Assembly: GCA_964036045.1 (NCBI GenBank)
Contig: OZ038379.1
Coordinates: forward strand, 2,666,001-2,730,000
DNA: 64,000 nucleotides
Direction: 5' to 3'
Source of the DNA: Eutreptiella sp. 'Long Island Sound 2002'
Lineage: Eukaryota > Protista > Euglenida
A program made the position numbers and the translations under genes. Shown here one piece after another: positions 1 to 64,000 of this stretch. Each line of letters starts with the position of its first letter. The first letter of the stretch is position 1. The notes beneath the pieces are model-generated. The model ran no database searches, was not told the origin of the DNA, and was given only the letters and a program-made list of their open reading frames with translations.

Positions 1-451
1 AGCAGCAGCAGTAGCAGGAGCGGCACGCAGAAAGCCTCAGAGCTTTTCGACGGTACCCCTACCCCTACCCAGGTCCCAAACAGAGATACCATTGCCAGCA
101 GGAAGAACCATCTGCTGCGATTTAAACATCAACGGAACCTGCCAACTCCAAAAGACAGCGCGATGCAGCCTGCCACTCCAGCCAAGACCCCATCACCATC
201 GGCTGTCCCAGTGAATCCCCAACGCAGTCGTCCAGTCCAATAAGCGCCTCAACTTTTCTTCCCCCTCCAGCAGCACCCACAACCCCTGCAGCAGCACTCA
301 GGATTCTTGGTGTTCTTAGTGCATAAGGCTGCCAAAGCAGCAGCCAAGAAGGATTGGGGGGTTGCATCAGTTTGGGTGCTTGGATAGCCCCCCCCCCCTT
401 TTCTGAGAAATGCAAGCTGGCGGGGGTGATGTAGAGAAATGAACCAACAAA

Positions 452-830
452 ATGCGTGCGGGAATCCTTCGGGAAGGTTGGATATTGGGCATTCGGAGCC
501 GAGGGTCACACATTGATTCAAGTCATGCACAACCCCATTCAACGGCTTTCCCACCATCGTACACATCATGTGGCATGCGCTCTTTCGTATGCGCAGAGTT
601 TCGTTATGCCACCGACTGCGATGCGCTGTGGGTCGCAGCGACGGAGAACGGCCACGTCGACAAAGAGGGTTTCCGAACAGCTTGGCAGGAGTGGACATCC
701 AAGACGCCTGAATAGGGCACTCTGTGTGAGAACGTCTCGGCAGGAGTACGGTGGTTGGCGCCAGAACCATCCTGGGCAAGTTCATTTTACTGGGGTTGAT
801 TTTGCACACAGGCGGGGGGGGGGTTACGTG
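452..830 (+). mobile_element. Degenerate ISL2EU/PIF-Harbinger-like transposase remnant
   Basis: Pieces in three frames read FPTIVHIMWHALF, DKEGFRTAWQEW and QVHFTGVDF, in the order of the HLLWAL.FLK / D.KTFR.W / DG.DF motifs of this family. Frameshifted and short; boundaries approximate. Confidence 0.3.
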
Positions 831-2629
831 TCGGACCGGACCCCAACCCCCTCCCCTCAGGACCCCCCTACTCGCACCAACGGTGAACCATGAGAAACAA
901 CTAACTTGAGGCCGCGGGGCCCAGAAAATGTTTTTGGTTTCTGTGGACTGGGACGCAGAGCATTTTGAATGTACACAAATCGGGGTGTAACATCTCATTT
1001 TACCATTCCCCACAAATGGGGGAGGGGAATTTCCGAATGAAACAGGGAATTCGAAAATGCCTCCAAAACCAGAAAAAAATTTGACTTCCTTCCCTGCCCA
1101 CACCGTGGCTGGAACTGAACTGGACAGCGCCCCATGGGGCCGCAGGTTTCAGATTTTTTTCGTTTGCTTTCACATGGTGTGTCCTTTGCCCCCCTTTGTA
1201 GCCCTGATCACTAGTCAAGTTTTTTTTCTAGCTACCTCTTCGCCCAGGGTTTGACTCCGGTTGGCATGTTGCAACGACAGTTGAGACGAACTGGGTGTAA
1301 TTGTCACCAGTCGGCAATCACTTGGCATGATTGGTCGAGGGCAGTTGCTGGCCAGTCACTGCTTTCTTGAGGCTGTGGTGTAGCCGGAGTCTGCCCAGTA
1401 CTTCACTTTCCACTCAAGACCACTATGTGATGATCCCCACCCTGAACCCACGTTTCCACGTGTCACCAATTTGGGAACACCCAAAACACAGGGCAGATGG
1501 ACATTGGGGGGGTTGGTTTGGTGCATGCTATGCACAGGGCAGGGAAGGGTTGGAGCCACGCAGTGGCGAGGGTAGTGCATGACAGACAATCGGCGGGCAT
1601 AGAGAGCAATCGATTGTGGTTGCAGCTCTGCAACCAGGTGGATTTGAGGTCATTTTGTGGCCTGAGGGGAAGGGAACCCTGACCCATATTTTGACCCACA
1701 CGCTGACCTTCATTTTGACCCATAAAATCATCAGCTCCTGACCTGCACACTGTGCCATACCAATGCCCATACCCAGATCCACCCTGACCCATATCTGACT
1801 CGCAATTCTGACCATAATCCGCAGTTGAACATGTGTTTCATGTCGATCAGAAATCCTCAGTAGTCCATTATAATATGCCCCGAGATCTTAATGATGATCC
1901 CTGAGGCTGAGGCTGAGAAAGGCTGGAGCTGGTGTAAGTGGTCAATTTCTCTGCCATTTTCTCAACAGTTGTAGCTTGCTTTTTCTTCTTGATTGAAGTT
2001 TTACTATCGCATTTGAGCACAGTGAGCTGCTTTTTTCTGGCTTACAAAGCCTCGTTGTCTTCAGGCAGCACGCCCTGCACGTTTCTGTCTTGGTTGCATT
2101 CCTCCCATCAGCCGTGCAGCATTCTTTGAACAGAGGATCCCGTAAGGTGGTCCATGAGTTCTTTGTTCAGAGCTGCGTTAGACAAAGGGATTTTGACGCC
2201 TGTGAATGGTTCCTTGGTAGGCTTTGGCCCTGCCCTCTACACCTGGCATAAAGTGATTGGTAAGCACCCCGAAGGAACACAGGTGAACCTGCTTGTGTTT
2301 GTTTTTGGACCTGTTGAGCATGGATGCAAATACACGTCAATGGTAATCGCGTTTGTGACATCTTGTGACGTCCCATGACATTGCTCGTGTTTTCTGTTCT
2401 GTTTGTTTACAGCTAGGCAGTGCTGCATAGCAAAGTTTTGCGTTCATTTTTGAATAGCAGCATCCAGCATCCACCAGTACCTGTGGGCTTGCACTCAGGA
2501 TGCTGGTGAAATGCTGGTGGATTTGGAATGCCATCACAGCTATCAGATCCCGCAAAATGTGACTATGGTTAGTGAAGTATATGTTTTTGAATTTCTATCA
2601 AAGAAACAATCCGACATCTACACCACAAA

Positions 2630-2815
2630 GCGCTTCCAATTTCCAATTTTCTGGTTTCCACTGGAAGCAGGTTCTGAGATTGCGTCCCCACCTGTACCTA
2701 TACCCCCTGGTTTTCTAATTGTGTGCCCCATGATCCCATATCAAATTGGACAACAAGGCAGTGGTGGATCAAACACCACAAGACCCTGGCCCCAACGGGA
2801 ATGCTAATCCTGCGG
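2630..2815 (+). mobile_element. Penelope-like element, GIY-YIG C-terminal remnant
   Basis: One frame reads LPISNFLVSTGSRF*D...NWTTRQWWIKHHKTLAPTGM, resembling the LPVA.HF...H / RE..WI..L.TL.P.GLN end of PLE endonucleases. One in-frame stop. Confidence 0.3.
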
Positions 2816-4039
2816 CGTGTAGTTTAGGTAATTATCCCAGAATATGGGCGGAATAGTGGTGCATACATACAAGTGCAACGTCAAGTGACAGCGACTAGTC
2901 CATATCTGACTCCGACTCTGACTCTCAACAACCCTGAACCCCAACCTCAACCCAAGAAGTATCGCCGTGTGGTGGTGGATGTGGATGCCATGTCAAGCGA
3001 TGGCTGTCCTGTGCAGATGCTCAGCGAAGGAGAGTACAGCATTCACAGTTCAAGCTGAAATGAACAGGCAAGCCACTGAGCATTCACATTTCAAGCGTAA
3101 GTGAACGGTCATGCTTGTCTTTTTGTGTGTTTCTTTGCTGAGGTGTGGGATTTGGGAACCAAGAACGGTGTAGTTCATCGTACAAAAAACCGATGGAAAA
3201 ACGCCTGGAAGTTTTTGAAATCCCTCGGAAAGATGCTCGGAAGTTTTGGCAGCTAGATCGGGTCCCAAAACGCAACCGATATCGGTAGGAATGTTCCATG
3301 GGCTTCCCAGCCGACCGTGCCGGGGGAGCTCGGAAGAAATTTTGGCTGGGACTTCCGAGATCAACCCTGCAATATGAGTCCCATTTGCTGAGCATGAATG
3401 CTGAGCATCCCCAAATATCCTGAGCAATATGCTCAGCATTTTCCTACCATTTTTTACCTTCTATGCTGTGCGTCCCAGCACCATGTGAAACAAGGAAATA
3501 TTAGGCTGTCCAACGTTGTGGGGGTGTAGTATGGTTCGTATAGGCAAGAACATTGCCAATTGTAGCAAAACCCCCCAATTTCTTCCTGTCATGTGCGTTG
3601 TGCCCGCGTTGTGCCCGCGCTGTGCCCGCGCCGTGCACACACGCCCCCAATGTGCACGCAGAGCAACAACTTGGCTGAAGCCCCTTGCTTAGCAACACAG
3701 CACCTTAGGGAGCAACAACCCAGAAAAAAAACGGGGACAGGCAATTACCAGAACAAAAAAAATTGCATGGATCGTGCACAGCCCCAACAGTGGTGGTGAG
3801 TTGGTGGAGGAGGGAGATTGTCCTACCACTAATGAGGACAGTGAAATGGACAGTGATAGTGAAGTGGTTTGGGCAAAGTTTGCTCTTCCATTCCTGTTGC
3901 TTATGGGTAGCATGTGCAGCAGGTCAAGACTATGTGGGATCGCAAGAGGACGTTTTACACTGTCCATGTTGAGCAGTAGGGGTACGTAGATCACTGATGA
4001 ATGGATGCAGTGGATTGTGATTTTTTTTTTGCATCATGT

Positions 4040-4607
4040 GCGTGACAGCATGTTAGCGTGTATCCCATTCCTTTGAGCAACCCCTCCCAACTCCCGATCT
4101 CAAAGCAAGGGCTGAGGCACTTCTGAACCTCATCCCCAAGGGCAGGGGAATAGTCCAAGTCGCAGACTGCCGCCCCCTGTTGCCGCAAAACACAGCACAC
4201 AAGTGGATGGCAGCATTTGTCGCCCTACAGATCCAAGACCTTGTCTCTGCACTCACTCCTTCAGAACAGAAAGGTTTCATTAAAGGGCGGTCAATTTTCG
4301 ACCATCTCTGGCATTGTTTTGGTGATTGGCAGACTGTCACCGAAGGCATTTTCTGCCCCGTTGATTTTTGAAAAGCTTTTGACTCCATCACACATACATA
4401 TGCCAGGTCCTTTGCCTTCCAAATGACATGATAGACCCCATACTTAATCTTTTGCCGGCACCCATTGTGCTGTTGATCCAGGGACAGGTGTGTAAGGACA
4501 AATACTTCTACCCCCGGTCGGGCGTCCGGCAAGGGTGCCCACCGTCCCCCACACTTTTTGCAATTATGATTTCACCTCTGGCTTTCAAGCTACATGAGGC
4601 CTCTCCG
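4040..4607 (+). mobile_element. L1/Tx1-like LINE, reverse transcriptase domains 0-4 (segment A), disrupted
   Basis: Reads LIPKGRG...DCRPL..QN..HKW...QKGFIKGRSIFDHL, VDFEKAFDS and SGVRQGCPPSPTLFAIMISPL. Frameshifts and stops present. Confidence 0.88.
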
Positions 4608-5342
4608 TGGGACAACTTTTAGAAGATGACTCCTCTTTTCAGCTCATAGCCCCCACGTGGAGGGGTGTCTACCAAACCGCACTAGGTGGAAACACGGACC
4701 CCCCGCTACCAATGCACAGTCAGCAACCACCTGGTGTGGTACAGAACTGGTCTACGCTGCAGTGCAGCAAGCATGACATTGAACAATGTGGTTATGACCA
4801 TGCGCCTGTGACACGGGGGCGTATGCGAACCCAGTTTCCGTTGCCTCATGGCCCCCCGCTACCCCGAACAGGCAGCACAGTCTAGGCAGAAGGGTGTGGC
4901 ACCGCCGGGCACCAAGCCATGGCCCCCCCTGTCATTCTGGTGTAATTGGACGCACCACCAAATGTTCGAGTTTCTGTCTACATCCAGCCCCCCCGAATCA
5001 AGGCAAACACTGGACGTCTGGGCGACACTGGCCCGGGCGGGCCTGCCCGCACACCTGCAAGATTTGGTACACACGGCTCTTAGGAAAAAGCTCCAGACAG
5101 GGGAACGTCAACGAGCTTGGAAACCTTTTGCCCCATTGATCACTCCTTGGAAACAATCGCACACTGCATGCACGAATGCACTCTTGTCAAACATGCCTTC
5201 AAGATCATCCAAAAATGCTTCAAGGTGGACATTTCACATATTTTCCTTATGGACACGACATCCACACTCACCACACCTGCTGGTGTTTTGGCCTGGTCCG
5301 CAGTCCACACAAACTGGATCATACAATGTGCCATCAAAAAAC
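4608..5342 (+). mobile_element. Same LINE, post-RT region with CCHC zinc knuckle (segment C)
   Basis: Reads VGQLLEDD..LIAPTWRGVY, ALRKKLQTGERQRAW, CPIDHSLETIAHCMHEC and GVLAWSAVHTNWIIQCAIKK. Ends at the AAAAC junction with the YR element. Confidence 0.78.
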
Positions 5343-5422
5343 GACTGTTAGCTTTGCTAACTGGGGTTTTATATGCCTCCTTTATTTGTTCCAGATTGTT
5401 TTTGAAATTTTGCCTGGGGAAG
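5338..5422 (+). repeat. Split direct repeat A1 (85 bp)
   Basis: Matches 11123-11207 with one mismatch (cctcc/cctgc). Confidence 0.95.
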
Positions 5423-5582
5423 ATGGCGGAATGCATGGAGTTCCAGGACTACCTCCAGGCCAGAGTGCACGACTTTGTGCGAGAGGGGACCCAGCGGCGT
5501 CCCGGGCTAAGGCAAAAATGAGGTTAACCAAGTCCCTTCGCCATCTGGGGGACTCGCGTTCGCAATGGCTCCACACTTTTGC

Positions 5583-6481
5583 CAGTGAGCACCCCGGCTC
5601 GTATGAGCTGGGGGCAGAAGTAGGTTTGTGCATGATGGTTGCGGAAGCAGTTGTTGTGCCATAATGGAGTATCATAACTGAGCATGATGTCATGATATGC
5701 CAATATTGGCTGTCTAACCAGAGAGAAGGCCCTAGCGCTCCACGCGAGGTACGGCATGGTTTGGCAGACTACATTACTGCCCATTTGGAAAAAGGGTAGG
5801 TCTGCCATTCGTAGCGATATCCCATGAAGGAGTGCAAAACGTTTAAAACTGGTAGTGAACGATGCAGGGAGTAGTAGCGGGTCCTTGACATATTGCAGAA
5901 AAACAGTGGAGTGTTGCCAATACAGGAAAGTTTTTGGCTGCGGGAGCGAGTAACCCCCTTCATTTCTGGGGAGGGCAAGGATGTCGTGGGTGAGATCCCA
6001 TGACGTGAGGCGCAGTGCCACGTTATACACTATCTTGAGTGTGCTTATGACACTGTCTGTGGGAAAGACCACCTTGGCTGGGAAGACCAACAGTGGTAGT
6101 ATCCACAGTTTGAGGAGCATGACTCGCTCAGGAAAAGAGAGAGCCCAAGACTGCATGGCGAAGGCACGCCCCAGGGCGTTCTGCAACACGGGCTCGTACG
6201 ATGTATCCTCATTGACATGGCCGAAAAAGACCCCCAGATATGTATATCTGTCAACAATTGGTAGCTTTGTGGGGATTAGCTGGGAAACTTGCACATCTGT
6301 CCACACCCCGTTAAGCAAAAGTGCCGACTTGGAATGATTGATGTGAAGACCTGAATGGTCAGTGAACAGTTGTAACACCTGCATAGCCAGCAGGACAACA
6401 ACCACTGCCTCGGCAGGAGGACACTTAATGATGATCAGGAGATCATCAACGTACAACAGCGTACAACAGTACCGTGATAAG
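5583..6481 (-). mobile_element. Translocated, inverted LINE RT segment B (domain 5 YVDD through thumb and linker)
   Basis: Reads LITVLLY..YVDDLLII...SGLHINHSKS...YTYLGV...LKLWILPLL...EGGYSLP...RAGVLT. A 10-bp tandem duplication (gtacaacagc) lies just before YVDD. Confidence 0.88.
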
Positions 6482-7023
6482 CGGAGCAGAGCGGAGCGGA
6501 GCAGAAGAAGCGCTCATTGAGAACCTCATCGGGTGCACGCTGACAGAGCAGGTCCAAATAAACATGACTACAGGAGCTTTTGAGAAAATCCGTGTGCAGT
6601 CGGAAGGTGGGAATAAAGCCTCAGACCCTGCCTCAATAAGCCTGTTGGAAGGGCAGGCTGCCCTCATCAAGTCCCTCACTGAAAAGGTCAACAGCCTCTC
6701 AGAAGCACCGGCCCGATCGGAGAAAACCGTGCCGCCTCTATGCCTCAAGGAATTACATGACGTGGCCCTGGTATGGAACCACCCTCAATGGGTAACCAGG
6801 GTCCTGTACTACCTCAAGTGCGCGATCCTCGAAGAGGCCCTGCCGCTGGACGCCATGAGAATGACCCCCAAGTGGGATGATGAGGCGCAGAAGCCGCTTC
6901 TTTTCAGCCTCTCGGACGATCAGAAGAAGGATACAATGGTATGGACTGAGGTGGTGGGGACTAGAGGTTCAGCAGGGGATGCCCCCATGGATGGAAGCTC
7001 AGACCCCCCCCCCCCCCCCGGTG

Positions 7024-7130
7024 CTACGCTGCAGTGCAGCAAGCATGACATTGAACAATGTGGTTATGACCATGCGCCTGTGACACGGGGGCGTATGCGA
7101 ACCCAGTTTCCGTTGCCTCATGGCCCCCCG
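7024..7130 (+). repeat. 107-bp exact copy of 4752-4858 inserted in gag
   Basis: Identical by eye over 107 bp. Flanked by the 12-bp direct repeat ccccccggtgct (7014-7025, 7124-7135). Confidence 0.92.
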
Positions 7131-7449
7131 GTGCTGTCCCTTAATAGCTCTGCGGTCCTGATGGTGGAATCTTTCTGGCTTCTGCTCTGGTCCTCCGTCC
7201 ACTGCTACAAGGAACGATACGAGTCGGATTCCACCTCCTCCAAGCAGGCATCGGCGGACCCAGACTTCACCTCAGGCCTGAGTGCGGCAGGGGCGCGGCT
7301 GGTCATGCGACGTCGTTTCAAAATGGTGGATGGAGTGGAGTATTTCGAGGTCCAAAAGGAGAGTGGGTACGGTCGGACTCCACCCCAGTGGGGCCCTGTA
7401 AAACCTGCAAAGGGCACGGGTCCATCGAGAGGCAGTGGGTGTGGAATTG

Positions 7450-9018
7450 CCCCAGATTGGAGTGACGGGATTTGGCGGCCCAGCCGGTGGACATCAATGC
7501 TACAACGGCTGGACCGCTTCAGGAAGGGGGTTTCTGAGCTCGCGCCAACCCATGTGGCTTCCTAGGACGTCATCGACTGGGCGGCGGTGGTGGATGCATG
7601 GCAAATCTTGGGTGAGACCGACCCCACAGAGTGCCCGGCAGCCTGCCTGGTTTCAACGTGGATGCCGTTGACGAGGAGAACTTATACCACCCACCTACGC
7701 CGATTTGCCCATTTCGGGGGCGCTATCCAGCCAGGCGACATGCAGGCGTTGGCGGAAAAGGTCCTCCTCTCCATGTTTGACCAGGGCCAGAAAGCAGCGG
7801 CAGCCAGAGGATGTATATCCGGCCTCAAGGCGGTGGCCACCTTGGGGAGACAAATTATGGAGACTTTCAAAGGCGGCGGTGGATTCCCCGGGGCAGCGAC
7901 AGTTCGGGGGGCCGAACCTCCTCTAGCTTATTGCTGAGTCGTGCACCAGGGTGGGGGAGTGGAAGATATACGCAGCGGCGGTCCTGTCCTTTGCCACGCT
8001 ATGCAGAGTGGGGGAAATCTCGCCACTTCGACGGTCGAACATCTCCAAGGTGGGGATTACGTACCAAGGCATCAAGCGAGACCACCGCCAGATCACACGA
8101 CGACTAGGACCGTACGCGCAGGCTTGGGCTTCATGGCTCCGCCGGATCGCACCGGGTGAGGCACGAGCGTTGGGACGTGCAGCAGACCTCGAAATGGGTA
8201 TGGCCAAGCTCCAAGGAACTGCCAGAGGTGATGCAAGATGGCAGTCCTGGAGACGGGCAGGCGCTACATACCTCCGTTGGTTGGGACTGCCGTGGAGACA
8301 CCTCCTGTGGTGGGGCAGATGGCATAGCATCAAAATTGCACACCTGTACGTGTCTCCCCCTGATGAATTTGAATGTGTGCAGATTACGCGACTGCCTTGG
8401 CCAGCCAACGAGGGAATCCGATGGCGCAAAACTGATATCCGGGATTTGTGGCTGCCCAGCCTAACGGAACTCTTTGAAAACGACGAGGCACTCCGAAAAT
8501 CACCAGCCGACGACAAGCGGGCGCGATCCAAGCACAGCGACGGAGGGGCAGAGAAGGACAAGACCCCGGGAGAAACGGCGGTCGGTTCCAGCCGCCTGGA
8601 GGGAGGAGGATCGAAATCCCGGCGCAAGGATACCCCGGATGCCACAGGGGCGAGGGCACCAGAGGACATCCAGCCGCCCGGGGGCACGAGGTCCCCGGAC
8701 CTAATGCCGGCACGGGGTATGGCATCCAGCGCCTCACAAGAAGCCCCAAGCGCCTCCAAAGGAGCCCCCATCGAAGTTGATGAACAACAGGACGCGGAGA
8801 TGGGTCCCCCGGCACGTCGCGAAGCCAGTGCGGGAGCGAGACCTACCGGGCCAGGGGGAGCGAGACCTACCGGGCCAGGTCTGGCAGGAGGACGCTTCCA
8901 AGGACGACCACGGGGTTTCACGACGTGGAGAACGAGGCCCCGAACCACCTCGGGACTCGGAGCCAAGCACCTGGCAGCGCTGGCTCGGCGTGTGGCCGGC
9001 GGCGCCGGTAAACGATGA
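7450..9018 (+). pseudogene. Tyrosine recombinase of the YR retroelement, with a low-complexity C-terminal tail
   Basis: N-terminal TRRTYTTHLRRF binding-domain motif. Catalytic motifs: LCRVGEI (R 8005-8007), GIKRD, WQSWRRAGAT (HxxR site reads QxxR, 8242-8253), GRWHSIKIAHLY (Y 8347-8349). Stops at 7563 and 7924 plus a frameshift near 7845. Confidence 0.88.
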
Positions 9019-9526
9019 TTGCCCTCGGGAAAGGGCCGTGGAAGGCCTGATCCAGTCGGAGCGAGGTCAGCGGTGGCTGGACGATATTTCTCAAGGCCTG
9101 AGACTGAGTGGTAACCTGAGGGATCTGCTACACCGACAAATCCGTTTTTTGTTCATCCAAGGGGGGAGGGTAGCAAGGGACCTGGGTATGGTGGATGTAG
9201 ATGACCAATTAAGTGCAGCTTTGGACTCCCTGGGAGGAGATGTATGGTCCTGTGTGCTCGGGACTCCACCTCCCCGATTACCCTCCTCCTAAGCCTCGAC
9301 CCGTCTGTGTTGGATACGGGGCTGGGGCCGGTGGGCAATATCCCCATCCCGGAATTCTTGTGGGATTTCCTTGCCCCACTTGACTTTCAAGAGGTGACCG
9401 CTCGTGATTTGGGGGAGATGCCAGAGATCTCCCCAGAGGGTCTCATTATGGCGCGTGCTTTGGTGAGGGACGGGGTCCTCGGGCAATGTGCTGAGGGGGG
9501 GGGGGTCCCCTGGGGCCCAATGGCTA

Positions 9527-10487
9527 CCCGTTCCCCATCCCCAACAATGCCGTGAAGGCTTCCATGATTGTGCATTTGGTGCGCCTGAATAAGTGCCACC
9601 GTTTTGAGCCGCCACGTTTTAGTTTGCCCTCGGTGGAAGATCTTGCTTTCCTTATATAAGCCCACAGTATGGGCCTCCCAAATCTTTCGCTGGGGACACC
9701 CTGCTTGGGCCACCTGAACGACCCCTTCGTGCGTGAACTAGACAGTTTACGTCTTTTGGCGGAACCAGGTGCATCCCTCCTGGCTTGTCACATTGACCTT
9801 ACCAACGCTTTTTGGTCGTTGACTTTGCCAGAGCCTTATAAAAATAGCTTTAGAGTGCGCATCGACGGTAAATCTTACGCTTTTTCGTGCCTTCCTTTTG
9901 GTTGGCGTTTTTCACCGGTCATATGCCAATATGTGCTTGCCTTTGTGACCAGTTTGGTGGATACCAGTGGGGTCATAGTCCTGCACTATTTGGACGATTT
10001 CCTGGTTGTCAGTTACGGAAAAACTAGGGTAAGCTCGGTGTCGCAGCGCCTGTGTGATGCTCTGCGTAGGGCAGGGGCTGTTATCGGCACCAAAAGTGTT
10101 CTGGATCCCGTGCCTGAAATCCAGTGGTTGGGCAAGTGGCTGGTGCTGTGTGGCGATGGGGCGGGGGTCTTCTCTAAGGGGCAGGGGGGGGGGGGGGGGG
10201 CTGCTTTGCTAGGTCTCTGGATCCGTGCTGCGGTCTTACCCCTTACCCACAAACACGCCCGCAGGATCCCTGGTCGATTTATTTGGAGTTTGCGCCCTAC
10301 TGTGGGGTTCGCCCCTTTTTTGAGTGGATGGTGGGCCCACTGTCAGTGGGGGGCGATTTGGCTCCAAAACTGCCCCCTTTCCTTGCTACAAAGCCTCTTG
10401 CACTGCCTCCTTCTTTCATACAGGGCTTGGAAACCGCAGGTACTGCTTCCCCTTAGCATTTGTTGGGGGGGGGGGTCCTGTATGTAG
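9527..10487 (+). pseudogene. DIRS/VIPER-type reverse transcriptase
   Basis: Reads PFPIPNNAVKASMIVHLVRLN, HIDLTNAFWSL, YAFSCLPFGWRFSPVICQ, LHYLDDFLVV (YLDD 9987-9998) and IQWLG. One in-frame stop near 9657. Confidence 0.92.
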
Positions 10488-11015
10488 ACGCCGCCTATGA
10501 TATCGACCGGTTCAGGATTGGGGTCTAGGGCCCGGTTCTGGGCGGACGAGTGTTCCCGTGCTCCCCAGGTGTTTGTACACAACAGGAGGCGGAGCTTGAA
10601 GCCTTCATTCGTGGGGTTAGGCTCTGCATCCGGGTGGGCCGGCCTGTGTGGCGTCTTATATGGGAAATACTCAGCTTTGGAACAAGTGGCCTCCCTGCGG
10701 GCGGGTGCAGGGCTGGGGCGCCAAAACAGGCACCTTTGGAGGTTGTTTTACTTGCTCCGGCGCCTGGAAGGCTCGGTGTACCTAGAATTTGTCCCGGGAG
10801 ACCTAAACCCGGCGGACAGCCTTTCCAGGGTGGACTCAGAGTGGAAGGGGCTGGTGAAGGAGGCTTGTGCAGGGGCGTTGGACCGCCACATGGCTTTGCA
10901 ATCATTCCCAGGGGTCCCCTCCCCGGTCTGGGTCTTGGGTTTCCCGAAAGGGCGTCGAGGGGCAGCCCATAACTTGGATGAAGTGGCCCTGGGGTCAGCT
11001 GAGCCACAGGCGTGA
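10478..11015 (+). pseudogene. RNase H of the YR retroelement
   Basis: Reads LYVDAA, TQQEAELEAF and LEFVPGDLNPADSLSR across frameshifts. Confidence 0.85.
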
Positions 11016-11074
11016 CTTGATGGGAGCGTGGCCCTGGGATTTGTGTTGGTTTTGCCCCCTATATGAACAAAATA

Positions 11075-11127
11075 AGCAGCGAGGAGCCACAATATGCCTG
11101 ATTTGCGTTTTGCTTTGTTCGTAAAAC
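11075..11127 (+). repeat. Split direct repeat B1 (53 bp)
   Basis: Matches 11305-11357 with one mismatch and overlaps A2 by AAAAC. Confidence 0.93.
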
Positions 11128-11207
11128 GACTGTTAGCTTTGCTAACTGGGGTTTTATATGCCTGCTTTATTTGTTCCAGATTGTTTTTGAAATTTTGCCT
11201 GGGGAAG
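11123..11207 (+). repeat. Split direct repeat A2 (85 bp)
   Basis: Matches 5338-5422 with one mismatch. Confidence 0.95.
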
Positions 11208-11304
11208 CCCGCCCACCCACCCGGAATGGTAGGGCGCCCACCCGCCCACCCAATGAACAGCATGTGTTTCTATGGCGTCTGTACACCTTTGTGGATTATG
11301 GTAC

Positions 11305-11357
11305 AGCAGCGAGGAGCCACAATATGCCTAATTTGCGTTTTGCTTTGTTCGTAAAAC
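11305..11357 (+). repeat. Split direct repeat B2 (53 bp), right end of the YR element
   Basis: Matches B1 and ends in gtaaaac, after which LINE coding sequence resumes. Confidence 0.93.
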
Positions 11358-11920
11358 AACAAGCCACGGCGCCGCCGTGGACGGCGTTTTTGACCAAATG
11401 GTGCTCGTACCTGGCCAAATGGGCCACAAACACCCACAGGTTCATCGGTGATGATGACCTGACACTATTCATGCACACCTTGGAGGTTTACATTGAAAAG
11501 CACTACATACCACCGGTCACACTCTCCAGTGCCCCCCCTTGCACCTCCCCCCACGGCGGCGCAATTACGCTCCACAAACCGACACTTGCGTAAGCTGCAG
11601 AGAGCGGAGGAACTGTACACGGAGCTCGCCGAGCTCCGGGCACAGGGATACCTGCTCATTTTCACCGACGGCTCCTCAGAAGATGAGCCCGGAGTCGGTC
11701 GTATCGATGGATACGGTATTGCCACGGAAAGTGGCGTTCGAGTGACCAACTATATGCCACTGCATCTCCGCCAAACCAATAATGCGGCAGAGCTCTACGC
11801 GGCTGTCTGAGCACTACAAATTGTACCAAACACCAGAATAGCCATTTGCACAGACTCTGAGTATGTCCTACTCGGTGCCCAGGGGGCGGCCAAAAGGTGG
11901 CAATGCCGAGGATTTGGCTA
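11358..11920 (+). mobile_element. LINE C-terminal region and N-terminal half of an RNase H domain
   Basis: Reads QQATAPPWTAFLTKW, then LIFTDGSS, RQTNNAAELYAAV*AL, IAICTDSEYVLLG and AKRWQCRGF (RNase H D-E-D motifs). Confidence 0.82.
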
Positions 11921-12145
11921 TGCACAGCGTATTCAAGTTGGTATAGTACATTCCACTGGTGGCACGAGGCCAGGAAACTGTAGAGTGCTGAGGACATGAT
12001 ATGTAGTGGCAGCACTGCCAGATACTCACTGCCTGCATGCGACCACAAGGGTGGAAACAGCACAGCTTGGGGGATCCAAGGCACTCATTTGGCCAGAGAT
12101 GGCCAGAGATTTCATTTCATTTGGACATTCAGACATTTCATTTGG

Positions 12146-12556
12146 TCATCTCATTTGGCCAGGCATGGGCTGCATGCCCAGAGCGTTCGACAACGCATGC
12201 GTGCTGTCGCACGGCACTAGGGCCGGCTTGGGAGACAGAATGGCAAAGAAAGAAAAGTCTAGGACTTTGGGTAGTAGTGGCGTGTGGGGGGCCTCAGGGA
12301 GGGGTTCATGTTTGGCCTTTTTCACTTCAGGGGTGGCGGGTGTGGTAATGACTTGCAGTGCCGGTGTGGCCTTTGTTGGAAAAAGGGGGTGGGACATGCG
12401 TCCCACTTTTGAGAGTCTGTCGGCCTCCTCATTGTCAGGGACGTCAACGTGTGACGGCACCTTGACCTAGAGGATTTCCCTGTCGGGGTTGGATAACTCC
12501 TGCAGGAGGGTTTGCCAGAGATCAACACAGGCCACACCATTACTGTTGCAGTGGAA
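12146..12556 (-). mobile_element. Inverted C-terminal half of the LINE RNase H
   Basis: Reads HCNSNGVACVDLWQTLL...IL*VKVPSHVDVPDNEEADRLSK (W>stop), the H and last D motifs missing from the plus-strand half. Confidence 0.78.
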
Positions 12557-15163
12557 ATGATGATTGTGCCCCATTAAGACGGTCCATCGATTGTGGAATG
12601 GATTATGATGGAACTGCCGAACATTGCTGCATATGCATACCAGGACGTGCATGTGTGGAGCGCTTTGTTGACCTGCATGCGGCCCCCCAGAAGTGAAAAC
12701 CCGACTTCCCTTGGTAGACACGTAATGCACCTTTTGCTCTCACGCAGGCACCATGCGCCGTGTGCTGATCAGTCTAGGATGTGGGGCTGGTGTTATCATG
12801 ACAGCAGCCTCCCAGGGATTGCAGGGAAATTGTTCAAGTATGCCCAGCACTGTCCATCCCCCAAAAGCGGACGTTTTGCACGCAGCTGGGTACCCGAAGG
12901 ATGTCCAGGAACTTGAGCAGCTCCTTCTTGCGTCACACAACACTGAATATACTTCGGGTGGCCCTTTTGACTGTCTGAGGCTGGCAATTATGGAGCATGG
13001 TGAGGTATTCCACCCTTTGCTCTGTGGCTGTGTGGTGCGATTGGCCAAAGGGGCATGTTTTGAGGTTAGTGATGTTGTCGCAAGGGTATCTAGTGCCCAT
13101 TGAAGAGTTGTACACCCGAGGTGAAGCCCTCTCGCAGCCTAAGTGGACACTCTTGCCGCCAGGGTCGACATCTACACCAAGTAGTTTGTCGTGCTGCGGG
13201 AGGAGACCATCATGTGCGACATAGGATGTTTTGCATGACTTTGTGGAGGGGAAATACACTGGCGTTCCCAGGATTCTGTGCATTCCGTGCAAAGTACTCC
13301 CCCATGGCATGTTGCTTCCAATGTGGGTTTTCACCATTTAGGGAGCACTGTGCACAAAGACCTAGATTTGACTTTCCCCCCAGAAACTGTGTTCTTCCTC
13401 ACATGGCATGGTCGGGTTGGCACTCTCTGGTGCATCCTCCTAGGTCAAGGGGCTGAGGCTTACACTTAGGGGCAAGCATGTGTGTGTGGCGGGGATGGGG
13501 CGCAATCTATTGCCTTCAGCAAAGCACCTGGAAGAGGAGTGTGGAGCACTTCGGGACATGAAACATTGTGGGGGCTCAACCGTATGCCTCAACTTTTTTT
13601 CCTATCTATCGATCTATCTAAATGTACCTAAATTTACCAATCTAAATCAAAATCTCTGTGCATGCTGTGCAAGCCTGCAGACCAGACATGGCATTGGCAT
13701 GATTGTACAATGAGGCAACAACCAGCCTTTGTGGACCATCTCTTGCCCACAGTGTGGAACTGCCAGGGTGGAGGGAGAAAACTCCGCTGGGAACACCATG
13801 GGCAAAACGCCTGGAAATACAGTGCACCACACTATGTGACAGGGCCCCGCGCTCTTTTCACAATCGCCACATTAGTGGTGGAGAGCACCTTCCACACTTC
13901 AAGGTGCAGTTGGAGCAGTTGCAAAGCATTCCACTCCCCTGCAACCCCCCCCCCCCCCCCCCTCCCTGCACCGCTTGACTTGGTATGACTTGGTATAGGT
14001 GAGGGGACAAGAGTGAACCGCGGTAACCGTCCTTAAAGACATGGCATTGGACACCAGTTGTACTCCACAGGAGCCATCCCGCCTTCATGGAACACCTGCA
14101 CCCTCCCTTCAACCCAACTACAAGACTGGCAAAGGTTCTGCCTACACCTTCGCTTAGCTCACCTTAACTAGGTTTTCACCCCCCCCCCCCCCGACCCCCA
14201 CTGAACCCAATAGTCAGGGAGGGTCAGGAGAAGCACAATGAGCAAATGGACCATCAACTGGCCAGTGGAACACGCAATAAACTGAGAAAGCGATGAAGGC
14301 AGTGTGAAGGCAGGTGCGGCTGGAGCAAAGTGGTGGGCCCACACCTGACCTTTTGGGGCCCACTGAACCCAATAACACTCTACCCCCCTCTTAAGAGACT
14401 GAGACTGCAGTGAAGGCCGCCTGAAGGCAGGCCGGCTGGAGCAAAGTGGTGGGTGCACACCTGACCTTTTGAGACTACATTCATGCAAGATCAGGGCAGG
14501 CCATATCTACCAAAATGTGCTCAAACTGCAAGCAGGTGGATGGGGTAGGGCAACCAAGGGCAAGAGGGGTCTGCTGGGCTCTGTGTCGTTTCTCTGCAAG
14601 TCTAGGCTGCTTGGTATCCCCCTGCCTTAACCCCCCTTTCCATGTTACGCAAACTAGAGCAGAGTGGCTCAGCACTTTTTGGAGGCATCCAATACAACAT
14701 TGTGGTGAACTGGAGTGAACTCATATGGGTCGCTTCGGCGTGGCAGTACCCGCTGCACTACCATGCATCAGTATACTCTGCAGGCACAGATTCAGGTTTG
14801 CCCTATGGGACACACGACTTATCAAGTGACTGTACTGCGCCCTGCAGCACTGATGTAGAGACCGGGTTGTGAATCTGAGAGCCTCATCGCTACTCAGCGC
14901 AGGCCTGTTGATAAAAAAAACAAACCATTGTGGTGAACTGGAGTGATTTAGCAAGGCTTGTGGTGGCTGGGGCGGGGCTTTTTATTGTTTTGCTGTACAT
15001 CTGGGCTGCCTGGGTGGGGTGCGCTGCGCACCAATCCTTGATTGGCCCATTTGCAGTGTCCCGTGTGTGCCATTGGGCCCTGTGTAGCAAGCCTACTTGC
15101 TGGAACATGATTCTGCACACTGTCACATCACTCCATTCTTTGACCGCTCCATTGCCATTGCAG

Positions 15164-15666
15164 GACAAGTTCTTCCAACAGACTCTGCCATTCATCATCG
15201 ATTCTGCCGCAGCAGTTCCCAGACATTTGCAGCAGCAGCCACTGCCCCTTTTGCTGAATTCTAGTCCTGATGCAAATCTGGAGGTTGATGCAAATGACTG
15301 TGTACGGCTGCTTGCTGCTGCTTTTTTGTGCACTTACCCCCTCCGCACGACGTCCATTGACCGACCCTACTGCCGTGAGTACACTGCCCTTCCAAGCATT
15401 AATATGGATTCACTGTTGCGCTCGGCCTTCAAGCCCCAGAGCAAGCCTGCCCACGCAAAAGTTGTCAAAACCCGCATGGTGCTGCGCTATTTTGACGAAA
15501 TGCGACAGCGGGTGGCCGCAGAGGACCCCAGTCTTCGCCGTAAAATCGTAGTGCAGCGCCGGCCCGCCCCCTCTGCTGAGGACCTGGGCAAGTCCCGGTC
15601 AGCCCTTGGGGATGCAACAGTGCTCAGTTGGAAGGAGTCCCAGGTTCATGATTCAGATAAGCTGAG
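15164..15666 (+). CDS. PARG: PARG-like poly(ADP-ribose) glycohydrolase, internal exon (upstream exons not located)
   Basis: FFQQTLPFI...PLPLL...VRLLAAAFLCTYP...EYTALPSINMDSL...KTRMVLRYF...IVVQRR parallels the PARG accessory region (ILP..PIPLL..ASLLANAFFCTFP..YPDINF..KLKTLFCYF..TFTRQ). CAG acceptor at 15161-15163; donor AG|GTATGC at 15667. Confidence 0.85.
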
Positions 15667-16551
15667 GTATGCCCCAACTCAGTCCATACCTTACAATTGG
15701 ATAGCAAAACTGAAACACGGGACTGGAGGTGTGTGAATTCGTTGGCCCAGATCCAACGCCCAGATCCCCGCAACTGTTGTGGCTAAATGGAAGATACCAA
15801 GGGTGACTGTTCCGCACGACTAACCCGTACAGGGGGCGGGATTTAGTAGCTGAAGAAACCCGTCTGGAAAATTTTAGTACGCCCAATTCTGGCGCAATTT
15901 TTCCCATCACTGTTAACGATTGTGGCGGAATTGTTTTCTGCGAACTGCCCGACAGTGTTTCAAGGAAAATGTTGGGGGGCCACAGCAAAAAATACCCAAA
16001 AGGAATGGCAAAAAGATAAAGAGCAAGGCCCGAGGACTCCTAATTGGGGAGTTACGACCAGGGTCATCGGCTGAGCGCAATCAGTAATTTGGATGCCACT
16101 TGCAGTGCGGGGAACTATGTGGGCCTGAGCAAAGTAGACCCTCATCACACCCTTTCCTCAAGTGGTGTCCCCCTCAGTAAGGAGAGCCGACCTTAGGCCT
16201 TGCCCTTCACCATGGAAAAGTGTGGCGCAATTTTCCCCATCACTTTTAACGATTGTGGCGGAATTTTTCCCGTGCGGAATTTTTCCGGGCAAAAATTTTC
16301 CTGTACTAAATCCCCCCCCCCCCCTGTATGACACGTCTCTGGCGGGATGTATAAAGCGGCCAGGACGTCCTTTGTCAAGCACCATGCATTTCATGGAGGG
16401 GAATGAAAGTTGCAGGGATCCCACCACGGCTGAAGGAGATCTACCCAATCCCCCTGTTGCCCCATTTTCCAAGCACTTTCAACTTTGATAAGTAATGAAT
16501 GCTTGGCGATGATGACCTTACCAGCTCCTGCATGCACTGTATTTCCATCAG
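15667..16551 (+). other. Conventional GT-AG intron (885 bp, phase 2) of the PARG-like gene
   Basis: GT at 15667 and CAG ending at 16551. Splicing gives in-frame DSDKL-R-IVIANN, matching PARG's position before the catalytic loop. Confidence 0.8.
15830..16326. mobile_element. Tc1/mariner-type MITE (497 bp, TA target duplication) inside the intron
   Basis: TA|cagggggcgggatttagta ... tactaaatccccccccccccctg|TA (TA at 15828-15829 and 16327-16328). Internal ~45-bp direct repeat near 15889 and 16223. Confidence 0.8.
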
Positions 16552-17251
16552 GATAGTGATTGCCAACAACGGCATCGTGGGCAGCAGTGCGCTCGCCCAA
16601 GGTGCTGCCCCTGAGGAACTCATATTTGCTGCCAGCCCTGAGCTGTTGGTTGGGCGGCTGCTCTGCAGCAGGCTGCAAAATGATGAGGTGGTGCTGATCA
16701 GTGGTGCAGAGCCCTTCGCAGAGACATGTGGTGGCAGGCTCAACCTGAGTTTCATGGCCCATTTTTACAAGCGACCAAAGGTTTCTCGAGGGTGGGTTTC
16801 TTGCTTATTTGGCCGTCAACCGACAAAGAAGGAAGAGCAGCTGCCCACATATGTTGCTTGCATTCCTTTCATCAATCGGCACGAGTCCCAGGAACAGGAG
16901 TTCAGCCAGCAGGCTGTAACACGTGAGCTTCGGAAGATATCGGGAGCGCTTGCAGATACCAATACACCAAAAGAGGTGGCCACTGGGCCCTGGGGTTCAG
17001 CGGACCCCACACTGAATGCACTGATTCAATGGGCGGCAATCTCTCAAGCAGGTCGGCAGATGCATTTCTACCCCAGTGATGCAGACACACAACACCGCAC
17101 TGCGCACCTGTTGCAGGAATTAAAAAACAGGCGTGTAACTGTTGGCGAGCTGGTGCATTTCCTCTCGAACGATCTAGTGGCAGGACAAGAAGTGTACAAT
17201 CAGGTGTGTGATCATTTCAGCATCAAACATCTCCCACGAAAGGTGAAGTAG
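16552..17251 (+). CDS. PARG: PARG-like protein, last exon (macrodomain catalytic region)
   Basis: Reads IVIANNGIVGSSALAQGAAPEELIFAASPELLVGRL...EVVLISGAE...RELRK...VATGPWGSADP.LNALIQWAA...TVGEL. Open to TAG at 17249-17251. Confidence 0.85.
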
Positions 17252-18005
17252 TTTGAGATGAGATAAGTGTTTGGAGGGCAGCAACCCGCTCTTGGCTGTG
17301 CGCCCCTCCACTGCTCACTGTTCTGACAGCTACTGTGTTGGCAAGGAGCTCCTAACTCCAGTCAACAATACACCGCTTTCTTCACTGGCATTCTGGCAAG
17401 TACGCCAAATCGGCAAACAATGTGGATGCTTGTGACTTTTCGTGAGGAGGGGCAGGCCCAAGATTCATCTTGACGCTGACGCATTGGCGCCTTCAGGTGG
17501 CATTGTTGGCCTTGACAGAGAAGTCATGGACACTGGACCCGGTACAAACTCTGGCTTCTGCGCTGATCCTCGGTTGCACTATTGCACAGTCCGTTAATGC
17601 TCTTCCTGGACTCATTCTGTCATCAACAAGGGTGCATGCCCCGTCCCATGCAACAGCACTGCTTGCAGTGCTCTGTCTCATCGGGGGTATCTAGCAGCCT
17701 GTGAACTGGTCTCAATCTGCTCATCTTCAGAAAGAGTGGTAAAGTGGCACCACTGCTTTCATTTACAGCAGCCCCATGGTGCCCACTCCCCTGATGGCAC
17801 AAGCAGCATCCAGACCAATGCAGAGCCGTGAGGCTGTGTGACACAGGGCCAACGCGTGTTACATTCAGTGGTGCGCTGCAGTGATGCATTTTGGTTCATT
17901 TCGGCCGTCAAACATGGCTGATCCCTGAGGTAGCTCCCACTTTGCTCACCAGGACAGCAACAATGAAACTCAGGGTCCTTGGTAGTTCATTTGACAGAGA
18001 GAGGA

Positions 18006-18043
18006 CAGAATTTCAAAAGGGACTTCTGCCTTTTGAAATTCTG
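18006..18043. other. Perfect 15-bp inverted repeat with 8-nt loop
   Basis: cagaatttcaaaagg-gacttctg-ccttttgaaattctg. Confidence 0.9.
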
Positions 18044-18349
18044 CTCATTATGCTTCCCGCAGCTGAGAGACCTATTTTGTTGCTGGTCATTCAGTGAACA
18101 GTTGTAATTTACCTCGAAGAGGGTTGTTAGATCAAGTGCAGGCATGAGAGCCACACCCCCCCCCCCCCAGTTTACGGGGTACGTAGCCTACCTCAATGTC
18201 TGATATTGGATGATAAACCCCTTTTAAAACCGTCATTTTGGGAGACAAAGTCATCCCCCAATGAATTTTTTATTTTGACCCCTCTACTCCCCCCCGTATC
18301 TGGGTGTCGCTTTTTTGGGATGGGGGTTTGGGGAGGGGTCAGGGTGTTA

Positions 18350-19038
18350 AAAGTTGGTTGGCCTATGGCCACCACTGTACCTTGATTTGGACCCAGGTCC
18401 GAATCCCCTTTTTTCTTCAACATGGACCCCTTAACCAATCACGGGGTCCCGGGAGCTATCTCCGACTTTCCAAGATGGGCCCCACCGTTAAGGATGGTGC
18501 CGTTTTTAGGCAGGCTGAAAAATTGCGATTTCGGGGTGACGTTTGACGACCCCCATGGACCCTTGGGGCACCCGTGTTGGGTGATCATTTGGTGACAACG
18601 GGAGTACACATAGAGCTATGTAGCACCAACTAGGCCCTCCTAGTGGTGCTGAAAATATTGGCCCTGAAAGTGCCGTTTTTGGCTTGTTTGCATTGTGGTG
18701 GGGGCAAAATTTTTGGTTGGCCTACAGCCGCCACTGTGCGTAAATTCGGACCCAGGTCCTATTCCACCTTTTTTTCTAGTATGGACCCCCTAACCAATGA
18801 TGGGTTTCCCGGGTCCTATCTCCAATTTTCCAAGATCAGCCCCCCTATGGGGCCCCACCGTTGAGGATTGTGCCGTATTCAAGCAGGCATGGGTTGGCTG
18901 AAAAATCGCGATTTTGGGGAGACCTCTGACGACCCCGTGGACCCTTGGGCCGTTGTTGGGTGATCATTTGGTGACAATGGGAGTATGCATGAAGCCATAA
19001 GGAGCCATGTAGCACCAACTAGGCCCTCCTAGTGGTGC
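18350..19038. repeat. Diverged tandem dimer (about 300 and 330 bp units)
   Basis: Both units share ttggttggccta..., ggacccaggtcc, atggacccc, gggtgatcatttggtgacaa and the terminal gtagcaccaactaggccctcctagtggtgc. Confidence 0.8.
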
Positions 19039-19204
19039 CTATTGGCCCTAAAAGTGTTGTTTTGGAGGTGCTTCACTGAAGGCAATAGAAATTTGATGTC
19101 ATGAGTTGGTGCATGGGGGATGCTGGTGATGATGGAGTGTGTGTATGTACGTGCGCCCTTTTTTCTCTTGCATTCCCTCTCTTTTCAAGGCAGTTTTCTG
19201 TCCG

Positions 19205-19983
19205 TTTTATTGGGAGGGGGGATCCCAGCGGATGACGGCCATGGCAGACCTGTCCGCGGTTGTGCTACTGCCGATTGCGAGCTTGCGTCCAACACTACTG
19301 GCGGTGATCAAGGAGGTCACGAACAACCGCCCGGCTATGTTCTCAACTTCGGCTACTACATTTAGGCCATTGTAACGGACCACGGCCAATGAAAGGGGCA
19401 TCCCACATTGCCGACCTAGCAGCCAGCAGCGCCTTAGGCTAGTGCAACTCGGGCACATTTGGCATATTTTTTTGCGGCTACCGGCGCCAAGTCTCCCTGT
19501 CACGGTGAGGACCGTAAGACCTAGTTGGGCCCATTCAAGGCACCTATGCCTGCCCACCTCAAGGGTGAGTTTCATAGAGACTACGGTTTCGATCTCCGAG
19601 TTTTCGGCTCCAACCCCACCAACCTGTAGAGATACGCCGAGGCCAAGCTGTTGTACGCCCGTTGAGCTATGCTGGGTAGCGTTGGGTGCTTGACCCTTGA
19701 GTTGTGGGCCAAGTTTTTTTGGTGTCAACATTGTTCATTGATGCCCCGCTGTTCGTTCCTCATGGTATCGACTACTTGGGTAGCCCTTGTCTAATTCACG
19801 CCCACAACATCATCGCCATTGTCGCATGAATGGTTGGACCGGCAACTACGTGGTGATTTTGCCCCCAACCATGTGACCGGTTTTGCCGCCTTTGGAAGCG
19901 TGTCTAGCACAGTGGTTGCCTAATACAGTGTGCACAACAAGTGGTTGGGTCCCAACTCTAATGCCTCTGCACCTGGCCGTTAA
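19205..19983 (+). pseudogene. LHCII (chlorophyll a/b-binding) polyprotein pseudogene fragment
   Basis: Helix-3 KEVTNNRPAMFS.FGYYI*AIVT; linker YFFAATGAKS (19465-19494); next unit SPCHGEDRKT*LGPF..PAHLKGEFHRDYGFD...YAEAKLLYAR*AMLGSVGCL..GIDYLGSPCLIHAHNIIAI; then a further unit start KWLGPNS. Many stops and frameshifts. Confidence 0.88.
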
Positions 19984-20667
19984 GAGTTAAAAATCAAGGG
20001 CCTCGATTGTATATCTCTTATTGTTATATTCTTATTCTTATGGTTCTATATGTTTTATTTTTAGTGACTCGGTTTTTATTTTGTGCTGTATTTATGTAAG
20101 TAGGGGTCTGTGAACCAACCAGGTTAGTTCTAGAAAGAAGTACACCCAGGCTGAGTTACATGACTATGTGGTATTGACTGTGCCTTATCCTCCCCCCTCG
20201 GCAAACCCTTGTTTTCTCAAACTGATTGTTTTGTTTTCCTTTTTCAGGTAGTTGTCTGTCCCCTCACCCACCCACCCAATGGGGGTGTTGGATTGACTCC
20301 TTTGGGGGGGGGGGGGGGGGCAATGGGTGCTTTTGGCAGGTAGAGTCGCTCCCACGAGCTTGAGAGGGTGGGGGGGTTCGCCGAGTGCCCCCCCCCCCCC
20401 CATGCAGAGTCTCCAGGGTCTTCCAAGGTTCAACCAGGTATGGCATAGAGAATAAAGATGCACTTTTGCCATTATCTCATCACGCATTTTGCCGCACTGT
20501 TGTCTGTTTTTCTACAAACAAATTCTTCTCAACTTAATTAGCCCCCCCCCCCCCCCCTTGCAATGCAGTGTCCTGTCATTTGCTTAGCGGTCCACCCACC
20601 CATCCACGGCGGGAGTGGCCCTTGTATGTAACGCATGAATCCCCCCCCCCCCCCCCCACCCACCCAG

Positions 20668-20828
20668 TGCGCAGCCCCACCCGGAGGGGTTCCCGGGGGG
20701 GTCGTACCTTGGACTGTGGAGATCCATTTCCCTTGCCTCCCTGCGCAGCCCCACCCGGAGGGGTTCCCGGAGGGGTTCCCGGAGGGGGTCGTACCTTGGA
20801 CTGTGGAGATCCATTTCCCTTGCCTCCC
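20668..20828. repeat. Tandem dimer, 74-bp unit with an internal 12-bp expansion
   Basis: tgcgcagccccacccggagggg...gtcgtaccttggactgtggagatccatttcccttgcctccc occurs twice. Confidence 0.85.
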
Positions 20829-21817
20829 AGTGAACTCGGGATTCCGTGTTCTCCACTTTCTCATGCAGGCGGCCAAGGGGTCGAGCCCCCAGAATTGGGG
20901 ACCTTTCACTGTAGAGAGAGAGCCTTCTCATTTTTTGACCATTGTTCCATTCTGGGCACCTGTTACTCTCTACCTTTGTGTGCGTGTGCGTGTGTGTGTG
21001 TGACGCCCCAAGGATTTCAATCAAAGCTCAAACTGCGAGTTTCAACATTTCTCCGTCCTACTAGCTCTTAGTGAAACCATGTGTCCATTGTCTTGTTGGC
21101 CTCACACACAACGGGGATCGCCATATTAGGGAGGGAAATCAGTCTTCAAGTCTACGGGTTTGGACGCCGCTGCTGGCCCCATTTATGGTGGTTGGTGGGG
21201 CACAGTCCTAGGAACTCTCAACTTGAGATGGATCCCGTGGGCCCCAACCCTGGCCGTGGTCAGAACCTTCTTCAGATCGAGGGTTGGGTGACTTCTGTTC
21301 CTGCTCGCCCATGCTTGCCTACTGGCGGCAACCCCATCATATGTTTGCTCTGGCAAACCCCCGCTTCCCACACCTCCAGCCTTTTGGCTGATGCCGTGTG
21401 ATGGCTCATCAGTGCACGTACTGCACCTCCCATTGGAGCTGGCGTGCTTGCTTGGCGTCCGAATGCCGGACAAGCGGTGCCGCGAATCCGTGTCTCAGGG
21501 TTCTAGGCTGGCCCCTATGGCCCTAGGATCAGCAGTGTGTGACAGTTCTACCTACTACCACACACGATGAGCACTAAGGGACCCATGACTTTCATAGACG
21601 GCATGTGACCTTTGGTTTCTTGAGCGAGCGTGGCCTAGGTGTCACGGACACAAATATGCAACACACATATATGCAACACATACACGAGTGGTGCAAAGGC
21701 TTGACCCCCCCCTCTAAGAGTAGACTTCGGGCGCAGCGCCAATGGACTAACAACAGGCAATGCGCCATGCCAGACTAGCAGGAGCCAAGGCCCCCGTGTC
21801 GGCCCATGCTGCGGTCA

Positions 21818-22005
21818 TCACTGTATTCCAATGTCAGGACTCTCACACCTCAGTCGTCCCCCTATTCTGGTGTCCGGACTCTTACACCACAATCGTCTCT
21901 ACACTCCAATGCCTGTTCACTCACACCGCAATTGTCCCTGCACTCCAATGTACGTTCACTCACATCACCACTGTCCATCTATTCCAATGCATGGACCATC
22001 ACCCC
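21818..22005. repeat. Degenerate 39-bp minisatellite, about 5 units
   Basis: Period-39 recurrence of tc...ctccaatg...ctcacac. Confidence 0.7.
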
Positions 22006-22504
22006 ATCGGCTACCGAGTTCACAAGTCTCCAATGGCTCGGGCTCATAAGAGCTAGCGTCACGGCAGCCCAGAACTAGTGCACGGGTGTCGGTTGGCGAC
22101 ACCCCATGGCTGCTGGAGTGGTAACAGCCGGCAGTTGGGTAACCCTAGCCCGAACCGGCAGTCGGGAATACGGGTCGGGAGCAGAGGGTGAAGAGGCAAT
22201 TGTGACAACAGCATACGCCAATACAATGCCACGTCAATCCTTCCATAGCCGTGCTCGAGTGCAGGCTCGCGGTGTGGGGGCCCTGCTCTGGTAGCAAGGG
22301 AGCAGAGCATGCATATGTGGGATGCAGGGTGCGCGGTAGGATGCAAGCCCTGTACATAGTCTTGCTATCGTGTTGAGAGGGAGGAAAGGCCGCACCGGGC
22401 GGAGATGCCAGACATTGCAGTGCGGGCAGAGCTGTAGAGTGGTGGCGTGTCATAGCAAACGCTATTGCTTTGGTTGAAATGAATGGGGCGTCACACACAC
22501 ATTG

Positions 22505-22505
<1 letters not shown>

Positions 22506-22542
<37 letters not shown>

Positions 22543-22559
22543 ACACACACACACACACA
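22506..22559. repeat. (CA)n microsatellite
   Basis: Read directly. Confidence 0.95.
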
Positions 22560-23091
22560 GAGCGAGAATCACCCGAGCCATACCAACCTGAGGTAGCACA
22601 CAAGAAGCCACATGCACACACAACACACAGAACACACATATGCACGCATGCCATTGCAGGGTTAGGGTTAGGGTTGTGCCCTGGGCCCAGCAAAGAGGCG
22701 GTCACAACAGGGGCCAGGGGCCAGCACGGAGGCGGTCTCAGCAATGGAGGGGGCTCCCTGCACCCTTGGTGTAGAGGCCCACCCAGGTTTCTTGCCTGCA
22801 CCCGAGCGGCCAATTTGGCCAGAGTTATGTCCCTGTGGGGTAGGGCAAAACAGGCCTGCGTGCAACCCCCAAAGTCATGATGTTGGCGGATGGGGCATTG
22901 TCATGGTGACATCATGACCGGGCTCCCCACTGGGCTCCCCACCTACCCATTGCGCAGCACCCTGTCCGACCACCACAACACCACCACAATCCTGCGATTG
23001 CATGGGGTGTTCCATGCATGTGTAAGCGACATTTACCTGACAAGTTCCTGAACACACAGGCTTTCCCCCCAGGTGCCTGTTTGTCGCGTTT

Positions 23092-23094
<3 letters not shown>

Positions 23095-23148
<54 letters not shown>
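23095..23148. repeat. (GT)n microsatellite
   Basis: Read directly. Confidence 0.95.
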
Positions 23149-23154
<6 letters not shown>

Positions 23155-24792
23155 AATTGCAGCACGTCGGTGTTTGCGACATGTTGTGAATACAAGTGAT
23201 CTGGGAACAGCCCCCTCTCTGCCCCAAAAGAAAGGATCTTCTTTGGAACTTCTGGCACAGTACAGTGGTTCCTGATGGTTTCCAAGTAAATGCGGATATT
23301 CACTCTTCTTGCCTGTGAGTGTGACATGCATGCGATCTGCGAGTGGGTATTTCAGCTTGTTCCAAGACTGGCACGATTGTGACAGACATGCACTAGATGT
23401 TTGTGCTATTTTGTTTTTTGCGCTGCGGCTCCCGGCTCCCGGCTCCCGGCTCCCGGCTATCTGGGTGGGCCTCGCAAATGTTTCTGCTCTTGGGTATTTC
23501 GGTGTGTTCCAAGACAGGCGTATGTACACTGCAAGGACTGGATTTTGGGCCCACTGTTGCTTTGCTTGCACCCAAAGACCCCCCCCCCCCCCCGGCCCAC
23601 CAAAAGGTGTCAGCAAAGTGCGATGTGAGATTCTTAGAAAAAATTGCACCCCATTTCCTGGCAAATGCCTGCATGTCGGAGGAACAAAGCACCAAACAAA
23701 TTGCAGCATGTGTTCACAGCTGGTTTTGCCGATTGATGCAATCAAGCAGTTTACCTGCAATCAGAAGCAGGCAAGACCCAGTCCGTCGGTCATGCTGTGA
23801 TACCAATTTTGTGAGATATCAATCTAAATTCAAGGCATCAAGTAAGTTAAGGTTTAACCAATACTATTTATAGTGTACGGCTTGACGTTTTAGCCTGTTG
23901 TGGGCCACCGTGTGTATACATACGACATGGCTGTGGGCAGCTTCGTGTGAACGTGGATAGTCCATTTACTTCAGAATTAGCACTCTGCGCCCAACTCAAG
24001 AACGGGTGCTTCCCCCCCATGTCACATACTGCTTGAGGGTCTGCAATATGCATAGCGTGGAGGAGGGCCATATTTCCGTGGGAAAATGCTGTGCATTTTC
24101 CTCGTCAGCGCCGGCTAACTCATGCGTCGCATAGGCAAGGAGATGGAGGTATGCCTCCAGTGGAAATTGATTTATTGAACACCCATTTGCAATCATTTCA
24201 TAGCCCAATCGCCGTGGAAGAAGAACGGCCTCTATTGGAAATGTTCACCTGACACAACGGCGATAGTTCTGAACTGTCAGGTCGATTGTATTGAAAGCAG
24301 CCCCAAAACGCCCCCTTTTTTTGGCCACTAAATTAGTTTGTCATGCCATTGAGCCCAAATGTTTCGTGGAACAATGTAGCCCATTGCGCGCAAGACCAAA
24401 ATGAAAGGTTTAAAGTAGACAGCCATTGACACTCACTGAAAATGTTGGTACACTGATTTTCAGTTCCGACGAATCTAAAGTTAAGCAAATAATTTTCGTT
24501 TTCCCACAGCAGATACAATGACAGTACAGGACAAGACAGGGACAAGGGAGGGGACGGGACACTATGGAGTGAACAGACCATGCCGCATTAGACTTTTCTC
24601 TCCACAGTTGATGTTTGTAGTGTGGGCTGCTAGTTAGCTACAATTTGCCCGCTCGTACAGCACTATTACGCGCCAACAAAATGGGCACTGCCTGCCTAGG
24701 CGTTGAGCCATCTTGAGGCTCCATCATGCTCTTTTAGAGCCGAACAACGTTGATGTTTGTAGTGTGAGCTTCCAGTCAGCTACATTTTTTTT

Positions 24793-26001
24793 TTGGTATG
24801 CAAGAAGCTAAACGATGACGGGGGGTGTTTGCGACCGACGCGGAAATGCATTCCGCTGACAGTGCCCCGTATCTCCAGTGGAAAAATTGGCGGGATGGAC
24901 CTTCTTCGTCTGCTGTTGCATTCTTTTCGCTTGAAGATCGTGGGGCGATGGCGGCAGCACTTCATGCTCGTCCCTTTTCTTGACGGCCCGGACTTGCAGG
25001 GTGTTGATCTTTTGACTAGATGGGCGGGCCCTGACATGGAGACCCATGAAGTACTGTTGCTCTTGGCAATGTTTGAGCGTGTGTCCGGATTTGTTCTTGA
25101 TGTGTCTTCTGGAGAATGGGTCTGACAGGGCACTGATGCGTCTGCTAGTGCATCTTCTGATGATCCCCAGTTCGTTGGAGAAACTGCTCTTCAACACCAC
25201 ATCGACGAATGTGAACGCCGTATGCAAGAGTTCCGAGGTCCGCGTGTGCCGGCCTTCTCGCACGAAGCAATGACCCATTTGGCACGTGGACCACTACCTT
25301 GGCTCTGGCAGCGTGATGCTGTCCATGCTCTTCGGCGCTTTGTCAAAAGGGACACTAGCAAGGCTGTGCGAGCTGGATGGACTTTGGCCGAAGACGTTTG
25401 GAGGCTGCTGTATCGCTCGGCGGATTCCCCGGGTGCTGCATCCTCGGGCCGGCAGCAAATGCCTGGCCCGACTAAGGCGCCCCTTCGACTTGGTGGTGGT
25501 CCGCCTGGAGCATGCTTTCGCTGTGGCCTTTATGGTCATTGGGCACGCGACTGCGACCGTAGTGTAACAGCATTCGGGCCTCACCCGTCCCAAGCTTCGC
25601 TGCAGCCAGCAGTTGAGTTGTCTCAGCCGACACAAAGGCGTACGCAGCTATCGCAACAGGTGTTCGTAAAAGTACCGGCGCCCGGGCGGAAAGGCGGCTT
25701 TACGCAAGTTGGTGCCCAAACCTTGTATACTGCGTACTCGACAGGCAAGACCTACATTTCCGCACTAAGATATTGGGGTCCTTCGTGGAGTATTCCGAGT
25801 TGCCGGCACGGCCCCCCAATTGTCCCGGCGATCTGCACCTCTCAGGGTCGCTCGACTACATCGCCAGCCGCCGTCGCAAAATCCGTGTCCCGTACGACCC
25901 CGATGCCGTGTGAAAGCAGCTCTCAGACAGCGCCGCGTGCCAGAGTCCCAACACTTCTCAGGCACACGGGAATGTGCCGCCAGCCGCTCTCGCGGCCGTG
26001 A
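24793..26001 (+). mobile_element. Gag-like ORF with CX2CX4HX4C knuckle, one premature stop; retroelement class undetermined
   Basis: ORFs 24793-25125 and 25222-26001 are in the same frame, separated by one TGA. Knuckle CFRCGLYGHWARDC. Preceded by a ~39-bp imperfect direct repeat (24608-24646, 24749-24787). Confidence 0.6.
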
Positions 26002-26099
26002 GGGTGCCTACCCGTCCCGGAGGAGTGCGCTCAGTGCGGTGCCGAGTGGGCAGCTCGTCTCGACCAAGCAGCCTGCCTATTCACATCTCATAAACGTGT

Positions 26100-27740
26100 G
26101 CCTTATGTGGAGACCAGTCACCTGCTTCATCTCTGCTGGTCTGAAGTGACCAAATGTGACCAAATTTTGCGAATCAACCAGACGAGTCTGAAACTTGCCG
26201 GTGTAGCAATGCCGGCGACGGCGCGGGCTTAAGCTAATTTGGGGAATTTCAACCAAAACAACCCGGCAATGGAGGTTATTTTTCGTGTTTAAAGAGGCTA
26301 TCGCCAGCATACCGGTGCCACCAGTCAACTCCACAACTGGTTGCGTAACTTATTTTGATGCCACCGAATTTCAACTGCACGCCATCAGCTTTTTTTATTT
26401 TGCTATGTCGAGCAACTACATAGGAAGGGAAAAAAACACATCGAAACACTGTTGGCGATTCAAATTCTTTTCTTCCTACAACAACTCTACCAATACTCGA
26501 CCACTACGCAAGGCTCGGCATCAATTTGGATTTTGCTTTCTTGAAGACTTTCCACCATATAGTGCCATGCTTTCAAAGCACAATGCCATTAAGCACATCC
26601 GCACCGTCTTTATGCATATCAACTGTTTTTTGTCTGATCTCTGTCGATGTTGGGGTCGTCAGATCTTGAGCATTCATGCGTCCAATTTTTTCAAAATGAA
26701 ATGGATTTTGTAATTTGTGATTTAAGCAAACATGCATCAATTTTAGCGAATAATTTTGCTGATGCCTGTTCCCATTCATACTTGTAGGGAGTCATTGCAT
26801 CACTCACAACGTAGTGGTTTAGTCTAGTTCTATTGCACCCTTGTGTACGCCGTTTTAGCTAGTAACGTACCCGGCCACGACTTACTCGAGGTCACTCAAA
26901 TTTTTAGGCATGGCAGCAGGTGGACAAAGAGGTAAGAAGGTTTCACCACTGCTTTGACTTGGCGTTTCGGTTTCTGTACATTTTTTTGCCCTTTCAACAC
27001 CTCCACCAACCATGGCCTTTGGATTTTCACATGCGGTTGTGTCACAATGTAATTCAATCCATTCCGCATCGGTTGATGTAGAACAATGAACATTTTGCTA
27101 TGAAATATCTTTGTTCTTCGTGCCAAATGATAGAGAAGTTGGCGCCACCTAACTATCGCACTGCTTGTACGCATCCTTCTGTAGACAATGTCACTATGTC
27201 TCTATTGCAAAATTCGTAAAACTGAACCTAGAACGATTCAAAACATTCTACCTAGAATATCAACAATTTGCCCGCACAATGCTTTTATGACACTTGGTTT
27301 TACATCAAATCAATTTGTTTTCCTAAAATGGTTTTTCAAGCAAGTCACTTTGACGACTCGTATACAAAGCAGTTGATTTTTGGATGTTTATGTAAGCTCC
27401 CAAAGCAGCTTTATGTTGAGCTGTCTCACCTTTCTGTCTTTGGAACAACCGTATTTCAGGTTTTGCCATTTGTTTGCTCAAAAAAAAAAACACTCCCACC
27501 CAGCTTGTGTACCAAACATGACACCATACCTTTTATAATATGTTTCAGTGTGTGCAATCCCATCCATTTCTTGATGAATGATCCCACTTGTGCCATAGGT
27601 TGGCTATGTCGACCTGATGTTCATTGCTGAGGAGAAATTTTTGGGTTTGGAACCTTTCACAAGTAACATGCCTAATACAGACCCCCATCAGCAAATTGCA
27701 CCTTGTGCAGGACACAATTGCCTTTTCATTGCACCTCAAC
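26100..27740 (-). mobile_element. Highly degenerate hAT transposase remnant
   Basis: In order on the minus strand: CTRC...RH (BED-like), SSRNGW (first D region), VRWRQLLYHLAR (TRWNS motif), TDAEWIEL, DWWHRY and LKFPKLA*ARAVAGIATPAS (dimerisation domain). Many stops. Confidence 0.5.
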
Positions 27741-29233
27741 GCAACCTATTTGGTATCTCCCTGAGACAGTAATCACGAGGAAACCACAAACACAATCCAC
27801 TCTTGCTTTTCAAAATACTCCCATAGCAACCTCCACTTGCTTCAACGATGCACACAGGGTGAAATAGGATCATTAATAAAAAATTCAATGGGATTGTACA
27901 CAGCGAAAACACTTTGTGGTCTGGTGTCATGCTTGGTGCCGAATTGCTGTGTGTTCCAGTCTGCACAAAGCAGAGCGGAGAACATAACAACCCAACAAAA
28001 CCATTTCGGAAAAAATTATCACCAAACAAAATGAAAACCATGCAACATCTGCCCTCCATGCATGACGGACGCTGATGCAAACCGTGCTTCATCCACCATA
28101 CCTGCAAGGCATGTACCTGTGGTTGTATCCCCCCCCCCCCCCGAAATTTGTTGACGGGCTATTACCCCTCTGAAAATAATCTTGTACTTGGTGGGCATTG
28201 CTTGCATGGCACATTAAATGCAGTGTAACCCTGAGAAGGCCATGGCTGTGCAATGGTAGGAATAGGACTCATTCTTGCCCAATAGCTTTTATTCGTGAAA
28301 TTTCTTGCTTATTCAAACCAACCTCCTGCCTTGATGGCTGCACTCTGTGATTTTGTGCCATTCAACAAAATAAGAAAGCTGATGGGGCGCATTTTGCACA
28401 AAGAATGCAGAGCAACGTATGAACCAACATGTTGACGTGCAAAGTGTTGCTTTGCTTGTATCAACAGCAGCAGCAGCCGCAGCAGCAGCAAGCCATACGG
28501 GACAATCTTGCATTTTTTGCAAGCAAATGACTGACCCTCCTCTGATGAACATTTTAGTCCTGTATGTTGGGTATAATGCTGATCACTGACTGCTGTGTGG
28601 CTGTGAAACCTGACAGCCCACCCAACCAAAATGCCCACCATTGGGGAAAAAGAGCTCACCAGAAGATGGCTGGTTGACCATTAGAGATGCACGCCTCGCT
28701 GCCAACACCACTGAGTCTACTGCCTCATGCAGCAGCCAGAAGAAGGACAGTGAAAAGGGGGGCTGGGGCACCCACCAATTCACACACAAACACAATTTGT
28801 TGCATCAGCCTGTGGGGATCACACTTCCAAATAGCCTCAAGAAACCACCCATCCCTTCACTCTTCAAGCCACCCACTCACCAAAGGCCACCAGGCCCCTT
28901 GTTTTCCCCATTCTTCATTAATCATATGAACAATGTAACCTGACAGTATAATGACGTCAGCCCTGACTAGCCATCATCGGATGAATGCGTGCAACCCAGG
29001 CAGGCACCTTACTTGGCAGCGTGCACTACTTGGCCAGTGTGCTTGGGGCCAAGAGACCGAGGGCCCACCCAGAAAGAGCTTATCTTCCTGGGCCCACAGA
29101 AACGATGCGCCTTATATCCAAAATCCGCGCAGTCGAGCACGGGTAAACGTAGCGGCTTGATATTTCGGAATTAATTCACCTTACCGGTGGCCCGGAAACC
29201 GGAACCACGGGTAGCCCTTCAACAAAGCAGCGC

Positions 29234-31540
29234 TCAGAACACCGGAGAGCGGAGGGCACCACCACCGAACACGCGCATTGGCATTGCACTAGGAACCGGA
29301 ATCGCAGGATAGGCGGGTGCTGGTGCTGCAACTGGAACCATGGGATAGCCGGGAATCGCAGCAAGGCCCACTGGTGGGACCATCATCGGTGGGACCGTCA
29401 TCGGTGGGGGTACTCCAAATGACAGGGGTGGTGGTAGTGGCAGGCTGGTAGTGCCAAATGCGGACATGGGGGGCAGTGTTGGTGGTGGAACAGGCAGGGG
29501 GGTGACCTCTGGCATGGCGAGAGGAGGGGCGGAGGACATGATTTCGGCTGGCTCTGCAGGCTTGGGAGGCGGCATACCAGGCAAACCAGCAAGATCTTCA
29601 GCTGACGGCAGCAGCGACGGCATCTGGACACCCTCTGGAAGTTCAGCCGGGACGTCACCAAGCTTAACCTCTGTGGGAAGATACTTGGGGGGCATCTTTG
29701 TGTACGTTACCTCCTCAGAGTGCACCTGCTTTTTGACCTGCTTCAACTTCGGAACGGGCAGAGGGACTTTGACCACCTTTTCCACAATCTTCTCGACGAT
29801 GTGCTCAACTGGAACAGGGACTTCAACGATCTTGATGACTTCGTGAGGGACCGCAACCTTTTCAATAACTTGGACAGGCACGTCGTAGGGAACTTCTACT
29901 CTGCGCTCCACCACCTTATCTACCACCACTGGGACCTGTCGTTCAACCCACTTGTCCACTGGGTATGGCACGTGAACGGGTGTGGGAACTTCCACTTCTA
30001 CCGGTGTAGGCACAGGAACAGGGCGTTCAACAATCTCTTCCACGATGTTGTCAACAGGATATGGGATGTCGACCTCCTCGATTTCTTCCACGGGTACGGG
30101 GACCTCCACCTCAACGACCTTCGTCACCTTCACAGGGACATGCACAACCCGCTCCACAATTTCCTCCACAGGCACAGGGGTCGGCTTCTGAACAAGTTGC
30201 TCGACAGGATATGGCACTTTCTTCTCGATAATCTTCTCGACAGGAACTTTAACGTGCACGACTTCAGGCACCTGGACCTCACGAATTACTTCGACCTCCT
30301 TTTCGATGATATTCTCAACAGGATATGGGATTTCCTTTTCAATAATCTCCTCTTTGGGGACTGGAATCTGCACAACCTTGACAACTTCGACAGGTGTTGG
30401 CACGTTCCTCACAACGATCTGTTCAATGGGGACTGGAACCTCAACACGCTCAGGGACGGTTACCTCGTAAGGGACTTCAACAATCTTTTCAACAACTTTG
30501 GTGACTGTGTAGGGAACCTCCCTTTCGACAACCTTTTCAACTTCATAAGGAACCTCTTTGTGGATAACTTTCTCCACGGGATGTGGAACCTGAACATACT
30601 GGGGGACTTTCTCCTCCGTCATCTTTTGGACGTGGCGCACCACCTCTTTGGGGACGTCGACTTCAACTTGCTTAACGACCTCCTTTTGCACCGTGTACTT
30701 CTCTTCTCGGACAACCTCCTTTGTCACTGTATGAGGAACAGGGACTTCTTGGGTTACCTTTTTCTGCACTGGCACAGGGATCTCAACCTTCTGCTCCACA
30801 ATCTTTTCAACTGGGACAGGGACTCTTTTGTGAACAATCTTCTCAACTTCGTGCGGAACCTGTTTGTGTACGATTTGCTCCACGGGAACAGGCACTTCCA
30901 CGTGTTGAGGCACTGGGACTTCACGAGGAACGGGGACTTTGCGCTGGATGACTTTTTCAACAGGAACCCCGACTTGGCGATACTCGGTCCTCTGAACCGG
31001 AACAGGAACAAGGCGCTCCACATACTCCGTTTCAGTCCTCACCTCCTGGGGACCAATTGTGATGTTCTGCCCAAACTGTCCAAAATGAGTCGTTCCAAAC
31101 TGCTGCAGGGCTGCAGCACCGAATTGAGCTGCACCAAACTGCTGCGTTTGTGTCGTCATCTGAGCCCCAAATTGCTGCGTTTGTGTCGTCATCTGAGCCC
31201 CAAATTGCTGCGTTCCGAAATGTTGCTGAGCACCAAACTGCTCGCTGCCTTGAATCACCCCAACTTGGGACGTTGATCCGAACTGGGACTGAATCTGCTG
31301 TTGCAGGGCCTGGGTGTCAACGCCAGTCTGCGAAGTTTGCCCGAACTGGGACTGAATCTGCTGTTGCAGGGCCTGGGTGTCAACGCCAGTCTGCGAAGTT
31401 TGCCCGAACTGGGACTGAATCTGCTGTTGCAGGGCCTGGGTGTCAACGCCAGTCTGCGAAGTTTGTCCGAACTGGGCCTGAATCTGCTGTTGCAGGGCCT
31501 GGGTGTCAACGCCAGGCTGGCCACTCATGGGGTAAGACAT
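29234..31540 (-). CDS. Articulin (euglenid membrane-skeleton protein), 768 aa, single exon
   Basis: Long core of VPVPV/V.V.V charged repeats (e.g. VPVPVEKIVEQKVEIPVPV), Q/FG-rich N-terminus and Pro-rich C-terminus. ATG 31540 (MSYPMSGQ) follows a CGCAG acceptor at 31560-31556. The 63 upstream codons of the predicted ORF look non-coding. Confidence 0.93.
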   Translation of the reverse strand: MSYPMSGQPGVDTQALQQQIQAQFGQTSQTGVDTQALQQQIQSQFGQTSQTGVDTQALQQQIQSQFGQTSQTGVDTQALQQQIQSQFGSTSQVGVIQGSEQFGAQQHFGTQQFGAQMTTQTQQFGAQMTTQTQQFGAAQFGAAALQQFGTTHFGQFGQNITIGPQEVRTETEYVERLVPVPVQRTEYRQVGVPVEKVIQRKVPVPREVPVPQHVEVPVPVEQIVHKQVPHEVEKIVHKRVPVPVEKIVEQKVEIPVPVQKKVTQEVPVPHTVTKEVVREEKYTVQKEVVKQVEVDVPKEVVRHVQKMTEEKVPQYVQVPHPVEKVIHKEVPYEVEKVVEREVPYTVTKVVEKIVEVPYEVTVPERVEVPVPIEQIVVRNVPTPVEVVKVVQIPVPKEEIIEKEIPYPVENIIEKEVEVIREVQVPEVVHVKVPVEKIIEKKVPYPVEQLVQKPTPVPVEEIVERVVHVPVKVTKVVEVEVPVPVEEIEEVDIPYPVDNIVEEIVERPVPVPTPVEVEVPTPVHVPYPVDKWVERQVPVVVDKVVERRVEVPYDVPVQVIEKVAVPHEVIKIVEVPVPVEHIVEKIVEKVVKVPLPVPKLKQVKKQVHSEEVTYTKMPPKYLPTEVKLGDVPAELPEGVQMPSLLPSAEDLAGLPGMPPPKPAEPAEIMSSAPPLAMPEVTPLPVPPPTLPPMSAFGTTSLPLPPPLSFGVPPPMTVPPMMVPPVGLAAIPGYPMVPVAAPAPAYPAIPVPSAMPMRVFGGGALRSPVF
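31279..31513 (-). repeat. 63-bp coding tandem repeat, about 3.7 copies
   Basis: Encodes GVDTQALQQQIQSQFGQTSQT; copies differ by very few nucleotides. Confidence 0.95.
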
Positions 31541-34469
31541 ATTACCTACCTGTTCCTGCGAGATGCACGGGATACGGGTTCCAAGATAGCCGTGCAAGCG
31601 CTGTGTTCCATCCCATCCAACCAAATACACACAGGCCCGAATACTGATACTCTGGATCAAAATTGCAGGGAAGCGATGATAATCAGTACTGATTATAGGA
31701 GCCAGGGAGAATGACACAGATTCAGGCAAATCTGGTATTTCCTGCTCCTCCAGACCTCAAGTTCCCGCGGCTGATGCTGTTGGACATTCAAAATAAAATG
31801 GTTCTTCAGAAGAATTGCAACGTGAATGAGCCTAATGATGACCTTAAGAGTGCAGAATGTCGGCTTAGGCGGAGGGAAAGGCCACTTTGCCTTTTGTTCA
31901 ACCGCTCTGAATTGTTGGCTGGAAGATTTTACAATTTAAAAAGCTGCCCATTCGCGTGGTCCAACCTAAAATGGTAGCGTCTTTGTATGTTTGATGCATC
32001 ACATTGTTTCGAAGGCTCATCCAACTTCACATGTGGAAAAATTGTCGCGCACTACTCAAAGTTTGGCATCCGCGTCATTTCCTCGAGGTGTGAAAAATTT
32101 TTCCTCGCACGACATCATTTGTTTGCACATGCCACTTCCAAGTTGTGGTGGCTACTCGTTGTCTTCTCCAAGGTTCCACGAGGTTACGAGCCGAAGGAAG
32201 TGGACACGCTCTTTGTGGCACCTGATGGCTCCGTTTACGAACATCCGGTGGAAGGAGTGGACGTAGGCGTTTGGGTAGTTTACGTATGCTTTGTGTTGAA
32301 GTCCGACTCATCTTGTTTGTTCACACGGCGAAGCACATCGTCTTCAAACTTGCACAGCGGAACTTAGTTTCGCTTATTATTAATACATGTAGCCTCCCTC
32401 ATTCCGGGCCATGTTCCTTGCGGTTGGGGGACTTTCGCATCTAGTGTCACACCCCCGATAGCATGCAACAACCACGTGCCATACTTCTTAGATCATGCTC
32501 ATCCGTCCGTTGTTGTGGTGCACTGTAACGAGGGTATTTCACCACCATGGCAACAAAAAAAAGTCCGCATGGGAGATGCGCTCAACTCGTTCCACGTTGC
32601 GCATTTCGCGTTTGTAGAATGACCCGTTGTCCCGTTATCGAAGACTATTACAATTGCAAGCAGAGCGCCGTGCTCGGTGGGGTGATGAACGTGCTCAAGC
32701 CAAAGAATAAGTCAAAACTATTCCTAATCTTTCACACGTTTTTCCAATGACCCGACATTCTCTCCCCCGTTTCCTCGGCGTTGTTGTGGTTGCACTTGTG
32801 AAGTAAGTAGCAAAACACCACAATCCGATTTGGAGCCCTGTGCACAATCGCGCTTGCGTGAATATCACCCGTAACTCCAAGCTAGCCAACGCCCACCTCC
32901 ATTCCCCTAACCCTCATCACTAACCTCACGACGGGGAGCATTATATATCGCAAGAGCTTCTTGGGTCATTTTTGCTTCTTCGTGGCGCATGTGTGAACTC
33001 CAAGTCTGTTTCCGGGATTCCATCCACGGCTTGGCCAATTTTCACCATCTCCCTGTAACCCGAATTTCAAATTTTTCACACTGATGCATCGAATTTTCAA
33101 TTAAAATCGTATAGGAGCCCGCACGTTTGCCACACACTGGGTAATCAGTCGGGGGGTCAACAACTTTCATGGGTGCATTTGTGGCATCGATCAAATGAAT
33201 ACACACGGAAAGGTCCAAGGGAACCCATTGACAAGTTGATACTTCTGGAACATTTGCCCACGGTCTTCTTGTCACCTCAAGGAGGGAGATTGGGGAAGGT
33301 TGTGTTGTTGAATCGGGTCCACTCGTGGGAGAGATAACATGGTAGGTTTTAAGTTTGAATGAGAATTCTACGCCTCGCAAACTTGACATGCCTCCACAGA
33401 AACCGTGCAATTATGAATGCATAGGGATGCATGGGGAGGACTCCAAGGATTCGGTGATGTCGCCAAAAATCGTAGTGCCTACACAGTGAAGCAAGTGGTC
33501 ATTTCGCGGGATGCCCTTGAATGGCCAACTGACCCATTTCATCGCCTCTATTACAACTTCCGTCCCCTGGTTATTCGGCCCCCGGCCCGTACATCAACAT
33601 CCGACCAAGCCCGACCATTCTTTATTCCTTGTGTGGGATGTAAAGATACATTGTGTCATGTGATGTCGAACATTATGCCTAGACAATGCCCAACAATGTG
33701 CAATCCCATGGAATGTGCGTCTTGACATGTCTTCCTTGGTGGGCCGAGTAGAAGACATGAACAAGGGATGACAAAGTGATTGTGACTCCACTCATGCCGT
33801 GGACGAGTCTGACAAATTGACCATGTGGAATTTTCTAGCGAAGACCGAAGAATACGAATCGTAATGAACAAAGTGTAAGGCAATCAAGACATGCAAACGC
33901 GGCATTGGATTGCGGATAGGTGCGTTTTTTGTTCGGGTACGGATTAGCTCTCAATGTAAACTCATGGCATCAATCCATCGTTCAACACAACAAACGATCC
34001 CTCATGCGGAATGTGATTCACGCATCACATACTAAAAAGATATCTCTGACGAATTGCACTGGTACGTTGCTCACCACACATTTCAAAAAGGAATATTTGA
34101 TTCATGTTGCTGTTGTTTAAGGCGACAGGGTGCTCACCGTGTGGACTTTGTTGTTAGGTGGAGGGGTAGCTTGAGTCATGTGCAAGAGCTAGCAACACAA
34201 ATTTGTGATCACAACCATTGGTTTCTGAAGAACCGTGCAGAAACTGCATGAGATCGGGACTTTAGTTGATGAGTTTTTTGTTCTTAGCTCCTCCTAAAGG
34301 TAGCATGCGCAGTGGTACACTTTCAAACGAAGAACCTAGGATCCGTGAAGGGACACACAGCTTAGCCAACTACAAACAAATATGACCCAGTGGTATGCAA
34401 GTCCCATTGTGGATGCATAAATGTAGACTTGTCAGTGCCCGCGGTCAAGAGGGTGAGCGAAAACCAAAT

Positions 34470-36770
34470 AGTGCGGCAGGCAGGGGGGAGGGGGGGGGAT
34501 TTATGGGGTGGGTGATCCGGATCATTTTTGATCCAAACACTAGGCAGTGGGGAGGGGGGGGGGGTTTCAAGGGTGGTGATCCATGGATCACTTTTGGATC
34601 ATTCTTGGACCATTTTGGACCATTTTGCTTATTGCACTTTCAACTCTGTGCCAATGGTCTTGTGGACTTGTGGATCATTTTTTGGAAGTTAAATTGTTGG
34701 AACAAGTGAATTTCCATTTTGGGTTCTTTTTTTTTTAGACACATTGTTGGTCCAATATGTTGCTGTGTGATACTTACATTTGGAACTTACATTTTTGGAT
34801 CATTTTTTGCAACACAAATTGGTTGATCAATATGTTGTTTTGTGCGTGCTCCAGGTGATACTTACATTTGGAAGTTACATTTTTGGATCATTTATAACAC
34901 ACATTGTTGGTTCAATATGTTGCTTTGTACTTGCACTACGTCACACTTATGTTTGGAAGTTACGTTTTTGGATCATTTTTGTGAACATGAATCGGTGGAT
35001 CATTTCTTTTTTGGAACTTACATTTTTGGATCATTTTTTTACACAAATTTATGGTGCTTTGTAGTTGCACTATGTGCTATTGTTACTCCCCGTTGGATCA
35101 TCATGTGTCTGCATGGATGGTCCGGGAAATCGTGGATCATTTTGCTAGGCAGTGGGGGGGGGGGGGGGTTATGGGTTAGGTGATCCGTGATCCGCGGATC
35201 ATTTTGGGGGGGGGAGGGGGGGGGTTTGGACTACCTACTACTGCACATATGCAGTTGGTGCACGGACATGAACCTTGTGCCATACATAGCACACATGCCC
35301 CAAAGCATCACAGGTAACCACAGGTTTTGTGTGGCAACTCTTGGGCGGGTTCTACCTTTTGCAGTAGTAATGCCGACGCTTGCGTGCCATGCTTGATTGA
35401 CTTTGACAACTGGGTATCCAAATCAATGGTGCGACCCGCCCGCTGAGGCTTGCACAGGAGGGTATGTTTCAAAACCATTTTAAAACGTTCCGGTCCCATT
35501 CAGGAGACTGGGCAACATTTTTTTGGGAGGGGGGGGTTTGTGAGCTCCAATCCACGATCCGCGCCGATCCTTGGGGGGGTCTTTAGTAGGGGGGGTTTTC
35601 TTGAGGTTCGATCCACGACCCATGGTACGATCCACGGTCCGATCCATTACCACGGTCAAGGTATACCATATAAACCTTTTTGTCCTGTAGTACTGACTGT
35701 CGGGTAAAAGATGCAGGAAAGACGTTGGCAGCGTCATCAGTCTCAGAAAAGTTGTCAAATTGGTCATGCAAACACGCTGTGGTCTGCTTGACAAATTCAA
35801 TTGTAGGAAGGGTTACATTTCTTGTATTTTGTAAAACGACTGGCAGAATGTCAGGAGGTAACATCGATTCTGACTTGGCAGGAGTTCTGCACAGTGCATG
35901 TTTTTGACCTGGCATCACCAGCGTTGGGTATTTACGCCTGAGGAATGCACAATTGCACTTATCAGCCTTGGGCCTTGACTTGCTGTCTCTGGTTTGTCCA
36001 GAAGGGGTGGAAAACACATGCACCGCATTCAGACCCCCCACCTTTGGTTTGCTCCCTGGTAATTGCTTTGCAATGCAATGTGCCGTGGCGTGAGGAGACA
36101 GGTTGCCAATTGGACTGAACTTGAAACATAAATTGTTCATTGTACAGAAATTTGAAACACAAATTTCAATCAAGAAGCATGTGTGGATTATTTTTTGCTC
36201 TGTGCTTGCATTCTTTGAACAATTATTTAGAAGCATTTTGTGTATCATTTTCGCCTTTGTGCTTGCGTACTACACTTTGTACAATTTTTTCATAAGCATT
36301 TCGTGGATCACTTTTTGCTTTGTTGTTACATGTTACCTCAAGAAGCATGTGTGGATCGTTTTTGCATAGTACTCCATAACACCAGATGCACTTTGCACAA
36401 TTTTTTAACAAGCTTTTTGTGGATCATTTTTTGCTTTGTGCTTCCGGGCCATGACTAAACACCGGGCGTCATTTCTTTCAAGGTTCGGCATGTTAGATAG
36501 ATGTAAGTATTATGACCCCGCCTTCTACGGGATCGATTTTGTTGTTGTTGTTTTGGTGTTGTGTTTGCTTGCTATGCCTTCCATGCCTTCGACCCATGTG
36601 TTTTGACTGGTTTTGGTGGTTTTTGAAATTTTTGATCCGCACCCCTAGGCAACAAGGGGGGGGGGGGTTGCCGGACCTCCGATCCACAATCCGCGCCGAT
36701 CCTGGGGGGGGGGGGGGGCGGGGGGTTTCCCGGACCTCCAATCCACCGCGGATCGGATTGCCCAGTCTCC
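34470..36770. repeat. GGATC/GATCC-rich repeat domain with G-run modules; probable non-autonomous transposon arms
   Basis: Dozens of tggatcatttt / ggatcacttt units (34590-35200, 36180-36430) and gatccgcgccgatcc-G-run modules (35520-35650, 36640-36760). Confidence 0.6.
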
Positions 36771-38713
36771 TCGGTGTTCTTGCAAAATCATATGGACATG
36801 TAGGGGGGCTATGTACACCGTATATGTGGTCACTCATCGGTCACCATGCTCGGGCTGGGGGACACCAGCTGCCAACAAAGGGCCCCAGCCCCGACGGCCC
36901 ACACGGGGAAACATGAGGTCACTTTTTGCGGACCACACACGACAGTGCCCATACATATATGTTTCAAAACCATTATTGTTGGTACCAACCCATGGGGCTA
37001 CATTTCAATGTTGTAGGCAGAAAGTAGTGAGAGAATCCTCAATAACAAAGTAAATGTTGTCTCTGTATTTGGACATGTTGTTCTCGATGAAGGGAGCTAA
37101 CAAAGCAACAAAACACTCATCACCGATCAAAGGTCGTGTGACAAGAGCCGGAAATGCGTCCTCGCCTCTCATCATCCCAGCCCTTGTCTTTCATGTTTTG
37201 CAACAAGGTCCAAGGTATGTACTACAAAAACAGCTCATCGCCAAAATTGTGTGTTCTCCTCTCCTAAATCGGACACACATCCATCTTGGCATTTGTCTAC
37301 CTTCTTGAATCCTACAATTCTGTGCAACCTCAGTCTCTTGAAAAAGCACTGCATTGTGGGAGGACACCGCTGATCCGGGTACCTTTGTACCCCAATACCA
37401 CAAACATTCACGGAGGAACGGTAATGATAGTAGGTTGTGGTTGTGAAACAAGGTTTTGAAGAACACTTTTGAGTTTTGCCGACAAAATCTCCCACCAATG
37501 GAGCGCATTGACCTCCTTGTGCCCCAATGCGGATTGGCCTGCAATAGTGGGCAATAGTGGGCAATAGTGGCGACACTTCTGTTTGCCCCCCCCCCCCCCC
37601 CGAAGACCCAAATTGACGTAGTGTCTCCAATTAAACAATACTTGCTTGTTTTGACATGAACATGTCACATGGGTTTCCGTGTCGTATGAGTTTCTAGGTG
37701 CTTCTAAACTCAAAACCACCTTGATGATACGACGTTGGATAGCGCCTTTTGGGTTCGGGGTGAAATTGTATTTTCTGTCTCCGAGGAGCACGGGCCATGC
37801 AACCGCATTCATTGGCCAGCTCGGCTTCTTCATGGCCACTCGATGACCCGGCGAACGGCTCATCCCTTTTAGTATGCTAACACAAGTCATCCATTTCTCG
37901 CTCCGTGAGACAAACACGCAGTCTCCACGAACAAAACATTTTATGTATCATTTACCATGGTTCAACGCATATCCCACACAAGCATAAGATTACACCATCA
38001 CGGTTGAAGCGTTGCAAGTACACGAGTTGAAAGTTCAATGTCTACAATTTCGTATGCAACGTACAGAGGCTACAATTCAGCGTTCAAAATTCAACTTTCA
38101 AACTTGGATGTTCAATGTTTGGTGTGCTATTGGAGAGATAGCCCTCTCTAACTGGGCCAAAAGGCACATTTTCACAAAAGAACTCCATTTCCCCTCAACA
38201 ACCCCATTGTCCGCCGACGTGGTCGCTGCCCTTTACATGCCACTCCTTGGACAAAGAAGGAAGTATTTTAGCTGTTGCATGCACGCGTACGCTTGTGCAC
38301 ACCGTGGTTGTTGAAATGAGGTGGGGACCGATGTCTCACTTTGTATGTATGCTGTGTTTGTATTTCATGCGCCATGGGTGTTGTCAAGATCAAACACTCT
38401 CAAACACTTGACTGTGCTGGGGAAAGCGAGGCAGTTTGGTCCGTTCTTGTCCAAAAGCTCCATATATTGGCTCTTCTGTTCCAATCCTGTTGGGTAAAAG
38501 CGCCAATCACAGAGTGTGTCTTGTATTGTAGGTGCTCATGTGTGTGTGTGTGTGTGGTGAAATTCGAAAAGGGATGGCGGCAATGGCCATTTCAAGATTG
38601 TTGGAAGCAGGACAAGTCTGCAACAAGCACACACACCACGCGATTTCCACCCCTGACACCATTGTACTCAACTCTCTCCATGCCTCCCTCCCTCCCTTCC
38701 GCCCCTCCCCCCC

Positions 38714-38744
<31 letters not shown>

Positions 38745-38794
38745 GTGCGTGTGGGTGTGGCTGTGTCCACTTTTTTTTGTTTGCAGCAAATGCC

Positions 38795-39817
38795 ATGCAA
38801 TCGCTTCCCATTGAAGTTCTTGCGTCCTGCTTTTGGTACGTTGATATGACTGTCAGGCAGGCCTGTGTGATCTCTTCTGTGTGCCAATTTTGGGCGGAAA
38901 CGCTGCGGAAGGCAGGGCCACGGCTCTCGCACATCACAATCCAGAGTGCTCATGCATGGGGCGTTCTTCGTCGGGTGCGAGGTGTTTGCGCTGTATCACT
39001 GTGCAACATGTGCTGCATGCCAGAAGACGTCTGGCAGACGATGATTCCCAGACTACTGGGGCTGCGGCAAGTTAAGGTGGCCGCGTTGCCAAATGCCACC
39101 AGCCCAAGGACACAGGAGACAGTTTGCATGGCGAGCCAGATCCTGCAGACAATCTGTGCCAGGCACCGTGAAACCCTTGTGACTTTCGAGCTAATGAGCA
39201 GTGACATGGCGGCTGCAGTCATATTGTCTGCTTGTGCACCGGAGCTGTCAGCTGTGGCACATTTGAGCGTGAGGTTGGAAAATGGCGTTGGTCCCCCGCA
39301 TGAACCTTTGCGCGTGCGCGATGATTTGAGTGCATATCTGCACCAGTGCAACGCGCTGCAGAGCGTGAACCTCGTCACTCAGAGCCTGCAAGCCCTGCAG
39401 GTCCACAGCATCCGCCAATGTCCTCGCGTCTGTTTGGCACCCAGTGCGTTATCTGTGCCATTGCCCCCTCTCAACATTGACTGCGGGATCTGCGGCCTCC
39501 GACTGTTTGAGTCCCTCAGTGCATACGTGATAGGCCCTCCAACACAGCCCCAGCTCACACTCGAGTGCTTCACCGACGCGCCACCAACGCAGCACGTCGT
39601 TCCCAATTGTCATCATCATTTCAATCATGGCCTTTTGACCTGTGCTGGGCAGTGCCATGGCATACGGTATGTGACCAGGCGCTGGCCGACCCTTTCCATC
39701 CCCATGTTCCCAAAATCGACCACCTTCCGAGCATTTGCGCCTCCCTTGCCATCCCGACCAACATGTCCCGTCGCATACTCTTTGGCACGCCCCCACCCCT
39801 CGAAGCCTTTTCTGTAG
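38795..39817 (+). CDS. F-box protein, C-terminal part possibly LRR-like
   Basis: MQSLPIEVLASCFWYVD...ISSVCQFW is an F-box motif at the N-terminus. A polypyrimidine tract and CAG (38769-38786) lie 8 nt before the ATG. The exact 3' end is uncertain. Confidence 0.72.
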   Translation: MQSLPIEVLASCFWYVDMTVRQACVISSVCQFWAETLRKAGPRLSHITIQSAHAWGVLRRVRGVCAVSLCNMCCMPEDVWQTMIPRLLGLRQVKVAALPNATSPRTQETVCMASQILQTICARHRETLVTFELMSSDMAAAVILSACAPELSAVAHLSVRLENGVGPPHEPLRVRDDLSAYLHQCNALQSVNLVTQSLQALQVHSIRQCPRVCLAPSALSVPLPPLNIDCGICGLRLFESLSAYVIGPPTQPQLTLECFTDAPPTQHVVPNCHHHFNHGLLTCAGQCHGIRYVTRRWPTLSIPMFPKSTTFRAFAPPLPSRPTCPVAYSLARPHPSKPFL

Positions 39818-41320
39818 TGTCGATTTTTTTCGGTGCCATTATTGCACCAATGTTCAGCCCCGCACGCGGTCTGTGTTGATTTGCGCCATGCAGTTTGACA
39901 ACGACACTCAGCCTCTGAGCTTGTCAAAGATTGCCCTGCTTCTCCATCCACACCTAAATTTAAGCAATGACGTATAGTTTTTACCCTACCCTGTGTGATA
40001 TTCCCCCTCCAAAGTCGGTGTATGTAGTGCTGTATTGCTTGTTCAGACCCCAGATGTTTTTTCACGGTGACCATGAAGAGTACCACTCAAGCACACTGAG
40101 TGCTAATGTGTTGGTCACTGTTTTGGGTTTTTCACCAAATGGGCTGCAGCCATATTCGGTGCACGCCCCACGGTGGGGTCACTGAAGTGGACCATGAGAA
40201 CGCACAACTCTCAAGGCTAGAGACTCTCAAGGCTGTGGTGGTTGCATCACCCAAGTCTCTTGCTCATAGGAGGGCACCGCACTTTGCCTTGAAATACCCT
40301 TGCAACCCCCCCCCCCTCTGGGAGGATGGAGACCATCACTTGGCAACCGCCCCCACCCCCCCTCAAGGGAGACTGTCGCACACTAGGGTGGGAGATTCCA
40401 AAGGGGGGGCAAGCAGTCAACTCTTACATCAAGCCTCGGTTGTGTCTTGGTGAGGTGTTTAGGGTATGTGCGCATGACCAATCCACTCATTGGGGCCCAC
40501 TAGGGCAAAGCATGCACAGTGTTGCTAAGCAAGAAAGTGCTCATTTTGGGATTTTGAGATGAAGAAGATCTGTGAAGAGTTGTATCCGCCCGTGGGTCAC
40601 GTGTGGGCACTGCCATGTCTCAGCGCGGGATTCCTGTCTGACCGTTCTTTCCCCTGACTTCGGCCGTGCTTGCACAGCGGGGAAGGGGGTTATGTTTTCT
40701 CAGCTCTGATTTGCGTCCAATACTGGTGAGGACTGTGTGTGTCAAACTCAGCTTTGAGGGGCTGGGGCTCACAGTTTGGCCATTTTGATGCTTCCCAATA
40801 ACATGACCCCAAAGGAGATCTGCCAGTTGTTTCATTCTCTGCTGTCTGGTTCCTGGTTGGATGACATGCTGCCTACAGAACTGGCCATGGTTATGGTGCT
40901 CTACTCCATGTGAGGTGTTAAGGCGCACACTTACTGAGTTGCCTGTCAGGAGCCTGAACCATCGAACCTGATGCTTGCCCCACTCATCACCTGCAAATTG
41001 TCTTGCTCAGGTGGTTGGTAGATGCTGGCAGTGGACTCATTAACCGCGCTGGATTCAAGTATGCGGTTGCCTGTGGCCCTGGTTTTGCAGAGCTGTACTC
41101 TGCAACATCAGGCAAGTTGGTGTATGCGGAGATTTCAAATGTGCACACAGGACAGGGTGGCGAGGGGTAATTGTTCTGAGGTGCATCAGGCTTTGGAGTC
41201 TAGTCTGTGGTTATATATAAACCTGTGCCTCGTTTAAACCGGACCATTCGGTGAAATGTTTGGCTTGGTATTTTTTGGGGATGGTTCGTTATTGTGGTGG
41301 TGGTAGGGGGTGGTGGTAGG

Positions 41321-41537
41321 TTCGTTCTATTTGGGTCCTACAGTAAACTGCATGCATGACACTGCGCCCATGTATTTTCTCGTCCAAACAGAATATGGCT
41401 CAGAAAATCAATGCTGTTTTGCACAATTTTGTTGACGAAAACCATGTGTCAAGCAGTGGTGAGGATGACTGCAGGTCTGTTGAGTCTGACATTGGCCTGA
41501 TGAAGCTGTTTACCATGCCCAGTGTTTGTAAGTATGC
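41321..41537 (+). repeat. 217-bp direct repeat, copy 1
   Basis: Matches 44891-45107 without indels; 8 mismatches counted, all transitions. Confidence 0.92.
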
Positions 41538-42949
41538 GAAAAAGAATGCTGTCATCCAGGCACTTCAGGCAACAGTATTGACTGCTGCAAAGCCACCTGC
41601 CGCTGCAGAGCCTATTGTACAACCCAAAACGAAGCAGCTTTTCATTGCTTCATTCTTCCGCCCAAATGACAATCCACCATTCCACAGTGTCTTCCAAAAT
41701 GCAATTTCTGTGCAACAGCCCGGTGTATTTGTGTGCACGCTGTCCAAGGACCAGGGGTTCAGTGTATTTCAGGGGGTTCGTTATGGTGGCGAGGTTCGTT
41801 CAAAACGGGGGGGGGGGTTAGTAGCATGGCAGACACGTTGGGAGCGTTGGTTCTGCATGAGGATAATGCCTCTTATGGGTATTTTGACCGGTAGGAAAGT
41901 TCGAGCTCAGGCAATACAGCGCTGTTGCAGGTTTGAGAATATTTGTATGATAATATCCCGGGCTGGATTTTCGAGCCTTATTCGCTTTGGTTCAGTGTAA
42001 TAGTAAGATCTAGCCTTTCCAGATAGGTAGTCTGAAAAGCGAGATAGCATTGTACCTCATTTCTGTTGGCTTTCCAGACCATCTTTTCACATGAAACCAT
42101 CCATCTCAAAATGAACCCGAATGTTTATGGCAATCCCTGATTTGTTGGCCAACAATTTTCCAACAAAATGCAAAGGGGCCAGCAAACTTGAAAAAAGGAA
42201 TGCTGGATGTTTATGAAGCAGGAGTGAGGGGTACGGGTTCTTGGGGTTGGTGTGTCTCCTACGAGGTATCTTTTGCTTTCCATGGGAACATGGACATGTG
42301 ATGTGTGACTGCGCTGGACCATTTGGAGCGCTTGGAGCTGGCCTGGGGCCTGCCCTGGTGCCTTTCTTGGGGAAATCAGGTTTTCAATTTGGGGATTTCA
42401 AATTAGGATTGGAGGATTGTGCTGGGCCCTTCACAAACGCCAAGAGCAGCATAGACTTATGGGGGCAACCATGGTGCGAAAGGTTTGAATCCCAGCCCCT
42501 GCCCCATTCTCCTGGCAGTGTAACATTCTGGCCCCGGATATTGATAGTAGCAGCCGGCTGAGCAACTACAGGCACCAGTTCTGGCAGGCCAATTCTCAGA
42601 TGACCTCGGTCAGGGCACGCACATCTGCATGGCACATGCATGGGACGACTCGTGTGACAACATCATTGGAGTGGACAGAAGCATATGCAGCACGTCAGAA
42701 GCCACACCCCTCTGTTTCACAGTTGGCAACCACTCGCCCATCTCTGACACAATCAACTCGGCACACCTGGCACAGGCTGCCACAAGCCCCCCCCCCCAAA
42801 AAAGGTGTGCCATTGTCCAAACAAATACACTTCTCTCTTTCCTGAGCAATGGGTGGGTCCAGCCAGCCTTGGTGGAAGGTCTTGATGGGGGTCGGGGACA
42901 GGGGGCTTGGGGGGCTGGGGGTGGGGGGGTGGGGGCGCAACTCTGTATC

Positions 42950-43500
42950 AGATACAGTGTTTGTTTACTTCGTTCCTCCCTTCACCACTTGCTCAAACCT
43001 CTTTCCCTATCTGCCCACCTATCCAGTCCCATACAACCCCAGATCATAGCCACAAACACAGCAAGTTATGTGATTCTGTGGCATTGAGGCTCCAGTCCTT
43101 TGAGCTCTTCTCCGAGAGGAATTCCCCCAATATTCAAGTTTAAGCTTGTTGTGCAGCGAAACATCGGGCTACATATCCCCGCAGATTCTGGAGTATATGA
43201 GCTTAGTAGTGTTCTAGGTGTTGTTCCTCGGTGTAATGATGAATGGTTGTTGAACACTCTTTTCTTTAACCCTCACCCCCAAGTCCCCCCCCCCCCAAAG
43301 GACCTTGAAGCTCTCAACATTTTTTTGGTGAATTCCCGGCACAATGGAAGTGCATTGTTTGCATGACACTTTGTTGGTGAGCGCAGTGGATGCTCGTTGT
43401 CTGCACCCATATTTTTGATTGCTACTGTGCACAAAGTGCCCCAGTCTGGAACAGGTCAAAAGAGGTCGAAAAAAGGTCGAGAAGGTCCACAAGTTTCATG
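42950..43500 (-). mobile_element. Penelope-like GIY-YIG/linker remnant
   Basis: Fragments QPFIIT, HRGTTPRTLLSS, GICSPMFRCTT and ITCCVCG..YG.TG...KRFEQ resemble the PLE post-RT linker and GIY-YIG start. Heavily decayed. Confidence 0.3.
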
Positions 43501-44890
43501 GAAAGTGTTCCAGCCAAAACTCCTCCTCTTCCTCCAAGGAGGAACTTTGATAGAGCTTCTAACCATCAAGAATTAGTTCAGGATTTTCTCTTTCAAAACT
43601 AAGTCCGTTGCATGAATTTCTTTTCAGACCTTGAGTCCAGCCATGAGACGTCTCATCACAGTTATGCGTGGATGTGTGTATGTTTGTGTGTCATGGGCTG
43701 TTTTGACGATGAGTGTTGTGCTACCGCTGTGCGCTTGATCTCACCTCACGCAGTGTGTGTGTGTGTGTGTATGTGTGTGTGTGTTATAGGCAGCCATCAT
43801 GGCAGGACAGTATACGTGTCATGAGAGCCATGCGTTGTGCTATTCAATGTGCATACACAGTGCCACCACATTGCCTACAAGCTGCCATCAAAGCAACTTG
43901 CAACATGTTGCATGTGGGTGCGGGGAGGTAATGTGTGGTAATCACCCACGTGTGTGATTGGCTGGGAGAGAACACCCACTCCGAGAGGGATTGCAAGACT
44001 TCGTGGGCATTACATGGCCATCTGAGGGTGTAGTGCTGCCTTGGGACAGCAAGAGGATTCGGAGGTGGCTGAATTAGGAAGGTCTTCCTAAGATAAAGCC
44101 CATCGGAATCGCCTTGCGAGGCATGGCATTTGCCGAGGTACCCGACGATGACGCCTCACCCCCCAGCCAATGAAGTGCAACAGCCCCCCAGTTTCGATGC
44201 TTATTGGGCTGCAGCCCCACATCTGGACCCCAAATCCCTTGGGGATCTGCAGACCAAAAAGATCTGCCCCAACTGGGATTGACACCTATGTGTGTGTATC
44301 TCCCCGATAATCCGAGTTTTATACGAAATAGGAGTTTGAGGTGTTGGCAGAATGTGTCTATTTCTCTACAGGCTTCTTTCTCCTTTCAGTGTTTTTTTTC
44401 CGTGACACATGGCGGACCCATTCTTTTTCATACCCATGCACGTCCCAAATCTTGATCTCAGCTCGAGCTTTGCACCAGAACATCTTCGCCCTAGCCATAC
44501 TATGAGGAGTGTCCAGCTCATGATGTAGCACTTGCAAGTGCAGACACCGCAACCAAGCTCTCTTCATAGTTGGCGGGTAGCTGGCTAGTTGTGGGGAAAT
44601 CCGCGGGAATTGGCAAGTAGTCGGGTCCTAGTCTCTCATCCAGGTGCCTGGTCCCATAGTGTTGTCAAAGAGCGAGATCTATTTGAAGCAGCATGTCTAG
44701 TCCGACAAGACACATGGATGGCCAATACAAACGGGGACATTGAGGGTGGCAAGTTTGTGATCATTGTGCCAAGTGGCACTATTGAGCTTGTGAGCCGCAT
44801 GGTGTTGTCCTGGTGGGGCGTGCCGTGCCTCGTTTACACTGGACCATTCGGGGATTTTTCTGGCTTGGTGTCTTTTGTGGGGGTGGGGAC

Positions 44891-45107
44891 TTCATTCTAT
44901 TTGGGTCCTACAGTAAATTGCATGCATGACACTGCGCCCATGTATTTTCTCGTCCAAACAGAATATGGCTCAGAAAATCAATGCCGTTTTGCACAATTTT
45001 GCTGACGAAAACCATGTGTCAAGCAGTGGTGAGGATGACTGCAGGTCTGTTGAGTCTGGCATTGGCCTGACGAAGCTGTTTACCATGCCCGGTGTTTGTA
45101 GGTATGC
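44891..45107 (+). repeat. 217-bp direct repeat, copy 2
   Basis: See copy 1; offset 3570 bp. Confidence 0.92.
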
Positions 45108-46719
45108 AGCCTGGGCAGTTTTTTTTGTGACGGATATCGTGGCAGTTTGTCACAAGAAGAGGGGAGCTGGGGGGTAGAAGCCCCTCCTTGTTATGTCCGT
45201 CCGTGCGCTTCCCTACGGGCTAACCGATGGGACTCTTTGTACGCCTGATCTGCCGGAGCCACCATCTGGGTTCCGCTTGTTCGTCGTCCCCCAATGTTTT
45301 GGGCGAGTGTTTGGCGGTATGGTGGGCAACAATGGAGGAAATGGAGATCATGTGCAGCCGTCGCGGCCGAAATTTGTGTATGAGTTGTGATTGTAGGGAG
45401 ATATGCACCAACAGTTGCTCCAACTCATATGATTGTAGGGAGATATGCACCAACAGTTGCTCCAAGCAGTGAATACCCGGGATCTCTTGCACGCCAAGTT
45501 GGACCCCAAGGCGAGCCTTGATACCTTGGAGGATAAGAAGAGTGAGTGGATCACCTAGTTCGCCACCAAGTACAATTTCTTGCACCACCGGAGGATTGCT
45601 GGAACACGTCACCCACTACCTACTTGAAAGGCGACAAGTTGGATGTCCTGACCCTGAGTTTCCACGCCCCACGAACTGCCTGCCACACATACCTTTCTTG
45701 GATTTTGCAGTCCTAATGGCAAAGCTAGAGGCTCATGAAAAATGTACAACACGATTGACCGCCCAACGGCAGAATTCTGCTGTAGTGTGATCGCCTGCGC
45801 CGCATTGACTGCTTGACCTTAGCGGGAAAGTTAGCACAAGGGCCAAGGGCTTGATGCACAGCAACTGCTTGCTAGTCTCACAAAGCAATATTTTAAAGAG
45901 TTTCTTTGTTTGCACCTTTTTGTCCGTGTACATTTGGATGATTCGTGCATCAGTTTGATGGTGTGGCAATGCTTGGGCGTGGCACCGCTCAACGGTGCCT
46001 CGCATGATCATATGGAGCAACAGCACCTCCCCAATGCAGAGGACCAGCGTGCATGCTTGCTGCCACGTGTCGTATGAGGCCGTCACTATGACTTTTCGCT
46101 TGTGCCCATGTATTTGCTGGCAAATTTGGGCATGTACTACATCGGGTCTTACTTAGGGAAAGTTGGAGTTGCTCAAGTAAAATTGCAATTTTTTTTGAAG
46201 TATGGCTTGGGGCTGCATGAAAAACATCTTTGCCCACTCTGCCAAATTGGGGAGCAAAAGAAGGACAATGCACTCTGGTCTATTGAGGATGTGGCCACCA
46301 ACGGGGGCCCTAGTCGACAATGTGCAGCAGAGGTGTTGTTTATGAGGCAACTGGTGATTTCGGTGGCCAATGTGTGCACCGTGTCATTCTGCAATTTTGA
46401 TGGGTGTGTGAGCCTAGGAACTGGAGATTAGCTTGTATGACACGGTGGTGGAGGTTGAGTTGATTTGGAGGTGCATCCCCGTTTTGGGTTCGAATTTTGA
46501 GGTCAATGGTGTGGCCCAAGCAAAGTTTTGGGGGTACTTGGTCCACTTGTACTAGTAGATGGCCTCGCAAGCCTGCTGCCGCAGTGCCCTCTCGGTGGTA
46601 TGGGTACCGGAGCACCTAGAATGCGCCTCGTTGTTGGTTACCGTGAGACATTGCCGCATGTGCGAAGCCCTGGCCGCACAACTAGACAACAACCATGCCT
46701 ATGATTCCTTGGACGTCTT

Positions 46720-46981
46720 GGTGCCCTATGCCAAGTCGTGCGTGGTTGACGGGACAACATACAACGTAGCGTTCCTATTCTTCGCTGGCCTCCTCCAAGT
46801 CTCTGAAATGATCAGCATTCACCTGTATGGCGAAGGGGAGTCTTCTTCTTCCTCTGTGGAGCAAAAACTGTTCGGCGTGTGTTTGGATGCGAAACGGGCA
46901 TGTATGCCAAGATTTGGGCCAATTGGCTTGAGATCATGGGGGAATCGCCAGGGTCACCTCAAAGATTTGGTGGACGGTTAG
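46720..46981 (+). mobile_element. Possible tyrosine recombinase remnant
   Basis: VAFLFFAGLLQVSEM resembles the F.GLLR.SE box-I motif (R>Q). No HxxR or Y motif found downstream. Confidence 0.25.
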
Positions 46982-47682
46982 CGCCTAATGGTTGGAACCC
47001 CACGTCGTTGACGCCCTTGAGGGAACACTTTTCCTGGCTGCCTGCAGCGCGCCCCGCGGCGCGCATTTCGGGTAATTATACCACAATACAGGCGGAATAG
47101 TGCCGCATACATACACACATTTGTTTTTGTACTTGTAGTAAATAAATTCGCCTCGGATGTTTTCACCCTCATTTTTGAAAAGCAAAATCCACAAAGTTAA
47201 TCTGGAACTCTTCAATCACGGTGCAAAAGCATATAAAACAAAAGTCCAACACTTCCAAAGTGTTAAAGTACACGTTTCGCCTCCAGAAGAGGCCTCCTCA
47301 GCCAGTGTACAACATGAAGTAAGATGTACAAGGGACACAAAATAAAAATTCCAATCCTATGGGTATAGGGTTAGGAATTAACTATGTCACATGGTGGGAA
47401 ATCCAAAAATGGATCCCCCCCACATCAAAACTTCCTGTGGGTACGCGATTTAACAATAGCTGGGCTAGAGTCGTGAAGACATCGGTGCTGCCGTGCTTCC
47501 ACATCCTGTGGTTCGTGCGCGCACGCTGCTTAAACAGCGTGCGCGTGCAACAACAGAACAGGAAAATCACTATCTTGCAGGAAACTGAGCACATAAATGA
47601 AGAGAACATGAAAAGCCGCATCGAACGTAGTATTCTACAGCTAGATATGTGACAGACGAATTTAAGTGTCGCTGCACGCTCC

Positions 47683-48243
47683 TCAAAGCTCCTCCTTCAA
47701 TGCTCGCATTCGCCGTGTGTGGAACAAAATGCGTAAATTGGGTGATGACTGTAGGTTAACTCGCACTTGCAAACTTGGAATTGACGGTAATAGTTTATAA
47801 TGTATACGGGAAAACATTGCAGCCCATGGAATTGGCATAGAGGAATGAAGTGGCACTCGAACAACGTGCACAATCTCAATCTCATTTACTTTGCCACGAT
47901 CATGTACATACCTCCTCTTGTCACTCCATTGTCTTGGTGCTTTACACCATGCATGTTTAGGATAACCTAGGCACATAAGAGCTCCTTGTAGTCTAGACCA
48001 ACATGCATTGAAATAGTGTTCATGAGAACATAAACGCAAAAAGCGAATGCATTCTCCGGTGACCCATCCTAATTTTACATGCCGTGGTGTGTTTGAGCCC
48101 CACGGAATATATGAACATGTATGGGTTGGTTTAAAGTACACACTTGTTTCAAGCGGCTTCACCTTGACAATTAACAAATCCACGTAGGGAATGCTAGTCA
48201 TGCGACTAAACGCTTCAAACTCCACCTTCAAATGTGGTGGATA
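47683..48243 (-). mobile_element. Penelope-like RT, 3' part (thumb to stop)
   Basis: Reads YPPHLKVEFE...IPYVDLLI..LETSVYFKPTH..YIPWGSNTPRHVK.GWVTGECIRFLRLCS...LGYP...PNLRILF...*. Confidence 0.85.
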
Positions 48244-49291
48244 TGTGGGGGGGGGCGCCGGGACCGGACCCTTTACGCCCCCCCCCCCCCCTCCCTCTGG
48301 GAATTTGGTCCGGGAGTGCCAGACCATGGGCGCCGAAGGCACCCTAAGCAAAATTTGCTTGATCTGGCACAGGGTGACAAAATGGGTTTTCACCCCATGT
48401 GCCTGTACTCAAAATACTCACATTTTTCAGGAGAACTCAATATTGGAGGAAAACCACATTTGATCAAATAGCAATACCACCCCTATGCAGATATTTGTCA
48501 GAGTTGGTCCATACCCTCGTGGGTAAACTAGTGCCTCTGCAACTGGGAGGTCATGGGTTCAAACCCCAATGTTGGCAATATTCAGGGTTCCAATCTAGGT
48601 GGGGCTCCCAAGGGAAAAGTTGTTTTTTGGTTTGTTTTTGCCGTTTTATGCTTTTATTTTGTCCCCTTTGTTGGGGATCCCCGAGAATGTAGGGGTGATG
48701 TAGCACTTTCGCCTACTTGTAGACTTTGGGGTGCCATGCCATTAAACAAAAGTACCACCTACCATGCCCCCCCCCCCCCTCAAAAAATTTCCCCCAAAAT
48801 ACATGCCTTGAAGTGATTAGCGTGATGAGGCGGTCATTTTATGCCATATATGGGGGCGTACCGTGCGCTGTGCACGCGCTGTGCGAAAAGTTGGCCGTTC
48901 TCCACCACCGGGAGTTCGGTAAGTTCAGAAGATTGAAAGGACTTCATTGAATGGCTGCTGCAGTGGACGGGGCTATAGGGGGCAGAATTTATGTCCCTTG
49001 GACCCATGGCAAGCATCAGATGTTTGAATTTTTGAGTTTTGAATTGATTGTGCATGATTCTGCAAGTGGGTGGTTTTCAGGGTTGTTACCCGGATAATCA
49101 CCGTAGTAATTGGCGCTGTGCGCGCGCTGTGCGAAAACGCCCCCTATGTTAGGGTCCAGAGCCCCCCCCCCCCCTTCATGGCTGCTCCCACACCCCCCTA
49201 GACCCAGCCCCCCCCCCCCCCACCCACCCTGAAAGTGGTCCGAGAGTGGGAAGGAGTCGGCCTATGGCCTGATGCTACGCCCCCCCCCGTG
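48244..49291. mobile_element. 1048-bp non-autonomous TIR element with 8-bp TSD (hAT-like) splitting the Penelope RT
   Basis: TSD ggtggata at 48236-48243 and 49292-49299. Ends tgtGGGGGGGGGCG ... CGCCCCCCCCCgtg. Removal restores DIQSFYPP-HLKVEF. Confidence 0.85.
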
Positions 49292-49600
49292 GGTGGATAA
49301 AAACTTTGAATGTCATGCAACAATTGCTCGCGAGTAACATTAGGGTGGTGGAGGACAAGACCATCGTCAATGAAACGAGTTATGACATGGGAGCTTGGGG
49401 ATGGGACACGGCTTTCATAAAACCGAAGCACCAAATTGGCCCATGTGGGCGCGGCATTAGTGCCCATCGCCCACCCCGATAGTTGAACATATACACCAAG
49501 TCCGCGGGTTTCAAACACACAATGAGTAAAGATCACGTGCAAAAGAAACTCTCCCCGCACCATTTTTTTCTCCTATTTGATGGCCGCATTCCCCTTTTTG
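49292..49600 (-). mobile_element. Penelope-like RT, domains 4-5
   Basis: Reads VYVQLSGWAMGTNAAPTWANLVLRFYE...TRFIDDGLV. Confidence 0.88.
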
Positions 49601-51793
49601 GGCCTCTATGTTTCACAAATGGTGCATTTGATTCCGTATTCAATGCGGTTTGGGCCCACAAGATGGTAGGGGTCGAGGAGCCACCTCTGATTTTGTTCCC
49701 GGGCTTGACATTGGGGACCCCCAAGAAGGTAGGGGTTATGCAGCCATTCCACCCTCTTTCAGGCCCCCGAGAAGGCAGGGGTGAGGGAACCAATTGTGGG
49801 CGGCCGTGGGCTTTTTGCTCCCTACCTTTCGGCCGGGCTTTAAATCGGGACATGTGTCGGGCGGTGATGTAGGATATTGTCCTTGTGTGGCATTTTGGTG
49901 CTCATCTACTATGCCGACCGGTTGGCGCTCGAGTACAGTCGTGCTCACGTTTGGGCCCAACCCCAGTTGTTGGTGGCGGTGAGTGTGTGAGTGAGTGTCG
50001 CGGCCAAACAACCCCCCACCCCCTCTCATGAACACAGCCTGATGTCAATGCTCCCTCTCCTTTGGCAGTCAATGGGCAACCCCATCAAAAGCAAATTTGT
50101 ACCTGCAACGCGCAACCGCCGATTGCTCCTGCACCAGATGCAGTTGCCTCAGAATCAGCCAACAAGGGTCCCAAGGCATTGCAGCTTGGGCAAGTGGCTT
50201 AGAAGTGGGCTTCCAGATGATGATGGTACTACCAGCAGGGGTGAAGAGGATGATGCCACGGCTTGCAAAGCATCAGGCTTTGACTGTTCCTTTTCTTTAC
50301 TTTGTGAAGCACAAATTGAGCACCACTTGTTGCTCATCCGCATGAACATGCATGAGCTACAGGTGCTACATTTGGGATTGCAGTCTCGAGCAAAACGTTG
50401 TTTTGAGCAGAACTGTGACAGCACTGCTTACAAACTAAACTAGCCGTGCCACTGTGTGTTTTTACCTCACCCTCTGTCAGGCATGCTCCTGCACAGATGA
50501 CAGCTGTTGACAATGAGAGACCTAATTATCAGCATTGATAGCACCATATCTACAAGCTGAAAACAATGCAATAATCATTTCACAAGCAACCACTGCCCTC
50601 ATTATTGAGTGACACCATGAACATGGCACATTGTAACCCCCCTCCCCCCCGAACCCCCTCATTATGCGGCGGTGTGGCATCGTAAAAGTGCTGTGGACCC
50701 TCCCCCTTTTTTTTTCCCCAGCCAATATGTGCTTTTGAGTGGTTGCAATCCAGTAGCTCTTGGTAGGTGGCTGTGTTGGTAAAGGTTAGTCTACCAAAGG
50801 GTCCACCTACACCTTCGCTTAGCTCACCTTTATTAGGTCTCAGCCCTGTTTTTTCGGCTGCTGGCTCAGTATTTGTTGCTTCATTTCTTTCAATTGACAG
50901 TTAGTGGGTGGATTGCAGGGGAACTGGTCCGGCTGGGGAGTTTCCGAGTGTTGGGGCCCATGGGAGAGGCCACTGCTCCACACAGTACAAGACAAAATGG
51001 CTTTGACCTGGTTCTGGATTGATGCCATTGTGGCCACAATCGACGTAACCCCCCCCCCCCCCCCCCGCTTAATGTAACCCCCCCCTCCCTCACATAATGT
51101 ACCCCCCCCCAAGGATCCCAGGGAAAGTCAGTAGTTTACAGCACCCTCCTTTGGTGAAAAACCCTCAAAAGAAGCATGGCAATGGACTGTGGAACAAGGA
51201 AGTTGATGCACTGCAAGGTTTGCATCCGTCTTGTTATGCATTTGCTGCAAAGAAATTGTGAATGCCAAGTTGCTTTTGCTTCTTGGCTGGACGTCCTTCA
51301 GGGGCTGGAGGCTCAGGAATCTCATGACATGCACTGTGTGTCATGCACAGAAACACTGCACACAGAAATCCTCAGACTCCGCCTCACTTAATGTAACCCC
51401 CCCCCCCCACTTAAAGTACCCCCCCCCTAGAAAGCCAAAAGTTTTCAGTTGTGGAAGGTGCTCAGGCGTGCATTTGTGTGTGTCACGGGGGGGTTTACCA
51501 AGCTTTGTCGACGCCCTGCCCATCTCCTGCCCCGCTTACAGATACAAGGGCCTGGGTCTCCAACCAAACAATCACTGGGAAATGCTTTTGCCTCACAAAC
51601 GACAAGGATTTTCTAAGCGGGTAGAGACCAATTACCGTACAAATATTAATTTCTTGCGAAAATATTTGATTGCCAGCACAAGGTGTTGTTTTACTGCAAA
51701 AAAAACACACAAATATATTGATTTTCAGCGGCATGCCCTTCACAAAAATCACATCTGCAACAAAAAAGGGTGGTCAATCCGTCACTCATGCAA

Positions 51794-51917
51794 CCACTGC
51801 TCCACCACCTATCTGGAAATAGGAGTTCTGCCAGGGCATGCGATCGACGAATTTACCACTGCTCCACCACCTATCTGGAAATAGGAGTTCTGCCAGGGCA
51901 TGCGATCGACGAATTTA
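51794..51917. repeat. Perfect 62-bp tandem duplication
   Basis: ccactgctccaccacctatctggaaataggagttctgccagggcatgcgatcgacgaattta occurs twice. Confidence 0.95.
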
Positions 51918-52844
51918 CAAACCGTTTTGTGAAAAAGTGGTTGGGCCATGGTAGGGACTATTATGGACGAATTTGCAAATCGTTTGTTGAAAAACTGTAG
52001 GCCTGAATCATCCCAAACTCTCACTTGTTGGTGCTTGTCTGTGCTATGGACTGCAATCCCAGAGTGCAACTGATCCACATTTGCCCGTGACTCCAACCCC
52101 AGAGTCCAAGGTACCCCATCTCCTTTGCAGTGGCACCAAAATGAATAGACATAACGCCCAAAAATGGAGGTAAAACCGTAAAAAAAGGCAAAACTAGATG
52201 AAAAATTTTAATTCAGTCAACCAAAAACAGATGCGCAAAGCTGGTTTCTGCAGAAAAAAATCGCAAAAACAAAATAGATTTTCCCTATTTTGGGTGCTGT
52301 CGCAAAGATTTTGCGTAAATACGATTCGAAACACCCAACACAAAAATCAGTCTTCTGCAAAATGTTGATATTGGCACGGTAGTGCGTCTCCGATCCGCAT
52401 TTGTGATTTGTGCATATCAAATGTGTCAAGTGCCATGGTGTGCTATGAGAGCATCCAGCGTGCTTTACGGATGTTGTGGACGCCACACAGTGCTAAATTG
52501 TCCACCTTAAGCCACCAAAAAGGTTTGTAGCCCTTATGTAGACGTCTCAAATTGTCGCTTTTGGAGCAGCCACATCGCTTACTCACCCAATGTCAACAGG
52601 TTGGCAATTCAATTCCATCCATACATTTCGTGATTGCTCACCGGCAGCCGCATTGACCTATTACCCTCAACAAGTCTTTTCATGCATTCATTGCCCCTCT
52701 ACAGATTGAGCAACCCTTGACCTGCTGGACAGGTAGGCAGAGCTGAAGCAGTGGTGTCCTTTCATTGGATGCCTCTTTCCCCTCTGTAGTCAGGGTCAGT
52801 GGAAGAGATTCTGCACAGTGTTAGAGATCCGTGCAGTTTTGGTG

Positions 52845-53037
52845 CTGCCTTCACAACCCTCCGCAATTTCCCGCAACCCTCGACAGCCCTCTACAGCCCT
52901 CTACGATCCGTTTTAATCCTCTGCAACCCTCCACAACCCTCTAAATGCCCTCCACTATCCTCCACAGCTCCCCACGTGACATCCTTTACAGCCCTCCACA
53001 GCCCTCCACAGCCCTCCACAACCCTCCACAACCCTCC
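52845..53037. repeat. 10-bp minisatellite (aca[ag]ccctcc)n upstream of the GC-rich gene
   Basis: Five clean units at 52988-53037, with degenerate units upstream. Confidence 0.8.
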
Positions 53038-53164
53038 GCGGAAACGGCCGTGTCTTCAAAGGGGCCTTTTCTGCGTGCCCACTTTTGTTTGCGCACCCAC
53101 CGCAACACATGTGCTCATCGTTGGCGAGTCTGCCAGGGCCGTCCTGAGCCCTGCCGTATGTCAC

Positions 53165-53951
53165 ATGGCGGAAGCATGCCACAATTTTGCCGCCACGCTC
53201 ACCCGGGACATCATCGATGCCACCGTCACGAAACTGACACAGGGGCACCCCCCCAGCGCCCCTCTGAATGACGGCGGCCCCGTTGCCCGGCCCGCCATCA
53301 ACGTGGAGCCCTACCTGCCGCAGAGCGTCCTGCGCCAGATCGCCACGGGCCCCGCCAGCCAGCGGCAGGAGGCCGTCCGGCACCTGCAGGACAGCGTGGC
53401 CGACCTCGTGCTGCAGCTCGCGAACGCCAACGCGCTGGTGCGGGCGTACGAGGCCCAGAGCGTGGCCGCGGCCCGCGTCCACGTCACCACCGAGATCAGC
53501 CTGGGGCTCGACACGCACACGCACGCGCGCTGCACCGCGTGCTGCGCGGACGACGCCCCGGCCCCGCCCGGCGACGCCGCCGCGTTCAGCTGGTGGCGCA
53601 ACACCGCGCTGCAGGCCGCGATCGAGGGCGGGGGGGAGGACCGCCCCGAGGGGGCGCACGCGCCGGTGGTGGAGATGGACATGGAGCTGTCCGACGTGCT
53701 CGACGGGTACTCGTTCGGGGCCTGGGACGGCAGCGGCGAGAGCACGTCGTCCCTGGGGCTGCTGGACCCCACGCCGCCCCCGAGCCGGTGCCCGGGCCTG
53801 TCCAACGCCCGGCGGCCCCACAGCCCCGGGGACCCCTCCAGCCAGTGCCCGTCCCCGAAGTCGCAGATGCAGGCGCTGCGCGAGGACCTTCCCGGCGGGT
53901 GGCGGCGCAGCCGCAGCTGGTCCCGCCCGGCGGAGGACTCGCGGGCCGCAG
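53165..53951 (+). CDS. Hypothetical protein, exon 1 (predicted coiled-coil plus Pro/Ser-rich)
   Basis: Strong G/C third-position bias in the 52799 frame that ends abruptly at CAG|GTACC (53952). AG at 53135-53136 and ATG at 53165 give a plausible start, but an upstream exon is possible. Confidence 0.7.
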
Positions 53952-56308
53952 GTACCCTTCACTCGATGCACCCGCGGCTGCAACGGTTTTGTGACCGCCG
54001 CCTCCTGCACCCGAACCGCTTCCCCAGCGGCCGCCGACCGGTTTGACAGGCGGCAGCAGCACTCCCCCGTGGCATCCCTCTCCTTCAAGCGCAGGCCTAC
54101 CAGGGGGTCACTCTCTGTTGAGCCCCTCCTCCCAGGGATGCATTAGAAGGGAAGGGACCTCAGAGGCGGCCCTAGAGGCGGTCAGACAGGCGGTTGGAGG
54201 AGGTTGCCGAAGCGGTTGGGGGCGGTTACTGTCGGTTACAAATGCCGTTGAAGTTGGCAGTTGCTGTGAGGGGGACAGTGGCTGGGCATAGGCTAGGCGC
54301 CCTGGAGGGGGGGGGGGGGGGGATGCCTCCCCCCCTTCCAATGCATCCCTGCCTCCTCCCCTGGGGCTCTCGTGGAGGAGCTTTTTTTCTCATTTTTTTT
54401 TTAACTAATGAGGAACGAAGGGAAGGAAGGGCTCTTTCGGACCGTTTAATCCAAACGACACTCATCCTCTGGGAGGACGGCTCCAGGCTGTTACCCCCGC
54501 GAGTAAGTGCTGCAGCTGGAATGAGGCTCTGACTATCCTGTCACATGGGCACACCCGCTTTCCCCGTCTTGCCCTGTGCGCCTCATGCCAGCGGGGGCTC
54601 GTCTGCATGTGCTCGTGTGCGTTCTCCAGGGCATTGCGGGCCAGCTTTCGGCCAGCGTCGTCGGCAGTGGCCTGGCAGCCTGGGCCCCTGGGTGCTTCAC
54701 ATTCAGCCCTTCGGCAAGTGGCAAGTGAGGGGAGGGGGGAGGTAGTTGATGATGCATGTTCGCCTGACCTGAGTTGTTGAGACCCTACGAGAGCAAATCT
54801 CTGGATGGAATAACGCAGGCGCCTTGCCCTTTGGGTCGGCCGTCCCTTGGTATGGATGGGGGTGGGCTTCCCCTTAAACGCTCCCTGTGGCACGACCACG
54901 ACACGCCAACTCACCATGCACTCCATCGGTGGTGCTTAGCCACCCCGTGCCCCCGAAATGTCCACCTGTAAGTCAGGCCATCAGTCTTTGCATCGCGCTG
55001 TCCCCATTTCGTTTGAGGTTTGTTCCGTCTCGTTCGGCTCCATTGTTTTGGTGGGGGCTACAGCACTCGTGCAAGACGCCCGGTCTCTGACATGCAGAGT
55101 GCGTCTGTGCACATGGACGGATGGATGCGCTATCTGGAGGCGACACACCAACTGCATGGCATATGTGACCCCCCCCCCCCCAACCCCATCCCCCACCCGC
55201 ACCCCCTTGCGCAACCACAGCCGAAGCCACGGACGATGACGGTCAGACGGGGATCCCGTGCCAACAGCCTTGCTTGTGCGCAACCCATTCATGGGGGGCT
55301 TGGGCCCCGTTGCAGTACTGTTGACTGCAAATGCACATCAACCCCAGCAGAAGTGGGGTGTAGTCTCAGGCACAGCGTTGCTACAGCACAACCCTTCACA
55401 GGTACGACCCAGCCCCTGACACACTTTGGAGTGGGTTGTCTGTGTAAAGTTTGATTCTTGGCCCCAAAGACTTATCCTTTGGTTGCCACAAAGGCTCGGT
55501 AAGTGTGTGTTTCCGGTATTTTCGGGTGTACGTTCTGGTTGGAGTTCTCGGCAATAACTTGTCTGCATTGCTTGTCCTCAGCCACTGGGGAAAAGCGGTG
55601 TTCGTAGGTGAGAGTGGGGCAGCTGTCCCTCTGCTCACAAGTGCAGCAGCAGCTTCTGGGCGTCCCCTCACGCCAGCGCCGGCATCCACAGGTCTAACCG
55701 CTGTGTACTGTATCAGGGTTGTGCTTAGTGCTCGTCCTACGGGACGGGAGGAAAGCAGCGACCCGACGCAACATACGAAGGGAAGAACGGGTGACCGTCC
55801 AGGGCCCCGGAAAGAAACAACAACCAGACGGAATGTCACACAGGGGGGATGGGTGGGGGGGTATGAGGGCAAGAAAAAGTTTGTGTGCCCAAAATGGGCC
55901 TCTTATTTTTGGCTCTATTCAAAATTTCATTTTTCCCCAGAGGAAATTTTTTTGGTTTGGGTGGGTTGGTGGTTTGGTCTGGGGGCGGGGGTCCGCCAGA
56001 TCCAACCCCCTCCCCCCCCCCCCGCCCGCCCCTCGCTCCCTCGTGGATAAGCACATCCCTGATCCACATGTAAACCGCTGTGCACTGTACACTTCATACC
56101 TCATGTTCATATTCTGTGTGCCGGATTACGTTTACGTGATGTGATACATTTATGTCGTCATATGATACGTGAGGTACTGAACATCCTCTGTTCTGGAAAC
56201 CCTCTGCACGTGCCATGCACTGGGTATACCAGTGTCGGGTGTACCCTCCCCCCATTGAGTCGAAGCCCGCAAGCCCCCCTCCATCTGTGCCATGTGCCCG
56301 GGCCGCAG
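53952..56308 (+). other. GT-AG intron (2357 bp, phase 1)
   Basis: Joins ...EDSRAA-G-LPRAKSDLE... in frame; the joined CDS is 1914 nt (637 aa). GC-rich codon bias stops and resumes at these positions. Confidence 0.72.
54133..54351. mobile_element. 219-bp hAT-type MITE, CAG...CTG ends, 8-bp TSD
   Basis: TIR cagggatgcattagaaggg / cccttccaatgcatccctg (18 of 19 complementary). TSD cctcctcc at 54125-54132 and 54352-54359. Confidence 0.92.
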
Positions 56309-57435
56309 GGCTGCCCCGCGCCAAGAGCGACTTGGAGATGCCGCTAGGCCAACAGGCGGCGGGCCGCGACCCCGGCCTGGCCCGGAGCATGATGACCTCC
56401 GGGTCATCCCTGGACGACATGCTGGACGCCGCGCGGGTCCTGAGCACCGGGCCGCAGGGCCGCCGCCGCTCCCGCAGCAACCCCGAGCGCCTGGTCGTCG
56501 CGCACGCCTCCTCCCGCCTGCACCCGCTGCTCGCCACCGAGCCGCTGCAGCTGCTGAGCCCCCGGTCCCGGGGCCAGCACCCCGGAATCTCCAGCCCCAA
56601 GGCCGGGCTCGTGGGCGTCCGGCAGGCGTCCCGGCCACCGCCCGTGGACACCGGAGAGGCCGGGGACGAGGCCGGGCCGCTCGGGCGCCCGTCGGCGCTG
56701 CACGGCAAGCAGCGCGCCATGAAGCGCCAGCCCAGCGCCAGCTCGCCCCCGCGGGAGACGACGCCCACCAGCGACGTCGGGCTGCAGGAGCTGCTGTCGA
56801 GCCAGCGCGTGATGCAGTGCCTGTCCCCCAACAACAGCGCGGCCGCCCACGCCGAGCCGGACCCCGACGGGCACGCGCGCGCGGCGCCCCTCCACGCGCC
56901 CCGGTACCACCTCGCGGGCCGCCCGGGCCGCCCCACGCACAGCCCCCCGGGCGGCGCCGAGGGCCACGACCTGCCGCCGGTCGCCCACACGAAGCGGAAG
57001 GTGCTGCTCGACCTCCCCGAGCACCACGACTCCCCGACCCCCGAGGGCGACCCCTCGCCGCCCATGTCCCCGTCGCAGGGCGGCAGCGGGTCGCCGCGGG
57101 CCGCGTCCCCGACCGGGTTCGCGAGCCTCGTGCGGACGGTCGCGTCGTCCCCGAACCTCTTCGGCGGCCACTCGCCGCGCGTCACGTCGCCGTCGCACGG
57201 CCCCGCGCAGCCCCGCCTGGCCCCCGCGGCGGCGGCGGCGCCGGAGCTGCACGCGCAGGCCGGGGGCGGGCCCTGGATGCGGCAGTCGCTGATTGGGGGC
57301 CTGGGCTCGCCGCCCCATGGCTCCTGTCCGTCCCTCAAGCGGGGGTCCCACAACAGCGCGGGGCCGCTGTCGCCGTTGCAGCTGCCGCTGAGGGGCGTCG
57401 TTTCCCCGCCCCATCCCGGGATCGACAGCCCTTGA
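56309..57435 (+). CDS. Hypothetical protein, exon 2 (Ser/Pro/Ala-rich, likely disordered)
   Basis: Nearly all codons end in G/C in the 56215 frame; TGA at 57433-57435. Confidence 0.78.
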
Positions 57436-60400
57436 GGGGCCGGAGGGGGACCCGGTTGGATCTCTGGGACGCTTGTGAAGCGGACGAGAGTGACACAGTC
57501 ACCGATTGTGCCATGCCCTGAGTGCGTCCCTTCTTTTTTAGTGTGTGTGTGTGTGTGTGGGTGTGTGTGTGCTGAAGGCGCTGTTACTGAAAGGCAATGG
57601 CCGGGATGTCGCACCAATGGAAACTGGTGGACGGGTGGGCCCTGAACCCAACCGTAGGCTAAGCCTCAAAGGACCACCCTGTGGCGGGGGCTGTTTGCGG
57701 TGCGGGGGCTGCTACCTGCGCTGACCTGGCAATGGCCCCTGTTCGGCGGTGGACCAGCTCGCGCGTGTTATGGAGGGCCCAAAATGCTGCCTGTGAACCG
57801 GCAGTAGGTAAGCCTATGCCTATTTTCCAAGAGAGATCGAGGCGGCGAAGCCAAGCGGGGGGCGTTGAAGCATGTGTACACGTGTGCGGCATGGGTGTGG
57901 GGCTGCTCGCCTGTTGCAGCATGAGCCGGTGGTCGTTTGATTGGAGGACAAGTGCACAAGATGTGCACGTGCAGATGTGGTAGACGGGCCCATCCCCATG
58001 CGATGCACATGACAGTGCGCGCGGGTCTTCAGACAGCCAGCAACGCGCCGTGCAGCTCCCCCGAGTGCTTGATATGTCTGTCCAGCAGTGCACACGCACG
58101 TCCACAACACTTCTGGCGTGCAATCTGTGTCTTCCCTTTTCCTGACCTTCATCTTATAACATCTGACCTCCCTAAATGTTCCCACTTCCGGGTCATCCCA
58201 GGCAGGCTTCCCGCCGTCATACGGCATTTCCATACATAAGCGTGCACACGGTATGGCCGTTTCAACAGCTGTGTTCGTAATGCACGCCTGGGAGCACGGT
58301 TTGCCCTTCCCGAGGCACTGCCCAAGAGATGTGCACATCAGCACCTTGCATGCACCATGTTGCTCCAGTTCGTCTGCATACACTGAATGAGCCGTGTGAA
58401 TCCAGTTTACTGCAAAAGGGGTGTTCGTGTGTTGTGCGCACGCTGTGCGCACATTTTGGGCAGTGCTGCACCAACACTGTAGGGCAGTGGGGACCAGGCT
58501 TGTGCTTGGTGTGGCGGGTACCCTACCCCCGGGGGTGGGTGGGTCGAAGGCCCAAACAAACTGTGCACCTGACTGGGACCTTTCGGGCCTTTCGGGCCCT
58601 TTTGATCAATTGCTTTTTTTCCCGAGGAAAAATCTTCTGATGTCGGTGGGTGGATGTGTCAGTTGTTGGCCACCCCATTGTTGCTGTTTGGAACCGCCAA
58701 TTTAAGTGCTTCTACCCACATGCCCCCCCATTTTTTAACCTTTTTTGCTCCTTGTAGCTGGAGAACCTCTCGCAAATGTACCTACGTCACTTCTCTTTGC
58801 TTTGGAGACCCATGTGCGGCCAGGTTAGGTTGGAAAGTTTCCTAGCCCATGAGCTCAAACCAATCAGTACGCTTTCCTTCCTAGTACGTGCACAAGAACC
58901 ACCATGCGGCCTTCTTCCACCTTTACCCCCCTCCCCCCAAACCACTGTTTTGGCACTGCATTCAAGCAACAATTGGGAGGGACAAAGTCTTGAGAGTTGT
59001 GGTGCTGGAGCTAAATCCTTGACGGCATTGCCTGATGAATTCTGTGGCCAAATGCCCCAGATCCCAATACTACCAAAGTGGTTCGCCCGCAGAACCGAAA
59101 GTAACCCCTTTTGTTTTGGACCTTGAAGTGCCTTGGCACACCCATGGACACATGGACATGGTGTGGTAGGAGTGCACTCACCCATGGCACAGAACAGTCT
59201 AATCTGAACTGGTGGAGGGGCTGGAGGGGCTGGCAGTGACGCCCGCCTAGATGCTGTTCATGACGTTTCCAATCCCTTGTATTTCTCACAGTGGCGCTTG
59301 CTATGGGAAGGCCATTTGCAAGAGGTGCATGTCATCGCCGTAGTGTTTCAAAGGTGTCCAGTGGACTTTGTCGAATCAGGGGAAAACTCAAGGAAATGTT
59401 CAAAGAGCCGAGGAGGAGGCCCTTGCAGAACCGCCCCCCCCCCCCCCAACTAGACCAAATTCATTTCAGTGGGGAAGAGAGGCAGCACTCAACACATGGC
59501 GCAACTGCCAGGGCAACCTGGAAGGGCTGGAAAGAGCAAATGTGCTCCGAAGGTGCGCGCAGCGCAAGTTCTGCCCCCTGGGAAATGTTTTTGTCGGCCT
59601 TTTTTTTGGTACACAAAGGTTTCTTTTGCGTACCCCCTCCCCCCCGTGCCCCCCTGATGTGTCCTTGGTAAGACCCATACACCCACCCTTCTCTTTTTGG
59701 CTGACCACTGTGCCTCACCCTTATAATCACCGTCCGTTTCAATGTCTCGTCCACTGAAGGGCCCCAAAACGAAAAAGACTAGAATCCATCTGCCGAACCT
59801 CTAACCCTGTCAACAGGGCATCCACTCTGTAGAAAATATTACCATGGCGCGGCTGTTCAAGAAGGTGTGCAGACCTTTCAGTCTAGCACCTGACTGTAAT
59901 TCGGGACCAAATGCACCCACCCACTACCCCTGCTCGCATGGCCTTGTCGAAAGCACAGCAACCCCGTCTGACCATCATTTTCGTGATTGCAGGGGTCTTC
60001 AACATAGACTGGTTGGGTACTGTGTAGTACAACTGGTGTGCAGTGCCATGGCTTTTGCGTGACCTGCTGGTGTTGGACAGGGTCATTGTTGCTGAGCAGG
60101 CTCTGGGGCAGGGATGGAGAATTGGTGGATGGTATTGGAAGTCTTAGTCTATTGCGCATGGTTGCCACTTGTTTCCTGCGGTCTCTTGTCTTCAAGTTCT
60201 GTCTGGGCGTTCTCAACTCATTATCCGAGTCTTTGGACTGAGTAAGAATCTGAGTACTCCAGTGTACAGGAACACAGTAGGTACTGCGGTCAGCTTGGCA
60301 ATCGGGAAAACGGGTCCAAAGTAGCCTAATTTTTGCACAGCACAGGCACAGCGTGCAGTGCACCCCCATAGTAGGGTCCCACGAGGTTGAAAAATCTTGG

Positions 60401-60709
60401 GGGCAGCAGTGGAAAAACTTTGCACCTTCCCCCTTGGTCATTTTGTGTCAACCCTCCACCAGCGCCACTTAACCATCTTGAAGTCCAATACCGCCCTTAG
60501 CCCCGAATAAATGGGGATGGCAATCTTCCACGGAAGGCTGGCCTTGCAACTGGTCGCATTTAAGGGGTATGCATCCTGTGCCCGCGCCAGCCCGTGGGGC
60601 AGGCCGTGTTGAACGCACATCCTCCTCATTGCCCATTTAGATCACAAATCGACTTTTTTTTTTTTAAGGGATAGCCATAGAAATGCAACCAAGCAGCAGC
60701 TGACTCACC

Positions 60710-60916
60710 CAGGGCAGGGATGCATGAGAAGGGAAGGGACCTCAGAGGCGGCCCAAGAAGCGTTGAGATAGGTGGTTGGAGGAGGTTGCCAAAGCGGTTG
60801 GGGGTTACAAATGCCATTGAAGATGGCACTTGCCGTCAGGGAGACAGCAGCTGGGCACAGGCCGGGTGCCTTGGAGGGAGGGGAGGGGTACCTCTCCCAA
60901 TTCCAACACATTGCTG
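60710..60916. mobile_element. Second, diverged copy of the 219-bp MITE
   Basis: Body aligns with 54133-54351; starts cagggcagggatgc and ends ttgctg. Flanks gactcacc (60702-60709) and gactcact (60917-60924) match 7 of 8. Confidence 0.82.
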
Positions 60917-62021
60917 GACTCACTCACCGACCAGACGTTGCACGGGTCGCTACATTTAGACCACACAACGACAACAAAGCCTCAAACAAAGACGGGCGGG
61001 CTAGAATTTGCGCGGCGAGATCTTGCCACGTATTGGACGTTGCAGTTGGGGTGATCGGAAAGTAGTTTGGGATTACCACTCTCCTCCACTGTGCTTTGAT
61101 GCCTAGCGGAGGGTAATGATTGATTCACTGTTGCCGGAGGCCGATGGAGGGTCCATTCGACAGCTTTGGCACGACTGTATCAAGATCTCCCTGTGGTGGG
61201 CAGCCGGTTGATTGCCAAGGGGTGCAATGCACAAAGCTGTCGGGTTGCACAATTGGAGTGACGAGGCTATCAATTCCGATATGCGATCACCATGCAGCTG
61301 TTGTCAACTGCCCAATCTTGGGCATGATCTAGCCGGATGCTGTGGTGAGGATTCCTGACCCGGCCCCTGCTGTGTTGCAGTGACCATATTTCCAAGCAGA
61401 GCACCGTCCTGGGACACCGCTTGCATGCGTGTGGGGCAGAGCCCTGCCTCACATGCCGCACTCAACCGCCAACCAACGGCTTTTGAGTGAGTGACACGAA
61501 TCTGACCTATTTATGTTTATTGGGGGCAGGCGGACCTTCAGGACACCCCCCCCCCCCGTCTGAAGGGCCCTGGTGCCACTCCCCCTGCACCTAGTGCATC
61601 ACAAGAACAGGGACTGACGGGACAAGGACCGACAGGGACCGAGGGGGGACCCGGCTGGACTCCATTGAGTGAACCGACGCCGTGGAACGCCCGGGGGACA
61701 CATCCGAGACGAAAACATGGGCCTCTCACTAGCAGGCCTCTAGGGCCGCGGAGGGATCAACGGCCAACACCCCCCCCCCCCCCACAAGAGGCAGAAGTGG
61801 CCCACGCCATGCCTCGCTTGGCCCGAGTGTCAGATTGTGCCTGCGCCAGCGCCACTGGCGACCGAGAGCCGGAGTTATGCTGCGCAAGCACATAAACCTC
61901 TTCCGCCCGGCTCTACAGCAAGACGGCCGCGTAGCGGAGGCGGAGGATGTCGATCCATAGGCAGCGGGAGGCACGAGTGCCAGGAGGGGGGGGGATACTC
62001 TAGAGACCTAAATGGGCGCCC

Positions 62022-62550
62022 AGTAGTACCCATAGGGGTGCCAAAGGGAGGGGGGGGGGGGGCAGTCTACACACATGAATTGGCGCTAGTTAGTACACAA
62101 AGGGTGCCAAAGGTAGGGGGGCGGCAATCCCTACACATGAAGCCAGGTAATAAACACAGGGGTGCCAAAGGGAGGGGGGAGACAATCCATACACATGAAT
62201 TGGCACCAGGTAGTACCCACAATGTGCCAAAAGGAGGGGGGGGAGACAATCCAGAGACATGAATTCATGTGTGGACCGCCCCCCTCCCCCTGCCCTTGGC
62301 ACCCCTATGTGTACTACTTGGTGCCAATTCATGACTCTCGATTGTCCTTGCCCCCACCCCCCCTTTGGCACCCCCGCCCTCTTGGGGGCCCACAAGTGGG
62401 CAGAATTGCTACCTCACCCCTGCGTTCTTGGGGATTGCCACAAGGGGGGGCAAAATCAGAAGTGGCCACATCACCCCTGCGTTCTCGGGGGTCCCCAAAA
62501 GAGGGGACAAGGTCAAAAGTGGCTACATCACCCCTGCCTTCTCGGGTGAC
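62022..62550. repeat. Composite array: about four 60-65-bp units, fold-back to inverted units, then three ~60-bp units of a dispersed family
   Basis: ggggtgccaaagg...acacatgaattgg units flip at the palindrome acatgaattcatgt (62257-62270). The tcacccctgcgttctcgggg units (62409-62550) also occur reverse-complemented near 48665-48705 and 49710-49790. Confidence 0.8.
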
Positions 62551-64000
62551 CAAATAAACTTTGTCTCAACCAAACGCTTGCTACGCAGCGAGCTATGAGG
62601 GCTGTAAAATTGCATGTACCATTCTGGTACTGCGCAAAAATGCCTGTAAAAATGCCCGTAAAAACACATGTACCATTTTCATGCAGCGGGCAAAATTGCC
62701 TATAAAATTGCATGCATCCTCGTGCGTCACTCAACTGGTGCTTTGACAAGCGTTAGTGTGTGTGGGTGGGGGTATTGAAATGCAAGCTGCGGGTTATGGA
62801 ATGGAAGCGTGCATTTTCAGAAATTAGCAGGCAATGCTCTTGCTGCGCCACCAAGCAATTTGGTCATTACGCGCTAGGCAATTCGGTGACATGTGTGTAA
62901 TTGATAGCACCTATGTGGCCTAACAATGTCATACCACACCCTTGAAAGGCAACATGCAGGGAACTTGCTATGCAATTGTTCTTTCTAATGGCACCCCATT
63001 CGCTTTCACGAATGTGCACCTCCGATACCCCTCATGCATCACAGGAAGGTCGCCCCTGCCCCCATGTAGTGTGTTGGGAAAATTGTCGAACATCGTACGC
63101 CTGGGTGGAAAAAGTTCAAAAATTGATCAGGTCAGCAATTTCGCCCCCCCCCCCCCCCCACTCGCGGTCACCGCCCCATGTGGGATGGGCCCAGACAGGG
63201 GGCCTCCACCACTAGGAAGGGCTCCGGCGGATGCCCCTCTCGGGCATGGTGCTATCCAGATGGGGTATCAGTACCACTGCCACAGTCCTGCACATTTGGA
63301 GCTGCCGTGCTGTGATGTCCTCTAGCAAGCCTCACCAGTCCAGAGACTTGCAAACCTAGTTCTGTGGTCTAATGGCTGGGGCCAGACCTCGTGCATCATG
63401 TCTTGGACGGTGCACCATTGCCCGTGTGTCTTTGACACCGTGGCATGGTGTGGGACCTGTAGTGGCTGCCATTGCTTGCGGGTGAGCACATACCGACTCC
63501 ACTGACTGCTTAACGTAGGGCCCCTAGTGCCCCCGGTCAGGATCATGAATGGACATGGTGTGTGTGTGTGTGTGTGTGTGTGGAAGTGTGTGTGTTGGAA
63601 ACTTCACTATGCCAATCTCAGACTGGGTTTGTGGTGGTTTGTGGTGGAATTGAGTCCAGTGCGGGGTAGCTGTTGACACGGGCCACCGACGAATAGGGTC
63701 GGTCTACCCTCATGCCTGGCAGGTGTTGGACACACTCCCATCCCATTCCCCCTGGTTAGATAGTCTACAATTTTCACGACGTCTACGAAAGTGTTCATAG
63801 CTACTTTGGGGTAGCAAGGTTGCTTTCTTTTGTCCATTATGGAGGAGTGCAGCTAGGTCGTTGATAATTTGCAGCGACGACTTCCAACATTTTGGCCAAT
63901 TGTTTCCAGGTGCTCTTAGTGTTGGGAACAAGGTGTTCCTTGGGTTGGGGAGTAGAATGGGGTGCGGGTAGTTGCTGGTTCGGGTAGGGAAATTTTGATA

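Follow-up and report, generated by a model that had tools for sequence, protein, structure and literature searches.

The window, by which we mean the entire stretch of 64,000 nucleotides analysed here, carries at positions 5338-11357 an element which is very probably a structurally complete, coding-dead copy of an abundant family of tyrosine recombinase (YR) retrotransposons of the DIRS order, and which lies within another repeat, referred to below as the host repeat. The features of the element and of its flanks are listed in Table 1.

Table 1. Features of the element at 5338-11357 and of the surrounding host repeat (positions are those of the window)
Feature	Position	Strand	Remarks
Host repeat, left flank	4109..5337	+	Non-LTR-like; paralogues have an RT remnant and RNase H; local rearrangements
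Left junction 5-mer AAAAC, core copy belonging to the target	5338..5342	+	The empty site holds one
A1 split direct repeat	5338..5422	+	85 nt; identity with A2 84/85
Hairpin (short inverted repeat) at start of A	5345..5363	+	Core GTTAGC-TTT-GCTAAC; shuffle test
ORF1, gag-like	5423..7465	+	Starts with ATG at 5423, immediately after A1; Cys-His knuckle at the C-terminus; ends with TGA at 7463-7465
Private 904-nt insertion	5588..6491	-	Inverted piece of the neighbouring host LINE
Private 107-nt segment	7024..7130	+	Duplicate, identical to window 4752-4858
ORF2 remnant (YR - linker - RT - RNase H)	7466..10850	+	Same frame as ORF1, after the TGA
Tyrosine recombinase domain	7560..8400	+	Motifs CRVGE, W-x-x-RR-GA, GRW-x-S...Y
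Private 24-nt tandem duplication	8832..8879	+	Repeat comparison
Reverse transcriptase	9660..10484	+	Pfam RVT_1, E 1e-13; YLDD motif
RNase H-like domain	10488..10850	+	Ends DLNPADSLSR; motifs; weak RVT_3 in relatives
B1 repeat	11075..11127	+	53 nt; ends GTAAAAC; 52/53 identical to B2
A2 repeat, internal copy of the joined-ends sequence	11123..11207	+	Overlaps B1 by AAAAC
Spacer X, A2 to B2	11208..11304	+	97 nt; conserved within the family
B2 repeat, right end of the element	11305..11357	+	53 nt; ends GTAAAAC
Host repeat, right flank	11358..11911	+	Collinear with paralogues

The coding order in this copy is gag-like, an in-frame TGA, and then YR-RT-RNase H, with the YR placed ahead of the RT. 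The canonical element of the family is about 5.0 kb long (e.g. 5014 nt between the paired ends on both C21 and C16), and consists of A1, a gag-like ORF1 with a terminal Cys-His knuckle, a single in-frame TGA, ORF2 (encoding, in order, the tyrosine recombinase, a linker, the reverse transcriptase and RNase H), and B1A2-X-B2. The presence of an RT/RNase H of the LTR type and of a tyrosine recombinase, together with the lack of a target site duplication (TSD), is that of the order DIRS sensu Wicker 2007, and the split direct repeats follow the arrangement A1 at the 5' end and B1-A2-B2 at the 3' end, the B1|A2 joint being the sequence of the joined ends. The 5-mer AAAAC is found at 5338-5342, at 11353-11357, and at 11123-11127, where it constitutes the exact 5-nt overlap of B1 and A2. 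An initial look in the genome gave 257 candidate 5' ends and 306 candidate 3' ends of the family, and as the A1...B1A2-X-B2 layout is repeated in about 25 other copies, the arrangement of the repeats is not due to chance. No DIRS-1-like inverted terminal repeats were detected in the repeat comparison of the element, which revealed only direct split repeats, and no integrase or endonuclease domain was identified by Pfam across the ORF pieces of the family. The description given in the first-pass annotation of a YR retrotransposon with split direct repeats and defined ends, with A and B copies (85 and 53 bp) each differing by one base, with AAAAC at both junctions and at the B1/A2 joint, and with a gag-YR-RT-RH order (seen here in the domain matches and in its recurrence in six families), is thus borne out in all of these respects. 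A short AB-type derivative, viz. an (A-X-B)x4 array, is also present in this genome.

The identity of the recombinase is established mainly by its motifs and predicted structure. The R / H-x-x-R / W / Y motifs of the YR are conserved, and when its AlphaFold model (pLDDT 78.7) was compared with the PDB by Foldseek, the best 50 matches were all tyrosine recombinases (Cre, IntI, XerA, Tn1549, lambda; E about 1e-6), so that the tyrosine recombinase fold is confirmed at the level of the model. An Atlas feature search with the YR likewise led to Phage_integrase clusters (score 0.99), and one homologue showed a weak match to PF00589. However, Pfam applied to all ORF pieces recognised RVT_1 and a weak RVT_3 only and left the family's YR unrecognised, and a sequence search of the PDB with the YR profile gave no match. 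Because Pfam misses the recombinase of this family, elements of this kind are likely filed as unclassified RT repeats. A search with PF00589 recovered many canonical integrase genes in large clusters, which are unrelated to the element family. The RT profile, when compared with the PDB, matched retroviral/LTR-type RTs (MoMLV, HIV and Ty3; E 1e-20 to 1e-13). In intact relatives ORF2 is about 1155 aa long, several loci having open frames of 1147-1176 aa, and an intact ORF1 (353 aa) followed by ORF2 (1155-1158 aa) is present in L033-L036. Both the in-frame TGA between the two ORFs and an invariant gag Cys-His knuckle are found in five families, and translation of ORF2 would probably depend on readthrough of the TGA, the context of which is TGA-CGG, or else on reinitiation.

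This copy is coding-dead. Its ORF1 is broken by two insertions and a frameshift near 7343-7421, while its ORF2 contains at least five private stop codons (7563, 7924, 8702, 9657 and 10526) as well as at least six frameshifts. The LINE piece constituting the 904-nt insertion is absent from its usual place near 4604-4607, and both borders of this insertion are bridged by unitigs; of the 107-nt segment, about 100 nt are inserted and the last few nt are common to the element. The coding disablements and three local insertions reported earlier are thus all present. However, the fast decay that had been proposed on account of the near-identical repeats is unnecessary. The private substitutions amount to 2.8%, and if all of these had occurred after the insertion, about 7 differences between the repeats would be expected, whereas only 2 are seen; hence a part of the damage is probably older than the insertion or common to copies that were not sampled. 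Every private stop is due to a C>T or G>A change, but such changes account for only 37% of the whole private spectrum, and the rate of private changes at CpG is about twice that at non-CpG positions. Once inserted into the LINE, the copy underwent local rearrangement and suffered point lesions, although some of the lesions may come from the source copy.

The host repeat allows the site to be viewed both with and without the element. In its paralogues RVT_1 is matched only weakly (E 0.004), whereas the match to RNase_H that comes after it is clear (E 4e-15); based on these domain matches only, the host repeat fits a non-LTR element. Eleven of the paralogues are collinear across the site, each with one 5-mer, which is AAAAC in the four closest; as only a single 5-mer is present, no duplication of the target accompanied the insertion. 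Without one copy of the core, the element measures 6015 nt, a multiple of 3, and its removal therefore restores the host frame IKK|QQATAPPW. The earlier statements that the empty site is defined and that deletion restores the frame of the host LINE accordingly hold. Considered by itself, this copy, with two 5-mers in the filled site as against one in the empty site, has exactly the appearance of an ordinary 5-bp TSD resulting from a staggered cut by an integrase or endonuclease, in which case the element proper would be 5343-11352. However, 45-48 other copies are flanked by no duplication: at the right junctions the consensus base is present at each of the five core positions in 45-48 of 48 copies, whereas the contiguous match to AAAAC at 45 independent left junctions ranges from none to complete (0 nt in 2 copies, 1 nt in 16, 2 nt in 5, 3 nt in 13, 4 nt in 7 and 5 nt in 2). 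In view of this pattern, the presence of AAAAC also at the internal B1|A2 joint, and the lack of an integrase or endonuclease domain noted above, a TSD is exceedingly improbable, and this reading is refuted by the junctions of the family. The right junction carries the element's own AAAAC, and the left junction varies with the target. The 'readable 5-bp recombination core' of the first-pass annotation is therefore correct for this copy, in which all five bases are identical, but it does not extend to the family, as the full AAAAC is present at only 2 of the 45 left junctions. What is enriched at these left junctions is a C and the two A's preceding it: C at -1 in 43/45 (p 1e-24), A at -2 in 27/45 (p 9e-8) and A at -3 in 31/45 (p 6e-11), followed by A at -4 in 16/45 (p 0.04) and A at -5 in 8/45 (not significant). 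The target rule is thus that the element is joined 3' of a C, preferentially one in AAC, and that neither a fixed 5-mer nor a duplication is involved; the position of the strand exchange is that indicated by the junction statistics alone.

Six families of such elements, some with intact ORFs, are present in the genome, with thousands of YR matches in 2.28 Gb. Their YRs are 27-54% identical, and they have in common the layout of the split direct repeats, a B end of the AAAC type and a hairpin. The same gene order is also found in the outside contigs L108, L110 and L119, and weakly in L107. It may be asked if the placement of YR before RT could be an accident of nesting or assembly, such as a Crypton-like YR unit lying within a retroelement, or a chimeric contig. 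Local rearrangements do exist at this locus, and a 2026 preprint (10.64898/2026.05.21.726589) cautions about nested or chimeric elements in Euglena. However, at several loci a single open frame of about 1155 aa spans the YR, RT and RNase H, six divergent families and independent outside contigs all have this order, and the private junctions are bridged by unitigs from two samples. We have thus dropped this explanation, the probability of which we consider negligible.

By its architecture, as judged from the published description, the element matches the VIPER-like group. The ORF order is gag-like, YR, RT/RH, and no ORF in the six families of the genome has a Pfam match to a methyltransferase or hydrolase; the host, judging by its 2.28-Gb genome and by the Dam-bearing LTR elements in it, lies outside Kinetoplastea, the range reported so far for VIPER-like elements. 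In the RT tree, which contains unnamed relatives and a gypsy-type outgroup, the RTs of this type form one clade (100/100) apart from the gypsy-type RTs of the same genome. The outgroup, for which alone they were used, consists of four loci fetched in a search of the genome for DIRS-like comparators by means of Dam (PF05869), which proved to be gypsy-type LTR elements with Dam. Dam-bearing LTR elements of this kind have been reported from Euglena gracilis (10.64898/2026.05.21.726589). Membership of the VIPER/TATE lineage, as proposed in the first-pass annotation, should be distinguished from this architectural match, as the elements could instead form a clade of YR retroelements of their own, widespread and for the most part environmental, with a YR-before-RT order that is either of independent origin or ancestral for several groups. 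An exhaustive HMMER search gave 1778 matches, and the 20 non-self matches that were looked up are all unnamed sequences from ENA, Logan or JGI, with none from NCBI and five annotated only as 'hypothetical protein'; word-indexed protein searches with the RT-RH sequence, the YR profile and the RT-RH profile gave only proteins of one ENA assembly and a single JGI match. Further, L119, a distant outside member of the clade, shows a weak match to Dam, a DIRS/PAT trait, and Ribeiro 2019 (PMC6681497) found a poorly resolved RT tree and modular evolution. However, the gene order, the A1-B1A2-B2 repeats, the lack of a methyltransferase in the six families and the Cys-His box in gag all fit the published description of VIPER/TATE, and the weak matches of four of the 20 relatives to DNA_pol_viral_C, which are hepadnavirus-type RNase H matches, echo the placement of the VIPER-like RH in PMC6681497; a euglenozoan host, as proposed in the first-pass annotation, would point the same way. 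On balance, a separate origin is the less probable reading, though one that retains appreciable weight beside a kinship with VIPER/TATE.

A hairpin close to the junction is a new observation of this work. That in A1 is repeated in A2 at 11130-11148, it folds better than shuffled sequences (z -5.7; 0/200 shuffles as good), and a hairpin of 6-7 bp is located 1-3 nt past the B|A joint in all six families, the stem sequences being specific to each family. The conserved hairpin, located within A, probably belongs to the recombination site, its role in this regard being a guess; it could alternatively function in priming, packaging or transcription. The insertion steps envisaged here are based on the model that Goodwin and Poulter are said to have put forward for elements with split direct repeats. 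RNA would be copied into cDNA, with the internal B1|A2 joint serving as the template or bridge for restoring and joining the ends; the recombinase would then exchange strands between the B|A junction (...GTAAAAC|GACTG...) and the target just 3' of a C, usually in AAC, leaving the bases of the target at the left junction and the element's AAAAC at the right. As the B2|A1 circle junction is identical in sequence to the internal B1|A2 joint, joined-end cDNA cannot be revealed by short reads; neither circular nor joined-end cDNA was observed, and among Logan contigs of uncertain kind, no RNA run holding this stretch was found. We also consider, as an unlikely possibility, that the substrate of the recombinase is single-stranded cDNA in folded form and not a double-stranded circle. 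This idea derives from the hairpins, which in each of the six families have stems of their own and lie 1-3 nt from the exchange point, and from the one-sided junctions, where target bases always lie on the left and element bases always on the right, with only C/AAC in common; the exchange of a single strand at AAC, resolved by replication, would give exactly such junctions. Integron attC cassettes and CTX phage integrate by single-strand exchange. The cDNA intermediates of DIRS-1 of Dictyostelium have been reported to be mostly linear and single-stranded (PMC7192593), which makes the idea plausible.

The gag-YR-RT/RH order with split direct repeats has so far been reported from kinetoplastids only, and our literature search found no account of VIPER-like elements in euglenids. 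The range of this layout is thus much wider than the trypanosome relatives, as it includes a non-kinetoplastid genome, where it is abundant and diverse, and also unnamed environmental contigs, and it is possibly old within Euglenozoa. The approximately 45 junctions, together with a clean empty site in a repeated host element, provide the first family-wide target rule that we have found for such elements, and the junction-proximal hairpin is a candidate feature of the recombination site conserved across families.

Of the known systems, the closest in architecture are the VIPER/TATE ('VIPER-like') elements of kinetoplastids (Lorenzi 2006; Ribeiro et al. 2019, PMC6681497), which have the order gag-like, YR, RT/RH, A1 ... 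B1-A2-B2 repeats that can be near-identical, no methyltransferase, and in some species a Cys-His box in gag. Also known among them are a single ORF in the TATE copies of Bodo saltans, short AB-type derivatives (SIRE in T. cruzi, comparable to the (A-X-B)x4 array), and tandem copies of TATE; scaffold L119 likewise holds tandem copies. However, the host in the present case is not a kinetoplastid, a single ORF, preceded by an in-frame TGA, encodes the YR, RT and RH as a fusion, and the repeats, of 85 and 53 nt, fall far short of the 173 and 219 nt in T. cruzi; further, neither a target rule nor a junction hairpin is mentioned in the passages of PMC6681497 consulted. Ngaro and PAT-like elements (Goodwin and Poulter 2004; Cafeteria Ngaros, PMC8547959) are similar in their A1-[ORFs]-B1A2B2 structure, integrase-free insertion by a YR and isolated AB repeats. 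However, the elements described here have the YR in first position, as a fusion with the RT. In Ngaro and PAT-like elements the RT/RH lie ahead of the YR, and PAT adds a methyltransferase. DIRS-1 (Cappello 1985; Malicki et al. 2020) is likewise a YR retroelement, in which an internal sequence matching the joined ends is needed for restoring the ends (PMC7192593). However, its inverted terminal repeats, internal complementary region, overlapping YR/RT ORFs and methyltransferase are all absent here. With bacterial tyrosine recombinases there is no kinship at the sequence level, and the likeness, which would be a functional one only, concerns the fold, the little identity needed between partners, the preferred AAC at the exchange and the adjacent hairpin. 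The CTnDOT/Tn916-type integrases, the integron IntI with attC, and XerCD with CTX phage either tolerate heterology or use folded single strands.

The element, a copy of a tyrosine recombinase (YR) retrotransposon, is a real feature and was correctly recognised by the first-pass annotation. The coordinates and identities of its split repeats A and B, as well as the positions of AAAAC, were reproduced (see the table). A and B are not independent dispersed repeats, as the order A1...B1A2-X-B2, where X is the spacer between A2 and B2, is kept in about 25 other fetched copies. In the 2.28-Gb genome (G000), in which the window occupies C2:2666001-2730000, 257 candidates for the 5' end of the element and 306 for its 3' end were seen at first look, and the canonical length is taken from paired ends lying 5014 nt apart on two chromosomes. 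At one locus on C1 the 3' module of the element forms a short tandem array, with a B repeat and then four head-to-tail A-X-B units of 230 nt; this array recalls isolated AB repeats as seen for Cafeteria Ngaros and also SIRE of T. cruzi. The flanks of four copies (L048, L053, L054 and L077) are identical or nearly so among copies, and the same is seen in the pairs L080/L081 and L022/L089; here either the element was duplicated along with its surroundings or one site of a repeat was entered repeatedly.

Features of the element in the window, of its left junctions and of related loci
Feature	Position	Observation
A1	5338-5422	84/85 identical to A2
A2	11123-11207	84/85 identical to A1
B1	11075-11127	52/53 identical to B2
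B2	11305-11357	52/53 identical to B1
AAAAC	5338-5342, 11353-11357	Further copies of the B1/A2 overlap
904-nt insertion (vs other copies)	5588-6491	Piece of adjacent host repeat, inverted and absent from its usual site
107-nt segment (vs other copies)	7024-7130	Copy of 4752-4858
24-nt tandem duplication (vs other copies)		Within the element
Private stops	7563, 7924, 8702, 9657, 10526	All C>T or G>A
Poly-C and poly-G runs	7005-7020, 10184-10203	Huge contig depth, many false joints
Host-repeat rearrangements (vs paralogues)	4601-4857, 5583-6486, 12159-12535	12159-12535 inverted
Left junction	-1	C in 43/45, p 1e-24
Left junction	-2	A in 27/45, p 9e-8
Left junction	-3	A in 31/45, p 6e-11
Left junction	-4	A in 16/45, p 0.04
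Left junction	-5	A in 8/45, background
A-X-B array	G000:C1:37059376-37060342	
L048, L053, L054, L077	G000:C11:38299830, C9:65373758, C9:65303690, C11:38225715	(Nearly) identical flanks
Phage_integrase ORF clusters	G000:C16:21.81-22.29 Mb, C25:20.65-20.97 Mb, C22:19.45-19.53 Mb, C23:11.93-11.99 Mb	
L115-L118	G000:C8:59945500-59955499, C12:20615000-20624999, C23:28566000-28575999, C2:91075000-91084999	Dam, RT, RNase H
L108		gag-YR-RT
L110		YR-RT-RH in a single 945-aa protein
L119		Dam-bearing ORF, then YR, then RT/RH; tandem units
L107		YR/RT order, weak evidence

Both flanks were used as queries, and paralogous copies of the host repeat were found with these flanks exactly 5 nt apart. All 11 of those fetched are collinear over the insertion site and carry one 5-mer there: the four closest have AAAAC, the rest AAAGC or AAATA. 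The single 5-mer in these empty sites indicates that the element was inserted without target duplication, and its deletion restores the host frame, as had been claimed. All 11 paralogues lack an insertion here, and the position is thus no hot spot. The paralogues contain a weak reverse transcriptase (RT) remnant and then a clear RNase H (RH), which fits a non-LTR element, and the designation LINE would hold only as far as these two features go. Around the element the host repeat is rearranged in comparison to its paralogues. A stretch of about 900 nt is absent near 4604-4607 and is found inverted within the element, and an extra piece of about 145 nt at 4709-4857 matches a part of the host repeat located further upstream.

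If the 5-bp recombination core proposed from this copy were a property of the family, then AAAAC should be present in all flanks. Among the 48 right junctions compared, AAAAC is nearly always the element end. Of the 47 left junctions, 45 of which have independent flanks, the full 5-mer is seen in only 2/45: counting leftwards from the joint, contiguous identity to AAAAC extends over 0 nt in 2 cases, 1 nt in 16, 2 nt in 5, 3 nt in 13, 4 nt in 7 and 5 nt in 2, and the complete match in the window is therefore exceptional. The rule for the target is instead that joining occurs just 3' of a C, usually within AAC. The left junction retains the bases of the target and the right junction those of the element, and this pattern excludes a 5-bp target duplication. 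Random resolution of mismatches within a long overlap region is likewise disfavoured.

Five further families (L032, L033-36, L031, L113 and L114), obtained from G000 or from an ENA assembly containing G000 element sequences, were also taken in. Their recombinases are 27-54% identical to that of the window's family, and in all five the repeats are laid out in the same way, B ends in a sequence of the type GT-x-AAAC, and a hairpin or inverted repeat of 6-7 bp starts 1-3 nt past the B|A joint. The stem sequences differ from family to family, and the folding in comparison to shuffles gives z values of -2.9 to -5.7, with 0-4 of 200 shuffles folding equally well. On this comparative sequence evidence, the junction hairpin is a candidate part of the recombination site. 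The significance of this locus lies in a verified empty site, a family-wide target rule correcting the 5-bp core, and a junction hairpin conserved across families.

No intact copy of the window's family was present among the 30 fetched, but pieces that are open in one copy or another overlap in a single frame. The gag-like ORF1 has its ATG directly behind A1 and a terminal knuckle, C-x2-C-x(3-9)-H-W-x3-C-P, that is invariant in five families. In five families ORF1 is followed by one TGA, beyond which ORF2 continues in the same frame; the context of this codon, TGA-CGG-GAT in two of the five and TGA-ATG in one, suggests that ORF2 may be made by readthrough or reinitiation. ORF2 encodes YR, a low-complexity linker, RT and RNase H in this order, with open frames of 1147-1176 aa in related loci, and one sister family has both ORF1 (353 aa) and ORF2 (1155-1158 aa) intact. 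The RT is matched by Pfam and is of the retroviral/LTR type. The recombinase of the window's family is not recognised by Pfam; a homologue gives a weak match to PF00589, the Arg, His-x-x-Arg, Trp and Tyr positions are conserved in an alignment of 16 sequences, and the best 50 PDB matches of an AlphaFold model (pLDDT 78.7) are all tyrosine recombinases. An Atlas feature search of YR led to Phage_integrase clusters. On several chromosomes of G000, canonical Phage_integrase ORFs of many different kinds (about 500-730 aa, E 1e-15 to 1e-24) are densely clustered; they are unrelated to the retrotransposon recombinase. Very strong Phage_integrase matches (E 1e-45 to 1e-24) are also found in the small contigs C1832, C55, C992, C1610 and C1777, which may be bacterial or organellar sequence within the assembly.

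The window copy carries at least 6 frameshifts in addition to its private stops and insertions. Both borders of the 904-nt piece are bridged by unitigs at single-copy depth in runs of two samples from one study, possibly the assembly's own data. The depth and joints at the poly-C and poly-G runs inside the element are a low-complexity artefact. Near-identical repeats beside several disablements had been read as a sign that decay may have been fast. If all private substitutions (2.8% of conserved sites) had occurred after insertion, then about 7 differences would be expected between the repeat pairs, against 2 seen. Due to this, part of the damage probably pre-dates the insertion or is common to unsampled copies. 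Among the copies sampled, even the nearest share only 92-94% identity with this one.

With an intact ORF2 as query, an exhaustive HMMER search returned 1778 hits, in which the relatives beyond fragments of G000 elements are RT-RH proteins, 30-35% identical, from metagenomes and sequencing runs. Wherever these outside contigs are long enough, a recombinase is located upstream of the RT or fused to it. The metagenome scaffold L119 (9278 nt) contains about 1.6 head-to-tail copies of a 5.7-kb unit. Each unit encodes an ORF of 804 aa that gives a weak match to Dam, a recombinase of this family with 339 aa, and an RT/RNase H of 634 aa; the scaffold represents a tandem insertion or else a circle as assembled. 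Dam methyltransferase is also seen ahead of RT and RNase H in long ORFs of gypsy type in G000 (L115-L118), with an integrase zinc-binding domain in addition in L115. Dam-bearing LTR elements of Euglena gracilis are reported in a 2026 preprint (10.64898/2026.05.21.726589), and these four loci are elements of that kind. In the RT tree, the window's RT groups with its own family, and the RTs of the family and the outside contigs form one clade (100/100) apart from the gypsy-type RTs of G000. Of 20 members, 4 weakly match the hepadnavirus-type RNase H family. No description of such elements in euglenids was found in a literature search. Compared by description, the architecture of the element agrees with what is published for VIPER and TATE by Ribeiro et al. 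2019 (PMC6681497), and the weak hepadnavirus-type hits echo the RNase H result given there.
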